A stretch of DNA of 64,000 bases. Source: Waddliaceae bacterium (GTDB taxonomy: Bacteria; Chlamydiota; Chlamydiia; Chlamydiales; Waddliaceae). A program made the translations under genes and the position numbers. The DNA lies in the NCBI GenBank assembly GCA_963724325.1, contig CAVRUH010000004.1, forward strand, positions 1 to 64,000, written 5' to 3'. The notes under the pieces were generated by a model. The model had not been told where the DNA came from, made no database searches, and was given only the letters and a program-made list of their open reading frames with translations. Shown here piece after piece: positions 1 through 64,000 of the stretch; the first letter of the stretch is position 1, and every line of letters begins with the position of its first letter.

Positions 1-15
1 TATTATTTTTTTCAT
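1..15 (-). CDS. 5' end of a gene running off the window (MKKII...)
   Basis: ATG at 15 preceded by a GAGGAG ribosome-binding site on the minus strand; signal-peptide-like start. Confidence 0.5.
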
Positions 16-88
16 GAAAAACTCCTCTAATTAATTGTAAATAAAACTTAGAACCAAAAACTTGAGAGATGAATAATCATTTTTTTAA

Positions 89-152
89 TGCCCATGACTT
101 GCGCTTAACAGCGCCGCGTCATGGGCAACTTTCAGGTTATCCCTAACGGGAT
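89..152. repeat. REP-like double hairpin
   Basis: TGCCCATGAC...GTCATGGGCA stem (89-127) with inner GCGC/GCGC, followed by ATCCC-TAAC-GGGAT (139-152). Confidence 0.55.
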
Positions 153-176
153 TTCCCAAATTGATTGCAACACTGC

Positions 177-443
177 TTATTTGACTTCAGAAGGGGCCTT
201 TTCATTTGAAACAGGCGTCATGACTTTTGGTGCTTGAGCATTGGCTCCGCCTTTAACCCCTTGATCAGAACTAGGGGTATTTTTTGCTTCACAAAAGTCC
301 TTGTTTGCGTTTTTAGTATTAGGAGTAAAATTTTCACTCTTAACACTATCACGATTTCCTTCTTGTCCTTTAACTTCACTAGTCATAGCCATTAGACTAA
401 TGACAGGAAGTAATGCCGCAAAAATTAATACTAACTTTTTCAT
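177..443 (-). CDS. small secreted low-complexity hypothetical protein
   Basis: Start moved to MKKLVLIF (GGAGGTGG RBS upstream); hydrophobic signal peptide followed by a polar tail. Confidence 0.65.
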   Translation of the reverse strand: MKKLVLIFAALLPVISLMAMTSEVKGQEGNRDSVKSENFTPNTKNANKDFCEAKNTPSSDQGVKGGANAQAPKVMTPVSNEKAPSEVK

Positions 444-502
444 AACCACCTCCCCGGTTGCACCCTCATAATACAATTTTTTTTATTATTTGTCAATATG
501 CC

Positions 503-1540
503 CTACAAGGCATTTAGAATCAAAGACTTACGAAATAATAACCTACCTCTTGCACTGAGAATAAGCTTTTCTGTCATAGACCAATCAAGACATGGATCGG
601 TCACAGAGACGCCATACTTTAATGAAGATGGATCTGCTGGTATTTCCTGACTCCCTGCAAATAGATTACTTTCCAACACCATACCCCTAATAGCATCATT
701 TCCCTCTAAAATCTGGCTAACGACATCTTCTAAAACATCAGCTTGCCGATGATACACTCTTTTAGAATTCCCATGTGAACAATCAATTAGCAATCTAGTA
801 GGAAGCTTCCATTTCTCCAACAACCTTATTGACTGCATAACCGATTTCGAATCGTAATTTTCTGTATTCTCACCACCCCGCAAAACGATATGACAGTCTG
901 GATTGCCATCTGAATTGATGATTGCCATGCAACCTGCGTCATTAATTCCATAATAGGTATGCGATTGCCCAGCTGAAACAACCCCCTGGACGGCAATATC
1001 AATATTTCCATCAGTATTATTCTTAAATCCAATAGGAATCGGAAGTCCCGAAGCTGCTTGACGATGTATCTGCGAAGAAGCAGTCCTGGCCCCCACACAA
1101 CCCCATGAAAGATAATCTCCAAAATAACAAAAAGAAGCAGGCTCTAATATCTCCGTAGCTATTGGCAGTTCAAGATCTGTCAAATCTGAAAGCAATCTCC
1201 GCGTTTTACGTAGTCCAGCATTAATATCACAAGAGCCATCCAAATGAGGATCATAAAGCATCCCCTTCCAGCCATCAATAGTTCTTGGCTTTTCATAATA
1301 AGACCGCATCAAAACTAAAAAAGTATCGGAGACTGCAGAGGCTAAAAGCGATAGTTTTTTAGCATATTCTTTTGTTGCTGCAGAATCATGAACGGAACAC
1401 GGACCAACAACGAGCAATAACCTTTTATCGATCCCTTCCAAGATATTTCGCACGTGATCGCGCGACCGCTCCACAAAACACATCTGTTTGACACCCAAAG
1501 GAATTTCCTTCGAAATGTCTCTTGGCGATAGCAAAGTCAT
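503..1540 (-). CDS. 3-deoxy-7-phosphoheptulonate (DAHP) synthase, class I alpha (AroF/G/H type)
   Basis: VVGPCSVHD, YYEKPRT, GWKG, GART, GFKN, DCSHGNS and GVSVTDPC motifs; start moved to MTLLSP. Confidence 0.93.
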   Translation of the reverse strand: MTLLSPRDISKEIPLGVKQMCFVERSRDHVRNILEGIDKRLLLVVGPCSVHDSAATKEYAKKLSLLASAVSDTFLVLMRSYYEKPRTIDGWKGMLYDPHLDGSCDINAGLRKTRRLLSDLTDLELPIATEILEPASFCYFGDYLSWGCVGARTASSQIHRQAASGLPIPIGFKNNTDGNIDIAVQGVVSAGQSHTYYGINDAGCMAIINSDGNPDCHIVLRGGENTENYDSKSVMQSIRLLEKWKLPTRLLIDCSHGNSKRVYHRQADVLEDVVSQILEGNDAIRGMVLESNLFAGSQEIPADPSSLKYGVSVTDPCLDWSMTEKLILSARGRLLFRKSLILNAL

Positions 1541-1668
1541 GTTCTTTCCTTTTTCAATAAAAAACAACATTAGCAAAAAACCAGGGAAAGCTCAATCAAA
1601 AATTTTTTCAAGAGGACTATAATCCGGGAAAATGCTACAATAAGCCCATAATACAAGGAGGATTTAAA

Positions 1669-2262
1669 ATGACCACATTTACAATCATTTTATTAGCAAT
1701 TATCGCCATCGTTGTTTTTTCTGCAATTGGAATCTACAACAGACTTGTGACACTAAAAAACCAAGTAAAAAATGCCTGGAGCCAAATTGACGTCCAACTC
1801 CAACGTCGCTACGACCTAATTCCTAATCTGGTCGAAACCGCCAAAGGTTACATGAACTTCGAAAAAGGAACACTTGAAGCAGTGATTCAAGCTCGTAATC
1901 AAGCAGTCTCAGCCCGAAATTCAATCCAAAAGCAAGGCGGTCCAACTGAAGGATCCCTAAAAGAATTAATTGGAGCTGAAGCTACCCTTGGTGGAGCTCT
2001 CGGCAAGGTCTTTGCATTGGTAGAAAGCTACCCGCAACTTCGGGCAAGCGAACCCATGATGCGCGTACAGGAAGAGCTCAGTTCCACAGAAAATAAAGTT
2101 GCCTTTTCGAGACAAGCTTATAACGATCAGGTTCTGATGTACAATACAACACAGCAGAAGTTCCCCGCGGTCCTCCTTGCTGGAGCCTTTGGCCATCACC
2201 CAGCTGATTTGTATGAAGTTGAATCCTCAGATGCAAAAAAGGCCCCTAAAGTGAGCTTCTAA
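1669..2262 (+). CDS. lemA: LemA family protein
   Basis: N-terminal TM, YNRLV, WSQIDVQLQRRYDLIPNLV, ESYPQLRA, ENKVAFSRQAYN. Confidence 0.95.
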   Translation: MTTFTIILLAIIAIVVFSAIGIYNRLVTLKNQVKNAWSQIDVQLQRRYDLIPNLVETAKGYMNFEKGTLEAVIQARNQAVSARNSIQKQGGPTEGSLKELIGAEATLGGALGKVFALVESYPQLRASEPMMRVQEELSSTENKVAFSRQAYNDQVLMYNTTQQKFPAVLLAGAFGHHPADLYEVESSDAKKAPKVSF

Positions 2263-2264
2263 TT

Positions 2265-3215
2265 ATGGCAATGAATTTCTGGGAGGCCCAAAAAAAGGCG
2301 AAATCAAATACAGCCATCTATGTCACAATCTTTATTATTTTATCGATATTGGTGGCTGTTGGCGTTGAGATTGCGTATGAGAACATCACAGGGACATATG
2401 GAGAAATTCCGGTTGTTGGACCACTCTTTTTGATCATCACCCTTTGCGTCTCCGGATTCCAATATTCGATGTTTAGTTCCTATGGCGGGAGTTATGTGGC
2501 CGAATCTGTTGGAGGGTATCGAATCAACCCAAATACACAGGATCCTAAAGAAAAGCAACTCCTGAATATTGTAGAGGAGATAGCCCTTTCTGCATCGCTT
2601 CCCACTCCCCCTGTCTATGTCATACCGGCACATCAAATCAATGCCTTTGCTGCAGGTGTCACACCTCATAATGCAGCAATAGCAGTCACGGAAGGGACAT
2701 TAAATCTGCTAAACCGTGAAGAACTGCAAGGTGTGGTGGCGCATGAGTTTGGTCATATTTTCAATGGTGACATGAAAATAAGCATGCGCCTTGCTGCAAT
2801 GGTGATGGGATTCTTCTTTATCCTGTACTTTGGGCTCCGTTTGCTGCAGCTATCTGGGCTGAGCAGAGCAAGTCGCAATGGCAACAAAAAGGGGGGAAAT
2901 CCTGTGCAGTTGGCTGCATTGCTTTTCCTAATTGCTGGGGCGATCACTTGGCTGTTTGGATCGATCCTTAAGGCATCTGTAAGCAGGGAACGTGAGTACC
3001 TCGCCGATGCATGTGCCGTGCAGTTTACGCGCAATCCTGAAGGGATAGCAAATGCCCTTCGCAAAATTGCCAAAGAGTCTACGAAAGACATGCCTAAAGC
3101 AGGCATGGCCTTTTCGCACATGTACTTAGATAATCACAACTCACTTGATTCCCTCTTCGCCACACATCCCCCCCTAGAAAAGCGCATCGCCGCCATCGAA
3201 GGAACATCGAAATGA
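2265..3215 (+). CDS. M48 family (HtpX-like) membrane zinc metalloprotease
   Basis: INAFAAG, AHEFGH (HExxH), SREREYLAD, FATHPP; usual partner of lemA. Confidence 0.92.
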   Translation: MAMNFWEAQKKAKSNTAIYVTIFIILSILVAVGVEIAYENITGTYGEIPVVGPLFLIITLCVSGFQYSMFSSYGGSYVAESVGGYRINPNTQDPKEKQLLNIVEEIALSASLPTPPVYVIPAHQINAFAAGVTPHNAAIAVTEGTLNLLNREELQGVVAHEFGHIFNGDMKISMRLAAMVMGFFFILYFGLRLLQLSGLSRASRNGNKKGGNPVQLAALLFLIAGAITWLFGSILKASVSREREYLADACAVQFTRNPEGIANALRKIAKESTKDMPKAGMAFSHMYLDNHNSLDSLFATHPPLEKRIAAIEGTSK

Positions 3216-3370
3216 AAGTACCAAAACATTACGAATTTAAACCTATGACAGAAATATCAGCCCGCGAACTCTGGCTCTACAAAAACCCACAAGCACTAAA
3301 AGATGTCCAAGAGGGAATAAAGATTTATAGCAGAGGCTCTTTTGCCAAGTATGTCAAAGATGATATTTGA
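3212..3370 (+). CDS. 52-aa antitoxin-like small ORF (possibly degenerate), not in the ORF track
   Basis: MKVPKHYEFKPMTEISARELWLYKNPQALKDVQEGIKIYSRGSFAKYVKDDI; ATGA overlap with the M48 gene; overlaps a 15-codon RelE-like start at 3360. Confidence 0.45.
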   Translation: MKVPKHYEFKPMTEISARELWLYKNPQALKDVQEGIKIYSRGSFAKYVKDDI

Positions 3371-3378
3371 ACTCGGAT

Positions 3379-4362
3379 TTACTGAAAAAGCTGCTGAACA
3401 TCATTAGCTAATAGAATCTCGTCCCACACAGGAATAAAGCGATCAAGCATTCTAATTAAGCTTTGCTCGCGAGACAAGTTGCTCTCGTCCCTTGCATGTA
3501 AGATGTAAGTCGCGCGTCGCAATATAAAATCAACTGCAGCAGGAATGATAGGATTGCTAACAGAATTCTGCCTAGCATAAGCATCTGCGGTGCGAATAGC
3601 CAAATCATGGTGCACGTTAAAGAGTTTTCCAAATTCAATCGAATAATCACCAATCACTGCATCGGAAAAATCAAAAACGCCAGTTACTTTCTGCGTGTTG
3701 ACATCGAAAGCAAAATTGCCTCCATGGAGGTCGTTGTGAAGCAGGACTTGATACCCATTATTATTAGGATGCCGATTAGAATACTCCAGCGCCTCGGTAA
3801 TTATTCTTTCAATCTCGGGAGATGGCAGTGTGCCTATCAATGAGTCTCTTATCCATTCATGTGGAACACGATATTCGCGATATCCCCAATCCAATGCCTC
3901 TTCGATATCTACAGCATTATGCAATTGTGTTAGAAATAGCGAAAGCGTTTCCGCCACTTCCTGTCGAACATCTTCGGTTAGCGAAAGATATAGTTCTTCT
4001 TCCAGAGCCGCTCCAGGTATTTTTCGATACCCGACGAAGGATGTTCGAGCACCAACGAACTCGTAATAAGGAATAGGTATTGAGATATTTTCGTGAAGAC
4101 AATTGAGTAGTTTTTGTTCGCGCTCTAACGTAGATATGAATGCTTCGGAACGTGGAAAACGAAAAATCCAATCTCCATTAACTTCTGCCACTAGATTATC
4201 CCAGCCAGATGAAATAAGTGTAATGGAATCGACAGTAAGCGAGGGTATTTCTTCTACCAAAACAGTTCTTACAGTTGATTCATCATGGCCTTTAAGTAGT
4301 ATTGGGTCTGCTACTACAGGGGTTGCAAAAATGCATAGGGCTAATAGAATATATCGGCACAT
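3379..4362 (-). CDS. aminoglycoside-phosphotransferase (APH)-family kinase with N-terminal signal peptide
   Basis: SGWDN, WIFRFPR, LHNDLHGGN (Brenner-type), GVFDFSD; N-terminus MCRYILLALCIFATPVVA-DP. Confidence 0.85.
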   Translation of the reverse strand: MCRYILLALCIFATPVVADPILLKGHDESTVRTVLVEEIPSLTVDSITLISSGWDNLVAEVNGDWIFRFPRSEAFISTLEREQKLLNCLHENISIPIPYYEFVGARTSFVGYRKIPGAALEEELYLSLTEDVRQEVAETLSLFLTQLHNAVDIEEALDWGYREYRVPHEWIRDSLIGTLPSPEIERIITEALEYSNRHPNNNGYQVLLHNDLHGGNFAFDVNTQKVTGVFDFSDAVIGDYSIEFGKLFNVHHDLAIRTADAYARQNSVSNPIIPAAVDFILRRATYILHARDESNLSREQSLIRMLDRFIPVWDEILLANDVQQLFQ

Positions 4363-4397
4363 AAAATCATTTCCAAAGCAATAATTTAATAAATTTT

Positions 4398-5381
4398 TCA
4401 GATCGCCTTGCCTTCGGCAATTAGTTTTTTTAGGGTTTCATAAGCGACATTTCTGCCACTGAGCAGAACAACAGTTTTCCCGGATAATTTGGGCATACTT
4501 TTGGATAGGCAAGCAGCCACTGTAACAACTGCGGAAGGCTCTATAAGAGACTGATGATTTTGGAGCATCCATCGCACAGCTTCACAAATTTCCTGCTCAT
4601 TCAATAATAATACATCGTCAATTCGACTTTTAAGTACTTCAAAACAGAGCTCTCCAATTCCACCTTCAATTCCTCCAGCTACTGTTTCTATTCCTGGAAG
4701 TGCTGTTACTGCCTTTCCACATTCCAGAGACAGTTTGAGAGCAGGCGAATCTATATGTTGACATCCAATTAGCCTAACGCTAGGTTTCATTTCTTTAAAA
4801 TAAAAAGCAATACCTCCAGCAAGGCCCCCACCACCCACAGGAAAGATGACGTTTTGAACATCAGGTACGGCATTTAGTATTTCCATAGCAATTGTTCCAC
4901 CATTGCCCGCCATAATTCTCTCGTCTTCAAATGCGCTAATGAAATGCTGTCCGGATATTTGCACTTCTTTCTTTGCCCATTCAAGAGTATCATCATATCC
5001 CTCAAAATCTGATCGAACAACTTTTGCGCCTAATTTTTGAATTTTTTGACATTTTGCGTTGTCGGCATTTTTAGGAACATAAACGGTACAAGTGATTCCG
5101 GCATTTTTAGCTGCGTATGCTACTCCAAGGCCGTGATTTCCTGCTGAACACGCTGCGACTCCTTTATTTTTTTCAGGGTCACTTAAGGTCGAAAGATAAA
5201 ACAAGGCTCCTCTGACTTTGAATGAACCAGTAGTTTGTTGAGCTTCCAACTTAAAATAAGTTGGGGCTCCTAAATGTTCCGATAGGAAGGTGGATTGTTC
5301 CATAGGTGTTCGAAGGATTTTCCCCTCAACAAGGGCATTCGCCTGCAATATTAGATCAAGATTTAGCTCGTATTTTTTCAT
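4398..5381 (-). CDS. PLP-dependent threonine/serine dehydratase family protein (no regulatory domain)
   Basis: KLEAQQTTGSFKVRGA, SAGNHG, PVGGGGL, EPS, LSGRN. Confidence 0.9.
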   Translation of the reverse strand: MKKYELNLDLILQANALVEGKILRTPMEQSTFLSEHLGAPTYFKLEAQQTTGSFKVRGALFYLSTLSDPEKNKGVAACSAGNHGLGVAYAAKNAGITCTVYVPKNADNAKCQKIQKLGAKVVRSDFEGYDDTLEWAKKEVQISGQHFISAFEDERIMAGNGGTIAMEILNAVPDVQNVIFPVGGGGLAGGIAFYFKEMKPSVRLIGCQHIDSPALKLSLECGKAVTALPGIETVAGGIEGGIGELCFEVLKSRIDDVLLLNEQEICEAVRWMLQNHQSLIEPSAVVTVAACLSKSMPKLSGKTVVLLSGRNVAYETLKKLIAEGKAI

Positions 5382-5450
5382 TTCTGGATGGTCTCCTTTC
5401 ATCTAAGGAGGCCAAAGATATCAAATTAGCCCTTAATGGTCAATTGCAAT

Positions 5451-6908
5451 TTAGGGAAAACCAAATAGATCTTGCATTGTAAGTTGCTTTTGAACAGTGC
5501 CTAGATAATGGATATTTTCTTCAACACCATATGGTGTAATTATTGTAATAAATATAGTTTTTTTAGTACCACTTTCTCTCTGAAAAACCCTCTGTTTTCT
5601 TTCCAATTCTTCTTTATCGCGCTTGGTGAATATATAAACATCATTACTAAACTTCATTTCAAATAAATTCATACAGTTATCGGCACGATCCATGATCAGA
5701 TCTATCTGAGCACCTTCATTCACTTTGTCACCACGAAAAGACCATTGTGTTTCAAATGTACTGACCCCGCCAAGTCCAAGAGATTTTTTGATATTAGCGA
5801 CATGCTTTAAACAAATATTTTCAAATGCATAACCGGTCCATGTTAACCACTTCTGTGAAGATTGTACCTTCAAGCAATATTCTGGATCACTTTTACGTAG
5901 AATACTACTGCGCATACCCTCAATCCAGGTAAGATAAAAGAAAGAGTACTCATCAGTAAGCCGCCACTGTTTATCTTTTACATTTTTTCCATGTGCTTGA
6001 AAACTCATGATAAAACCACTCTCTTCAAGCTCCTCTAGCGTAGATGATGCATGACCTCCAGCAGAAATTCCGGTATTATAATAGATTTCAGATTGCGTTA
6101 ATCCATATCTATGTTCGGCTAAAATTTTGACAACTTTGATATGCTTCTCAGCTGAGTCAAAAAGAGACTTAAAAAGTTTTGGGAATTCTTGAAATAAAAA
6201 TCCCTGCGGTTTAAAACAAAGCTCTTCTAGTAGCTGTGAAACGGACATTCCAGGTTTAATAAAATTTAAATATTTAGGAATACCACCTATGGCCATATAT
6301 AACGTTATGAGTTGTTTTCGATCAAACTTTATCCCCCTGGCTAAAAGAAGACACTCAACTTCAGTCAACGTGAATGGTTCCAAACGCATTTGAGCACTTA
6401 AACGTCCATATAAGCCCCCTTTGTCGTGGATAACATTGTGAATCATCCAAGCTGCTGCAGAGCCGCAAACTATAAGTTTTACATTTTTCATCCGCGAAAT
6501 ATGCCGATTCCAAAAATAATCCAGAGCACGAAGGAAGCCAGAACGAGGGGTTGAAAGCCAAGGAAGTTCATCAAAGAAAAGGATCACTTTTTGTGTTTCC
6601 GGAATTTTACTGATAGCTTCTTTAAGCATATGGAAAGCATCTCCCCAATCTTTCGGAACGGCATTTGCTTCTATATCAGAGAATATAGCTGTGAATTCTC
6701 GATAGAAGTTACGAAGCTGCTCTGATTTAGGAGCTTTTTTGCTGCCCGTTATTTCAAAATAAATTCCTTTATCCTTAAAGAATTCACTAATGAGAAAAGT
6801 CTTGCCAACGCGACGCCGACCATAGATTGCAATAAATTCAGCTTTGTCAGAATCGTAAAGCTCCTTTAATTGCCTTTTCTCGTTTTCCCTGCCAAAAAAG
6901 AAATCCAT
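5451..6908 (-). CDS. AAA-type ATPase with winged helix and C-terminal PD-(D/E)XK-like domain
   Basis: FFGRENE, YGRRRVGKT (Walker A), FFDELPW (Walker B), C-terminal QIDLIMDR...FEMKF. Confidence 0.88.
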   Translation of the reverse strand: MDFFFGRENEKRQLKELYDSDKAEFIAIYGRRRVGKTFLISEFFKDKGIYFEITGSKKAPKSEQLRNFYREFTAIFSDIEANAVPKDWGDAFHMLKEAISKIPETQKVILFFDELPWLSTPRSGFLRALDYFWNRHISRMKNVKLIVCGSAAAWMIHNVIHDKGGLYGRLSAQMRLEPFTLTEVECLLLARGIKFDRKQLITLYMAIGGIPKYLNFIKPGMSVSQLLEELCFKPQGFLFQEFPKLFKSLFDSAEKHIKVVKILAEHRYGLTQSEIYYNTGISAGGHASSTLEELEESGFIMSFQAHGKNVKDKQWRLTDEYSFFYLTWIEGMRSSILRKSDPEYCLKVQSSQKWLTWTGYAFENICLKHVANIKKSLGLGGVSTFETQWSFRGDKVNEGAQIDLIMDRADNCMNLFEMKFSNDVYIFTKRDKEELERKQRVFQRESGTKKTIFITIITPYGVEENIHYLGTVQKQLTMQDLFGFP

Positions 6909-6969
6909 ATGTTGAACCTTTGTAACTACTTCCAATCTAATTATATTAAATCATGGAATTTTTGAGAAG

Positions 6970-7089
6970 AAGATTCCGCCCGTTTGAGGCTTCAAATGGG
7001 CAGAATCTGATAAAATTTACAAGATTCCGCCCATTTGATACGTCAAACGGGCAGAATCTAGCTAAATTTACAAGATTCTGCCCGTTTGA
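6970..7089. repeat. 51-bp tandem repeat (about 2.4 units), each unit a 17-bp-arm palindrome
   Basis: Units at 6970-7020, 7021-7071 and a partial unit at 7072-7089; AGATTCYGCCCRTTTGA-N4-TCAAAYGGGCAGAATCT. Confidence 0.9.
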
Positions 7090-7097
7090 CGTATAAT

Positions 7098-8363
7098 TCA
7101 TATCAGCGTAAGCAAGTGTTTTTTTTGCCAACCTTTAAGATAATCAAGCACAATTTGCTCGGGTAAATTGACATCCTTGGCTAATTGATCCACAAACTTA
7201 TAATTGGGAAGTAATGGCATTTCATCCATCAAAGCCCTCAAGTTTTTGAGTGTAGCATCTGTAAGCGGAGCAAATGCTGGTTGTCCTGGATCTATATAGA
7301 GATCATAATCCGGGTGCGCTAGAGAATAGAGCCCTTCAAAATTCCTTTTAATTAGAATTTTTTTCTCGAACTTTTTAATTACTTCATAAAGATGCGATAC
7401 GCTGGATGCCAGGGAATCTTTTGAGATGATATTCAAGTTATCGCGATCTGAATGGTATTCCTGATAAGGGTACCGAGTCAGCGTGCACATTGGAATATGA
7501 TGACTTTCCCAAACCACCTCGTCATTACAAATGATACTTCTAAAAGGCCCTGAAGAAAGCGACAGGTTATTTTCTAATAGTTCCTCAATGCAACTTTTCT
7601 CTTCACGACTTTTTTGTAGAGCCAAAGGTGTCGCAGACCCAAGCATCTCAAGAAAACAGGATTCAATAATATTGCTATCAGCCGTTTTGTCCAAGTAGAA
7701 AACTGATCCTATGATCTCCTGAACAATCACTAAACGGTACGTAAATTTTGTTTTCATGGCGGCAATCTTATGAAAAAGCTCAACACCAACAGCCACTCCT
7801 GATAAATCATCATTTGCCATTCCTGGGTGGTCTAAATGGGCAACAAAAGCAAGGCTTTCCTTGTTGTCACCAACTTTTTCATACTCGGCCACCTTTAAAA
7901 TACCTTGAGACTCTTTGGTTATTATCTCAACCTGATATTCTCCTGGTTCAAGTGAATCATAAAATGCTTTGGATACACAAAATCCCCAGTTTCGCTCCCA
8001 GGGACGGTAGTGTTGCCTGAAGTGATAAGGTATGCTCAAATTGTCTCGATGATCGTAATGGAGGTGTTTTTGAAGTTCTTCACAAGAAACAGTTCCAGTA
8101 AAACTTAAAGAAAGGCCAATAATTTTAAGCGGATGGTCCACCTCGAAAATAGTTTTCCCATCTTTTTTTATCACACCTTTAACTAAATCCCACTTAGGCG
8201 GGATTACCCACCCTTTATAGGGAGAGGTTGTTTGATATTCGTGAATCTTAAATGGGAGAATAGTTTGAAGAAATTTAAGACTTTCATCATAATCTGACGA
8301 GCAGAAAATCCGATTCATACGCCATAAGTTCTCTATCACTTGATATGCTATCGTGACCTGCAT
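7098..8363 (-). CDS. DUF4910/DUF2172 aminopeptidase-like protein with C-terminal HTH
   Basis: GWVIPPKW, WGFCVS, AHLDHPGMANDDLSGV, YQEYHSDRDN. Confidence 0.8.
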   Translation of the reverse strand: MQVTIAYQVIENLWRMNRIFCSSDYDESLKFLQTILPFKIHEYQTTSPYKGWVIPPKWDLVKGVIKKDGKTIFEVDHPLKIIGLSLSFTGTVSCEELQKHLHYDHRDNLSIPYHFRQHYRPWERNWGFCVSKAFYDSLEPGEYQVEIITKESQGILKVAEYEKVGDNKESLAFVAHLDHPGMANDDLSGVAVGVELFHKIAAMKTKFTYRLVIVQEIIGSVFYLDKTADSNIIESCFLEMLGSATPLALQKSREEKSCIEELLENNLSLSSGPFRSIICNDEVVWESHHIPMCTLTRYPYQEYHSDRDNLNIISKDSLASSVSHLYEVIKKFEKKILIKRNFEGLYSLAHPDYDLYIDPGQPAFAPLTDATLKNLRALMDEMPLLPNYKFVDQLAKDVNLPEQIVLDYLKGWQKKHLLTLI

Positions 8364-8365
8364 GC

Positions 8366-9181
8366 CTAACTCCTAATGATGTCTGTTGGTATTTTTCCAG
8401 GGATAAAAAGGGGTGGAGCTTGTAGAAAAAAGTAAGGATTTTGATCTAATCCTGCGATACCCACTCGGTAAGCATTTTCGGCAGTGACAGCATAGCAAGT
8501 AAGCGATTTAAAGGTGCTTTTCAGAAGTACTCCCTCTTCCTCCATTTTTACTTGGAATAGAGATAAATTATAGTTGATAGAATAATCTAAATAGCGAACG
8601 GCACTTATGGGATGCCCAGGAAGTTGTTTTCCCCCTTTGAAAACAGGATAGGGAAATATTTTAAAGTAAAGGTGAGGCACGCCATATTGCTGTTCGATAT
8701 AGTGAACGAAGGTCATCGACTGGATGGGGGCTCCAAGGAAGAGAATTTTTCCACCCATCATGCGCAATTTATGCCATGGAGATTGAATCCCATAACCTGA
8801 AAGTGAAAGACTTCCTGTGAGTTCATGAGCATTTTTTCCTATGGCAGCAATGCTCTGAAGGGGGTTGCAGCTACGAATTGCTTGAGGGTGAGATGTTACC
8901 CACTGGCTAAAAGAACCAAGCGAATCTGATACAGGCGATTTATCTGCATCAAAGGGGATTTGCTGCCTTGCATATTCGTAGAAGTAAGCTGGGACTGCAA
9001 TTGTTCCTTCATGACCTATCACAGATAATATGCAATCATAATAAAACTTTAGAATTTCCTCTCGCGTTCCAGCATGGTTTGGCAAACCAAATCCGCGCAA
9101 GTCGCTGTGAACTAAAACTGTGTCGCCTTTTTTAAGTCCGATATTTATAAGAAGCTCGATTAGCTCGTTTTCTGTGATCAT
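8366..9181 (-). CDS. AAC(3)-family N-acyltransferase
   Basis: GLKKGDTVLVHSDL, GTIAVPAY, SPW...GGKILFLG, TFVHYIEQ. Confidence 0.88.
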   Translation of the reverse strand: MITENELIELLINIGLKKGDTVLVHSDLRGFGLPNHAGTREEILKFYYDCILSVIGHEGTIAVPAYFYEYARQQIPFDADKSPVSDSLGSFSQWVTSHPQAIRSCNPLQSIAAIGKNAHELTGSLSLSGYGIQSPWHKLRMMGGKILFLGAPIQSMTFVHYIEQQYGVPHLYFKIFPYPVFKGGKQLPGHPISAVRYLDYSINYNLSLFQVKMEEEGVLLKSTFKSLTCYAVTAENAYRVGIAGLDQNPYFFLQAPPLFIPGKIPTDIIRS

Positions 9182-10368
9182 TCACTCCCCTCCTCTATGA
9201 CATTCACCTGAGTTAATGCATTGAAGAGATCCTGCCCATCCCAAACCGGCTCAAAGTTTAATGCTTGTCCTCGAGGAACCATTCTCGTTATCCCTTTGCC
9301 ATTTAAAACTTTTGCTAAATTTATAAGTTCTAATTTTGAAAAGCCTTCATGAACAAGGGTTTGATCTTTGTGAGTTGTAAAGGAAGCTATTTGATTTAAA
9401 TCAGTTATGGGAACATGATACAACATTCCGTATCCACAGTGTAAACGACAACTCGGCTCAGCATTTTTTAGATAGACTACACTTAATTCATTGCTAAATT
9501 GAGCCACTTTTTCAACTGGTAAATTAAGGGATTGGGAAAAAAGGAATGTTTTTTTTAAGAGGGAACCTCCTAGAGATATCTTAAAGAGGCGCTTCTCAAT
9601 TGTTTCCTGCAGCAATCTATAAAATTGACTACTTGCCAATTCTATTTCTTCTTTATCTCCCACCCAAAAAATCAAACGGGGCGAAGAGCACCCAGATTGA
9701 TCGAACCAGTAAATGTCGTTGTAAAAGTTAATGGCGACCTGTTCCATGTCAGATCTTAAATAATTTTTGGCATTTATGGCTCCATAAGAAAAACGGTCGG
9801 GAAAGGCGATGTCTATACCATCGGGTTGCAATGGAATTTTTCTTATCTTCAAAATCGTTTCATCCCCGCCCCAAATCACCCGGGCATCTGCCTTTGATGA
9901 GATCAAGGCTGTGATATCCTCTTCATGACCATACTCTATAAAAAGATTCATAGCCTTAATCGAAGCAAACTGTTTTTCATTTACTAGATCGAAGATCACT
10001 TTCAGGAGTATATCAGATCTAGCATTCTTCGTTCCTGGAATTCGAATGATATTTTCATTTCCAAGCAAAAGGGAAGTGATCCACGAATAGACTAGCATCA
10101 CATCGATATTAGCTGGAGGGATATGAAAAATTACCCCTCTAGGTACACGAAAACCCTCTTTACTTCGAAAAAAACTCTCTAATTGATTGAGGTGGCCTTT
10201 GCGCAACCAAAATGCAAGTGCAATAAAGTCAGGATTTTGCTTAGGATCGATTTCTGTAAACAAATTTTTAGACAACGACTGACAAAATAAAAGCAGTTCT
10301 GGATGAAAAGGAATATAACTTTCGGTTTTATTTTCAAAAAATGACGTTATTTTTTGCATCAAAGTCAT
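9178..10368 (-). CDS. LuxC-like acyl-CoA/acyl-protein reductase
   Basis: PRGVIFHIPPAN, VIWGGDETI, WFDQSGCSSP (catalytic Cys), WDG; start moved to the ATGA overlap with the luxE-like gene. Confidence 0.88.
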   Translation of the reverse strand: MTLMQKITSFFENKTESYIPFHPELLLFCQSLSKNLFTEIDPKQNPDFIALAFWLRKGHLNQLESFFRSKEGFRVPRGVIFHIPPANIDVMLVYSWITSLLLGNENIIRIPGTKNARSDILLKVIFDLVNEKQFASIKAMNLFIEYGHEEDITALISSKADARVIWGGDETILKIRKIPLQPDGIDIAFPDRFSYGAINAKNYLRSDMEQVAINFYNDIYWFDQSGCSSPRLIFWVGDKEEIELASSQFYRLLQETIEKRLFKISLGGSLLKKTFLFSQSLNLPVEKVAQFSNELSVVYLKNAEPSCRLHCGYGMLYHVPITDLNQIASFTTHKDQTLVHEGFSKLELINLAKVLNGKGITRMVPRGQALNFEPVWDGQDLFNALTQVNVIEEGSE

Positions 10369-11414
10369 GATTTCATACCCATGATTGCATATGTGTCGCT
10401 GCATCCTCTAATTTCTGCTTGCGGTGCTCGCCCAAGAACGTGGAAGAACTTCCCTTTGCGACCGCAGGAACAGTTATCAATTCCCATTAAAATCCCCAAA
10501 TCCTCAGTCAACAGGCAATGCCCAGGATAGCTGGCAGGCAGGGTGCTTAAGACCTGTATGACACCTTCTTTTTTCGATTCTTTCCAATCTGCTGGATCGC
10601 GCACGATGATATCGCCAAAGGTAGGACAATGGAAAAAACCTTCCTCACATTCAACAAAAACATTGCCCACCTGTTCTGCCATCCCATAAAAATTATGGCA
10701 ACGGGAAATCCCTGTTAATCTTTTCAATTTTTCCTTAAAAACTGAGTTGTCAATAGCCTCTTCTTGCATCTTCTTCCAGCCTCCTGTGTGCAGCAGAATG
10801 CCTTGATGCAGGTCTAAGTCATTAATCTCATTTAAAAAATGCTTCCAAATAATATAAGTCATTCCAAAAATCAATATGGGAGTGTTTTGATGATTTTGCA
10901 ACCACTCACCCAAGCCTGGTTTATTCAAGGTCATATCGTCATTGAGGGCATAAAAAATATCTCGTCCAAAGGTCATCATGCCAACGATTGCAGCGCCTCT
11001 AGCTCCGTAATTAAAGCGGTCTTTAATAACATGAGGATTGTCTATTACAATCATAGGAAGTCTTGCTTTCCCAAGAAAGGAAGCCATAATTTCTGCTAGG
11101 GCCTTAGTTTGACGCTGTGCTGTCTCTGCATCTAGAAAGATCTTGCTGGTCTGCCCAGATGTGGTCCCGCTTGATGTAAGGGTTTTAAAGATTTGCTCCC
11201 TTTTAATGCTAAGAAGATCATGCGTCTTGAATAAATTGACAGGAAGGTAAGGAATATCAGCTAGTGATTTGTATTCCTTGATGCCTCCATAAAATAAGTC
11301 AAGAATTCTGGCATATTCTGGACAGTTGATGTAATGATGATGAGACAGTTTGTTAAGCTCGTTGAGCAAAAAAAACTCTTTTTGATCCTGAGTCATTTGA
11401 TAGGGATAATTCAT
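10365..11414 (-). CDS. LuxE-like acyl-protein synthetase
   Basis: IPYLPVNLFK, TSSGTT, TGGWKK, FYGMAEQ, SYPGHCLLTEDLG, GRAPQAEIRGCSD. Confidence 0.9.
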   Translation of the reverse strand: MNYPYQMTQDQKEFFLLNELNKLSHHHYINCPEYARILDLFYGGIKEYKSLADIPYLPVNLFKTHDLLSIKREQIFKTLTSSGTTSGQTSKIFLDAETAQRQTKALAEIMASFLGKARLPMIVIDNPHVIKDRFNYGARGAAIVGMMTFGRDIFYALNDDMTLNKPGLGEWLQNHQNTPILIFGMTYIIWKHFLNEINDLDLHQGILLHTGGWKKMQEEAIDNSVFKEKLKRLTGISRCHNFYGMAEQVGNVFVECEEGFFHCPTFGDIIVRDPADWKESKKEGVIQVLSTLPASYPGHCLLTEDLGILMGIDNCSCGRKGKFFHVLGRAPQAEIRGCSDTYAIMGMKS

Positions 11415-12751
11415 CCTAACCTCATGTAATCAATTTTATCAGAGGTAGTTCTCGGTAACTTCTCAATACTTAAGCAGCGGAAAGTACTTGGATGCAAGCC
11501 GTAAATTTGTGAAAGATGCTCAATACACTCTTCAGGCTTAGCTTTCGAGCCATTTTCAACATATATTGTGATCTGTTCATCTGTTGCTGTCACAGCAATA
11601 TTTCCATAAGGGGCTAGTTCTTTTTCAATGTCATCAAGATTAATACGAAGTCCATAAACTTTTGATATGCGTTTCATACGACCGGTGACAAAGAAAATTT
11701 GATCCTGATCAAAGTACCCTAAATCTCCAGTGCGCAATGTGCCGTTAAGTTCATCACCTTTCGCAAGGTCGCTTGCTTGTTGGGCATATCCTAACATTAC
11801 ATTACTTCCCCGATAGACAATTTCTCCTGTATGTTTTGATTCTTTTACTTGATTCTCGCCATCATAGATCTTTAAGCTCCCTCCTGGAATGGGAATTCCA
11901 ATGGATCCTAACTTCTCAGGCAATAAATTGGGAGGTAAATAAGCAATTCTTGCAGTTGCTTCCGTTTGACCATACATAACGAAAAAGCGATTAACTTTTT
12001 CGTAAAATTTCACTACTAATGCAGGATCCAAATGGCCCCCAGCTTGTGTCAGCGTCTTTAAAGAAGGTAAATTCATTGTTAAAAAACCAACTCGCTCCAG
12101 TGCTTTATAAGTATAGGGGACCCCTGCAAGAGATGTGCAACTAAACTTTTTAAATATCTCCCAAAATGCATTTTGGGTCACGCTGCTTTGCGTAAGCACT
12201 ATAGATGCCCCAGCAAACAAGTGGCTATGCAATACTGAAAGACCATACGAGTAATGAAATGGAAGGCTTGCTATGGCCCTTTCAGATGAATCTATGTTGA
12301 GATATGCAATAATGGCCTGACTATTTGAGAGGATATTTTCTTTTGAAAGACGGATTAGTTTTGGACTGCCTGTAGTTCCTGAAGTCGATAGCATCAGTTG
12401 CAATTTATTATGTAATTTAGTTGACCCTTCTCCTCTTAACTTATAAATCCCAGGTGAAAGGGCATCATACCCTTCCCAGTCTAATTCATCTGAAAAAATA
12501 TAATCGGGCAGATAAACTCTCACAAGATTTTTTTTTAACGATTCATGCATGAATCCATCGAGAAGTGAAACGACGTTGCCGCAATGAACAGCGCTCAGGT
12601 ATGCGATGGTATCTTCCATTCGATTTTTGTTAAAAATAAAAATATGAGATCTTTTTTTTATTGAAAATTTTTCTGCGGCATTATTCAAGTCCCGGTAAGT
12701 GACAATACGGCCGCTTTCCCCATCTATTAAAGCGGGATTATCGTTAAACAA
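11411..12751 (-). CDS. AMP-binding (adenylate-forming) acyl ligase
   Basis: STSGTTGSPK, LPFHYSYG, MYGQTEAT, TGDLG, GR, KIDY. Confidence 0.9.
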   Translation of the reverse strand: MFNDNPALIDGESGRIVTYRDLNNAAEKFSIKKRSHIFIFNKNRMEDTIAYLSAVHCGNVVSLLDGFMHESLKKNLVRVYLPDYIFSDELDWEGYDALSPGIYKLRGEGSTKLHNKLQLMLSTSGTTGSPKLIRLSKENILSNSQAIIAYLNIDSSERAIASLPFHYSYGLSVLHSHLFAGASIVLTQSSVTQNAFWEIFKKFSCTSLAGVPYTYKALERVGFLTMNLPSLKTLTQAGGHLDPALVVKFYEKVNRFFVMYGQTEATARIAYLPPNLLPEKLGSIGIPIPGGSLKIYDGENQVKESKHTGEIVYRGSNVMLGYAQQASDLAKGDELNGTLRTGDLGYFDQDQIFFVTGRMKRISKVYGLRINLDDIEKELAPYGNIAVTATDEQITIYVENGSKAKPEECIEHLSQIYGLHPSTFRCLSIEKLPRTTSDKIDYMRLG

Positions 12752-13487
12752 TCATACCTCCATCTACTCCCAGAATTTGGCCCGTGACGTATGTTGACAT
12801 GGGGCCCGCAAAAAACAAAATAGCTGATGCGACTTCGCTCGGATCTCCTATTCTATTCATTTGGATTGAATCAACAATGTCTTTAGATAGAGATGCAGTA
12901 AGGTCGGTGTTGATAAAGCCAGGAGCGACGCAATTAACCCTGATTCCATAAGGGGCAAGCTCCTTGGCCGCTGACTTAGTCATGCCAATGACTGCAGCTT
13001 TTGTGGCAGAATAGACCACTTGACCAGCAGAACCCTGCACTCCGACAATTGAGGATATATTGATAATCGAACCGCTTTTCTTACGCATCATTAAACGGGC
13101 TGCAGCTTGCATGCTGAGAATGCCTGAAAGAACATTCAAGTTAAAAGAGCTAGAAATAACTTCATCTGAAATCATCCCTAAAAGAGCAGGTCTCATAATG
13201 CCTGCGTTATTGACAACGATGTCAACTTTGCCATACTTTTGTGAAATTTCTTTATAGCAATTGACAACCTGTTTTGAGTCAGCAAAATCAGCAAAAAAAC
13301 TGGAAGCTTCAGTACCATAATTTTCTTTTAGAAATTCTACCCTTTCTTTGAGAAGATTTGGATCTGAATGACCATTAAGGATGACTATAGCACCTTCAGA
13401 GGCAAAGAGTTGCGCTGTGCTCCAGCCTATTCCTTTGGTTGAGCCAGTTATAAATGCTATTTTGTCTTTAAGAGAGTGTGGGGACAT
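12744..13487 (-). CDS. SDR oxidoreductase, 3-oxoacyl-ACP reductase-like
   Basis: TGSTKGIG, NNAG, YSATK, VAPGFINT. Confidence 0.9.
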   Translation of the reverse strand: MSPHSLKDKIAFITGSTKGIGWSTAQLFASEGAIVILNGHSDPNLLKERVEFLKENYGTEASSFFADFADSKQVVNCYKEISQKYGKVDIVVNNAGIMRPALLGMISDEVISSSFNLNVLSGILSMQAAARLMMRKKSGSIINISSIVGVQGSAGQVVYSATKAAVIGMTKSAAKELAPYGIRVNCVAPGFINTDLTASLSKDIVDSIQMNRIGDPSEVASAILFFAGPMSTYVTGQILGVDGGMIV

Positions 13488-13719
13488 ATTTTCTCACAAT
13501 TTCAACTGCCTTGTGATAAGAGCTCATGTCTAAAACATCTATAGTTTCGATCATGATGCCAAATTCATCTTCAATAGCAGCGATGAGATGTAAATGAGCT
13601 ATTGAATCCCACTCACTTGATTTAGCAAATTCCAATTTTGTGTAATTAATTCCGGATGAAAGACTTAATCCCATCTCGAATGCTTTTTGAAGTTTTGATT
13701 CTAAATTAGATTCTTCCAC
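13468..13719 (-). CDS. acyl carrier protein
   Basis: 83 aa, acidic, WDSIAH phosphopantetheine-Ser motif, IEDEFGI. Confidence 0.88.
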   Translation of the reverse strand: MEESNLESKLQKAFEMGLSLSSGINYTKLEFAKSSEWDSIAHLHLIAAIEDEFGIMIETIDVLDMSSYHKAVEIVRKYVPTLS

Positions 13720-13812
13720 GGTTTACCAATCTTTCGCTAAAATAATTTCACCCTATCAAAAGAAGCAACAAAGATCAAGCGAATTTATCTATTGAGAAAT
13801 GACTGAATACTC

Positions 13813-13841
13813 TTGACTTCTGATCACCTCGAAGTTAGGAT
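13813..13841 (+). promoter_or_regulatory. sigma70/sigma66-type promoter of the yhcG-like gene
   Basis: TTGACT-N17-TAGGAT. Confidence 0.4.
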
Positions 13842-13874
13842 AGAAGACTTAAAAGTCTACGGATTGAGGACGAA

Positions 13875-14963
13875 ATGCCAAAGGGAAAGAAAAATCTTCC
13901 AGTAAAGATAGAAGAACAAAAGATGTTTTCAAATAAAGAATACACATCCACTTTGACAGAACTTAAGAAAACAATCCACGAATGCCAGCTTAAAGCGATA
14001 ACAGCAGTCAATAAAGAATTGGTTCGGCTGTATTGGTCGATCGGGAAAACCATCGTAGAGAAACAAAAAATAAGTGGATGGGGAAGTAATTTCATCGAAA
14101 AACTTGCCAAAGACTTACAAAATGAATTCACTGGAGTTGAAGGTTTCTCGAGAGCAAATGTGTTCCGAATGAAGGCATTTTTCCTCTCCTACGAAAAAGT
14201 CGCACATGCTGTGCGACTTTTTGAATCCCTCCCAATTTCGGAGATTCCATGGGGGCATAACATCCTTCTCATGCAAAAACTTAAAAATGATGGCGAACGT
14301 CTTTGGTATGCAGCGAAATCAATTGAACATGGATGGAGCCGTAAAACTCTGAATACCTGGATAGAATCTGATCTCTATCATCGAGAAGGAAAAGCAATCA
14401 CAAATTTCAAGACTACTCTCCCTTTGCCACAGTCTGACCTAGCGCAGCAAGTCCTAAAAGATCCTTATCTCTTTGACTTCCTTACTTTGCATGAAAATCA
14501 CCTAGAAGAAGACTTAGAAGATGGCCTGGTAAAACATATTCAAAAGTTCCTAATTGAGCTTGGACAGGGATTCGCCTTTATGGGCCGACAATATCCGATT
14601 GTAGTCGATGGGGATACATCGTATATCGATTTGCTCTTTTTTCACGTTAAGCTTAGAGCCTTCATCGTTATTGAGCTGAAAGCTAGAGCCTTCAAACCTG
14701 AGGATGCTGGCAAGCTAAATTATTATCTTTCAGCTGTGGACGACACACTAAAACAGCCAAGCGATAATCCGACAATAGGCATCCTCTTATGCCAAACAAA
14801 AAATAAAGTCAAAGCTGAATATGCTTTTAGGTATATTAACAGACCTATGGCAGCAGTAGAATATGAAACAATGTTGACGAAGGCCGTGCCAGAAGAGCTA
14901 AAGTCCAGTCTTCCCACCATCAAGGAAATCGAAGAGGAATTAGAAAAGGACATCAAAGGTTAA
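13875..14963 (+). CDS. YhcG/DUF1016 family PD-(D/E)XK nuclease-like protein
   Basis: LYWSIG, GFSRAN, IPWGHN, KDPYLFDFL, ELGQGFAF, IDLLF, IELK, PTIGILLC. Confidence 0.92.
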   Translation: MPKGKKNLPVKIEEQKMFSNKEYTSTLTELKKTIHECQLKAITAVNKELVRLYWSIGKTIVEKQKISGWGSNFIEKLAKDLQNEFTGVEGFSRANVFRMKAFFLSYEKVAHAVRLFESLPISEIPWGHNILLMQKLKNDGERLWYAAKSIEHGWSRKTLNTWIESDLYHREGKAITNFKTTLPLPQSDLAQQVLKDPYLFDFLTLHENHLEEDLEDGLVKHIQKFLIELGQGFAFMGRQYPIVVDGDTSYIDLLFFHVKLRAFIVIELKARAFKPEDAGKLNYYLSAVDDTLKQPSDNPTIGILLCQTKNKVKAEYAFRYINRPMAAVEYETMLTKAVPEELKSSLPTIKEIEEELEKDIKG

Positions 14964-14990
14964 CTCTGAAAAGTAGTCAGGGTTCACTCT

Positions 14991-15437
14991 TCACGAAGCG
15001 TATTTACTAGGAGGGCCATCTATTGAGAACTTACCCGGGCCGAAGCAGAGCACCACCAGGCAGGCTAAAAGATAGTTAAATGGCAACTGATTGATCAGTC
15101 TTTGCGGATTTTGAAATACAGCAAATGTTTCCGAGTGGTGCGCGGTCAATAGCGCCACAATCATTATAAGAGCAAGAGGAATCGCCACGGTTCTTGAAAA
15201 AAGCCCCAACAACAAACAAACCCCGCCAACACTTTCAACAAAGGCCACAAGATAGGCACTAAAAAGCGGAAATGGAATCTCAACAGATCCAAAAAACTCA
15301 GATACAAGGGGAATATTTCCAAATTTACTCACTCCTGCAACCAAAAAATGCCATCCCCAATAAAGACGCATCGCAAGAAGCAAATAATCCTTCAAGAAAT
15401 CACCCATAACCTCCCCTGCTCTAGCCACCCTAATCAT
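14991..15437 (-). CDS. DoxX family membrane protein
   Basis: Four hydrophobic segments, G...K, E..GG..LLLGL.SR, GPGKFSID. Confidence 0.85.
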   Translation of the reverse strand: MIRVARAGEVMGDFLKDYLLLAMRLYWGWHFLVAGVSKFGNIPLVSEFFGSVEIPFPLFSAYLVAFVESVGGVCLLLGLFSRTVAIPLALIMIVALLTAHHSETFAVFQNPQRLINQLPFNYLLACLVVLCFGPGKFSIDGPPSKYAS

Positions 15438-17256
15438 CCATTTCCTCCTTCATTTTTCCGGAATCCAAAGAAACCTCCATTGGTATCTTTTCTGGAATTA
15501 TACTTATCATATCCTTGATTTTTTGTTCCACCCAAGGAAGCAAAATCCATTGCAAAAAGATGAGATCCTTTTTGTCCGTCCCACGCAATCTTGAAAGTCT
15601 ATTGCGCTCAGCCTGCAAAAGACGCTGCTTTTTGATCAATTCTTTAATCTTCAAAGCCAAAATGACATCCTTATCGCCTTTAAGATCATTATATTCTTGA
15701 TGGATTTTTCTTACATCATCCCCGAGTTCTTTGATATTGTCATGATCCGAATCCAAAGCTTCCTGATATGCCTCTCTAGCCCTTTCTAGCTCCCCCTTTT
15801 TCAACTTCAATTCCATGTCAGGATTCCACTCGCGAACTTTTTCAATTGCTTTATTCAAAGTGTCAATAGCAGTGCTTGGTTGAGACTGATTCTTAGTCTG
15901 CTCCCAAATGGATTGAGCAAGGCCTTCTTGAAAACGGTAATTTTTTGTTTTCATTAGATTATCCAAAATCCTAATCGTTTCGCTCTCATTAGTCGCTTCA
16001 ACTTCAATCTTTCTAAAACGACGAGCCATTCCCTCAACTTGCAATATTTTGTTTTCATATTCATCCGCAGTTGCAATGGTAATCATCTGGATTCCACCGC
16101 CCTCAACCAAGGGTTTGATGAGCCCGGTGATATTTGCCTTGCTATTTGTTGCAGCGTCACCGAATTCATCCATAAATAGCACAACCTCTTTCTCATGCCC
16201 CTTGATTTCAATGAGAATCATTTTCAAAGCATTCTGAATAGAATATCCTCCCGTAACTTCTGTCGAATCAATAGCAAAAATCTTCTTATGGGGATATTTA
16301 GCTGCAACGGCCCTAACAAGAGACGATTTGCCTACTCCGGATTCACCCACTAAGATAACACTCCCGTGATCATTGGGTCCTCCCAAATCAGCAATGACTT
16401 CATTAATTAAACGCTCTCTTCCAATGACTGGATCCGTTTTTCCATCTTTGACTTCCTGGGTTAAATTTTTACAAAAGGAAAGTTGATTCGGACAGGGACG
16501 GAATTTTAAATAGAGACTTATAAGGACTACCAATGCAATCACAGCAAGAGCTGTAATACCCATAGCAACCAAGGGAATTGCTATAAAAAAACCTACAATG
16601 AGGAAAATGGCGAATGGAATCATAAACATTTTATAATAAATTTCAAGCATCGCTGCGAAATCCCATATGGTCTGAGGTCCTTTACCCACATCAATCAAGC
16701 TGAAAGCTTTGAGGACAGTATCCATGAAGTTAGGGAAAAACCGCAGAACCACTTGAAGGGTTTTTGCAATTTTGCTAGGAATGGTGACTGACAAAGATCG
16801 AACCTTTGGAAGGCACTTTGTAGAAAAGTCCATCATAATATCGTTGAATTTGTCTTCATTTTGCAGCATCGTCCTCAACTTGCTTTCTTCAAAATAGCCA
16901 GAGAGTTTTTCATAGTTCATATTTGAAGACTCAAACATTTTATCGAACATTTTGGCAGCAAATTCTTTGTCGTATTGCATGTGCCGTTTTATAAGATGCC
17001 CTTGATAAGAAAATGGGTTGGTAGTGCAAGCCAGAGAAACTAGTTTATCGATGTCATCATCTCCATTGATATGAGACTGTTTCAAAAATTCTATTGTCGG
17101 AGACTCTCCAACGAATTTTGCCTTAAAATTAACCCACGCCTCTTGAGAACGTACTTGCAAATTGCTTATCCATTGACGAAAATTTACTTTTGGAACAACC
17201 GGCGGTGTCCAAACGGTAGGTAATGCGGTACTGGGATTAACGTTAATTGCGTTCAT
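15430..17256 (-). CDS. membrane-anchored protein with a single ClpB/ClpA NBD1-like AAA+ domain and coiled-coil tail
   Basis: About 40-aa hydrophobic stretch, then DPVIGRE, GESGVGKS, LFMDE, ARRF. Confidence 0.75.
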   Translation of the reverse strand: MNAINVNPSTALPTVWTPPVVPKVNFRQWISNLQVRSQEAWVNFKAKFVGESPTIEFLKQSHINGDDDIDKLVSLACTTNPFSYQGHLIKRHMQYDKEFAAKMFDKMFESSNMNYEKLSGYFEESKLRTMLQNEDKFNDIMMDFSTKCLPKVRSLSVTIPSKIAKTLQVVLRFFPNFMDTVLKAFSLIDVGKGPQTIWDFAAMLEIYYKMFMIPFAIFLIVGFFIAIPLVAMGITALAVIALVVLISLYLKFRPCPNQLSFCKNLTQEVKDGKTDPVIGRERLINEVIADLGGPNDHGSVILVGESGVGKSSLVRAVAAKYPHKKIFAIDSTEVTGGYSIQNALKMILIEIKGHEKEVVLFMDEFGDAATNSKANITGLIKPLVEGGGIQMITIATADEYENKILQVEGMARRFRKIEVEATNESETIRILDNLMKTKNYRFQEGLAQSIWEQTKNQSQPSTAIDTLNKAIEKVREWNPDMELKLKKGELERAREAYQEALDSDHDNIKELGDDVRKIHQEYNDLKGDKDVILALKIKELIKKQRLLQAERNRLSRLRGTDKKDLIFLQWILLPWVEQKIKDMISIIPEKIPMEVSLDSGKMKEEMDD

Positions 17257-17295
17257 AATTTTCTCCTAAAAGCGACAAAGATACCACAATCCCGA

Positions 17296-19689
17296 TTATC
17301 TTCCAATTCTTCTAGCATTTCCCAGTACCATAAGGCTGCTGGCAACCATGGCAACTGCGGCGAACAGGGGTGTTAATGTACCAGAGGCGGCGAGGGCAAT
17401 GCCGATACAATTATAAAAAAAGGCCCAAAAAAGATTCTGATTCACAATTTTTCGTCCCTTTTTTGCAAGAACTCTCATTTTCTGAACAACTTCTAATCTA
17501 TCAGTTGTCAAAAGAATGTCCGAAACCTGAATAGACACATCTGTCGCAGATACAACAGATATCCCCGCATGAGCTGCCGTTAACGCTGGCGCGTCATTAA
17601 TGCCGTCACCCATCATACAGACAATCTCCCCGCGCCTCTTTTGTTGGTGAATATACTCCTGTTTCTGAAGCGGGCTATAATTCCACAGCCATGACCCAAA
17701 TCCACACTCTTTTGCCACGGCCTCGACAGGCTTTTCTCCATCTCCTGAAAGCAAAACCGTTTTCACAGGACTTAAAGCACGTACAACCTCTTTTACTCCA
17801 CTTCTAATGGAGTCTCCCAATGTAATTAAAGTCAATAATGTCTTATTTTCCGCAAAATAAACCGTCGTAGAAATACCACTCGATGACACATCAATTCCAT
17901 GATTTCTCAAAAATAAATCTGATCCAAGCAAATACCGATTTCCCTTGTGCTCACCTATCATCCCCTTTCCCACTACTTCCAGAGTCGATTCAAGCTTGAA
18001 TCCATCAAATGGAATTTCTCGAGAGATTGCTAATGCCGTAGGATGATTTGATTGGGAGGAAAGGGCCTTTAAATAAGATAACTGATGTGTATCAAGACCT
18101 TCCAGCCCATCTAGAACGTGAAAATAACCCTCAGTTACTGTGCCTGTCTTATCAAAAACAAATAATGTTTCCCTTCCCAAAAAGGCCAAAGCCCTTCTGT
18201 TTCTCACGATAACACCCAATTGTGCCAGTTCGCTCATCAACTGGGACTCAGCCAGAGGAGCGGCAATGCCAATCGCACATGGGCATGAAATCAAAAAAAC
18301 AGAAATAGCTCTCATGATAATCTCATGAGTCGATAATCCTACAATTAATCCCCATCCAACAACTCCCAAAGCAATGCAACAAACAACCGGCACAAACCAA
18401 CGCACCACCTCATCAGCAGCCCTGACCGAAACATTCTTGACACCAATGTCCTTTTCGACCATGCCAATAATCCTTTGCAGAGCTGTTTGCTCTAAATTTG
18501 CCGTGACTCGATAGGATATTTTCCCCTGCAACAGAATAGTCCCTCCCAAAATCCCTTTTCCAATACCCTTGGCGACAGGCAGAGACTCCCCAGTCATCAA
18601 TGACTCATCGCAAGCTCCTTCACCTTCAATGATGACACCATCCAGCACTATTTTATCTCCTGTCAATGCAACCAAAATATCTCCGACGGAAATTTCTTTG
18701 ATAGGCACAAACTTTGATGATCCATCAGAAAAAAGCTTTCTGCCCCTTTTGGGAACAGATTGATACAACCGAAGCATGGCTTCTTTTGCAGAAAATTTCG
18801 AGCGTGCTTCAATGATTTTCCCAAGCAACACGAATGTAATAATCACTGTAAGTGAATCAAAATAAACATTAGCTCGACCATTTATCATCTCATATACAGA
18901 TACCCCAAAAGCTGTCCCTGCACCAACAATAACTAGAGCTTCCATCCCAAGTAATCCAATTTTTAGACTCCCCCATCCCCTTTTAAGAATAGGCCAAAAG
19001 CTATAAGTGACCACCGGTAAAGAGGAAATAAGCGAAATCCAAGCAAAAAGAAAATCGTACCCCTCAAGATCAGAATCAAAATACCCAGCATAAATTGGAT
19101 AAGCAAACATCATGATGTTCAGAGAAAAAAAAGCTGCAATGATAAATCGCAAATACAACCCTTTGGTCACCCTTTTTCTTTCGATGCTTTGAAACAGCTG
19201 TGGCTGATAACCCAATGAACGTATGAACTCAAGTATTTTGTCCTTCGAAATGATTCGCGGAGTAAATTCGACCGATGCTAAATCGGTAGCATAATCGACA
19301 ACACAATTGCGGACCCCTTTTTCACATAAAAGCATCAGGCGAATGACTTCGGCGCACGAGGGACACCATAAATCGCCGATTTCCAGATGCAACTTTTCAT
19401 ACTCCCCATCCGGAAGTTGTGCACGACTTTGACGAATGCTTTCTAATAAAGTTGAATTAGAAATCAACCCAAAGCGTATGGCCTCTAAAAATACCGGATT
19501 TTCCTCATAATTATCCAATTGATTTCTAATCTTTAGAACATTGTATACCGCAAGACATCCCTGACAGCAGAATATTTGGTCATTATCCAGAACAGGATGA
19601 CTCGAAGGATCAGATCCACATAATAAACAAAAGGTTTGAATAGTAGATGTCATAGCATCCAACATACGCAAACTATGCTCTAATTTCAA
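17296..19689 (-). CDS. P1B-type heavy-metal (Cu) ATPase, FixI/CcoI-like
   Basis: N-terminal CxxC...FCCQGC, WCPSC, TGES, CPC, DKTGT, HP, GDGINDAP, YN; exact start uncertain. Confidence 0.92.
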   Translation of the reverse strand: MKLEHSLRMLDAMTSTIQTFCLLCGSDPSSHPVLDNDQIFCCQGCLAVYNVLKIRNQLDNYEENPVFLEAIRFGLISNSTLLESIRQSRAQLPDGEYEKLHLEIGDLWCPSCAEVIRLMLLCEKGVRNCVVDYATDLASVEFTPRIISKDKILEFIRSLGYQPQLFQSIERKRVTKGLYLRFIIAAFFSLNIMMFAYPIYAGYFDSDLEGYDFLFAWISLISSLPVVTYSFWPILKRGWGSLKIGLLGMEALVIVGAGTAFGVSVYEMINGRANVYFDSLTVIITFVLLGKIIEARSKFSAKEAMLRLYQSVPKRGRKLFSDGSSKFVPIKEISVGDILVALTGDKIVLDGVIIEGEGACDESLMTGESLPVAKGIGKGILGGTILLQGKISYRVTANLEQTALQRIIGMVEKDIGVKNVSVRAADEVVRWFVPVVCCIALGVVGWGLIVGLSTHEIIMRAISVFLISCPCAIGIAAPLAESQLMSELAQLGVIVRNRRALAFLGRETLFVFDKTGTVTEGYFHVLDGLEGLDTHQLSYLKALSSQSNHPTALAISREIPFDGFKLESTLEVVGKGMIGEHKGNRYLLGSDLFLRNHGIDVSSSGISTTVYFAENKTLLTLITLGDSIRSGVKEVVRALSPVKTVLLSGDGEKPVEAVAKECGFGSWLWNYSPLQKQEYIHQQKRRGEIVCMMGDGINDAPALTAAHAGISVVSATDVSIQVSDILLTTDRLEVVQKMRVLAKKGRKIVNQNLFWAFFYNCIGIALAASGTLTPLFAAVAMVASSLMVLGNARRIGR

Positions 19690-19724
19690 TGCAAATTAAT
19701 GGATTTATGTGCTAGAGTATAGAT

Positions 19725-20255
19725 ATGAAGCTCACAATGGCCTACTTTGGCAACCCAATATTACGAAAGAAAGGTGAAAAAATCACCGAAATTAATGACA
19801 ATATCCAAGCATTAGTTCAGGACATGATTGAAACCCTTGCTACACAAGGAACTGGCATCGGCCTCGCCGCACCGCAAGTACAACATTCACTTGCCCTTTT
19901 CATTACGAAGGTACCTATCGAACAGCCCGATGGCAAATGGAGCGAGGGTACGCTGCGGGTGTTCATCAATCCTAAAATTATTTCAGTAAGCCCCGAAATG
20001 GGAATACGCGAAGAGGGCTGCCTCTCGATCCCAGGTGTATATGGTGAGGTAGTTCGACCACTTGTGGTAAGAATTACTGCCACAGATCTCGATGGCAACA
20101 TCTTTGAAGGGGAATTCACCGGACTAGAAGGTCGCTGCATCCTACATGAAAACGACCACATCAATGGCGTCCTCTTCATCGACCGCATCCGTGGCAAAGA
20201 ACGCAAAGCCCTCGAAAAAAAACTCCAAGAAATCAAAAAAAAATACGCCTCATAG
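19725..20255 (+). CDS. def: peptide deformylase
   Basis: GIGLAAPQ, EGCLS, HENDH. Confidence 0.96.
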   Translation: MKLTMAYFGNPILRKKGEKITEINDNIQALVQDMIETLATQGTGIGLAAPQVQHSLALFITKVPIEQPDGKWSEGTLRVFINPKIISVSPEMGIREEGCLSIPGVYGEVVRPLVVRITATDLDGNIFEGEFTGLEGRCILHENDHINGVLFIDRIRGKERKALEKKLQEIKKKYAS

Positions 20256-20449
20256 CCATGCCTTTCCCATTTATGCCGTGACCAAAGTATTAATACAAAA
20301 AATTTCAAGTGTGGTTATATAATAGACCAGATTTCGAGACTTTCGAGGCGCCTCTTGCGCCTCAACTATGTGAATTGTTGTTTAGGATTTACTCCTCCGT
20401 TCTTATAGTTTTGGCGTAAAACATTGACTGTAAAAAATGTATTTTATTT

Positions 20450-22003
20450 TTACGGCTTATGCTTCTTTGCGTTGATGTATGTGGCACGACCCTCGACTAT
20501 GATCTTAGGCTTAAAAGACATAGGCCCCTTCGTAATTTTAATGTCCTTTAAATTTACAACGCTGCATTTAAACAGTTTTGGATGTTTACTTAAATCAATC
20601 TCTTTCAGCGAAACATTATAAAGGTCTAGCACTTTCAACTCTTTAGAATTGTCCGCGAAGTGCAATGCCTTAAGACTTGGAATGTTCCAAACTACAAACT
20701 TGTTAATCGAGACAGGAAACCATACAGCTTTAATGTTGAGACGAAAAAGTGTTAACTTTTCAAGCATAGAAAACCTCTCTAAACTCAATTCAGCAACAAT
20801 TCTTACATTATCAATCCATAAACTTTTCAGCTTCGGCGCTAAACATGCAGGAGGCAAAGTAACATCTAAATGATGAGTAAGGGTGAGTTCAGAAAGTTGA
20901 GGAAAAGAAGTCCTCGAAAAATCGAGATTCAGCGCTTTGCTTTTTTGAATTTGCAGCGATGTAAGATTCTCAAAACATTGTCTAAATACAACATTATTTA
21001 ATAAAGGGCAATTTATTATATCAATTTCTTTAACAGAATCATAAAGTGAAACAGAGGTATTCAACTCGGAAAAATGCTGACAATTATAAATCCATAACTT
21101 TTGAACAGATGCATTTGGAGGAATTCGAATCTTAGAAATATCACAATTTTTTAAATAGCATTTTTCTATTGTTTGGGGGAGAATAATTGGCTTGACATTT
21201 AAAAATAATTGATAATTAAAGACTTCCACTTCCTTTAGTTTTCTGTATTTGGATAAATCAATGCATGAATTCCTTTTTAATGCATTCTCTATCACCAAGC
21301 ATTCCAAATTAGAGGCAAATAAATCAAGTCGACATTTTAAAACTGCTTCTGCTTTAACCTTCAATACTTTCAGTTGTGGAAACATGTGTAAATAAGTTAT
21401 TACATCGTCAATTTGTAATTCACTTAGGTCTAGAAATTTAATGCGTGAATTCAAGGCGAAAAAGTCTTCGATATTATCTGGCAAAACCTTACTCGTCGGA
21501 GTCACCTGATGATCTTCACAATACCTATTCCAAACAAAGTCCATATGTATTTTCCATGCCTTGCATACCAGTCGGATTGCTGTCCTATTTTTGATTAGCA
21601 TCGAAAATATCGTCTGGATGGCCTCTTTCTGCAGCAGATTAAAAAGTGGTAATCTCTGTGTCTCAGGCGTTCTTAATTGTTTAAAACAATGGGCTGCACC
21701 AAGCGCTACGAAAACCTCTTTATGAGAATTTTTCCAAAGTGGAGATGTCCCAACTTTTGCCGCTAAAATCGAAGCAATCTTAAATAGAGGTTCAGCTAAT
21801 CGGCACCTAGTGTCTCTTGTTCTATCTTTCTCAGTATTAATAGCGAGCGATTGAAGTGTACCCAAATTATATTTAAATAATTCTCTAATAGCTTTTGGAT
21901 TTACAGATTCCCGCCAATCTCTTTCTGCAAGTTGATATAATTTCTGTTCTGCCGAAATATAATAGCTATACTCGGGTTTTTTATTAAATCCTGTAGATAA
22001 CAT
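20450..22003 (-). CDS. F-box-like plus leucine-rich-repeat protein (candidate effector)
   Basis: LLQKEAIQTIFSML...IRLVCKAW followed by many LxxLxLxxC/N repeats; start moved to MLSTG (AAGGAGG RBS). Confidence 0.7.
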   Translation of the reverse strand: MLSTGFNKKPEYSYYISAEQKLYQLAERDWRESVNPKAIRELFKYNLGTLQSLAINTEKDRTRDTRCRLAEPLFKIASILAAKVGTSPLWKNSHKEVFVALGAAHCFKQLRTPETQRLPLFNLLQKEAIQTIFSMLIKNRTAIRLVCKAWKIHMDFVWNRYCEDHQVTPTSKVLPDNIEDFFALNSRIKFLDLSELQIDDVITYLHMFPQLKVLKVKAEAVLKCRLDLFASNLECLVIENALKRNSCIDLSKYRKLKEVEVFNYQLFLNVKPIILPQTIEKCYLKNCDISKIRIPPNASVQKLWIYNCQHFSELNTSVSLYDSVKEIDIINCPLLNNVVFRQCFENLTSLQIQKSKALNLDFSRTSFPQLSELTLTHHLDVTLPPACLAPKLKSLWIDNVRIVAELSLERFSMLEKLTLFRLNIKAVWFPVSINKFVVWNIPSLKALHFADNSKELKVLDLYNVSLKEIDLSKHPKLFKCSVVNLKDIKITKGPMSFKPKIIVEGRATYINAKKHKP

Positions 22004-22238
22004 GTCATCCTCCTTTGAATGGACGACATTATAACAACTTCGCAATTTAATACAAGAAGCCAAGCAACCATAATGGCAATTTGGACCCGATGCCAGTCTC
22101 AATATTGTCACAGGCTAGAAATGAGAATTTTTCATTTTTAATCTGGTTAAAATTTTTGTTTTTTCCTCCTACCTGAAAAATATACTTGCCATCTACTAAA
22201 AAATCACCATACGGAGAGGAAAGATGGGGCCACGAGTG

Positions 22239-23012
22239 TTAAGGACCGAAGGGGTACATTAGTCTAATCATAAAGGAATTCACCTGTTTTGGGAAGTTTT
22301 CGGCGTAGGGGCGGTAGCTGTACCCAAGTGTAAGTTCGCTGGTTTCAATGACATACATCTTGTATTCAAAACCAAGATCAATTGAACGATGGCGGATATC
22401 ACCGTAGCCGCTGAAATGGCGGGAATGAAGATTTCGCGAGCCAAACCCGAATAGAGAATTGGCAAAAATGCGCAAGAAGCGACGATGGCAATAGTTTTTT
22501 TCCCAAACGAGATCCAATCTTGCCCAAGGAGAACCTCTGTCTGAGGTTCCCAAAGCACCCAATGCCCAAGAACGCGAGGTCCAGTCGTCACCCATACTTT
22601 CTTCCTTTCCAACTGATGCAGTAAATTCAGCTTCGTTTAAACCATGATGAAACGTATTTTTATCTTTCACACTTTTGTGACATGCTCGAATAAGCGTCAC
22701 ACCAGCGACAACAGACACAGGATCACCCACAATATCATTCAGAAAGCGATACCGACCGGTAAGATGAAAATCGTCGAATCCAAATCGTCGCGCTTTTGTA
22801 TGAGATAAATTGAGCTCTGCATCAATCTGATACACATCGTAGGATCCCTCAAGACCAGAAATCAGTATATTATTCGTATTATTACAATACTTTTGAAAAA
22901 TATAAGTTTCCCGGGGGTGGAATTCAAGATCATTTCCATACCAAGGTGCAAAATCCGTTGCAAACAACATTCCTGGAATCACAAAAGCCAAGGAAAAAAT
23001 TCGCCTCATCAT
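22239..23012 (-). CDS. exported hypothetical protein, possibly an outer-membrane beta-barrel
   Basis: Signal peptide, aromatic/amphipathic strands; coupled to trxB. Confidence 0.55.
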   Translation of the reverse strand: MMRRIFSLAFVIPGMLFATDFAPWYGNDLEFHPRETYIFQKYCNNTNNILISGLEGSYDVYQIDAELNLSHTKARRFGFDDFHLTGRYRFLNDIVGDPVSVVAGVTLIRACHKSVKDKNTFHHGLNEAEFTASVGKEESMGDDWTSRSWALGALGTSDRGSPWARLDLVWEKNYCHRRFLRIFANSLFGFGSRNLHSRHFSGYGDIRHRSIDLGFEYKMYVIETSELTLGYSYRPYAENFPKQVNSFMIRLMYPFGP

Positions 23013-23959
23013 TCAATACCCTTTGCAGCTAAATCGCGCTCAGCCTCAATCGCCGCCATGCAACCAGTGCCTGCAGCAGAAACCGCCTGCCTATAAACGT
23101 GGTCCTGACAGTCTCCACAGGCATAAACGAGCTCAATATTCGTCTTGCAACTTCCAGGCATCACCTTTATGTATCCATTATCGTGAAGCTTGATTTTTCC
23201 CTTCAGAAATTCTGTATTTGGTGTGTGACCCACCGCAAAAAATACTCCGGCAGCCCCTCTTTTTTCAATGCTTCCAGTCTTAACATTCTTTAGATGCACA
23301 TGGCGAACAACACTGTCCCCTTCCACATTTTCTATGACGGTATCCCAAAGAACCTCGATTTTTGGGTGTTTGAGCACCCTCTGTTGCATGATTTTTGAAG
23401 CTCTAAGTTCATTTCTTCTATGCACAATAAACACTTTGCTGCCGAATTTCGTCAAAAATACTGCCTCTTCACAAGCGGTATCTCCTCCACCAATGACATA
23501 CAAATCCTTGTTGCGGAAAATCGGCATTGCTCCATCACAAACAGCACACGCCGTCACCCCCCTCTGCCAAAACTCCCCATCCCTGGTCCCGGCAATGTCT
23601 AATCGATTAGCCGATGCCCCAGTAGCAATAATAATTGAGTCGGCCATGACTTCCTGATTCTTTGCCACAACCTTAAAAGGATGCTGTGACAAATCTACAT
23701 CAACAACATCATCCGTTACAATTTCTGTTCCAAATCTAAGCGCTTGTTTTCTAAATGCTTGCATTAATTCCGGACCCGAAATTCCTTCCGGAAAACCTGG
23801 ATAATTTTCTACTTCAGTGGTGATCATTAACTGTCCACCAGCTGGACCTGAGTAAAATCCTTCGAACAATACGGGACTTAAATTAGCCCGCGCGGCATAG
23901 ATTGCTGCAGTGTAACCTGCTGGTCCTGATCCAATAATAACGACTTTTGCTTTTTTCAT
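23009..23959 (-). CDS. trxB: thioredoxin-disulfide reductase
   Basis: GSGPAG, ENYPGF, CAVCDG, GGGD, ACGD. Confidence 0.97.
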   Translation of the reverse strand: MKKAKVVIIGSGPAGYTAAIYAARANLSPVLFEGFYSGPAGGQLMITTEVENYPGFPEGISGPELMQAFRKQALRFGTEIVTDDVVDVDLSQHPFKVVAKNQEVMADSIIIATGASANRLDIAGTRDGEFWQRGVTACAVCDGAMPIFRNKDLYVIGGGDTACEEAVFLTKFGSKVFIVHRRNELRASKIMQQRVLKHPKIEVLWDTVIENVEGDSVVRHVHLKNVKTGSIEKRGAAGVFFAVGHTPNTEFLKGKIKLHDNGYIKVMPGSCKTNIELVYACGDCQDHVYRQAVSAAGTGCMAAIEAERDLAAKGIE

Positions 23960-24070
23960 GACACCCTTTGGTTTTTTACCAAAATATAATCGATCGAAAC
24001 ATAAAATTCATCTAGAAAAAAAAGCAACGGTCTGGTATAATCACCATCACAATTTTTGATAAGGGGGTAA

Positions 24071-25372
24071 ATGAGAGAAATCACTTGTAGTTTATTTTCT
24101 TTAACGAGAGGAGAAGAATTTAAGGTCTTTCTTTTTGCTTTAACGGGATTTTTGTGGTCTCTGGCTGCCTCCACGGCATTTAAATTTGCCGACGCACTTT
24201 TTGTATACCATATCGGCGCCCATTCTTTGTCCACAATCTACATGTGCATACCTGTAGGCATGATACTGATGTCTACAATTCTTCTAAACATCTACCATAG
24301 AGTTGCTGCACACACTGTATTTCTATCACTCATCTTTTTCAGCGCTTTGTTAAATGGAATTTCTTTCTTTTTCTATAACTGGGGATTTGGCCATCATCCT
24401 GATTGGTTTTGGTATGTATTGCGCATCCAAACCGCACTGATTTTTTATCCACTCATTGCCTCCTATTGGAACTTCGTCGACCAATATTTCCGTCCGCATG
24501 ATGCACGCCGCCTCTTCGGAATATTCAGCTCTACAGTGTTTTTAGGAGTCTCTACCACTGGAATGATCATGCGATGGGGACTTATACCTTCTGAATTTAT
24601 TTCCCCATTCATTGTCGTCATCATGATCTGCGCTGCATGCACCATTAAATATATTGTAAGCCACGTCCCTCTTTTTCAACATGAAATGGAAGAAGTTCCT
24701 GCAGATAATCTGACCTTGGGTGAAAAAATAAAAGCTATTTTCTCATGCAGGTTCTCTATTTTGATCATTCTTGGAAACTTAATGGCAATTTTCATGTGGG
24801 TAATTGCCGAATACAATTACATGTCTACCTTTGAAGAGAAATTTGCTGCTTTAGGGGAGACTCATTTAACTGAATTTTTAGGACAGTGCCTTTCCATAGT
24901 CAGCATTGTGAATGTGATCTTTGGTATTTTCATGTATGCCCGCTTAGTGAGAAAATTTGGTGTTGAAAGCATTATTTTATTCACCCCCGTCATGTACTTG
25001 CTTATGTTCTCTGGCTGGCTCTATTACGATATGTTCCTCTTTCCTCTCATGGGTTACTTTATCGTAGAAGGTTCGACTGAAATTATCGATAACAGCAATT
25101 TTGGCCTCTTGATCCGCGGAATTCCAGCACACATCCGCCCAACGCTTCGAGTGTTGATTAACTCAATTTTCGAACCGCTTGGCATGCTATTCAGTGGTAT
25201 TACCCTAACATTTATTTCTTTTGACAGCAGAATCTTAGGGATGTTAATTGCCTGTTTTGCAGTTACAGCCGCCCTTTTCTTAAGATCGCACCAAACTGGA
25301 ATTTTATACCCAAGCAACCTCAAAACTTGGCTTTTGAGGTTCGTGAAAGCTCCCGCGGTTGAACGATCGTAA
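24071..25372 (+). CDS. multi-pass MFS-like/TLC (Npt-like) membrane transporter
   Basis: About 12 hydrophobic segments; W.FVDQYF...DARRLF motif. Confidence 0.6.
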   Translation: MREITCSLFSLTRGEEFKVFLFALTGFLWSLAASTAFKFADALFVYHIGAHSLSTIYMCIPVGMILMSTILLNIYHRVAAHTVFLSLIFFSALLNGISFFFYNWGFGHHPDWFWYVLRIQTALIFYPLIASYWNFVDQYFRPHDARRLFGIFSSTVFLGVSTTGMIMRWGLIPSEFISPFIVVIMICAACTIKYIVSHVPLFQHEMEEVPADNLTLGEKIKAIFSCRFSILIILGNLMAIFMWVIAEYNYMSTFEEKFAALGETHLTEFLGQCLSIVSIVNVIFGIFMYARLVRKFGVESIILFTPVMYLLMFSGWLYYDMFLFPLMGYFIVEGSTEIIDNSNFGLLIRGIPAHIRPTLRVLINSIFEPLGMLFSGITLTFISFDSRILGMLIACFAVTAALFLRSHQTGILYPSNLKTWLLRFVKAPAVERS

Positions 25373-25445
25373 ATGACCTAAATAACCACCTGATCCGAAG
25401 AAATTCCCTTTACTAGTTTGCACCCGATGGTGTAAATTTAATGTT

Positions 25446-26333
25446 ATGTCAAATATGTTTGTCACAGAAATAGATACTACGCTGGCCGAGAAAATAATTG
25501 CCGACCTCAAGGGGCAGGGCTTCGAGCTATCCAAGCCCCAATACACCCTCTTCTCCGCACGAAAACCAGGCTTGACCTGCACTTTATATGCGTCAGGAAA
25601 GCTTGTGGTCCAAGGCAAAAACATGCAGGAATTTATGGAATTCTATCTTGAACCCGAAATCCTGAAAGAGTTCTCTTTTACCTATAAAGATACCGATGAA
25701 GACACTACTCCCAGAATAGGAATAGACGAAGCGGGAAAAGGCGATTTTTTTGGTCCTCTTTGCATCGCTGGAGTTTTCGCAGGTGACGATGACATCGCCA
25801 AACTTAGAAAAATAGGTGTAAAAGACTCAAAATTGATCTCTGATCCCACAATAATCACTATCGGCAACAAAATTAAAGCAGCCTGCCCATATGAAGTTGT
25901 TAAACTGAAACCACTTAAATACAACGAACTTTATGACAAATTCAAAAATTTAAACCATCTCCTTGCCTGGGGGCATGCCACCGCAATCGAGAGTTTAGTC
26001 GCCAAAACGGGATGCCGCGATGTCATCATTGATCAGTTCGCTGCCGAACACGTCGTCATCAATGCCTTAAAAAAGAAAAATCTAGATGTAAACCTAACGC
26101 AAAGGACAAAGGGAGAAGAAGATGTGGTCGTGGCAGCAGCTTCCATTCTAGCTCGCCAGGCCTTTCTTGAAGGATTAAGCGATCTTAGCCGTGAATTTGA
26201 AATCAAGCTCCCTAAAGGTGCCGCAGAAATAGTTAAGACCGTAGGCCGACACTTTATCACGAAGCATGGCAGAGAAAAACTTCCCTATGTGGTAAAAATG
26301 CATTTTAAAACCCTTGACTCTATTTTACATTAG
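25446..26333 (+). CDS. rnhC: ribonuclease HIII
   Basis: N-terminal TBP-like LYASGKLVVQG, IGIDEAGKGDFFGP, DSK, AAASILAR. Confidence 0.95.
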   Translation: MSNMFVTEIDTTLAEKIIADLKGQGFELSKPQYTLFSARKPGLTCTLYASGKLVVQGKNMQEFMEFYLEPEILKEFSFTYKDTDEDTTPRIGIDEAGKGDFFGPLCIAGVFAGDDDIAKLRKIGVKDSKLISDPTIITIGNKIKAACPYEVVKLKPLKYNELYDKFKNLNHLLAWGHATAIESLVAKTGCRDVIIDQFAAEHVVINALKKKNLDVNLTQRTKGEEDVVVAAASILARQAFLEGLSDLSREFEIKLPKGAAEIVKTVGRHFITKHGREKLPYVVKMHFKTLDSILH

Positions 26334-26350
26334 TATCATTATAGGAATAT

Positions 26351-26683
26351 ATGAGTAACAGAACACTTTTTTACCTTATGGTCATTGTCATCATAGCTAT
26401 GATTGCCCTTTTGGTGATTAATTTCATCAGCAGGCTGCCAAAAGCACAGAATGACAAAGTTGTTTCACGCAATGATGTCCGTGGCATAGATGTCGAACAT
26501 ACTGGAGAACTATGGACCTTAAACTTCGACCAGCAAAATCAGTTAATCACCATTCTCAATAACAATCCTTATAATCATGAAGCCAATGGCGATCGCATCA
26601 TTATCTATAGATTCAACGCCCCCGACTTGGTAATCGCATCGTATAACGAGATCGAAAATGTTAAAGCATCTTCATATCAATAA
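26351..26683 (+). CDS. hypothetical single-TM protein
   Basis: ORF between rnhC and recN with an N-terminal TM. Confidence 0.6.
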   Translation: MSNRTLFYLMVIVIIAMIALLVINFISRLPKAQNDKVVSRNDVRGIDVEHTGELWTLNFDQQNQLITILNNNPYNHEANGDRIIIYRFNAPDLVIASYNEIENVKASSYQ

Positions 26684-28262
26684 CATCGTTCTAGTTGAAT
26701 CCTCGCAAATCCCCTTCAAAGATGGATTTAATGCCCTTTCAGGTGAAACAGGTTCAGGAAAATCGGCCATTATGGGGGCGCTTACGTGCCTGATGGGTTC
26801 CAGAGCCGACACCTCCATCATCCGAAGAGATGCCGACAAAGGAACCATCGAAGCCACTTTTGAGATCAGTCATTTATCTAAAATTCGAGAGCTCCTTGAA
26901 AATGCTGGGATTTCACATGACGAGGGCGAAGACCTCATCATCAAAAGAGAAATTTCCTCTGCAGGAAAAAGCCGGGCCTTTGTCAATAATCAAATGGCAC
27001 AAATTAGCCTCCTTCGACAGATTGGCGAAGGACTCCTTCAAATTGTTGGCCAGCATGCCAACCAAAGACTCCTTCATACTGACCACCATCGAGATATCAT
27101 CGACAACTTTGGCGGCATAGAAACCGCCCCTTTTGAAATAAGCTGGAAAGAAGAAATTGACTCCAAAAATGAGCTTCAAGACCTCCTTTCGACAGAAGCT
27201 CAACGGCTCCGCAATATGGAAACCATGCAGAAAGAGCTCTCAGAACTCGATGAAGCACATGTCATGGATGGCGAAGAGGAAGAATTATTCTCAGAATACA
27301 CCCTCCTAAACCATTCAGAAGAGTTATCTCATTTATCATTAGAAATTACAAATGGACTTTCTGAAGACGATTCAGCTATCCTTCCAAATATCAAAAAAAT
27401 TGAGCGCTCCCTTGAAAAAGCCGCGCAGCTTGACCCCGCACTCAAAGAATCCTATGACACCCTGTGCGAAACAAAGCTCGAATTGCTAGAATTAGAACGG
27501 ACATTGCTCAACTATCAAAGTAAAATCGACCACAACCCCCAGCGCATCGAACAAATTAATGAACGACTTAGCCTGCTCAACAAGATCAAAAAGAAATATG
27601 GTCCTTCAGTCTCAGAATATCACAAATCAATCCAAGAAAAACTCACAAACCTAGCACAAAGCGACGATAGAATTCATCTATTGAAAGAAAAAATTGCCGA
27701 TCTTGAAAAGAACAATAATGTACTTGCCCAGGAACTGAGTAAAAATAGAGAAAAAATTGCCCTACAATTCGAAAAAGACATCGAAAATGAACTGAGAGCT
27801 CTAAATATGCCAAAAGCGAAGTTCTTCGTGGAAATCCATCCGCAAAAAAGGAACAAATCAGGCGACGATAACATCGAATTCTTTTTCATGCCTAATGTTG
27901 GCGAAAAGAAAATTTCTATTAAAGACTGCGCTAGCGGCGGCGAACTATCTCGCCTAATGCTAGCCATCCAAACAATGCTCGCAGGAAAAGAGAAAACTCC
28001 CACTCTTATTTTCGATGAGATCGATGCAAATATCGGCGGCGAAACCGCAAATGTCATCGGAGAAAAGCTTCAACAAATCGGCATGAAACACCAAGTTTTA
28101 TGCATCACCCACTTCCCACAAGTGGCAAAGTGCGCCATTCACCACCTCCAAATCTCAAAGTCAGAAAAGAACGGACGGACCATCACCACCATCCTTCCCC
28201 TCGAAGGCAAGGCACGCGAAACCGAGCTCAAACGGATGCACGGTGAGGCACTTCCTATCTAG
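26658..28262 (+). CDS. recN: DNA repair protein RecN
   Basis: SGETGSGKS, coiled coil, ASGGELSR, IFDEID, ITHFPQVA. Confidence 0.96.
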   Translation: MLKHLHINNIVLVESSQIPFKDGFNALSGETGSGKSAIMGALTCLMGSRADTSIIRRDADKGTIEATFEISHLSKIRELLENAGISHDEGEDLIIKREISSAGKSRAFVNNQMAQISLLRQIGEGLLQIVGQHANQRLLHTDHHRDIIDNFGGIETAPFEISWKEEIDSKNELQDLLSTEAQRLRNMETMQKELSELDEAHVMDGEEEELFSEYTLLNHSEELSHLSLEITNGLSEDDSAILPNIKKIERSLEKAAQLDPALKESYDTLCETKLELLELERTLLNYQSKIDHNPQRIEQINERLSLLNKIKKKYGPSVSEYHKSIQEKLTNLAQSDDRIHLLKEKIADLEKNNNVLAQELSKNREKIALQFEKDIENELRALNMPKAKFFVEIHPQKRNKSGDDNIEFFFMPNVGEKKISIKDCASGGELSRLMLAIQTMLAGKEKTPTLIFDEIDANIGGETANVIGEKLQQIGMKHQVLCITHFPQVAKCAIHHLQISKSEKNGRTITTILPLEGKARETELKRMHGEALPI

Positions 28263-36703: not shown

Positions 36704-38470
36704 TTATTTTTCCCCGTACATCTCCTTGATGAGATGCTGGTACTTTTTGATGATGACATCCCTTTTTACTTTTAGCGTAGGAGTTAATGCACCATCATCA
36801 ATCGTCAATGGTTCCAGAACAAAACGATATTGTTGTATTTTCTCCCATTTATTAATATTGGAATTAACCAAATCAATAAGACTCCTAACCTCTTTCTTCA
36901 TTAGCTCAGTTTCCAAAAACTCTTGATCTGTAATATTCACATAATTAAGCTTCGCCTTCATCCTTCTCATAAAATTCAAATCGGGGAATAAAAGACAACT
37001 AGCAAACTTTTTTTTCTCTCCAATAACAACAGCTGCATAAATCAATGGAGACTCACATAAGGCATATTCAATCCGGGCAGGTATCAACCACTCACCCGTT
37101 GCCAATTTTACATGCTCCTTTATGCGACCAACAATTTTAAGATATCCTTCATCATTAAGCTCACCCTTATCCCCTGTATGCAACCAACCATCTTTATCTA
37201 AGGTTTCACCAGTTATCTCGGGATTCCTGAAGTATCCTCTCATCACTGTTGGCCCCTTCAACAACACTTCGCCGTCAGTACCAATTCTAATTTCTTCTTC
37301 CGGCAGCGGCAACCCCACATATCCAGGGATTAAGATAGTGCCGGGTCGATTAACAACGGCGGTTGAACCTTCCGTCAAACCCCATCCTTCGTATATGGGG
37401 AATTTGATACTGAGAAAAAATTCTGCTAATTTTGGATCTAAGGCGGCTCCGCCGCAAAATATAATGCGCCACTTTCCACCAAGAGACTTACGTAACTTAG
37501 AATATACAAAAAAGTCAGCAATAGGGAGTGCAAAATATCTCTGAAAAAAAGATTTTTCCATTGTATTTGCAAGATTTATAGCCCAATTGGATATCCTTAG
37601 TACAAATCCCTTCTGCTTTTCCATTGCAGCAAGAAATCCTGAATAGGTTTTCTCCAAAACCCTTGGGACGACGATCATCATGGTAGGCTGGAGCTCAGAA
37701 CAAACACTTGCAAACTGACTTAAATCATTAAGGTAGTATATGCTAACTCCCCATGCCATATTTATAAAATTGATCTGTCTAGAAAAAATATGAGCTAAAG
37801 GCAGGATACTAATATACTTATCCTTTGAGGCATCCGGTTTAAATATAGAATAATTTGCAAGGTGCATTAGATTTAAATGCGATAGCATGACCCCCTTGGG
37901 AACACCAGTACTTCCACTTGTATAAACAACAGTCATAATGTCATTAGGATTGTATCGCCCCATTAATTCATCAAATAGCTCAGGCTTATCGCGCCAAAGA
38001 TGCTCCCCAGCTTTTAATACCTCATGCAATTCCTTCGTTCCTCTAAATACTTCTCGATGGCTTAGCGTAATTACTTGGTCAAAAAGATTGCGATGCCTGC
38101 GATACATTTCCTGTTGTTCTGCGCCGTCTACAAAAAGATAGCGAATGCCAGTTTGAGCAACCTCATAGATGAAGTTTTCATCGGATATGTTTGCAAATAA
38201 TGGGACAGAAATCCCACCAGCCAATATGATAGCCAAATCGGCCATAGTCCAATAAGGAGATGGATTAGCCATAATCCCGACGTAATCTCCTTTCTTTACA
38301 CCTTGACTTATAAGACCATAGGTAAGTCTTTTAAGATTGTAAATAAACTCCTGAGTCGACAGATTGAGCCAAACCCCATTTTCATAGTAATTAAAGGCTG
38401 TGGGATTTGAATAGTTCTCTTCAATTTGCTTTATGATATCAGGGACTGTCTTGAAGTCAAACTTCTTCAT
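36704..38470 (-). CDS. long-chain fatty acid-CoA ligase (AMP-dependent)
   Basis: YTSGSTGVPKG, EGWGLTE, WLHTGD, LTPTLKVKR. Confidence 0.92.
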   Translation of the reverse strand: MKKFDFKTVPDIIKQIEENYSNPTAFNYYENGVWLNLSTQEFIYNLKRLTYGLISQGVKKGDYVGIMANPSPYWTMADLAIILAGGISVPLFANISDENFIYEVAQTGIRYLFVDGAEQQEMYRRHRNLFDQVITLSHREVFRGTKELHEVLKAGEHLWRDKPELFDELMGRYNPNDIMTVVYTSGSTGVPKGVMLSHLNLMHLANYSIFKPDASKDKYISILPLAHIFSRQINFINMAWGVSIYYLNDLSQFASVCSELQPTMMIVVPRVLEKTYSGFLAAMEKQKGFVLRISNWAINLANTMEKSFFQRYFALPIADFFVYSKLRKSLGGKWRIIFCGGAALDPKLAEFFLSIKFPIYEGWGLTEGSTAVVNRPGTILIPGYVGLPLPEEEIRIGTDGEVLLKGPTVMRGYFRNPEITGETLDKDGWLHTGDKGELNDEGYLKIVGRIKEHVKLATGEWLIPARIEYALCESPLIYAAVVIGEKKKFASCLLFPDLNFMRRMKAKLNYVNITDQEFLETELMKKEVRSLIDLVNSNINKWEKIQQYRFVLEPLTIDDGALTPTLKVKRDVIIKKYQHLIKEMYGEK

Positions 38471-38598
38471 CTATGCTCCAATTGAATCTTTATTAGCCTT
38501 ATAATTTATTTTTTATTTATGCGCAACCTCTTAAAAATATTTACTCGAATGTAAATTTATGTGTTGAAATATTTCCACACTTGTTTTTAGAATCAGGC

Positions 38599-39486
38599 AT
38601 GTTGAAAAAAATTGTCAATCGAACCCTCATGCCACTGCTAGTACTGCTCTCGACTGTTTTTATTCCAGTCGCTGCAGAACAACCAAAACCAGAAGGACTG
38701 CCCTTGTATTATTGGCAGCAGCCTCAATTTGTAAATTTTGGAGATTATCTTTCGTTAAAATTGGTCGAACGTATAGTTAATTGCCCAGTACATGTACATA
38801 GAAGAAATCCAAATATTAAAGTAAAAAAACTTCTGGCAATAGGATCACTAATGTCTTTTGCTTTAGATGAAGATGTCATTTGGGGAACCGGAGTTAATGG
38901 AAAACTCATGAATAAAACTGACTACAAATTCACTAATCTTGATATAAGGGCTATCAGAGGCCCTTTATCACGAAAATTTCTATTGGATCAGTTTGGGATA
39001 AATTGCCCAGAAATTTATGGAGACCCTGCATTGCTGGTCCCTTGCTTATTTCCAGAATTTGTTAAAAGTGAGACTCCAAAATATGACTATATCGTCATTA
39101 TTCACTACTCTGAATTGAATTTATTTCCGAAAACAGAGGATGGAAGAATTATCCACGCAACGGATCCTTGGGATGAAATAATCTCGAAAATAGTCGACAG
39201 TAAGTTTGTCATTTCGAGTTCCTTGCATGGCGTCATTGTTGCTGAGGCATTCGGCATTCCAGCACGCCTATTACGCGTCAGCGAAACGGAGCCTTTATTT
39301 AAGTTTCAGGACTATTATGCTGGGTCAGGAAGGGATCGTTTCGAGTATGCTGCATCTATCGAAGAAGCGCTCCAAATGGGAGGTGAACTTCCCATAAAAT
39401 GCGACTTACAGGCACTCTACAATGCATTTCCGTTTGATTATTGGCCAAATGCAACTTACACAAAACCAAATTGGGATATAGAATGA
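38599..39486 (+). CDS. polysaccharide pyruvyl-transferase family protein (ExoV-like) with signal peptide
   Basis: NFGD, AIGS, WGTG, AIRGPLS, GDPALL, SSSLHGVIVAEAFGIP, FKFQDYY. Confidence 0.85.
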   Translation: MLKKIVNRTLMPLLVLLSTVFIPVAAEQPKPEGLPLYYWQQPQFVNFGDYLSLKLVERIVNCPVHVHRRNPNIKVKKLLAIGSLMSFALDEDVIWGTGVNGKLMNKTDYKFTNLDIRAIRGPLSRKFLLDQFGINCPEIYGDPALLVPCLFPEFVKSETPKYDYIVIIHYSELNLFPKTEDGRIIHATDPWDEIISKIVDSKFVISSSLHGVIVAEAFGIPARLLRVSETEPLFKFQDYYAGSGRDRFEYAASIEEALQMGGELPIKCDLQALYNAFPFDYWPNATYTKPNWDIE

Positions 39487-40502
39487 AGTTCTTTGTATTA
39501 TGTTTACTTTACCCTTGCTTGTTGACAGCAGGGCTTATTGATCTTGAAGATATGACCCAAGACTTTGTCCTGGAAACCAAGAAAATAGACATTCCTGAAT
39601 ACCCTACAGCCTTTAACCCTTCCATTATGCGTTGGAATGATTCTTTCCTGCTGATCTTCCGTATTCATGATCCTGAAACAAATGATACAAGTCAAAGTGC
39701 CTATGTCTGGCTTGACCAGGATTTTAATCTCTGCAGCCCTGCGCGGCCCCTTGAAATCCTATTTAGTGTACCGCAACAATACTCAAAGATACAGGATCCA
39801 CGCATTCTTTCGGTGAATAACGAACATTTCATAGTTTTTAATAATCAGGTAGGCATGTCCGCAACAAAAGAAATCCGCAGAATGTTTGCAGCAAAACTCA
39901 GATTTGATTCCGATAGACTCTATACTTTAGAACCTGAATTTCTAAAACACTTCCATGTGCCTGTTGAAAGCGTTCAGGAGAAAAACTGGGCTCCTTTTGA
40001 GCATCATGGAGAGTTAATTTTATCTCATACAATCAATCCTCACATAACTTTAAAGCCTGTTTTAGGAACAGAATGCTGTCTGACAATGGGTTTGACTGAA
40101 GCCGAAATTGATTGGGATTGGGGGGCGCTGCGAGGTGGAACCCCTGCACTTCTTGTAGACGAAGAATATTTAGCCTTTTTTCACTCGTCAAAATTAATGG
40201 CAACGACACATTCGAATGGTAAAGGAATCACTCATTATTTTATGGGAGCCTATACGTTTAAAAATACACCTCCATTTCAATTAACGGCAATTAGTCCAGA
40301 ACCTATAGTCGGAAAGAATTTTTATAATGGACCCGCATATAATACTTGGAAGCCTCTTCGAGTTGTATTCCCCTGCGGCTTTGTATTTGACGAAAATTAC
40401 ATATGGGTTTCTTACGGGCGTCAAGACCATGAAATTTGGATCGTCAAACTCGACAAAAAAGGACTTCTTGAAAGCCTTAATCCTGTGATATCCAAACCAT
40501 GA
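39483..40502 (+). CDS. secreted five-bladed beta-propeller glycoside-active protein (GH130/beta-mannosyltransferase-like), paralog 1
   Basis: AFNPSI, QDPR, EKNWAPF, LRGGTP, VVFPCG, SYGRQD; start moved to the ATGA overlap. Confidence 0.65.
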   Translation: MKFFVLCLLYPCLLTAGLIDLEDMTQDFVLETKKIDIPEYPTAFNPSIMRWNDSFLLIFRIHDPETNDTSQSAYVWLDQDFNLCSPARPLEILFSVPQQYSKIQDPRILSVNNEHFIVFNNQVGMSATKEIRRMFAAKLRFDSDRLYTLEPEFLKHFHVPVESVQEKNWAPFEHHGELILSHTINPHITLKPVLGTECCLTMGLTEAEIDWDWGALRGGTPALLVDEEYLAFFHSSKLMATTHSNGKGITHYFMGAYTFKNTPPFQLTAISPEPIVGKNFYNGPAYNTWKPLRVVFPCGFVFDENYIWVSYGRQDHEIWIVKLDKKGLLESLNPVISKP

Positions 40503-41509
40503 AAAAATTTATTTTGACTCTATTATTACACACGTCACTATATGGATCGATAGACCTCGATGAACTGGCTCAAGACTTCGTATTAGAGACCAAGAAAATA
40601 GAAATACCCGGATACCCGCATGCATTCAACCCTTCAATCATACCCTTTCAGGATGGCTTTTTGATGACTTTTAGGGTCATACTAAATCCATCCTATGTCT
40701 TCATCTCACATATCGGCATTCTCCGCCTAGACCATGCATTTAATCCAATAGGCACCCCGCAACTTTTTGATTTCCGCGAATCCTCCCCCGTTCCCTCACG
40801 TGCCGAAGATGCCCGGTTAATCTACATTGGTAGTAGACTATGGATGGTCTATACCGACAATCCTGATGTAGTTCTTACCAAAGGGGGATTCAGAGTTTTT
40901 CTTACTGAGATCACCTACGACGGATTATTTTTCAATCTACAGCATATTGAAAAACTCTCAAATTTTGAGGGAGAAACACCCACGAAACGAGAAAAGAACT
41001 GGGTGCCCTTTGATTACAATGGTGAGATGCTTCTCTCCTATAGCCTAAGCCCCCATATTGTTTTCAAACCTCATCTGGGAACAGATAGTTGCGAAACTGT
41101 TGTAATGACACAAAAAGATATTCCATGGAATTGGGGCGATTTGCGTGGCGGCACCACAGGTCTTAAAATCAATGATACAGAGTATTTATCTTTTTTCCAT
41201 TCCTCTATTCCAATGGAGTCGGTTCATTCAAATGGCGTAACAATGCCCCATTATTTTATGGCAGCCTACACATTTTCGTCCGAATATCCCTTTGAAATTA
41301 CTAGCATAAGTCCTGAACCCATTTTCGGAACGAATTTTTATCACGGAGCCGAATACCAGCGTTACTGGGGATCGATTAGGTGCGTCTTTCCTTGCGGACA
41401 TATTGTAGATGGCGATTACATTTGGATTTCCTACGGACGCCAAGATCACGAAGTCTGGATCGTAAAACTCGACAAGCAAGGACTGCTCAACAGTCTTAAC
41501 AGGCTCTAA
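40499..41509 (+). CDS. secreted five-bladed beta-propeller glycoside-active protein, paralog 2
   Basis: AFNPSI, EDAR, EKNWVPF, LRGGT, VFPCG, SYGRQD. Confidence 0.65.
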   Translation: MKKFILTLLLHTSLYGSIDLDELAQDFVLETKKIEIPGYPHAFNPSIIPFQDGFLMTFRVILNPSYVFISHIGILRLDHAFNPIGTPQLFDFRESSPVPSRAEDARLIYIGSRLWMVYTDNPDVVLTKGGFRVFLTEITYDGLFFNLQHIEKLSNFEGETPTKREKNWVPFDYNGEMLLSYSLSPHIVFKPHLGTDSCETVVMTQKDIPWNWGDLRGGTTGLKINDTEYLSFFHSSIPMESVHSNGVTMPHYFMAAYTFSSEYPFEITSISPEPIFGTNFYHGAEYQRYWGSIRCVFPCGHIVDGDYIWISYGRQDHEVWIVKLDKQGLLNSLNRL

Positions 41510-41531
41510 GAATCTGGCAGGCAAAAATCGT

Positions 41532-41675
41532 ATTTCAAAAAACTTTTTACAACGCAAAGGAGCAAAAGGCGCAAAGGAAGAAAGGGAAATGGTTTTACCA
41601 ATAATAATGATCTATTTCCTCCTTTGCGCCTTCGCGCCTTTTGCTCCTTTGCGTTGTAAAAAGTTTTGTGAATTG
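41532..41675. repeat. REP/MITE-like palindromic element, family A copy 2
   Basis: Same arms as 28263-28463 with a shorter spacer. Confidence 0.88.
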
Positions 41676-41679
41676 TTAT

Positions 41680-42594
41680 CTAGGATGTGCTTCTTCCTAT
41701 AGTCTCTGAGAGGGCCTCGTCGAGGCTGGGATGCTTAAAAGCATAATGTGAGTTAAGGAGTACATCTGGGGATACCCTGGTGCTCGCTAATAAGAGCTCA
41801 TCAGCCATTTCACCCAGCATCAAACGAGCAAAAAATGCAGGCAAAGGAAATATCGTAGGACGATGCAAAACCTTTCCATACGTCTTTGTGAAAGTATAAT
41901 TCGTTACAGCTTCAGGTGCCACCACATTAACAGGTCCTTGTACAATCTCTTTTTCCATAACATGCAGAATAATTCCTACAACATCATCAAGATGAATCCA
42001 TGACATATATTGCTTGCCGGATCCAATTATTCCACCCAAACCTAGCCTGAAGGGGATCAACATTTTTTGCAATGCTCCCCCTTTCGATGAAAGAACCATT
42101 CCTGTTCTTAACTTGATAACTCTAATTCCCCGCACTTCAGCTGCTTCCGTCGCCCCCTCCCATTCTTGACACACCTTAGAGAGAAAACCTTCACCAGGAG
42201 GACTTCCTTCGTGAAGCACTTCATCATCTCGATTGCCATAATAACCAATGGCCGAAGCATTAATTAGAAGCTTTGGCGGCTTATCCAAATGAGCAATAAG
42301 TTCAGATAACATCCTCGTCCCCAAAACGCGACTATCCCTGATTTTTCTCTTCTTATCAGGGGTCCATCTTCCAGAGGCAATGTTCTCTCCAGCGAGATTG
42401 ATCAATGCATCATAACCTTCGAATTTTTTCGGGTCTACTTCAACATGTTGTGGATCCCAACAAAGACAACCCTTCAACATAGGATCGTTGGTACGAACAA
42501 GTCTGACGACTTCATGTTCGTTTTCTTCCAAAGCTCTAACAAGCGCCAACCCAATTAAACCCGAAGATCCTGAAATGAGAACTTTCATGAACAT
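41680..42594 (-). CDS. TIGR01777 family NAD-dependent epimerase/oxidoreductase
   Basis: ISGSSGLIG, INLAGENI, SAIGYYG, GKQYMSWIH. Confidence 0.92.
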   Translation of the reverse strand: MFMKVLISGSSGLIGLALVRALEENEHEVVRLVRTNDPMLKGCLCWDPQHVEVDPKKFEGYDALINLAGENIASGRWTPDKKRKIRDSRVLGTRMLSELIAHLDKPPKLLINASAIGYYGNRDDEVLHEGSPPGEGFLSKVCQEWEGATEAAEVRGIRVIKLRTGMVLSSKGGALQKMLIPFRLGLGGIIGSGKQYMSWIHLDDVVGIILHVMEKEIVQGPVNVVAPEAVTNYTFTKTYGKVLHRPTIFPLPAFFARLMLGEMADELLLASTRVSPDVLLNSHYAFKHPSLDEALSETIGRSTS

Positions 42595-42603
42595 CCTTTT
42601 TCT

Positions 42604-44346
42604 TCAATATGCCACTGGGGAATTTAAAAATCCATAGTTTATGACGCCCCCATGAGCCTTCACATAATTGTGAAGCTGAGCCGGATGTTGTAGGTTGAAA
42701 TCCTCATAGAATGTACTATTAAATAGTGACCTATCACCTTTGTCTGTTCTATATTTCCTAAAGGCTCCTAACAAAAACCCTAAAATTTTAAAGACAATTT
42801 TCTGAATTGCCTCAGTTCTGCGACTCAACCACGCAAATATTTGCTTTAATGGAGTGTCTTGCGGCGTCGCTTTATTTGCAGGAGATAGGAAATATTCAGG
42901 ACAATCATCGCCAAGAACCTCTTTCATCACACTTTGAGGCCAATAAGCACAATTTTCTGCACTTAGTTGGAAAATAATTTGATTGCTCCACCCTTTTTGA
43001 ATATCGTCTCTAATAGTACACATTAATTTTTTTCCTTGATCGTCGGTAAGGATTTCAGATACTTTAGCATGAATCCTATGTGCATAAACGGCATTTTCAT
43101 CAAAACAAGTAATTCTCCCCTTAAGGGTATTTCCAATTACAGATATCTGCTGCCATTTGTTTCGAGGATAGCGATGAGCAAACTTACCGAAGGTATGAAT
43201 GCTCCATTTGCCATTTCCATCAGGAATAGCAACACTCAAAAAGCCGTGGCTCTTGTTGAAATCCATTCCATGGCTTTCCTTTGTGGCACGCACGATGGCA
43301 ACCCATTGATTATTTCTAAGACTCTGAAGGTTTAGACTTTTCTTCATTTGTGAGCGATTTAGTTTTTCAGGCTCAGGAAGCTGCTTCCAAAACTCATCAT
43401 TTAAAATGATCCGTTGATGTTTAACGACTTTGCCGAGACCTCCAATTCTTGGTCCCAATTTGTGTACATTGAAATTAGTAATTCCATTTTTCGCACAATA
43501 TTCGAAATCGCCGCATTCATACTTCTTCTGTTTAAACACCTGAAATACTTCATTAATAGTAGCTTTGTAGCCTAATCGAAAATTTATATCAGTATTACCA
43601 CTGCCGTCTAATATGCTAAATCTTTTCGACTTTACTTTTCCATTCTTTTCAACTTCAAAGGGAAGGGTCAAATCATCATCGCCTTCGACCTTAAGTGACG
43701 TTGAGGCAAAATATCCGGTACGGAGTGACAACAAACACTTATTTATCTTAAAGCATGTAGCTGGAAATTTTACAAATGCCTCAATGCTATTGTTTTCTCT
43801 TAACGCCCACTTAAAAAATCTTGTTTGCAAATCGGAATTTTCCTTTAACTCCTTTACAAACTTAGGATAATCATTCAGTTGATCAAGCTTGTCTATTTCG
43901 CTTTGTGTAAGTTCTTTATCCTCGTATAATTCTTCTTCTTTCCATGCTTTTGCCAATTCATGCACCTGTTCAATGTCAACCTCATCTGTATCAGCATTAT
44001 CTTTTGGGATATCCTTCTCTCTATACTTGATTCCCAGAATGCGAACACCTAATTGACTCAAAGTTTCTTGCGCCTTTTTTGACTTTATTTTAGACAATTC
44101 TTGTTGTATGGCTTCAAAAACTTTCGTTTTACAAGTGCCTTTAGTACCTTCGAGATTATCAATAAACTGGATGCACATCTTTGCTAAATTTTCTATCACA
44201 CCTTCACGTCGAAATATCACTCGTACGAGTCTTTCTTTGAAACCTTCAACAGACAGTTTACCCTGTCTATCCATAACGAGACCATCGTTGTTTTTAACGT
44301 AATCCTCGTAATTCTGAAGGGCTGTTGGAATTTGTTTAACACTCAT
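42604..44346 (-). CDS. hypothetical protein (candidate effector) with possible permuted NlpC/P60 papain-like C-terminal domain
   Basis: SHGFLSV...IHTFG...FQLSAENCAYW; start moved to MSVKQ (AGGAG RBS). Confidence 0.55.
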   Translation of the reverse strand: MSVKQIPTALQNYEDYVKNNDGLVMDRQGKLSVEGFKERLVRVIFRREGVIENLAKMCIQFIDNLEGTKGTCKTKVFEAIQQELSKIKSKKAQETLSQLGVRILGIKYREKDIPKDNADTDEVDIEQVHELAKAWKEEELYEDKELTQSEIDKLDQLNDYPKFVKELKENSDLQTRFFKWALRENNSIEAFVKFPATCFKINKCLLSLRTGYFASTSLKVEGDDDLTLPFEVEKNGKVKSKRFSILDGSGNTDINFRLGYKATINEVFQVFKQKKYECGDFEYCAKNGITNFNVHKLGPRIGGLGKVVKHQRIILNDEFWKQLPEPEKLNRSQMKKSLNLQSLRNNQWVAIVRATKESHGMDFNKSHGFLSVAIPDGNGKWSIHTFGKFAHRYPRNKWQQISVIGNTLKGRITCFDENAVYAHRIHAKVSEILTDDQGKKLMCTIRDDIQKGWSNQIIFQLSAENCAYWPQSVMKEVLGDDCPEYFLSPANKATPQDTPLKQIFAWLSRRTEAIQKIVFKILGFLLGAFRKYRTDKGDRSLFNSTFYEDFNLQHPAQLHNYVKAHGGVINYGFLNSPVAY

Positions 44347-44418
44347 GATCACTCCTATCTTGCAGGTTTTTACGAAACATTGTATCATAACGATACAATT
44401 TACGGGGAATTAAAAAAA

Positions 44419-44718
44419 ATGGGAAAACTCGACAAGTCTCAAATTAAGTATTTAACACAGCTCTGCAGAATAAATTGCAACGAGTCCGAACAGGAACAAC
44501 TCCTTAAAGACTTAGACGGCATTCTCAAATATATGGAACAATTAAATGAAATCGACACAACAAATATCGCTCCATGCCATCACGTACTCGAAGACATCGT
44601 CAATGTATTCCGCGAAGATGAGGTAGGTGAAACAATGCCGCGTGAAGTTTTTCTCGCAAATGCACCATCGCATACCGGCGGCATGATCCGCGTGCCTACT
44701 GTCATAAAACAAAATTAA
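44419..44718 (+). CDS. gatC: Asp/Glu-tRNA amidotransferase subunit C
   Basis: QLNEIDT, NVFREDE, ANAP, IRVPTVI; precedes gatA. Confidence 0.92.
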   Translation: MGKLDKSQIKYLTQLCRINCNESEQEQLLKDLDGILKYMEQLNEIDTTNIAPCHHVLEDIVNVFREDEVGETMPREVFLANAPSHTGGMIRVPTVIKQN

Positions 44719-44735
44719 AAAAGGAAATCGATCCA

Positions 44736-46196
44736 ATGCACCATCTCACAGCTATCGAACTCCGCGATAAATTTATCAAAGGGGACCTTACAGCAACCCA
44801 AATAACGGCTCATTTTCTTGCTCGCATAGAAAAATACAATAAGCAAGTCGGAGCTTTCCTGACAGTCTTCAATGAAAAAGCGATGAAAAAAGCAAAGGAA
44901 TTAGACGAAAAACGGGCTGTCGGCAAACCACTCGGAAAATTGGCCGGAATCCCGATCGCCATAAAAGATAATATCCATGTCAAAGGGGAAATCTCCACCT
45001 GTGCCTCAAAATTTCTTACAAATTACCGCGCTCCTTTTGAAGCCACTGTCGTCAACCTCATCGAAGATGAAGATGCCATCATCATCGGAAAAACAAACCT
45101 CGATGAATTCGCCATGGGCTCTTCCACTGAGAATTCAGCTCTCCAAAAGACCCATAACCCTTGGAATCTCAAACGTACTCCAGGAGGTTCTTCAGGGGGT
45201 TCTGCAGCAGCCGTGGCAGCGCGCCTCTGCCTCTTAGCTTTAGGCAGCGATACCGGCGGATCGATCAGGCAGCCTGCTGCACTTTGCGGTCTTTCGGCTT
45301 CAAGCCTACCTATGGAAGCGTTTCACGCTATGGCTTGTGGCCTTTGGATCATCACTGGATCAAATCGGCCCGCTCGCAACCAACACAGCCGACATCGGCC
45401 TCATGATGGAAGTGCATCGGTCAGCATTGCGAACACGATTCCACCAGCCTCCCAACTCCCGCCGATAAATATGTCTTTTAATAAGAAGCATAAAGGGTTA
45501 AAAATCGGAGTGCCCTGGCAATTTTTAAAAGATCTCGCACCAGAACCCGCAAAAATCTTCAATAATGCAATCAAAAAGTCTCAAAGAACTTGGAGCAGAA
45601 ATTGTCGATATCGACCTAAGCATCCTAAAATATTCGATTGCAGTCTATTACATTCTTGCTACAGCCGAAGCCTCCACCAACCTGGCCCGCTTCGACGGCA
45701 TCCGCTACGGCATCCGCTCGCAGCAAGCCCAGACACTTGAAGAAGTATACGACTTCTCCAAAAGAAGAGGGATTTGGCCCTGAAGTCAAACGGCGCATCC
45801 TGCTCGGAACATTTGTGCTCTCCTCCGGATACCAAGATGCCTATTACAAAAAAGCACAAAAAATCCGGACGCTCATGATCGAAGCAATACAAAGAGGCAT
45901 TCAAAAAATGCGATGTTGTCGCCACGCCCGTCTCCCCCTTCGCTGCTTTTGAAATCGGATCGATCAAAGACCCCCTCCAGATGTACCTGGAAGATATTTA
46001 TACCATATCGCGTCAATCTGGCCGGCATCCCCGCCATCAGCGTTCCTGACGGATTCACCAACAGAAACAAGCCATTTGGACTTGCAGCTTCATCGGACCC
46101 CAAAAGGGCGATGTAAACAGTTTTAGCAAGTTGCCAACGCCTTTGAACAGGCGACAGACATTCCACAGAAATCTGCCAAGAGGTTTGTGAAAATGA
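44736..46196 (+). CDS. gatA: Asp/Glu-tRNA amidotransferase subunit A, broken by multiple frameshifts (likely sequence errors)
   Basis: [35 protein letters not shown]; later motifs ([37 protein letters not shown]) fall in other frames; 3' end approximate. Confidence 0.9.
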
Positions 46197-47670
46197 ACCG
46201 TGCACACATGGGAAACAGATTATCGGCCTAGAAATACACGCCGAGCTAAATACTAAATCCAAATTGTTCAGTGTCGCTCCCAACCGTTTTGGCGATGAAC
46301 CGAACACAAATATCACAGAAGTGTGCACAGGCAGCCCGGAAGCCTTCCAGTGCTCAATAAAGAGGCTGTTCGAAAAGCCGTTCAATTCGGCTGCGCAATC
46401 AATGCGAAAGGTTTGCAAATTCAGCAAATTCGATCGCAAATCTTACTTTTATCCGGATAGCCCGCGAAATTTCCAAATCACACAATTTGAAAATCCAATC
46501 GTCATCGGGGGCACCGTCATCGCCGAAGTAGAAGGACGCGAAATGTCTTTCGCCGTCAACCGAGTCCATATTGAAGACGATGCTGGCATGCTCAAACACT
46601 TCTCAAATTTTGCCGGAGTCGACTATAACCGCGCCGGAGTCCCCTTGATTGAAATCGTCTCAGAGCCATGCATCCACACTTCACAAGAAGCCGTTGCCTA
46701 TGCCATGGCAGTGAAAGCAATTTTGCAATACATCGATGCTTCTGACTGCAATATGGAAGAAGGATCACTCCGCTTCGACGCAAACATTTCAGTGCGAAAA
46801 GAGGAGAAAAGGGTTTCCGAAATAAGAGCTGAAATCAAAAATATGAACTCATTCAGTTTCCTCGGCCTCGCCATTGAATCCGAAGTGAAGAGACAAATTC
46901 GCCTCTACAGAGAAAATCCACATGTACCCCCTCTCGAACTCATCAAACAAGCGACCTACCGTTGGGATCCCGATAAAAAAGAAGTCATTTTAATGCGTCG
47001 CAAAGAATATGCAGACGATTATCGCTACTTCCCCGAACCCGATCTTGTGCCTATCATCCTCACAGACAAATATATCGAAGACATCGCCAAAGCGCTCCCG
47101 GAATTACCGCTCGAAAGAGAACGCCGGTACGTGAAAGAGCTAAACCTCTCAGGTGACAGCTCCTTCATCCTCACTAGCGATAAGCCCCTCGCCGATTATT
47201 TTGAGGTAGCACTGAAGTCGGGAGCCAACCCCAAAAACCTGTGCAACTGGCTCATTGTAGAATTTGCCGGAAGGTATAAAGAAAGCGGAAAATCCATTGT
47301 TAACAGCGGAATTACTGCAGAACAGGTCGGTAAACTAGTAAAAATGATAGACAGCGGTACCATCACAGGTCGCATCGCCAAAACCGTAGCAGACGACATG
47401 GTCGCCCACCCCGGCAAAGATCCCGAACTTATTGTTTCACAAAACCCTGACTATCAACCTCTTCATAATACAGAAGAAATCGAAAAACACGTAGATCAAG
47501 TCCTCTCCGAAAACAAACAATCTGTTATTGATTATAAGGCCGGCAGAGATAAAGCCTTTGCCTTCCTCGTAGGACAGGTGATGAAACTGACCCGTGGGAC
47601 AGCCTCCCCCGCAGTCGTCAACGAATTGCTCAGAGATAAAATAAAAAACTTTAACAATGATAAGATATAA
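46193..47670 (+). CDS. gatB: Asp/Glu-tRNA amidotransferase subunit B, with frameshifted segments
   Basis: IGLEIHAEL, FDRKSYFYPD, HIEDDAG, EIKNMNS, YRYFPEPDL; PGSLPVLNKEAV is out of frame. Confidence 0.93.
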
Positions 47671-47708
47671 GAGACTACATTGTTATTAGCACGTTTACAA
47701 AAAAAAAA

Positions 47709-47866
47709 AATAACAGGATACGCAGGATCGCAAGCGGCAGGATATGAAGGATTATAGGAAGATGATGTCAATTATTTTTTATTTTAAAACTGGGTAAGAA
47801 GTTACATATATCATTCGTATCCTACCGCTTTGCGATCTTGCATATCCTGTTATTTGTTGTGAATTG
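47709..47866. repeat. REP-like palindromic element, family B copy 1
   Basis: AATAACAGGATACGCAGGATCGCAAGCGGCAGGAT...ATCCTACCGCTTTGCGATCTTGCATATCCTGTTATT, ends TTGTGAATTG. Confidence 0.8.
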
Positions 47867-47936
47867 ATATGCCCTGCAAAGAAAAAAAGAATTTGTTTTA
47901 GTTTCTTGTACGTGATAAGATATATAGTACACAGGA

Positions 47937-48437
47937 GTGATGGTTATGAAGGAAGAATTTGGAAATATGAAGGCAAAAAAAGTCGATGCTCAAGAGTTCG
48001 AATTGCCAGAAACCCTTTTTGTCAGAGATATTGAAAATAAAGTGTTTCAGGGAATCGTGTTTCAATGTCTGTCAAAAATCGAAGGGATATCACTTCTTGA
48101 AGGAAATTTTATCGACAATATTCTAGGTCGAGATGCCCAGGAAACCATTCGCGGCATACATGCAGAACAGGATAACAAACATCAATGCGTGAGCATCAAA
48201 ATCGAAATCAATGTAGGATTCGGCGTATCAATGCCCGCAAAAGCCGAAGAAATCCAAACGAAAGTTGCCGAAGAGATTTCCCGTATGACCGGTCTCCATG
48301 TTTCCATGGTCCATGTTATTTTTAAAGGAATCATGCCCGTAAACAAACTCAAGAAAGTTTCTGGAATATTTCCAAAACCACCAGAGCGCGTAGCAGCCGC
48401 ATCCAATCAAGCCGACGAGTATAGCGACGAGTTTTAA
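47937..48437 (+). CDS. Asp23/Gls24 family envelope stress protein
   Basis: EINVGFGVSMP..AEEIQ.KV...ISRMTGL.V..VHV. Confidence 0.85.
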   Translation: MMVMKEEFGNMKAKKVDAQEFELPETLFVRDIENKVFQGIVFQCLSKIEGISLLEGNFIDNILGRDAQETIRGIHAEQDNKHQCVSIKIEINVGFGVSMPAKAEEIQTKVAEEISRMTGLHVSMVHVIFKGIMPVNKLKKVSGIFPKPPERVAAASNQADEYSDEF

Positions 48438-48439
48438 TA

Positions 48440-48952
48440 ATGAATTTGAGTAAACTATTATATTCTTTCACCACACTCATTGTGGGCGTTTTTTTTGTCC
48501 TTTTAGGTACCATTGGCGTCTTAACTTTATGGTTTCAACAAGTCCAGGAAGAAGTTGTTCGTTTTATCCAACAAAATACACTCTTTATTTCCCTTTTTTC
48601 ACTAAGTATTCTGCTCATCGGAGTCGGCATCATCGTTCAAGTAATCCTAAGCACTCGACATCAACATTATAAAATCTTAGGCGGTAAGAATTTGGCAACC
48701 GTAGATGAAGATGTTTTACAAGGCTACCTGGATTCATATTGGAAAGAACTTTTTCCCAAAAAAGGTGTGCCTAATCGGGTATATCTAAAGAACAATCGTA
48801 TTTATATTTCCGCCGACCTCCCCTATTTTCCCTCTGAAGAACAAAAAACACTCCTGACTAAAGTCGATAAAGATATTTCCAAGGTACTGGGAACGATTTT
48901 TGGATACAATCAAGAGTTTTCTCTACAAATAAGTTTTAATGAAGCACAATAA
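48440..48952 (+). CDS. two-TM hypothetical protein (possible Asp23 membrane anchor)
   Basis: Two TM segments; directly downstream of the asp23-like gene. Confidence 0.55.
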   Translation: MNLSKLLYSFTTLIVGVFFVLLGTIGVLTLWFQQVQEEVVRFIQQNTLFISLFSLSILLIGVGIIVQVILSTRHQHYKILGGKNLATVDEDVLQGYLDSYWKELFPKKGVPNRVYLKNNRIYISADLPYFPSEEQKTLLTKVDKDISKVLGTIFGYNQEFSLQISFNEAQ

Positions 48953-49526
48953 TCACCTTAAACTCGCACACCACTATTGGAGCGAACTTGTCTCTCTCGG
49001 AGATCTTGTCATTGATGCCACCTGCGGCAATGGTCAAGACACCCTATTTCTCGCAAAAATTGCCCTTTCAGAGGATTCTGGAACCCTTTTCGCCATCGAC
49101 ATACAACCTGCAGCCATAGAATCTGCAAAAAAAAATCTAATAGAGCAATTGCCAGTTCCCTTTTTTGATCGCGTTAAATTTATTTTGGGATCACACGCAA
49201 CCTTTCCCGAGGAAATAAAACCCGGCACTGTAAAATTGATCGTTTATAATCTTGGATATCTTCCAGGAGGTGATAAAACAAGGACGACTCTAACTGAGTC
49301 CACTCTCAAGAGCATAGAATCGGCACTAAAATTGATTTCGAATGAAGGAATGATAAGCATCACCTGTTATCCTGGACATGAAGAAGGAAAAAAAGAAGAG
49401 GATGCCATCCTCATCTATTGCGCAACCCTCGATCCACACCACTGGACCTGCCACCACCACCGCTGGATCAACCGCAACAATGCCCCCAGCCTACTCATCA
49501 TCAAAAAGAATAACCGCACTTTTTAA
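48939..49526 (+). CDS. class I SAM methyltransferase (YtqB/MnmM-like)
   Basis: VIDATCGNGQDT, DIQ, YNLGYLPGGDK, YPGHEEG. Confidence 0.88.
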   Translation: MKHNNHLKLAHHYWSELVSLGDLVIDATCGNGQDTLFLAKIALSEDSGTLFAIDIQPAAIESAKKNLIEQLPVPFFDRVKFILGSHATFPEEIKPGTVKLIVYNLGYLPGGDKTRTTLTESTLKSIESALKLISNEGMISITCYPGHEEGKKEEDAILIYCATLDPHHWTCHHHRWINRNNAPSLLIIKKNNRTF

Positions 49527-49534
49527 AGTTCGTC

Positions 49535-51067
49535 CTATATTCTCCGTTGCATTCTCTGTTGTATTCTGTTAAAGCGTTCTCGCTCAACATCAACAAGCTC
49601 TTTACCATATGCATCTTCTAACTTTTCGATTCCTCCAAAATTCGCACTAAGTACCGCACCTATCACTTGTCTCTGAAAGGTTGGCCCTAATAGAAAATAA
49701 CTCTGATTGCATCGCAAAATAATTTGCTTATCCCCGGTACCCTCTCTACCATAAGGTAGTACTAAGGGATCTCCTTCATACATTCCAAATAGTTCGTCAA
49801 TGCGAATAATATAGCCTTCCGGAGCTCTTTTATAACCAGAATGACCCCAATTGGGATTTTCCCTATTCATCATCATCATGTGTACAAATATTAATGGCCC
49901 CCCTGATAGTTCTTCCCCTTCAATATGTCCCTTTAAAGTTAACGGTAACATGAGCTCTGCAGCGGGCGTCTCCGACGTGATTGTTGCAATACACATATCC
50001 CCCTTTAAAGTCGCTTTTGCTTCGTCAAGAACCTCGGTCAACATTTGCCGTTTCTCTGGATTTAATCCATTTACAAGGTTGTTGATATCAATTTGAGAGA
50101 TGGGTCTATTTGCAGCAGAAAGTTCATCTCCTGGATCAGTTCCTGTAATATTAGGATTCACATTATATTCTGCCAAAGATTCAACTAGATTGAGGCGACA
50201 ATTTCGCGCTAGGTAGTCAGCATCTACAGCAAAAGCAAGATTAGTGATATTTTGCAAAGTGTCTTGCCAACGTTGCACGTCAAATTTAGCGTGAAATCTA
50301 CAGGGTTCCTTATTGAACATATGTGCTTGAGCGTTGACCCTATATGTTTTACCAATTAAAGTATCCACTCCATTAGTAATCCTTTGGATTTCATTATTAA
50401 AACGGTTAGCGAAATCAATCATATTCTCAATGGTCTTTCTTGCCTGAGCCGTTCTATACTCAATTGATAATTCGACTTGCTGTGCTAACTTTTCACTAGT
50501 AAGAGCAATATTCTTTAGATCTTCTGGATCTGTTAATTTTGAGAGAATTACCTGTAGTGGAACAGTATCAAGACTCAATAAATAAGCATATTTTTTATTA
50601 TGGTCTTGAGCATCTTTCTTTATCTCCGCTAACTCTTCTGGGTCGGGTGCTGGCCAAGGGATTTGGCCCGGTTCAAGATATTCAGTAGAAGGTTGTTCGT
50701 CTTCATCTGGAACTTCGACTTGGGCATGCACTTGCTGAAAAATTGCATTGATATCTTTGCCATTTAAATCTGAGGCTATCATTCTTTTTGTAAAGGAACG
50801 TTTTTGTAGGACCTCGAGCATTTCCTTTGCTGCCGGTGCATCGGGATTTGCAAATTTAACTGCAATGATGCTTTTGTTGTACACGTCGCGAACATTCCTA
50901 TCTACTTGACCGAATGATAAAACATTTAATAACAATCGTATAACCCTACCAAAACCTGTTACTTCGTTCAGTTGGTCATTTTTGCCCACCCTAAAGCGTC
51001 TAAAATTGAAATTTACACCCGGCTCTTGCAGTTTTACCAGATTGTTTATTGCTATAATCGAATCCAT
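49535..51067 (-). CDS. candidate effector with internal F-box-like motif (paralog A)
   Basis: LLSLDTVPLQVILSKLTDPEDLKNIALTSEKL; start moved to MDSII (GGAGG RBS). Confidence 0.65.
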   Translation of the reverse strand: MDSIIAINNLVKLQEPGVNFNFRRFRVGKNDQLNEVTGFGRVIRLLLNVLSFGQVDRNVRDVYNKSIIAVKFANPDAPAAKEMLEVLQKRSFTKRMIASDLNGKDINAIFQQVHAQVEVPDEDEQPSTEYLEPGQIPWPAPDPEELAEIKKDAQDHNKKYAYLLSLDTVPLQVILSKLTDPEDLKNIALTSEKLAQQVELSIEYRTAQARKTIENMIDFANRFNNEIQRITNGVDTLIGKTYRVNAQAHMFNKEPCRFHAKFDVQRWQDTLQNITNLAFAVDADYLARNCRLNLVESLAEYNVNPNITGTDPGDELSAANRPISQIDINNLVNGLNPEKRQMLTEVLDEAKATLKGDMCIATITSETPAAELMLPLTLKGHIEGEELSGGPLIFVHMMMMNRENPNWGHSGYKRAPEGYIIRIDELFGMYEGDPLVLPYGREGTGDKQIILRCNQSYFLLGPTFQRQVIGAVLSANFGGIEKLEDAYGKELVDVERERFNRIQQRMQRRI

Positions 51068-51141
51068 ACAACCTCCGCACAAATAATTTTTAATATTTTA
51101 CACATTACTCAATACAATAGAAGCTATAAGAGTCTCTTGAC

Positions 51142-52614
51142 TCATAATCCCACTGGTGGATAATTGCGCACATAATCAACGAGTGCTTTACTATATCCAT
51201 CTTCCAACTTTTTTGTGACCGCATCTTTGATACTATTATCTTCCGCTTGGATGGCATTAAGTGTTCCATCTATAGCAATCTCCTCAAAATAAATATGTCC
51301 CATATTACCAAAGTGTTGACATCGCAAAATTATTTGCTTATCCTCTGTGCCTTCTCTTCCATAAGGAAGTACGATGCGATCTCCATCACGCATTCCAATG
51401 TACGAGTCAAGGTGAATAAATCTGCCAACCGGTGCCCTTGGATAAGGAAGCTGGAACCAATTAGATATTTCTCTATTCCAAATAAACATTCTTATAAATG
51501 GCCCATCTAAGGTTTTATTCTCATCAATATCTTCCTTTAAAGATAACGGCAGCATAACCTCATCAGCTTGTACCCTCATGAAAAACGCTTCCAAGCACAT
51601 TTCCCCCCTTAAAGTCGCTTTGGCTTCTTCAAGGACCTGAGTCAACATTTCTTTTCCCTCTTTATCTAGTCCATTTATCATGTTGTTAATATTAATTTGA
51701 GAGATAGGCCGATCATTTTCAGGACTAATTACATTTCTGTAACCAGGTTTCACGTTATATTCTGCCAAAGCTTCCACTAGATCAAGACGGCAATCTTGCG
51801 CTAGTTGAGCAGCCCTTACGGCGAAATTAGGTTGATTGTTATTTTGCAGAATGTCACTCCACTTTTGCACATCAAATTTAAAGTTACGATATACACCTGA
51901 TCTAAAGTCGTCTCTTTGGCCGGTTAAATTTTCTGCTCCATTAGTAATCCTTTGGATTTCATTATTAAAACGGTTCGTGAAATCAATCATCTGGGTTATT
52001 CTGAATACCATTAATATTTTAACCTGCGCTGCTAACTTTTCACTAGTCAGAGCAATATTCTTTAGGTCTTCTGGATCAGTTAATTTCGAAAGAATCACTT
52101 GAAGTGGAACTGTATCGAGATTCAATAAATAAGCATATTTTCTATTATAGTCTTGAGCATCTTCCTTTACCTCAGCTGCCTCTTCTGGATCAGGTGCGGG
52201 CAGAGGGATTTGGTCTGGTTCACGATCTTCTATAGAAGGTTGTTCATCTTCTTTTGGAACTTCGGTTTGGGGATGAACTTGCTGAAAAATTGCATTGATA
52301 TCTTTGCCATTTAAATCTGAAGCAATCGCTCCTTTTGTAAATGAACGTTTTTGCAGGACTTCAAGCATTTTCTTTGCTGCTGGTGCATCGGGATCTGCAA
52401 ATTTAACTGCAATGATGCTTTTATTGTACACGTCGCGAACGTTCCTGTCGACCTGACCAAATGATAAAACATTTAATAACAATCGTATAACCCTGCCGAA
52501 ACCTGTTACTTCGTTCAGTTGGTCATTTTTGCCCACCCGAAAGCGTCTAAAGTTGAAATCTAAACCTGGCTCTTGCAGTTTTACGAGATTGTCTCTTGCT
52601 ATAATCGGTGTCAT
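51142..52614 (-). CDS. candidate effector with internal F-box-like motif (paralog B)
   Basis: N-terminal half nearly identical to paralog A; C-terminal half diverged. Confidence 0.65.
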   Translation of the reverse strand: MTPIIARDNLVKLQEPGLDFNFRRFRVGKNDQLNEVTGFGRVIRLLLNVLSFGQVDRNVRDVYNKSIIAVKFADPDAPAAKKMLEVLQKRSFTKGAIASDLNGKDINAIFQQVHPQTEVPKEDEQPSIEDREPDQIPLPAPDPEEAAEVKEDAQDYNRKYAYLLNLDTVPLQVILSKLTDPEDLKNIALTSEKLAAQVKILMVFRITQMIDFTNRFNNEIQRITNGAENLTGQRDDFRSGVYRNFKFDVQKWSDILQNNNQPNFAVRAAQLAQDCRLDLVEALAEYNVKPGYRNVISPENDRPISQININNMINGLDKEGKEMLTQVLEEAKATLRGEMCLEAFFMRVQADEVMLPLSLKEDIDENKTLDGPFIRMFIWNREISNWFQLPYPRAPVGRFIHLDSYIGMRDGDRIVLPYGREGTEDKQIILRCQHFGNMGHIYFEEIAIDGTLNAIQAEDNSIKDAVTKKLEDGYSKALVDYVRNYPPVGL

Positions 52615-52741
52615 ATACCCTCAATTAAAAAAATAACTTATTAATTTTTACACATTACTTAATGTATCATTATTATATCAATAAATTAATTACAATGCAA
52701 ATTATTCGTCATATTTTTAAAGCTTAAAAAAATCGCATTTT

Positions 52742-52787
52742 TCAGCGCAAAGCGCTGATTTATAAAAGCCTATGGCATCGCCATAGG
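52742..52787. repeat. REP-like double hairpin
   Basis: TCAGCGC-AAA-GCGCTGA and CCTATGGC-ATC-GCCATAGG. Confidence 0.55.
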
Positions 52788-52863
52788 TAAATTTTGAAAA
52801 ACGAGACCAATGCCGCGCTTGAGTTCTAGGAGAATGAATCAGGAAAAGTAGCGATTAAATTGA

Positions 52864-54420
52864 TTAAAGTCCCCAGACGTCAATTGTTAGGGAATCGACT
52901 TTTTCAGTTTTATGGTAGATTTTTTCATTCCACGATTTTTTTGAATTATCAAAGATTATAAGATGTCCCTCAGTGGCTGCCTTGGTCTTCATGTATTCAG
53001 CCGTTTGCTCTAATCCCTCTTGAAGTGCTTTTGGTGAACGATAAATTTTTAGTTCCAGCACAATTAACTGATTCTTAAATTCAACAAATATGTCCACTCT
53101 ACCCCTACCCAAAGCATATTCGCGGTGAATGCGACCGCCACCGTTCACGATGCGTTGCAGGTACGCCATTAACAGCAAATGAGGTCCAGATTCCTTATAT
53201 AACATTTCTTCAGCTGTAATAGCGGAATTTTCTCGGTAAAATTGCGTAAACTCCGAAAGCATCTTGTGCATATCAATACTTCCATCGGCCTTGAAGTAGG
53301 ATGCCCGCTCTTGTGTAAAACTTCGCTGTCTTGAACTGGTCAGTTCGCGCGGAATTACCTCTCGATAGATGGGGTTGGCTATCTGCAAAAGCCCATTTTG
53401 CTCAGTTACTAGCCCCAAATCAGACACATACTTGACATCATCCGATGGAAAAGGCATTGGACTTCTTTTGGCAGCAAGAATGGCATCGATTATATTCGAA
53501 ACACGCTCCTCCTTCAATCTATCTAGAAGCACATCTAAATGAGTATCGCGGCGCAATATGAGAGCATCTCTAGCGCGTATCATTGCCTCTTTTGTGATAG
53601 GTTGAGAACGGTCTCGAAGGTCCCTTACAGTCACTTGATAACCCAAAGCATTAACAAGCCAAGGTTGACCTTGTGTTTGTTCATAGGCATAAATAATTGC
53701 ATCTTCAGTAAATTCTTGTCCTGTCTCGTGAGTGTGTTGAAGGAGCAGAGTTCGAACTTCATCTAGAGAAAAACTCGACAAGACTAGACTTTCGGCTTTG
53801 ATATTGAATGCACTTCCTCCGATAACCATGGATTGTTGTTCTTCGGAAAATATTCTGTAATCTTTTACGTCCCTGACGCCAATCAGACATATTGATTGTG
53901 GAAAGGCACTTGGACGCTCCAGATAACCTGTCCTTAGCTGCCTAAGTACAGAAATAAGTGTATCCCCAATCAAAGAATCAATTTCATCGATAAAAAGAAC
54001 TAGTGATTTAGAGGATATTTTAGACCATTGTCTTAAAAAATCATATAGAGCATTATAAGGATTATCGGTTATATTTTCAAATAAGGCAAGAGCAGGATCT
54101 TGAGGACCATATGTTTCCTGGATTCTTAATTTAATAAGATCTAATATGGTATTGATTCCCTTCTTCACATCACCTCTGGCTGCTTGAGCCTGTTCGACAT
54201 TTACATAAAGAGGTGTATACTCGTTTTCTTGCATTAGCTGGGTGATGAATTGAAAAACTGCTGATGTTTTTCCAGTCTGTCTAGGTGCATGAAGTATAAA
54301 GTAATAACTATGATCTATTAGCTCATGTAATTTTTGTGGACTCAGACGGAGTGGAAGAAGATAATGTCTTCCTGGAATCACCGGTCCTGCGATATTAAAG
54401 AATTTCTTGTTATCACTCAT
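52864..54420 (-). CDS. AAA-like ATPase with C-terminal PD-(D/E)XK nuclease-like domain
   Basis: FFNIAGP, HAPRQTGKTS, FIDEIDSL, REYALGRGRVDI, LELK, Q...Y. Confidence 0.88.
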   Translation of the reverse strand: MSDNKKFFNIAGPVIPGRHYLLPLRLSPQKLHELIDHSYYFILHAPRQTGKTSAVFQFITQLMQENEYTPLYVNVEQAQAARGDVKKGINTILDLIKLRIQETYGPQDPALALFENITDNPYNALYDFLRQWSKISSKSLVLFIDEIDSLIGDTLISVLRQLRTGYLERPSAFPQSICLIGVRDVKDYRIFSEEQQSMVIGGSAFNIKAESLVLSSFSLDEVRTLLLQHTHETGQEFTEDAIIYAYEQTQGQPWLVNALGYQVTVRDLRDRSQPITKEAMIRARDALILRRDTHLDVLLDRLKEERVSNIIDAILAAKRSPMPFPSDDVKYVSDLGLVTEQNGLLQIANPIYREVIPRELTSSRQRSFTQERASYFKADGSIDMHKMLSEFTQFYRENSAITAEEMLYKESGPHLLLMAYLQRIVNGGGRIHREYALGRGRVDIFVEFKNQLIVLELKIYRSPKALQEGLEQTAEYMKTKAATEGHLIIFDNSKKSWNEKIYHKTEKVDSLTIDVWGL

Positions 54421-54465
54421 AATGTTGCTATTATCTCAAAGAAATGAATATAAGTCGATTGGTTT

Positions 54466-55305
54466 TTAAGCCAGGCGTATAACCTTACCGCCTGTGGCTT
54501 CGAAGCCGAGCAGCTTCCGTTTACCCTGGGGAGAAAGAGTCTCGAATGAGACATATAGCTCGTCCAGCCCATGCCATTCAGAGGTGAGCAAGGCCTCAGG
54601 AATAATGCGAAATTCTATTTTTTCAGAAGTTAATTTCCCTAGCACTTTTTTAAACACCCTATATTGGCTGGGGCGAACAACATCTACAGATGGAAAACAG
54701 ATGCCTATTGGGACTGAGGATTCCATTTGCCCATCAGTAATAATTTTAAGATGCGGAAAACGCTCTTTAGTGATGAGTTGCGCTCTTTTTACAGGATCTA
54801 ATATAGCACTTGCATCAAAAGAAATATAGGCATCTAAACCCTCGGGAAGGTATCCGGAAATTAGATCTAGGTACTCCCCTGCCACATCGCGACAGTATAG
54901 ACTCATTAGGTGCCGCCCATCCTCGTTCTCTAAAAGAAGTTCTGTCGAAACACCTACTTCATCTAAAAGCGTTTCGGCGTCGCCGAATCCATGCAACACC
55001 CATTCCGCAAGATTTTTCTTTTGGCCTTCATCCCAAGGAAACCCGATCGAAAAATCGGCAGGACCTTTGTAAAGGCAAATGCCTCTGGTTTCATTACGAA
55101 ATTCCTTCCATAAAGTGTTGCAGAAATGTTCAAGGGATAATTTAAGCGATTGATACTGAGTTTGAGTAGAAAGGGGCTCCGGAAGCCTTGAAAAGAGTCC
55201 AAGGTCGATGTTCCATAGGATATCATTGCGGCCCTCGGCAATTTTTCGCTGTTTAGACCAGTCTAGCGTTGATTTTGTGGTTCCGTCCAGGTTGACTTCT
55301 AGCAT
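54466..55305 (-). CDS. hypothetical protein coupled to trmB
   Basis: 279-aa ORF overlapping the trmB stop. Confidence 0.7.
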   Translation of the reverse strand: MLEVNLDGTTKSTLDWSKQRKIAEGRNDILWNIDLGLFSRLPEPLSTQTQYQSLKLSLEHFCNTLWKEFRNETRGICLYKGPADFSIGFPWDEGQKKNLAEWVLHGFGDAETLLDEVGVSTELLLENEDGRHLMSLYCRDVAGEYLDLISGYLPEGLDAYISFDASAILDPVKRAQLITKERFPHLKIITDGQMESSVPIGICFPSVDVVRPSQYRVFKKVLGKLTSEKIEFRIIPEALLTSEWHGLDELYVSFETLSPQGKRKLLGFEATGGKVIRLA

Positions 55306-55985
55306 AACGTTTTCTTTTTAAATTGATGATATCTGATTTTCTTCCCCATTTCGCGCCAAAGTTGGTCGAAATAGGATGTTCCATACGATTGGTGTTCATT
55401 AGTAAAATGGGGTTCGGGATATATGGATTCAAAATTTGGATGATCGAGCATGCAGTGAATCATTATCGTCGAATAATCTTCATCATCAGTCACAAGTGTT
55501 GCTTTGCCGCTATCAGTCAGGGTGCGATTCATTTGTTCAACGAAAACCGGACTGATGATTCGGTGCTTGGCGTGGCACCTTTTGGGCCATGGATCTGGGA
55601 AATTAATGAAGATTTCGCTTACACTTTTGTCTGGGAAGTAGTGAGATGTTGTAGAAAGCCCTTCACCGCTGATAATGATTAGATTATTTAGTTCCAGATT
55701 TTTGAGTTTTGACCAGATCTTTTTGACCCGTTCGAATTTTTTTTCCACAGCAACCCAATTAAATTGAGGGTATGCCTGTGCTTTTGCAGCGATCCAAGCT
55801 CCGTTTCCGCTGCAATACTCAATCATCACAGGGTTTGTATTACCGAAAAGCTCTGGTGCATCCCACCCAGGGAAGATAAACTCAGCAAAGGCATCGTAAA
55901 ATTTGGGAATATACCAGACACGGTCTTCGATAAGGACGCATCGGTCTTTCCAAGTGCGAGGTGATTTCAAATTCTTAGGCTTCAT
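55299..55985 (-). CDS. trmB: tRNA (guanine-N7)-methyltransferase
   Basis: IEYCSGNG, INFPDPWPKRCHAKHR, VTD. Confidence 0.93.
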   Translation of the reverse strand: MKPKNLKSPRTWKDRCVLIEDRVWYIPKFYDAFAEFIFPGWDAPELFGNTNPVMIEYCSGNGAWIAAKAQAYPQFNWVAVEKKFERVKKIWSKLKNLELNNLIIISGEGLSTTSHYFPDKSVSEIFINFPDPWPKRCHAKHRIISPVFVEQMNRTLTDSGKATLVTDDEDYSTIMIHCMLDHPNFESIYPEPHFTNEHQSYGTSYFDQLWREMGKKIRYHQFKKKTLC

Positions 55986-55996
55986 GGAGAACGGGA

Positions 55997-56269
55997 TTAG
56001 TTTTTCTTTTCCTTGAGAAGGTCAATAAACATTTGGTAGAGGGCATCAGATCTTGCGACCTGTGATTGGACCATCTGGTCAGTCCGACTTGAATATAATT
56101 CAAATTGTTTATCTGATTTCGCCGTTAGAAGTCTAGATTCTTCGAGCATCCTATTTTCTATTACTTTCATTTCGCGGTATAGAAAGACGTAGGTGGTAAT
56201 TATCGCGCCAAGTATGGCGACTGCTGAAGTAACGATAGTGATGATTTCTGCGAAGTTTGTGCATTCCAT
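55997..56269 (-). CDS. small TM plus coiled-coil hypothetical protein
   Basis: N-terminal TM, helical C-terminus. Confidence 0.55.
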   Translation of the reverse strand: MECTNFAEIITIVTSAVAILGAIITTYVFLYREMKVIENRMLEESRLLTAKSDKQFELYSSRTDQMVQSQVARSDALYQMFIDLLKEKKN

Positions 56270-56308
56270 GACCTAAGTATACCACCCTTAAGAAATTTTC
56301 ACAAGACC

Positions 56309-57295
56309 TCATTTCGAATCTAGATTGGCATGAATTCTTTTCTCAAGGTTTTGAAGCAATGGAGTCAATTTTGTTCGCGCTTCCTGTTCTAAACGATCGA
56401 TGAAGAGAACACCATTAATGTGGTCGTTTTCATGCATAATTGCCTTCGCCTCCCAACCGGAAAACCTTTGCTTCATTAGACTGCCATCAATTGCGGTGTA
56501 TTCAACTGTAATTTCACAAGGACGTTCAACAAGGGAGCGAATAGTAGGAATAGACAAACATCCTTCCGGAGCCTTCCACGTTTCCTTACTTGGCAATGAA
56601 AGTTTAGGATTGATAAACACCTTAACTTCCCCAAGATCAGTTATCTTATTTTCATTTCCAATAGGAGTTCGAATGATAAATAACCTAAGAGAACGATGTA
56701 CTTGCGGGGCCGCCAAGCCAACGCCATCGGCTGCATCCATGGTTTCTACCATCTCTTCTATAAATGTTCTGATTTCATCTGTAATTTCTGTGATTGGATC
56801 GGCCGTTTTTCTCAAAACCGGATCTCCATAATATGCAAAAGGCAGTATTCTCAATGGACCATCCGTAATGAGATGCATGGCACGTCCTTTAGCCAATTCA
56901 CCGGTTCGATAGAACCATCGGTTATGAAATTTTTCGAAATAACTTCTTTCCGTGAAAGTTTCATCATGGCCATTTTGCGATATATGAGCAGTAAAAGTCA
57001 CCATTGCCACGGAATTCTTTTCTTTAAATTCTAAAATTTCAAGCTTATTAAATATAGAATGATTTGAAAATTGGGAAATATTGCGTTTCCAAGAAAATTT
57101 ATTCTGGGAATATTGAGGACTTGCGGGATGTGTTGTTTCAATGATGTATTCCGGGAGATTTAATACATAGGCAGAATATCTCGATCGCATAAGCAGAAGC
57201 GCATTTTCCGGCAGATGTCCTGCATGAAATATTTTACAACATTGTTCGTATTCTTTTTCACTACCACAAGGGCAAGGATTTACTAGATCTGTCAT
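56309..57295 (-). CDS. YchJ (SEC-C + NTF2-like) / peptide deformylase fusion
   Basis: CPCGS..Y..CC...H, LMRSRYSAY, ERSYF...WFY, then GVGLAAPQ, EGCLS, HENDH in one frame; start moved to MTDLV. Confidence 0.88.
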   Translation of the reverse strand: MTDLVNPCPCGSEKEYEQCCKIFHAGHLPENALLLMRSRYSAYVLNLPEYIIETTHPASPQYSQNKFSWKRNISQFSNHSIFNKLEILEFKEKNSVAMVTFTAHISQNGHDETFTERSYFEKFHNRWFYRTGELAKGRAMHLITDGPLRILPFAYYGDPVLRKTADPITEITDEIRTFIEEMVETMDAADGVGLAAPQVHRSLRLFIIRTPIGNENKITDLGEVKVFINPKLSLPSKETWKAPEGCLSIPTIRSLVERPCEITVEYTAIDGSLMKQRFSGWEAKAIMHENDHINGVLFIDRLEQEARTKLTPLLQNLEKRIHANLDSK

Positions 57296-57394
57296 GCTTT
57301 TCTCCAAGTTTCGACAAAGCATAACAGGAATTTTCAAAAATTGCAATTCATATCTACTCCCTGCTAACAACACCCTCACATTCTCATTTTTTCT

Positions 57395-57490
57395 TATCCT
57401 GCCCATCCTGCCGCTTGCGATCCTGCATATCCTGTTTGTACCAGGAATAACAGGATTTGCAGGATCGCAAGCGGCAGGATGGGCAGGATA
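57395..57490. repeat. REP-like palindromic element, family B copy 2 (arms in opposite order)
   Basis: TATCCTGCCCATCCTGCCGCTTGCGATCCTGCATATCCTGTT-N12-AACAGGATTTGCAGGATCGCAAGCGGCAGGATGGGCAGGATA. Confidence 0.85.
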
Positions 57491-57524
57491 TTGATGGTTT
57501 AAAGAATTTAATGAAATTTTTGGG

Positions 57525-64000: not shown

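Follow-up and report, generated by a model that had tools for sequence, protein, structure and literature searches.

Blocks of five genes coding for an ACP, an SDR, a ligase, LuxE and LuxC have been described, in this order, between the pse genes of the Aeromonas Group II flagellin glycosylation islands (PMC7874193), where its product was interpreted as a 'liposugar'; it also occurs in the flagellin glycosylation islands of enterobacteria (PMC4875605). Aeromonas strains with the block have a 376-Da derivative of pseudaminic acid (Pse; oxonium ion 377.16) and a 102-Da unit without assignment. The mass computed for a swap of acetyl for dihydroxybutyryl on Pse is 377.155; this agreement fixes the formula, not the structure, and concerns another organism than the one studied here. 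In V. cholerae O1 the tetronate-acylated antigen needs wbeN (LuxE-LuxC), wbeM (Fe-ADH) and wbeL (PMC9915646, PMC4772473, PMC3441752). Since the perosamine amine arises free, no deacetylase would be needed in that organism. An ACP role is ascribed to wbeK, with malate as the proposed precursor. A pathway for this tetronate was reportedly proposed by Morona et al. in 1995. Concerning DUF4910, PMC3068675 states that C. jejuni Cj1295 is required for dimethylglyceroyl-pseudaminic acid with the acyl group at C5, lists Cj1296/7 as N-acetyltransferase and gives the authors' proposal that the C5 acetamido group is removed, which agrees with what the first-pass annotation had said of this locus. C. acetobutylicum CA_C2195 adjoins NeuB, N-acetyltransferase and ACP genes, and Das et al. 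raised transacylation as an option for DUF4910 proteins. We found in the literature no assay of any enzyme from either module and no product of the seven-gene cassette. A LuxE/LuxC gene does, however, have a characterised product linked to it, the V. cholerae O1 tetronate N-acyl group.

The operon described here, from an environmental chlamydia, lies in a window of 64,000 nucleotides (the whole stretch of DNA analysed) and likely codes for an N-acyl remodelling cassette. The cassette would make a short hydroxyacyl group, possibly dihydroxybutyryl, on its ACP and would exchange it for an N-acetyl group, probably the one at N5, of a sialic-acid-like surface sugar of the pseudaminic type; we infer the chemistry of all the steps. 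The seven minus-strand genes, reported in the first-pass annotation as co-oriented and overlapping or nearly touching, were recovered with the same limits in the ORF check of the window, tightly coupled and with intact catalytic residues (Table 1). The junction overlaps from the ACP to the AAC(3) gene are 20, 8, 4, 4 and 4 nt, and a gap of 2 nt separates AAC(3) from DUF4910. The longest ORF of the LuxC-like gene is 9178-10404 (start 10404), but ATG 10368, which overlaps the LuxE stop, is the likelier start. The key motifs were likewise confirmed in place: WDS at 37 in the ACP, YSATK at 159 in the SDR, RGCS at 336 in LuxE, DQSGCSSP at 235 in LuxC, LVHS at 23 and TFVH at 157 in the AAC(3)-fold protein. 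A 17-pair terminator-like hairpin (7059-7022, minus strand) falls within the palindromic repeats, which have no second copy in the genome. A chlamydial genome from a different family (G117) has these seven genes in the same order, at 54-68% identity to the window, so the arrangement is more than chance. Those close homologues that carry a name come from Parachlamydia, Waddliaceae and Chlamydiales, in support of the assignment to Chlamydiota.

Table 1. Features of the operon and its 3' flank in the window.
Feature	Position	Strand	Properties
ACP, dedicated carrier	13468..13719	-	83 aa; Ser39 in W-D-S, predicted phosphopantetheine site
SDR, FabG-like	12744..13487	-	247 aa; TGSTKGIG, NNAG, YSATK; likely aldehyde-to-alcohol reductase
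AMP-forming acid ligase	11411..12751	-	446 aa; likely loads acid on ACP
LuxE-like acyl-protein synthetase	10365..11414	-	349 aa; Cys338 in RGCS
LuxC-like acyl reductase	9178..10368	-	396 aa from ATG 10368; Cys in DQSGCSSP
AAC(3)/Antibiotic_NAT-fold N-acyltransferase	8366..9181	-	271 aa; His25 and His160 kept; distinct subfamily
DUF4910/DUF2172 M28-fold metallo-amidase-like protein	7098..8363	-	421 aa; predicted de-N-acetylase
Three palindromic repeats, 51-bp spacing	6970..7094	.	directly 3' of DUF4910 gene

The profile searches suggested earlier gave matches to LuxE (Pfam, 5.4e-46), LuxC (8e-25), Antibiotic_NAT (3.2e-33) and DUF4910/DUF2172, but at E<=0.001 Pfam gave nothing for the ACP. When 17 relatives, in which W-D-S is invariant, were built into a profile, this matched 30 distinct PDB sequences (best 1.3e-6), all of them named acyl carrier protein, with the Ser aligned; a PPTase (PF01648) is encoded elsewhere in the genome. 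The SDR (adh_short_C2, 8.7e-60) scored under all FabG equivalog cut-offs, and for the ligase (AMP-binding, 7.1e-42) oxalate-CoA ligase was the sole PDB match at E<=1e-25. In genome G030, where AAC(3), ACP, ligase, LuxE, LuxC and DUF4910 occur together, an iron-containing alcohol dehydrogenase takes the place of the SDR in the donor module, and the SDR was therefore equated with an alcohol dehydrogenase. G249 has a LuxE-LuxC fusion, and the cassette of G048 is without SDR.

LuxE and LuxC are homologous to the lux fatty acid reductase LuxCDE (P. phosphoreum LuxC/LuxE structure, PDB 7XC6), RGCS and DQSGCSS aligning with the matching segments. However, LuxC is about 80 residues shorter than lux LuxC (477 aa), and the scores lie far under the NCBIfam cut-offs (50.7 bits against 550 for lux LuxE, 42 bits against 750 for LuxC). 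As the first-pass annotation had noted, luxA/B/D, ketosynthase and glycosyltransferase genes are lacking: no bacterial luciferase family match (LuxA/B) was obtained in the genome (assembly 84.6% complete), the operon has no LuxD-like gene, and a Pfam scan of its seven genes and eight flanking ORFs gave no ketosynthase or glycosyltransferase. The AAC(3)-fold protein, whose fold also includes FrbF (PDB 3SMA), reached 105 bits against a cut-off of 270 and was at most 27.8% identical to plasmid proteins among the 25 matches listed, clinical AAC(3) enzymes included. The GC content (39.4%) resembles that of the genome. It is hardly credible that the locus is a bioluminescence remnant joined to an aminoglycoside resistance gene, as the family names alone (LuxE, LuxC, Antibiotic_NAT) might suggest; the lack of a luciferase match and the low lux and AAC(3) scores largely refute it, and the earlier view of a locus that is neither bioluminescent nor a typical resistance locus was upheld.

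The DUF4910 protein matched DUF4910 (2.4e-40), DUF2172 (1.2e-19) and Peptidase_M28 (7e-11) in Pfam and carries the motifs AHLDHPGMANDD, QE, FLEMLG, NDE and YHS. Its AF2 model (pLDDT 95.6) had CA_C2195 (3K9T) as best Foldseek match (E 8.5e-34, TM 0.74), the metal ligands His189/Asp195/His324 of the latter corresponding to His179/Asp185/His304. The identity to 3K9T is 22%, and the protein stands on a starred branch separate from the classic members, 12 of which have mostly Tyr, Cys and Thr in place of its His176, Asp178 and Glu239. An M28-like HxD/D/E/E/H set is kept here which is absent from the solved member. In place of the M28 general-base Glu, DUF4910 has Gln or Pro, so that hydrolase activity is not assured. 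After five of seven Bacillota DUF4910 genes a formyltransferase replaces the acyltransferase, as expected if DUF4910 is an amine-freeing enzyme. At the viral loci with HxD-type DUF4910, 12 of 15 have a NeuB-like neighbour and none of the 15 an AAC(3) neighbour.

Close LuxE relatives were located at 23 genome loci outside Chlamydiota; ligase and LuxC were present at all of these, ACP at 22 and SDR at 21. A PseH-type or hexapeptide acyltransferase adjoins in 22 of the 23, which suggests that the block supplies N-acyltransferases of amino sugars, whichever fold is available: each of the 17 Bacillota loci has proteins from clusters whose representatives, when scanned, exceeded the cut-offs for PseH, PseG and PseI, and a hexapeptide acyltransferase occurs in five of the six others. 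The expected co-occurrence of AAC(3) with the Lux block was found in five other chlamydial genomes and at none of these 23 loci, a mixed outcome for the co-occurrence test set by the first-pass annotation. A small-molecule pathway without any glycan link, yielding a reduced acyl amide or a fatty aldehyde or alcohol, would fit the lack of an adjacent sugar gene in the window, and FrbF, which acts in phosphonate antibiotic synthesis, shares the AAC(3) fold. We consider it quite improbable, since 22 of the 23 loci and two of the three plasmid loci opened have a glycan context, and the operon contains no transporter, aminotransferase or amine-supply gene.

Among 401 genomes of the phylum, DUF4910 was detected in 22, AAC(3) in 18 and both in 16, and the two genes are direct neighbours in most chlamydial loci read. 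In G030, G038 and G256 they are 46-64% identical to those of the window, whereas the ligase is only 25-27% identical and the ACP match is absent or short, indicating that the donor was swapped and the pair kept. Judged by these comparisons, the AAC(3)-DUF4910 pair appears constant in Chlamydiota, with three unrelated donor modules exchanged.

The pathway had been called self-contained; this did not hold, as the likely acceptor genes lie on other contigs, namely PseI (485 bits, cut-off 340), PseC (432 bits, cut-off 423.5), a gene for a cytidylyltransferase fused to a GNAT domain, and three Maf-like genes. Neither PseB nor PseG was detected in the assembly (84.6% complete); PseB is present in 7/7 family relatives, and PseG exceeded its cut-off in only 1/29 chlamydial genomes. 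No pse gene stands beside the cassette in the chlamydial loci read, so the link to Pse rests on co-occurrence. A strong NeuB match was obtained in 21 of 22 DUF4910 genomes against 105 of 400 overall, and of 22 genomes selected for having the cassette or the pair, 21 had PseB over the cut-off (the last one a partial match) against a background of 46/201. Since PseB is near-universal in the cassette-holding families (f32 20/21, f37 6/6, f44 3/3, f1 4/4) and absent from other families, this co-occurrence is lineage-bound and the counts are not independent. Maf-like genes are present in families without PseB too and are no specific pointer to Pse.

By the same chemistry the pair could re-acylate LPS or another envelope-glycan amino sugar instead of a nonulosonate. 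Stand-alone DUF4910 genes of the same subfamily end an lpxB-containing run (G043) or lie two genes from lpxK and a SIS-domain gene (G328), and at 5 of the 23 loci, which have DegT and/or a hexapeptide transferase, the donor block works for amino sugars other than Pse, as it does for perosamine in V. cholerae. We regard this acceptor as unlikely, because the pair is confined to genomes with a strong NeuB match (16/16) and did not turn up in any sampled family lacking PseB, a viral contig (L191) has a DUF4910 of this subfamily (48%) among NeuB-like, formyltransferase, PseB-like and Maf genes, and lpx neighbours occur at just 2 of the 15 subfamily loci read.

It is about equally doubtful that the AAC(3)-fold enzyme replaces PseH and acylates the PseC-made amine (the future N7), with DUF4910 acting otherwise, for instance leaving N5 free or as the transacylase raised by Das et al. 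The PseH-type GNAT found with the donor block at the 17 Bacillota loci points to N7, the GNAT domain of the cytidylyltransferase fusion scored 26.9 bits against the PseH cut-off of 93.1, and five f37 genomes have the operon-type DUF4910 without AAC(3). Against this, the two genes are mostly adjacent, the sole product tied to a DUF4910 gene has its unusual acyl group at C5, and the genome does encode a GNAT able in principle to acetylate N7.

Under the favoured remodelling of a Pse-type sugar at N5, LuxE would adenylate a small dicarboxylic acid of the malate or succinate type at one carboxyl and hand it via Cys338 to LuxC for reduction to the aldehyde, which the SDR would convert to a primary alcohol. 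The AMP ligase would load the other carboxyl on the ACP; reduction may occur on the ACP-bound acid, and the Lux, SDR and ligase steps may run in another order. DUF4910 would strip an N-acetyl group, most likely that of GlcNAc origin at the future nonulosonate N5, from the nucleotide-linked sugar, and the AAC(3)-fold enzyme would transfer the hydroxyacyl group from the ACP to the freed amine. The CMP-sugar would then be attached to a protein that is secreted or lies at the surface, and the Maf-like proteins may do this. Within this scheme dihydroxybutyryl would be the leading candidate for the acyl group, at somewhat below an even chance. The earlier proposal that an ACP-based acyl group is moved onto an amine is supported.

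The five-gene block itself is already published from the Aeromonas and enterobacterial flagellin islands, and these islands and the V. cholerae tetronate link leave the Lux part with less novelty than the first-pass annotation implied. The operon has the five genes in common with them, in the order of the Aeromonas listing, and the LuxE of an Enterobacter locus beside a sigma-factor gene (L023) is 50% identical to that of the window; unlike the Aeromonas block inside its pse/flagellin island, however, the present one is apart from all sugar genes and has AAC(3) and DUF4910 behind it, and the search for flagellin in the genome gave nothing. The V. cholerae genes wbeL, wbeM and wbeN (rfbL-N) can be regarded as an analogue of the block: they combine LuxE/LuxC, in the absence of a luciferase, with an adenylating enzyme and an alcohol dehydrogenase, and serve a hydroxy-acyl group that is N-linked to an amino sugar. 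Their layout is echoed in the Fe-ADH of G030 and the LuxE-LuxC fusion of G249, while the operon has an SDR for the Fe-ADH, LuxE and LuxC as separate genes, and a transferase of the AAC(3) fold with DUF4910 as its partner. Cj1295 with Cj1296/7 and CA_C2195 with CA_C2197-2199 share the DUF4910/DUF2172 fold and the N-acyltransferase and ACP neighbours, but here the acyl donor comes from a LuxE/LuxC reduction line, whereas the product tied to Cj1295 carries dimethylglyceroyl. What is new is the fusion of two known modules, the five-gene Lux block and DUF4910 with an N-acyltransferase, together with the swapping of donor modules, the pse genes elsewhere in the genome and the M28-like set in DUF4910.

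Seven minus-strand genes were found between positions 7098 and 13719 (ACP, SDR, AMP ligase, LuxE, LuxC, AAC(3)-fold and DUF4910), as the first-pass annotation had placed them, with overlaps of 4-20 nt or a 2-nt gap between neighbours. The motifs quoted in that annotation could all be located in the sequence, and the family profile search which it had proposed gave Pfam names to six of the seven genes. The identity of the ACP was confirmed by a profile of 17 sequences, which matched 30 acyl carrier proteins of the PDB with the Ser residue aligned. The operon is closed by a hairpin of 17 pairs, inside three palindromic repeats spaced by 51 bp (6970-7094); these repeats lie between the operon and an AAA-ATPase gene and have no second copy in the genome. 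None of the genes on either side (an AAA ATPase, a threonine dehydratase-like gene and a YhcG nuclease) is related to the operon. The assignment of the organism to Chlamydiota is borne out by named homologues. The promoter scan returned 27 sites compared with 17.9 +/- 3.8 in shuffled sequences, and a convincing operon promoter was not found. Elsewhere in the window an APH-family kinase, scoring far under the resistance-gene cut-offs (3379-4362), and a gene for a polysaccharide pyruvyl transferase with two GH130-like genes behind it (38581-41509) were observed.

The operon cautions against bioluminescence or resistance labels for genes of this kind. LuxE reached 50.7 bits against the lux equivalog cut-off of 550 and LuxC 42 bits against 750, so both failed. 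The claim that no luciferase belongs to the system was upheld by the genome search, in which PF00296 gave no match in the 84.6% complete assembly and the control was positive in 9 of 14. The AAC(3)-fold protein matched Antibiotic_NAT (PF02522, E 3.2e-33), failed the NCBIfam AAC_3 cut-off (105.3 bits vs 270) and was at most 27.8% identical to plasmid proteins among the 25 matches listed. Its His25 and His160, which align with His residues changed to Ala in 6MMZ and 6MN0, are conserved in 56 of 56 and 54 of 56 sequences, respectively. We consider it extremely unlikely that the operon is a lux or resistance locus.

The operon is probably an N-acyl exchange cassette for a pseudaminic-type sugar, in which an N-acetyl group would be exchanged for a hydroxyacyl group delivered by the ACP; this is the explanation we favour, with moderate confidence. 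The genes and their families, the intact catalytic residues, the conservation, the swapping of modules and the dispersed pse genes are observed, whereas all reactions, the acyl group, its place at N5 and the final acceptor are inferred. In the standard pseudaminic acid (Pse) pathway N7 is a free amine after PseC and a transferase suffices, while N5 arrives acetylated from GlcNAc and a deacetylase is required first. This logic fits the finding that the donor block (ACP-SDR-ligase-LuxE-LuxC), where it pairs with PseH or hexapeptide enzymes, has no DUF4910 partner, and the occurrence of DUF4910 with AAC(3) in the window, or with a formyltransferase in Bacillota, where it accompanies DUF4910 in 5 of 7 loci. 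N5 is the probable position of exchange; a variant in which N7 is modified, or in which DUF4910 acts as a transacylase, seems unlikely. In the accessible text of PMC3068675, Cj1295 is required for pseudaminic acid carrying di-O-methylglyceroyl at C5, and was proposed in 2010 to cleave the C5 acetamido group. The related CA_C2195 binds one Zn on His189/Asp195/His324 and has NeuB, amino-sugar N-acetyltransferase and ACP genes as neighbours, according to the part of PMC4000134 available, and cj1295 correlates with pse genes in the available part of PMC13130089. Deacetylation and formylation at the level of the CMP-nonulosonate are described for Ca. Kuenenia in the accessible part of the SugarBase preprint (bioRxiv 10.64898/2026.04.20.719630), so that remodelling of this kind ahead of transfer has a precedent.

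The window DUF4910 protein has DUF2172 as an insertion and the metal triad His/Asp/His, as do the members of the Cj1295/CA_C2195 family. Its model superposes on the fold of 3K9T (the CA_C2195 structure) over 430 aligned columns, with the metal triad of CA_C2195 kept. No PF16221 (HTH_47) match was obtained at E<=0.001, but the C-terminal domain of the model is compact and helical. The protein stands on a branch separate from the classic members, and it has His176, Asp178 and Glu239 at positions that in the latter are usually Tyr, Cys and Thr (135 sequences compared with 12 classic ones). His176, Asp185, Glu216, Glu239 and His304 are conserved in 129-135 of the 135 subfamily sequences, and the last four coincide with the corresponding motifs of 2EK8. 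The HxD of the window protein is presumably the metal-ligand motif of the M28 family. Judged from these residues, the set looks like a restored, putative second metal site of M28 type. The general-base Glu of Peptidase M28 is, however, absent in the subfamily, being replaced by Gln in 112 and by Pro in 23 of the 135 sequences.

The genes for the proposed acceptor are scattered over the window's own genome (G000), each amid unrelated neighbours (see the table). PseB was not found in the assembly (84.6% complete) and is present in 7 of 7 family relatives, in one of them in pieces; the genes flanking PseB in six of the relatives had no match in the assembly either, as would be expected if the region is missing from it. 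PseG was not found in G000, and exceeded its cut-off in only 1 of 29 chlamydial genomes. HAD hydrolases, ATP-grasp ligases and GNATs adjoin or are fused to NeuB in chlamydiae. Flagellin had no match in the G000 genome.

Pathway genes in the window's own genome (G000) and cassette gene sets in other Chlamydiota genomes (G, genome; f, family; C, contig of the genome)
Genome(s)	Feature or gene set	Location	Profile result
G000	PseI	C7:443003-444058	over cut-off
G000	PseC	C3:12570-13718	over cut-off
G000	cytidylyltransferase-GNAT fusion	C1:759765-761093	
G000	three Maf-like proteins	C9:7328-11966 (two), C11:81947-83767 (one)	
G117	all seven genes, order as in window		
G048	six genes, SDR missing		
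G249	LuxE-LuxC fusion then AAC(3)-DUF4910	at contig end	
G328	ligase-LuxE-LuxC-AAC(3)	DUF4910 far off	
G030	rearranged set incl. iron alcohol dehydrogenase		
G038, G154, G225, G256	ACP-ligase-SDR-AAC(3)-DUF4910, no Lux genes		
G159 and family f44	classic-type DUF4910 with distant AAC(3)		
five f37 genomes	DUF4910 present, AAC(3) not found		

Three assignments were considered and rejected. The NeuB copy on C7 is not a member of an acyl cluster, since its neighbours are menaquinone genes. A replacement of KdsA by NeuB was discarded as an idea, since a kdsA match is present, although frameshifted. The Maf-like genes are no marker of Pse, since they occur in 32 of 37 genomes, among them members of families that lack PseB. 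Their (MptE-like) products have about 450-1030 aa; most sampled chlamydial families have between one and five copies, frequently arranged in tandem, and none was found in three f36 genomes. Both kdsA (C1:1035879-1036647) and carB (C3:8230-10910) are split over several frames in G000, which suggests indel errors of the assembly and not real pseudogenes.

No sugar-synthesis cluster adjoining the operon was found in the flanking and window ORFs scanned, and pse or flagellar genes did not occur among the window ORFs scanned. Across the phylum a strong NeuB match (E below 1e-40, a cut set by us) was present in 21 of the 22 DUF4910 genomes vs 105 of 400 overall (one genome unscored). PseB was over the cut-off in 21 of 24 genomes picked for DUF4910 or AAC(3) and partial in G231; the misses were G395, with AAC(3) only, and G288, with a classic DUF4910 inside a different sugar cluster. 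These NeuB and PseB counts track family lines and are not independent; among 201 phylum genomes PseB was over the cut-off in 46; some families have it almost throughout and others lack it. A pseudaminic-type pathway is exposed in about a quarter of the sampled Chlamydiota. That the product is a non-glycan metabolite appears quite improbable to us. In G117, G154 and G048, unlike in G000, NeuB was under the PseI cut-off and not clearly over the NeuB cut-off (in G117, 359 for NeuB vs 302 for PseI), so the sugar may differ between chlamydial lineages. The reading that the re-acylated acceptor is another amino sugar is given a low probability.

Among 61 relatives LuxE was detected in 3, and among the 7 from the window genome's own family in none; strong LuxC matches were detected in 5 of 401 genomes, DUF4910 in 22 and AAC(3) in 18 of 401, and both of the latter in 16. 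The catalytic Cys was retained in the Lux copies checked. Identity to the window stays at 46-64% for AAC(3) and DUF4910, whereas for ligase, SDR and ACP of G030, G038 and G256 it is down to 25-31% or a full match is lacking. A single conserved pair is therefore joined to no fewer than three distinct donor modules. At loci L061, L062 and L065 of G225, G038 and G154, the genes directly upstream of the Lux-free cassette belong to type III secretion (FHIPEP, CopN-like, CesT chaperone); this adjacency was discounted as evidence, since the three genomes belong to a single genus.

Physical linkage of DUF4910 with nonulosonate genes is provided by viral contigs. Locus L191 (4485-12940) holds GNAT, formyltransferase, a partial NeuB match, methyltransferase, DUF4910 of the window subfamily (48% identity), PseB-like and Maf genes in one run; this near-complete Pse and Maf set suggests a phage-encoded nonulosonate decoration. 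DUF4910 with the AHLDHP motif stands beside NeuB-like genes on viral contigs L191, L192-L201, L206, L210, L215 and L217. Among the HxD-type (window-like) viral loci, which like the others include some near-duplicates, 12 of 15 have a NeuB-like neighbour and 3 end right after the gene; an AAC(3) neighbour was found in 0 of these 15 vs 7 of 12 classic-type loci.

Outside the phylum, the genome-contig scan gave 23 loci with a LuxE 49-54% identical to that of the window, carrying ligase (23), LuxC (23), ACP (22), SDR (21) and a distant DUF4910 (7). The association of AAC(3) with the ACP-LuxE-LuxC block, suggested by the first-pass annotation, held in other chlamydial genomes (e.g. G117) and failed in all 23 non-chlamydial loci. 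In each of the 17 Bacillota loci there are protein clusters with representatives (one scanned per cluster) above the PseH, PseG and PseI cut-offs, and several of these loci also have flagellin, fliD or fliS genes. A hexapeptide acyltransferase is present in 5 of the 6 non-Bacillota loci, the sixth contig being just 4.3 kb. Judged from these partners, the donor block acts like a mobile source of acyl groups, serving amino-sugar N-acyltransferases that belong to three unrelated folds. Glycan context was seen in 2 of 3 plasmid loci, and one was uninformative. The metagenome scan gave one locus with DUF4910, L102 (DUF4910, ligase, LuxE, LuxC, FabZ-like, radical SAM, SDR), whose contig starts within the DUF4910 gene. 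In the LuxE tree (29 rows) the chlamydial copies are unresolved on long branches, and the tree says nothing on the donor or the direction of transfer. A split transketolase was observed in donor-block loci L010, L013, L020 and L023.

As regards the acyl group, block-bearing Aeromonas strains contain one Pse derivative of 376 Da, with an oxonium ion of 377.16, and another of 422 Da (423.15-423.16), and a 102-Da unit stands without assignment in the accessible text (bioRxiv 10.1101/2024.05.20.594992). Replacement of one acetyl by dihydroxybutyryl gives a computed 377.155, and of the other acetyl by glyceroyl in addition 423.161. The unassigned flagellin sugars of 376 and 422 Da fit Pse with dihydroxybutyryl and Pse with dihydroxybutyryl plus glyceroyl, respectively, and the 102-Da unit fits a residue of dihydroxybutyryl. 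These masses, together with tetronate being a dihydroxybutyrate, favour a C4 dihydroxy-acyl as the probable product of the window block, the arithmetic concerning another organism. At E<=1e-25 the ligase matches a single PDB entry, oxalate-CoA ligase, which hints weakly at a possible small dicarboxylate substrate. No named dihydroxybutyryl-Pse sugar was found together with its genes among the papers listed.

A broader picture is possible, and is offered tentatively. Flagellin-less environmental chlamydiae would carry on surface or secreted proteins a pseudaminic-type sugar made by a scattered PseG-less pathway and varied in the fashion of serotypes by swaps of donor cassettes before a constant AAC(3)-DUF4910 pair; here an N5-dihydroxybutyryl would be installed by DUF4910 as an amidase with two metals and by the AAC(3)-fold enzyme as a transferase that depends on the ACP, neither activity having been described. 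For DUF4910 the operon would provide a function, and for the AAC(3) fold an ACP-dependent role outside antibiotics. Recognition by amoebal hosts or phages could be influenced by a variable surface sugar. LuxE and LuxC were reportedly proposed in 1995 to form a hydroxy-acyl sugar substituent in V. cholerae. For this gene-level proposal, and for C5 deacetylation by DUF4910/Cj1295, no biochemistry was found in the literature covered; since the 6.6-kb operon holds every enzyme for both, both are testable in one in vitro reconstitution.

The seven-gene set was not found described in the literature on DUF4910/DUF2172/Cj1295 or on LuxE/LuxC with glycans, subscription journals lying largely outside this coverage. 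Nor was a chlamydial Pse pathway found among the papers listed, or mentioned in PMC8208679. The LuxE/LuxC donor block, on the other hand, is already known from Aeromonas and enterobacterial islands. ACP, 3-oxoacyl-ACP reductase, AMP-dependent synthetase, luxE and luxC lie between the pse genes in 98 Aeromonas Group II islands (PMC7874193), and the same gene types occur in 71-80 enterobacterial strains (PMC4875605); in the accessible text of both papers the block is interpreted merely as fatty-acid synthesis. The gene order in Aeromonas (ACP, SDR, AMP ligase, LuxE, LuxC) is that of the window, and LuxE of an enterobacterial locus is 50% identical to the window LuxE, but those blocks lie inside a pse/flagellin island, while the window block lies outside any such island. 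V. cholerae wbeK-O differs further, having an iron-containing alcohol dehydrogenase and a fused LuxE-LuxC in place of the SDR and the separate LuxE and LuxC of the window; among the chlamydiae, the wbe-like iron alcohol dehydrogenase was seen in G030 and the LuxE-LuxC fusion in G249.
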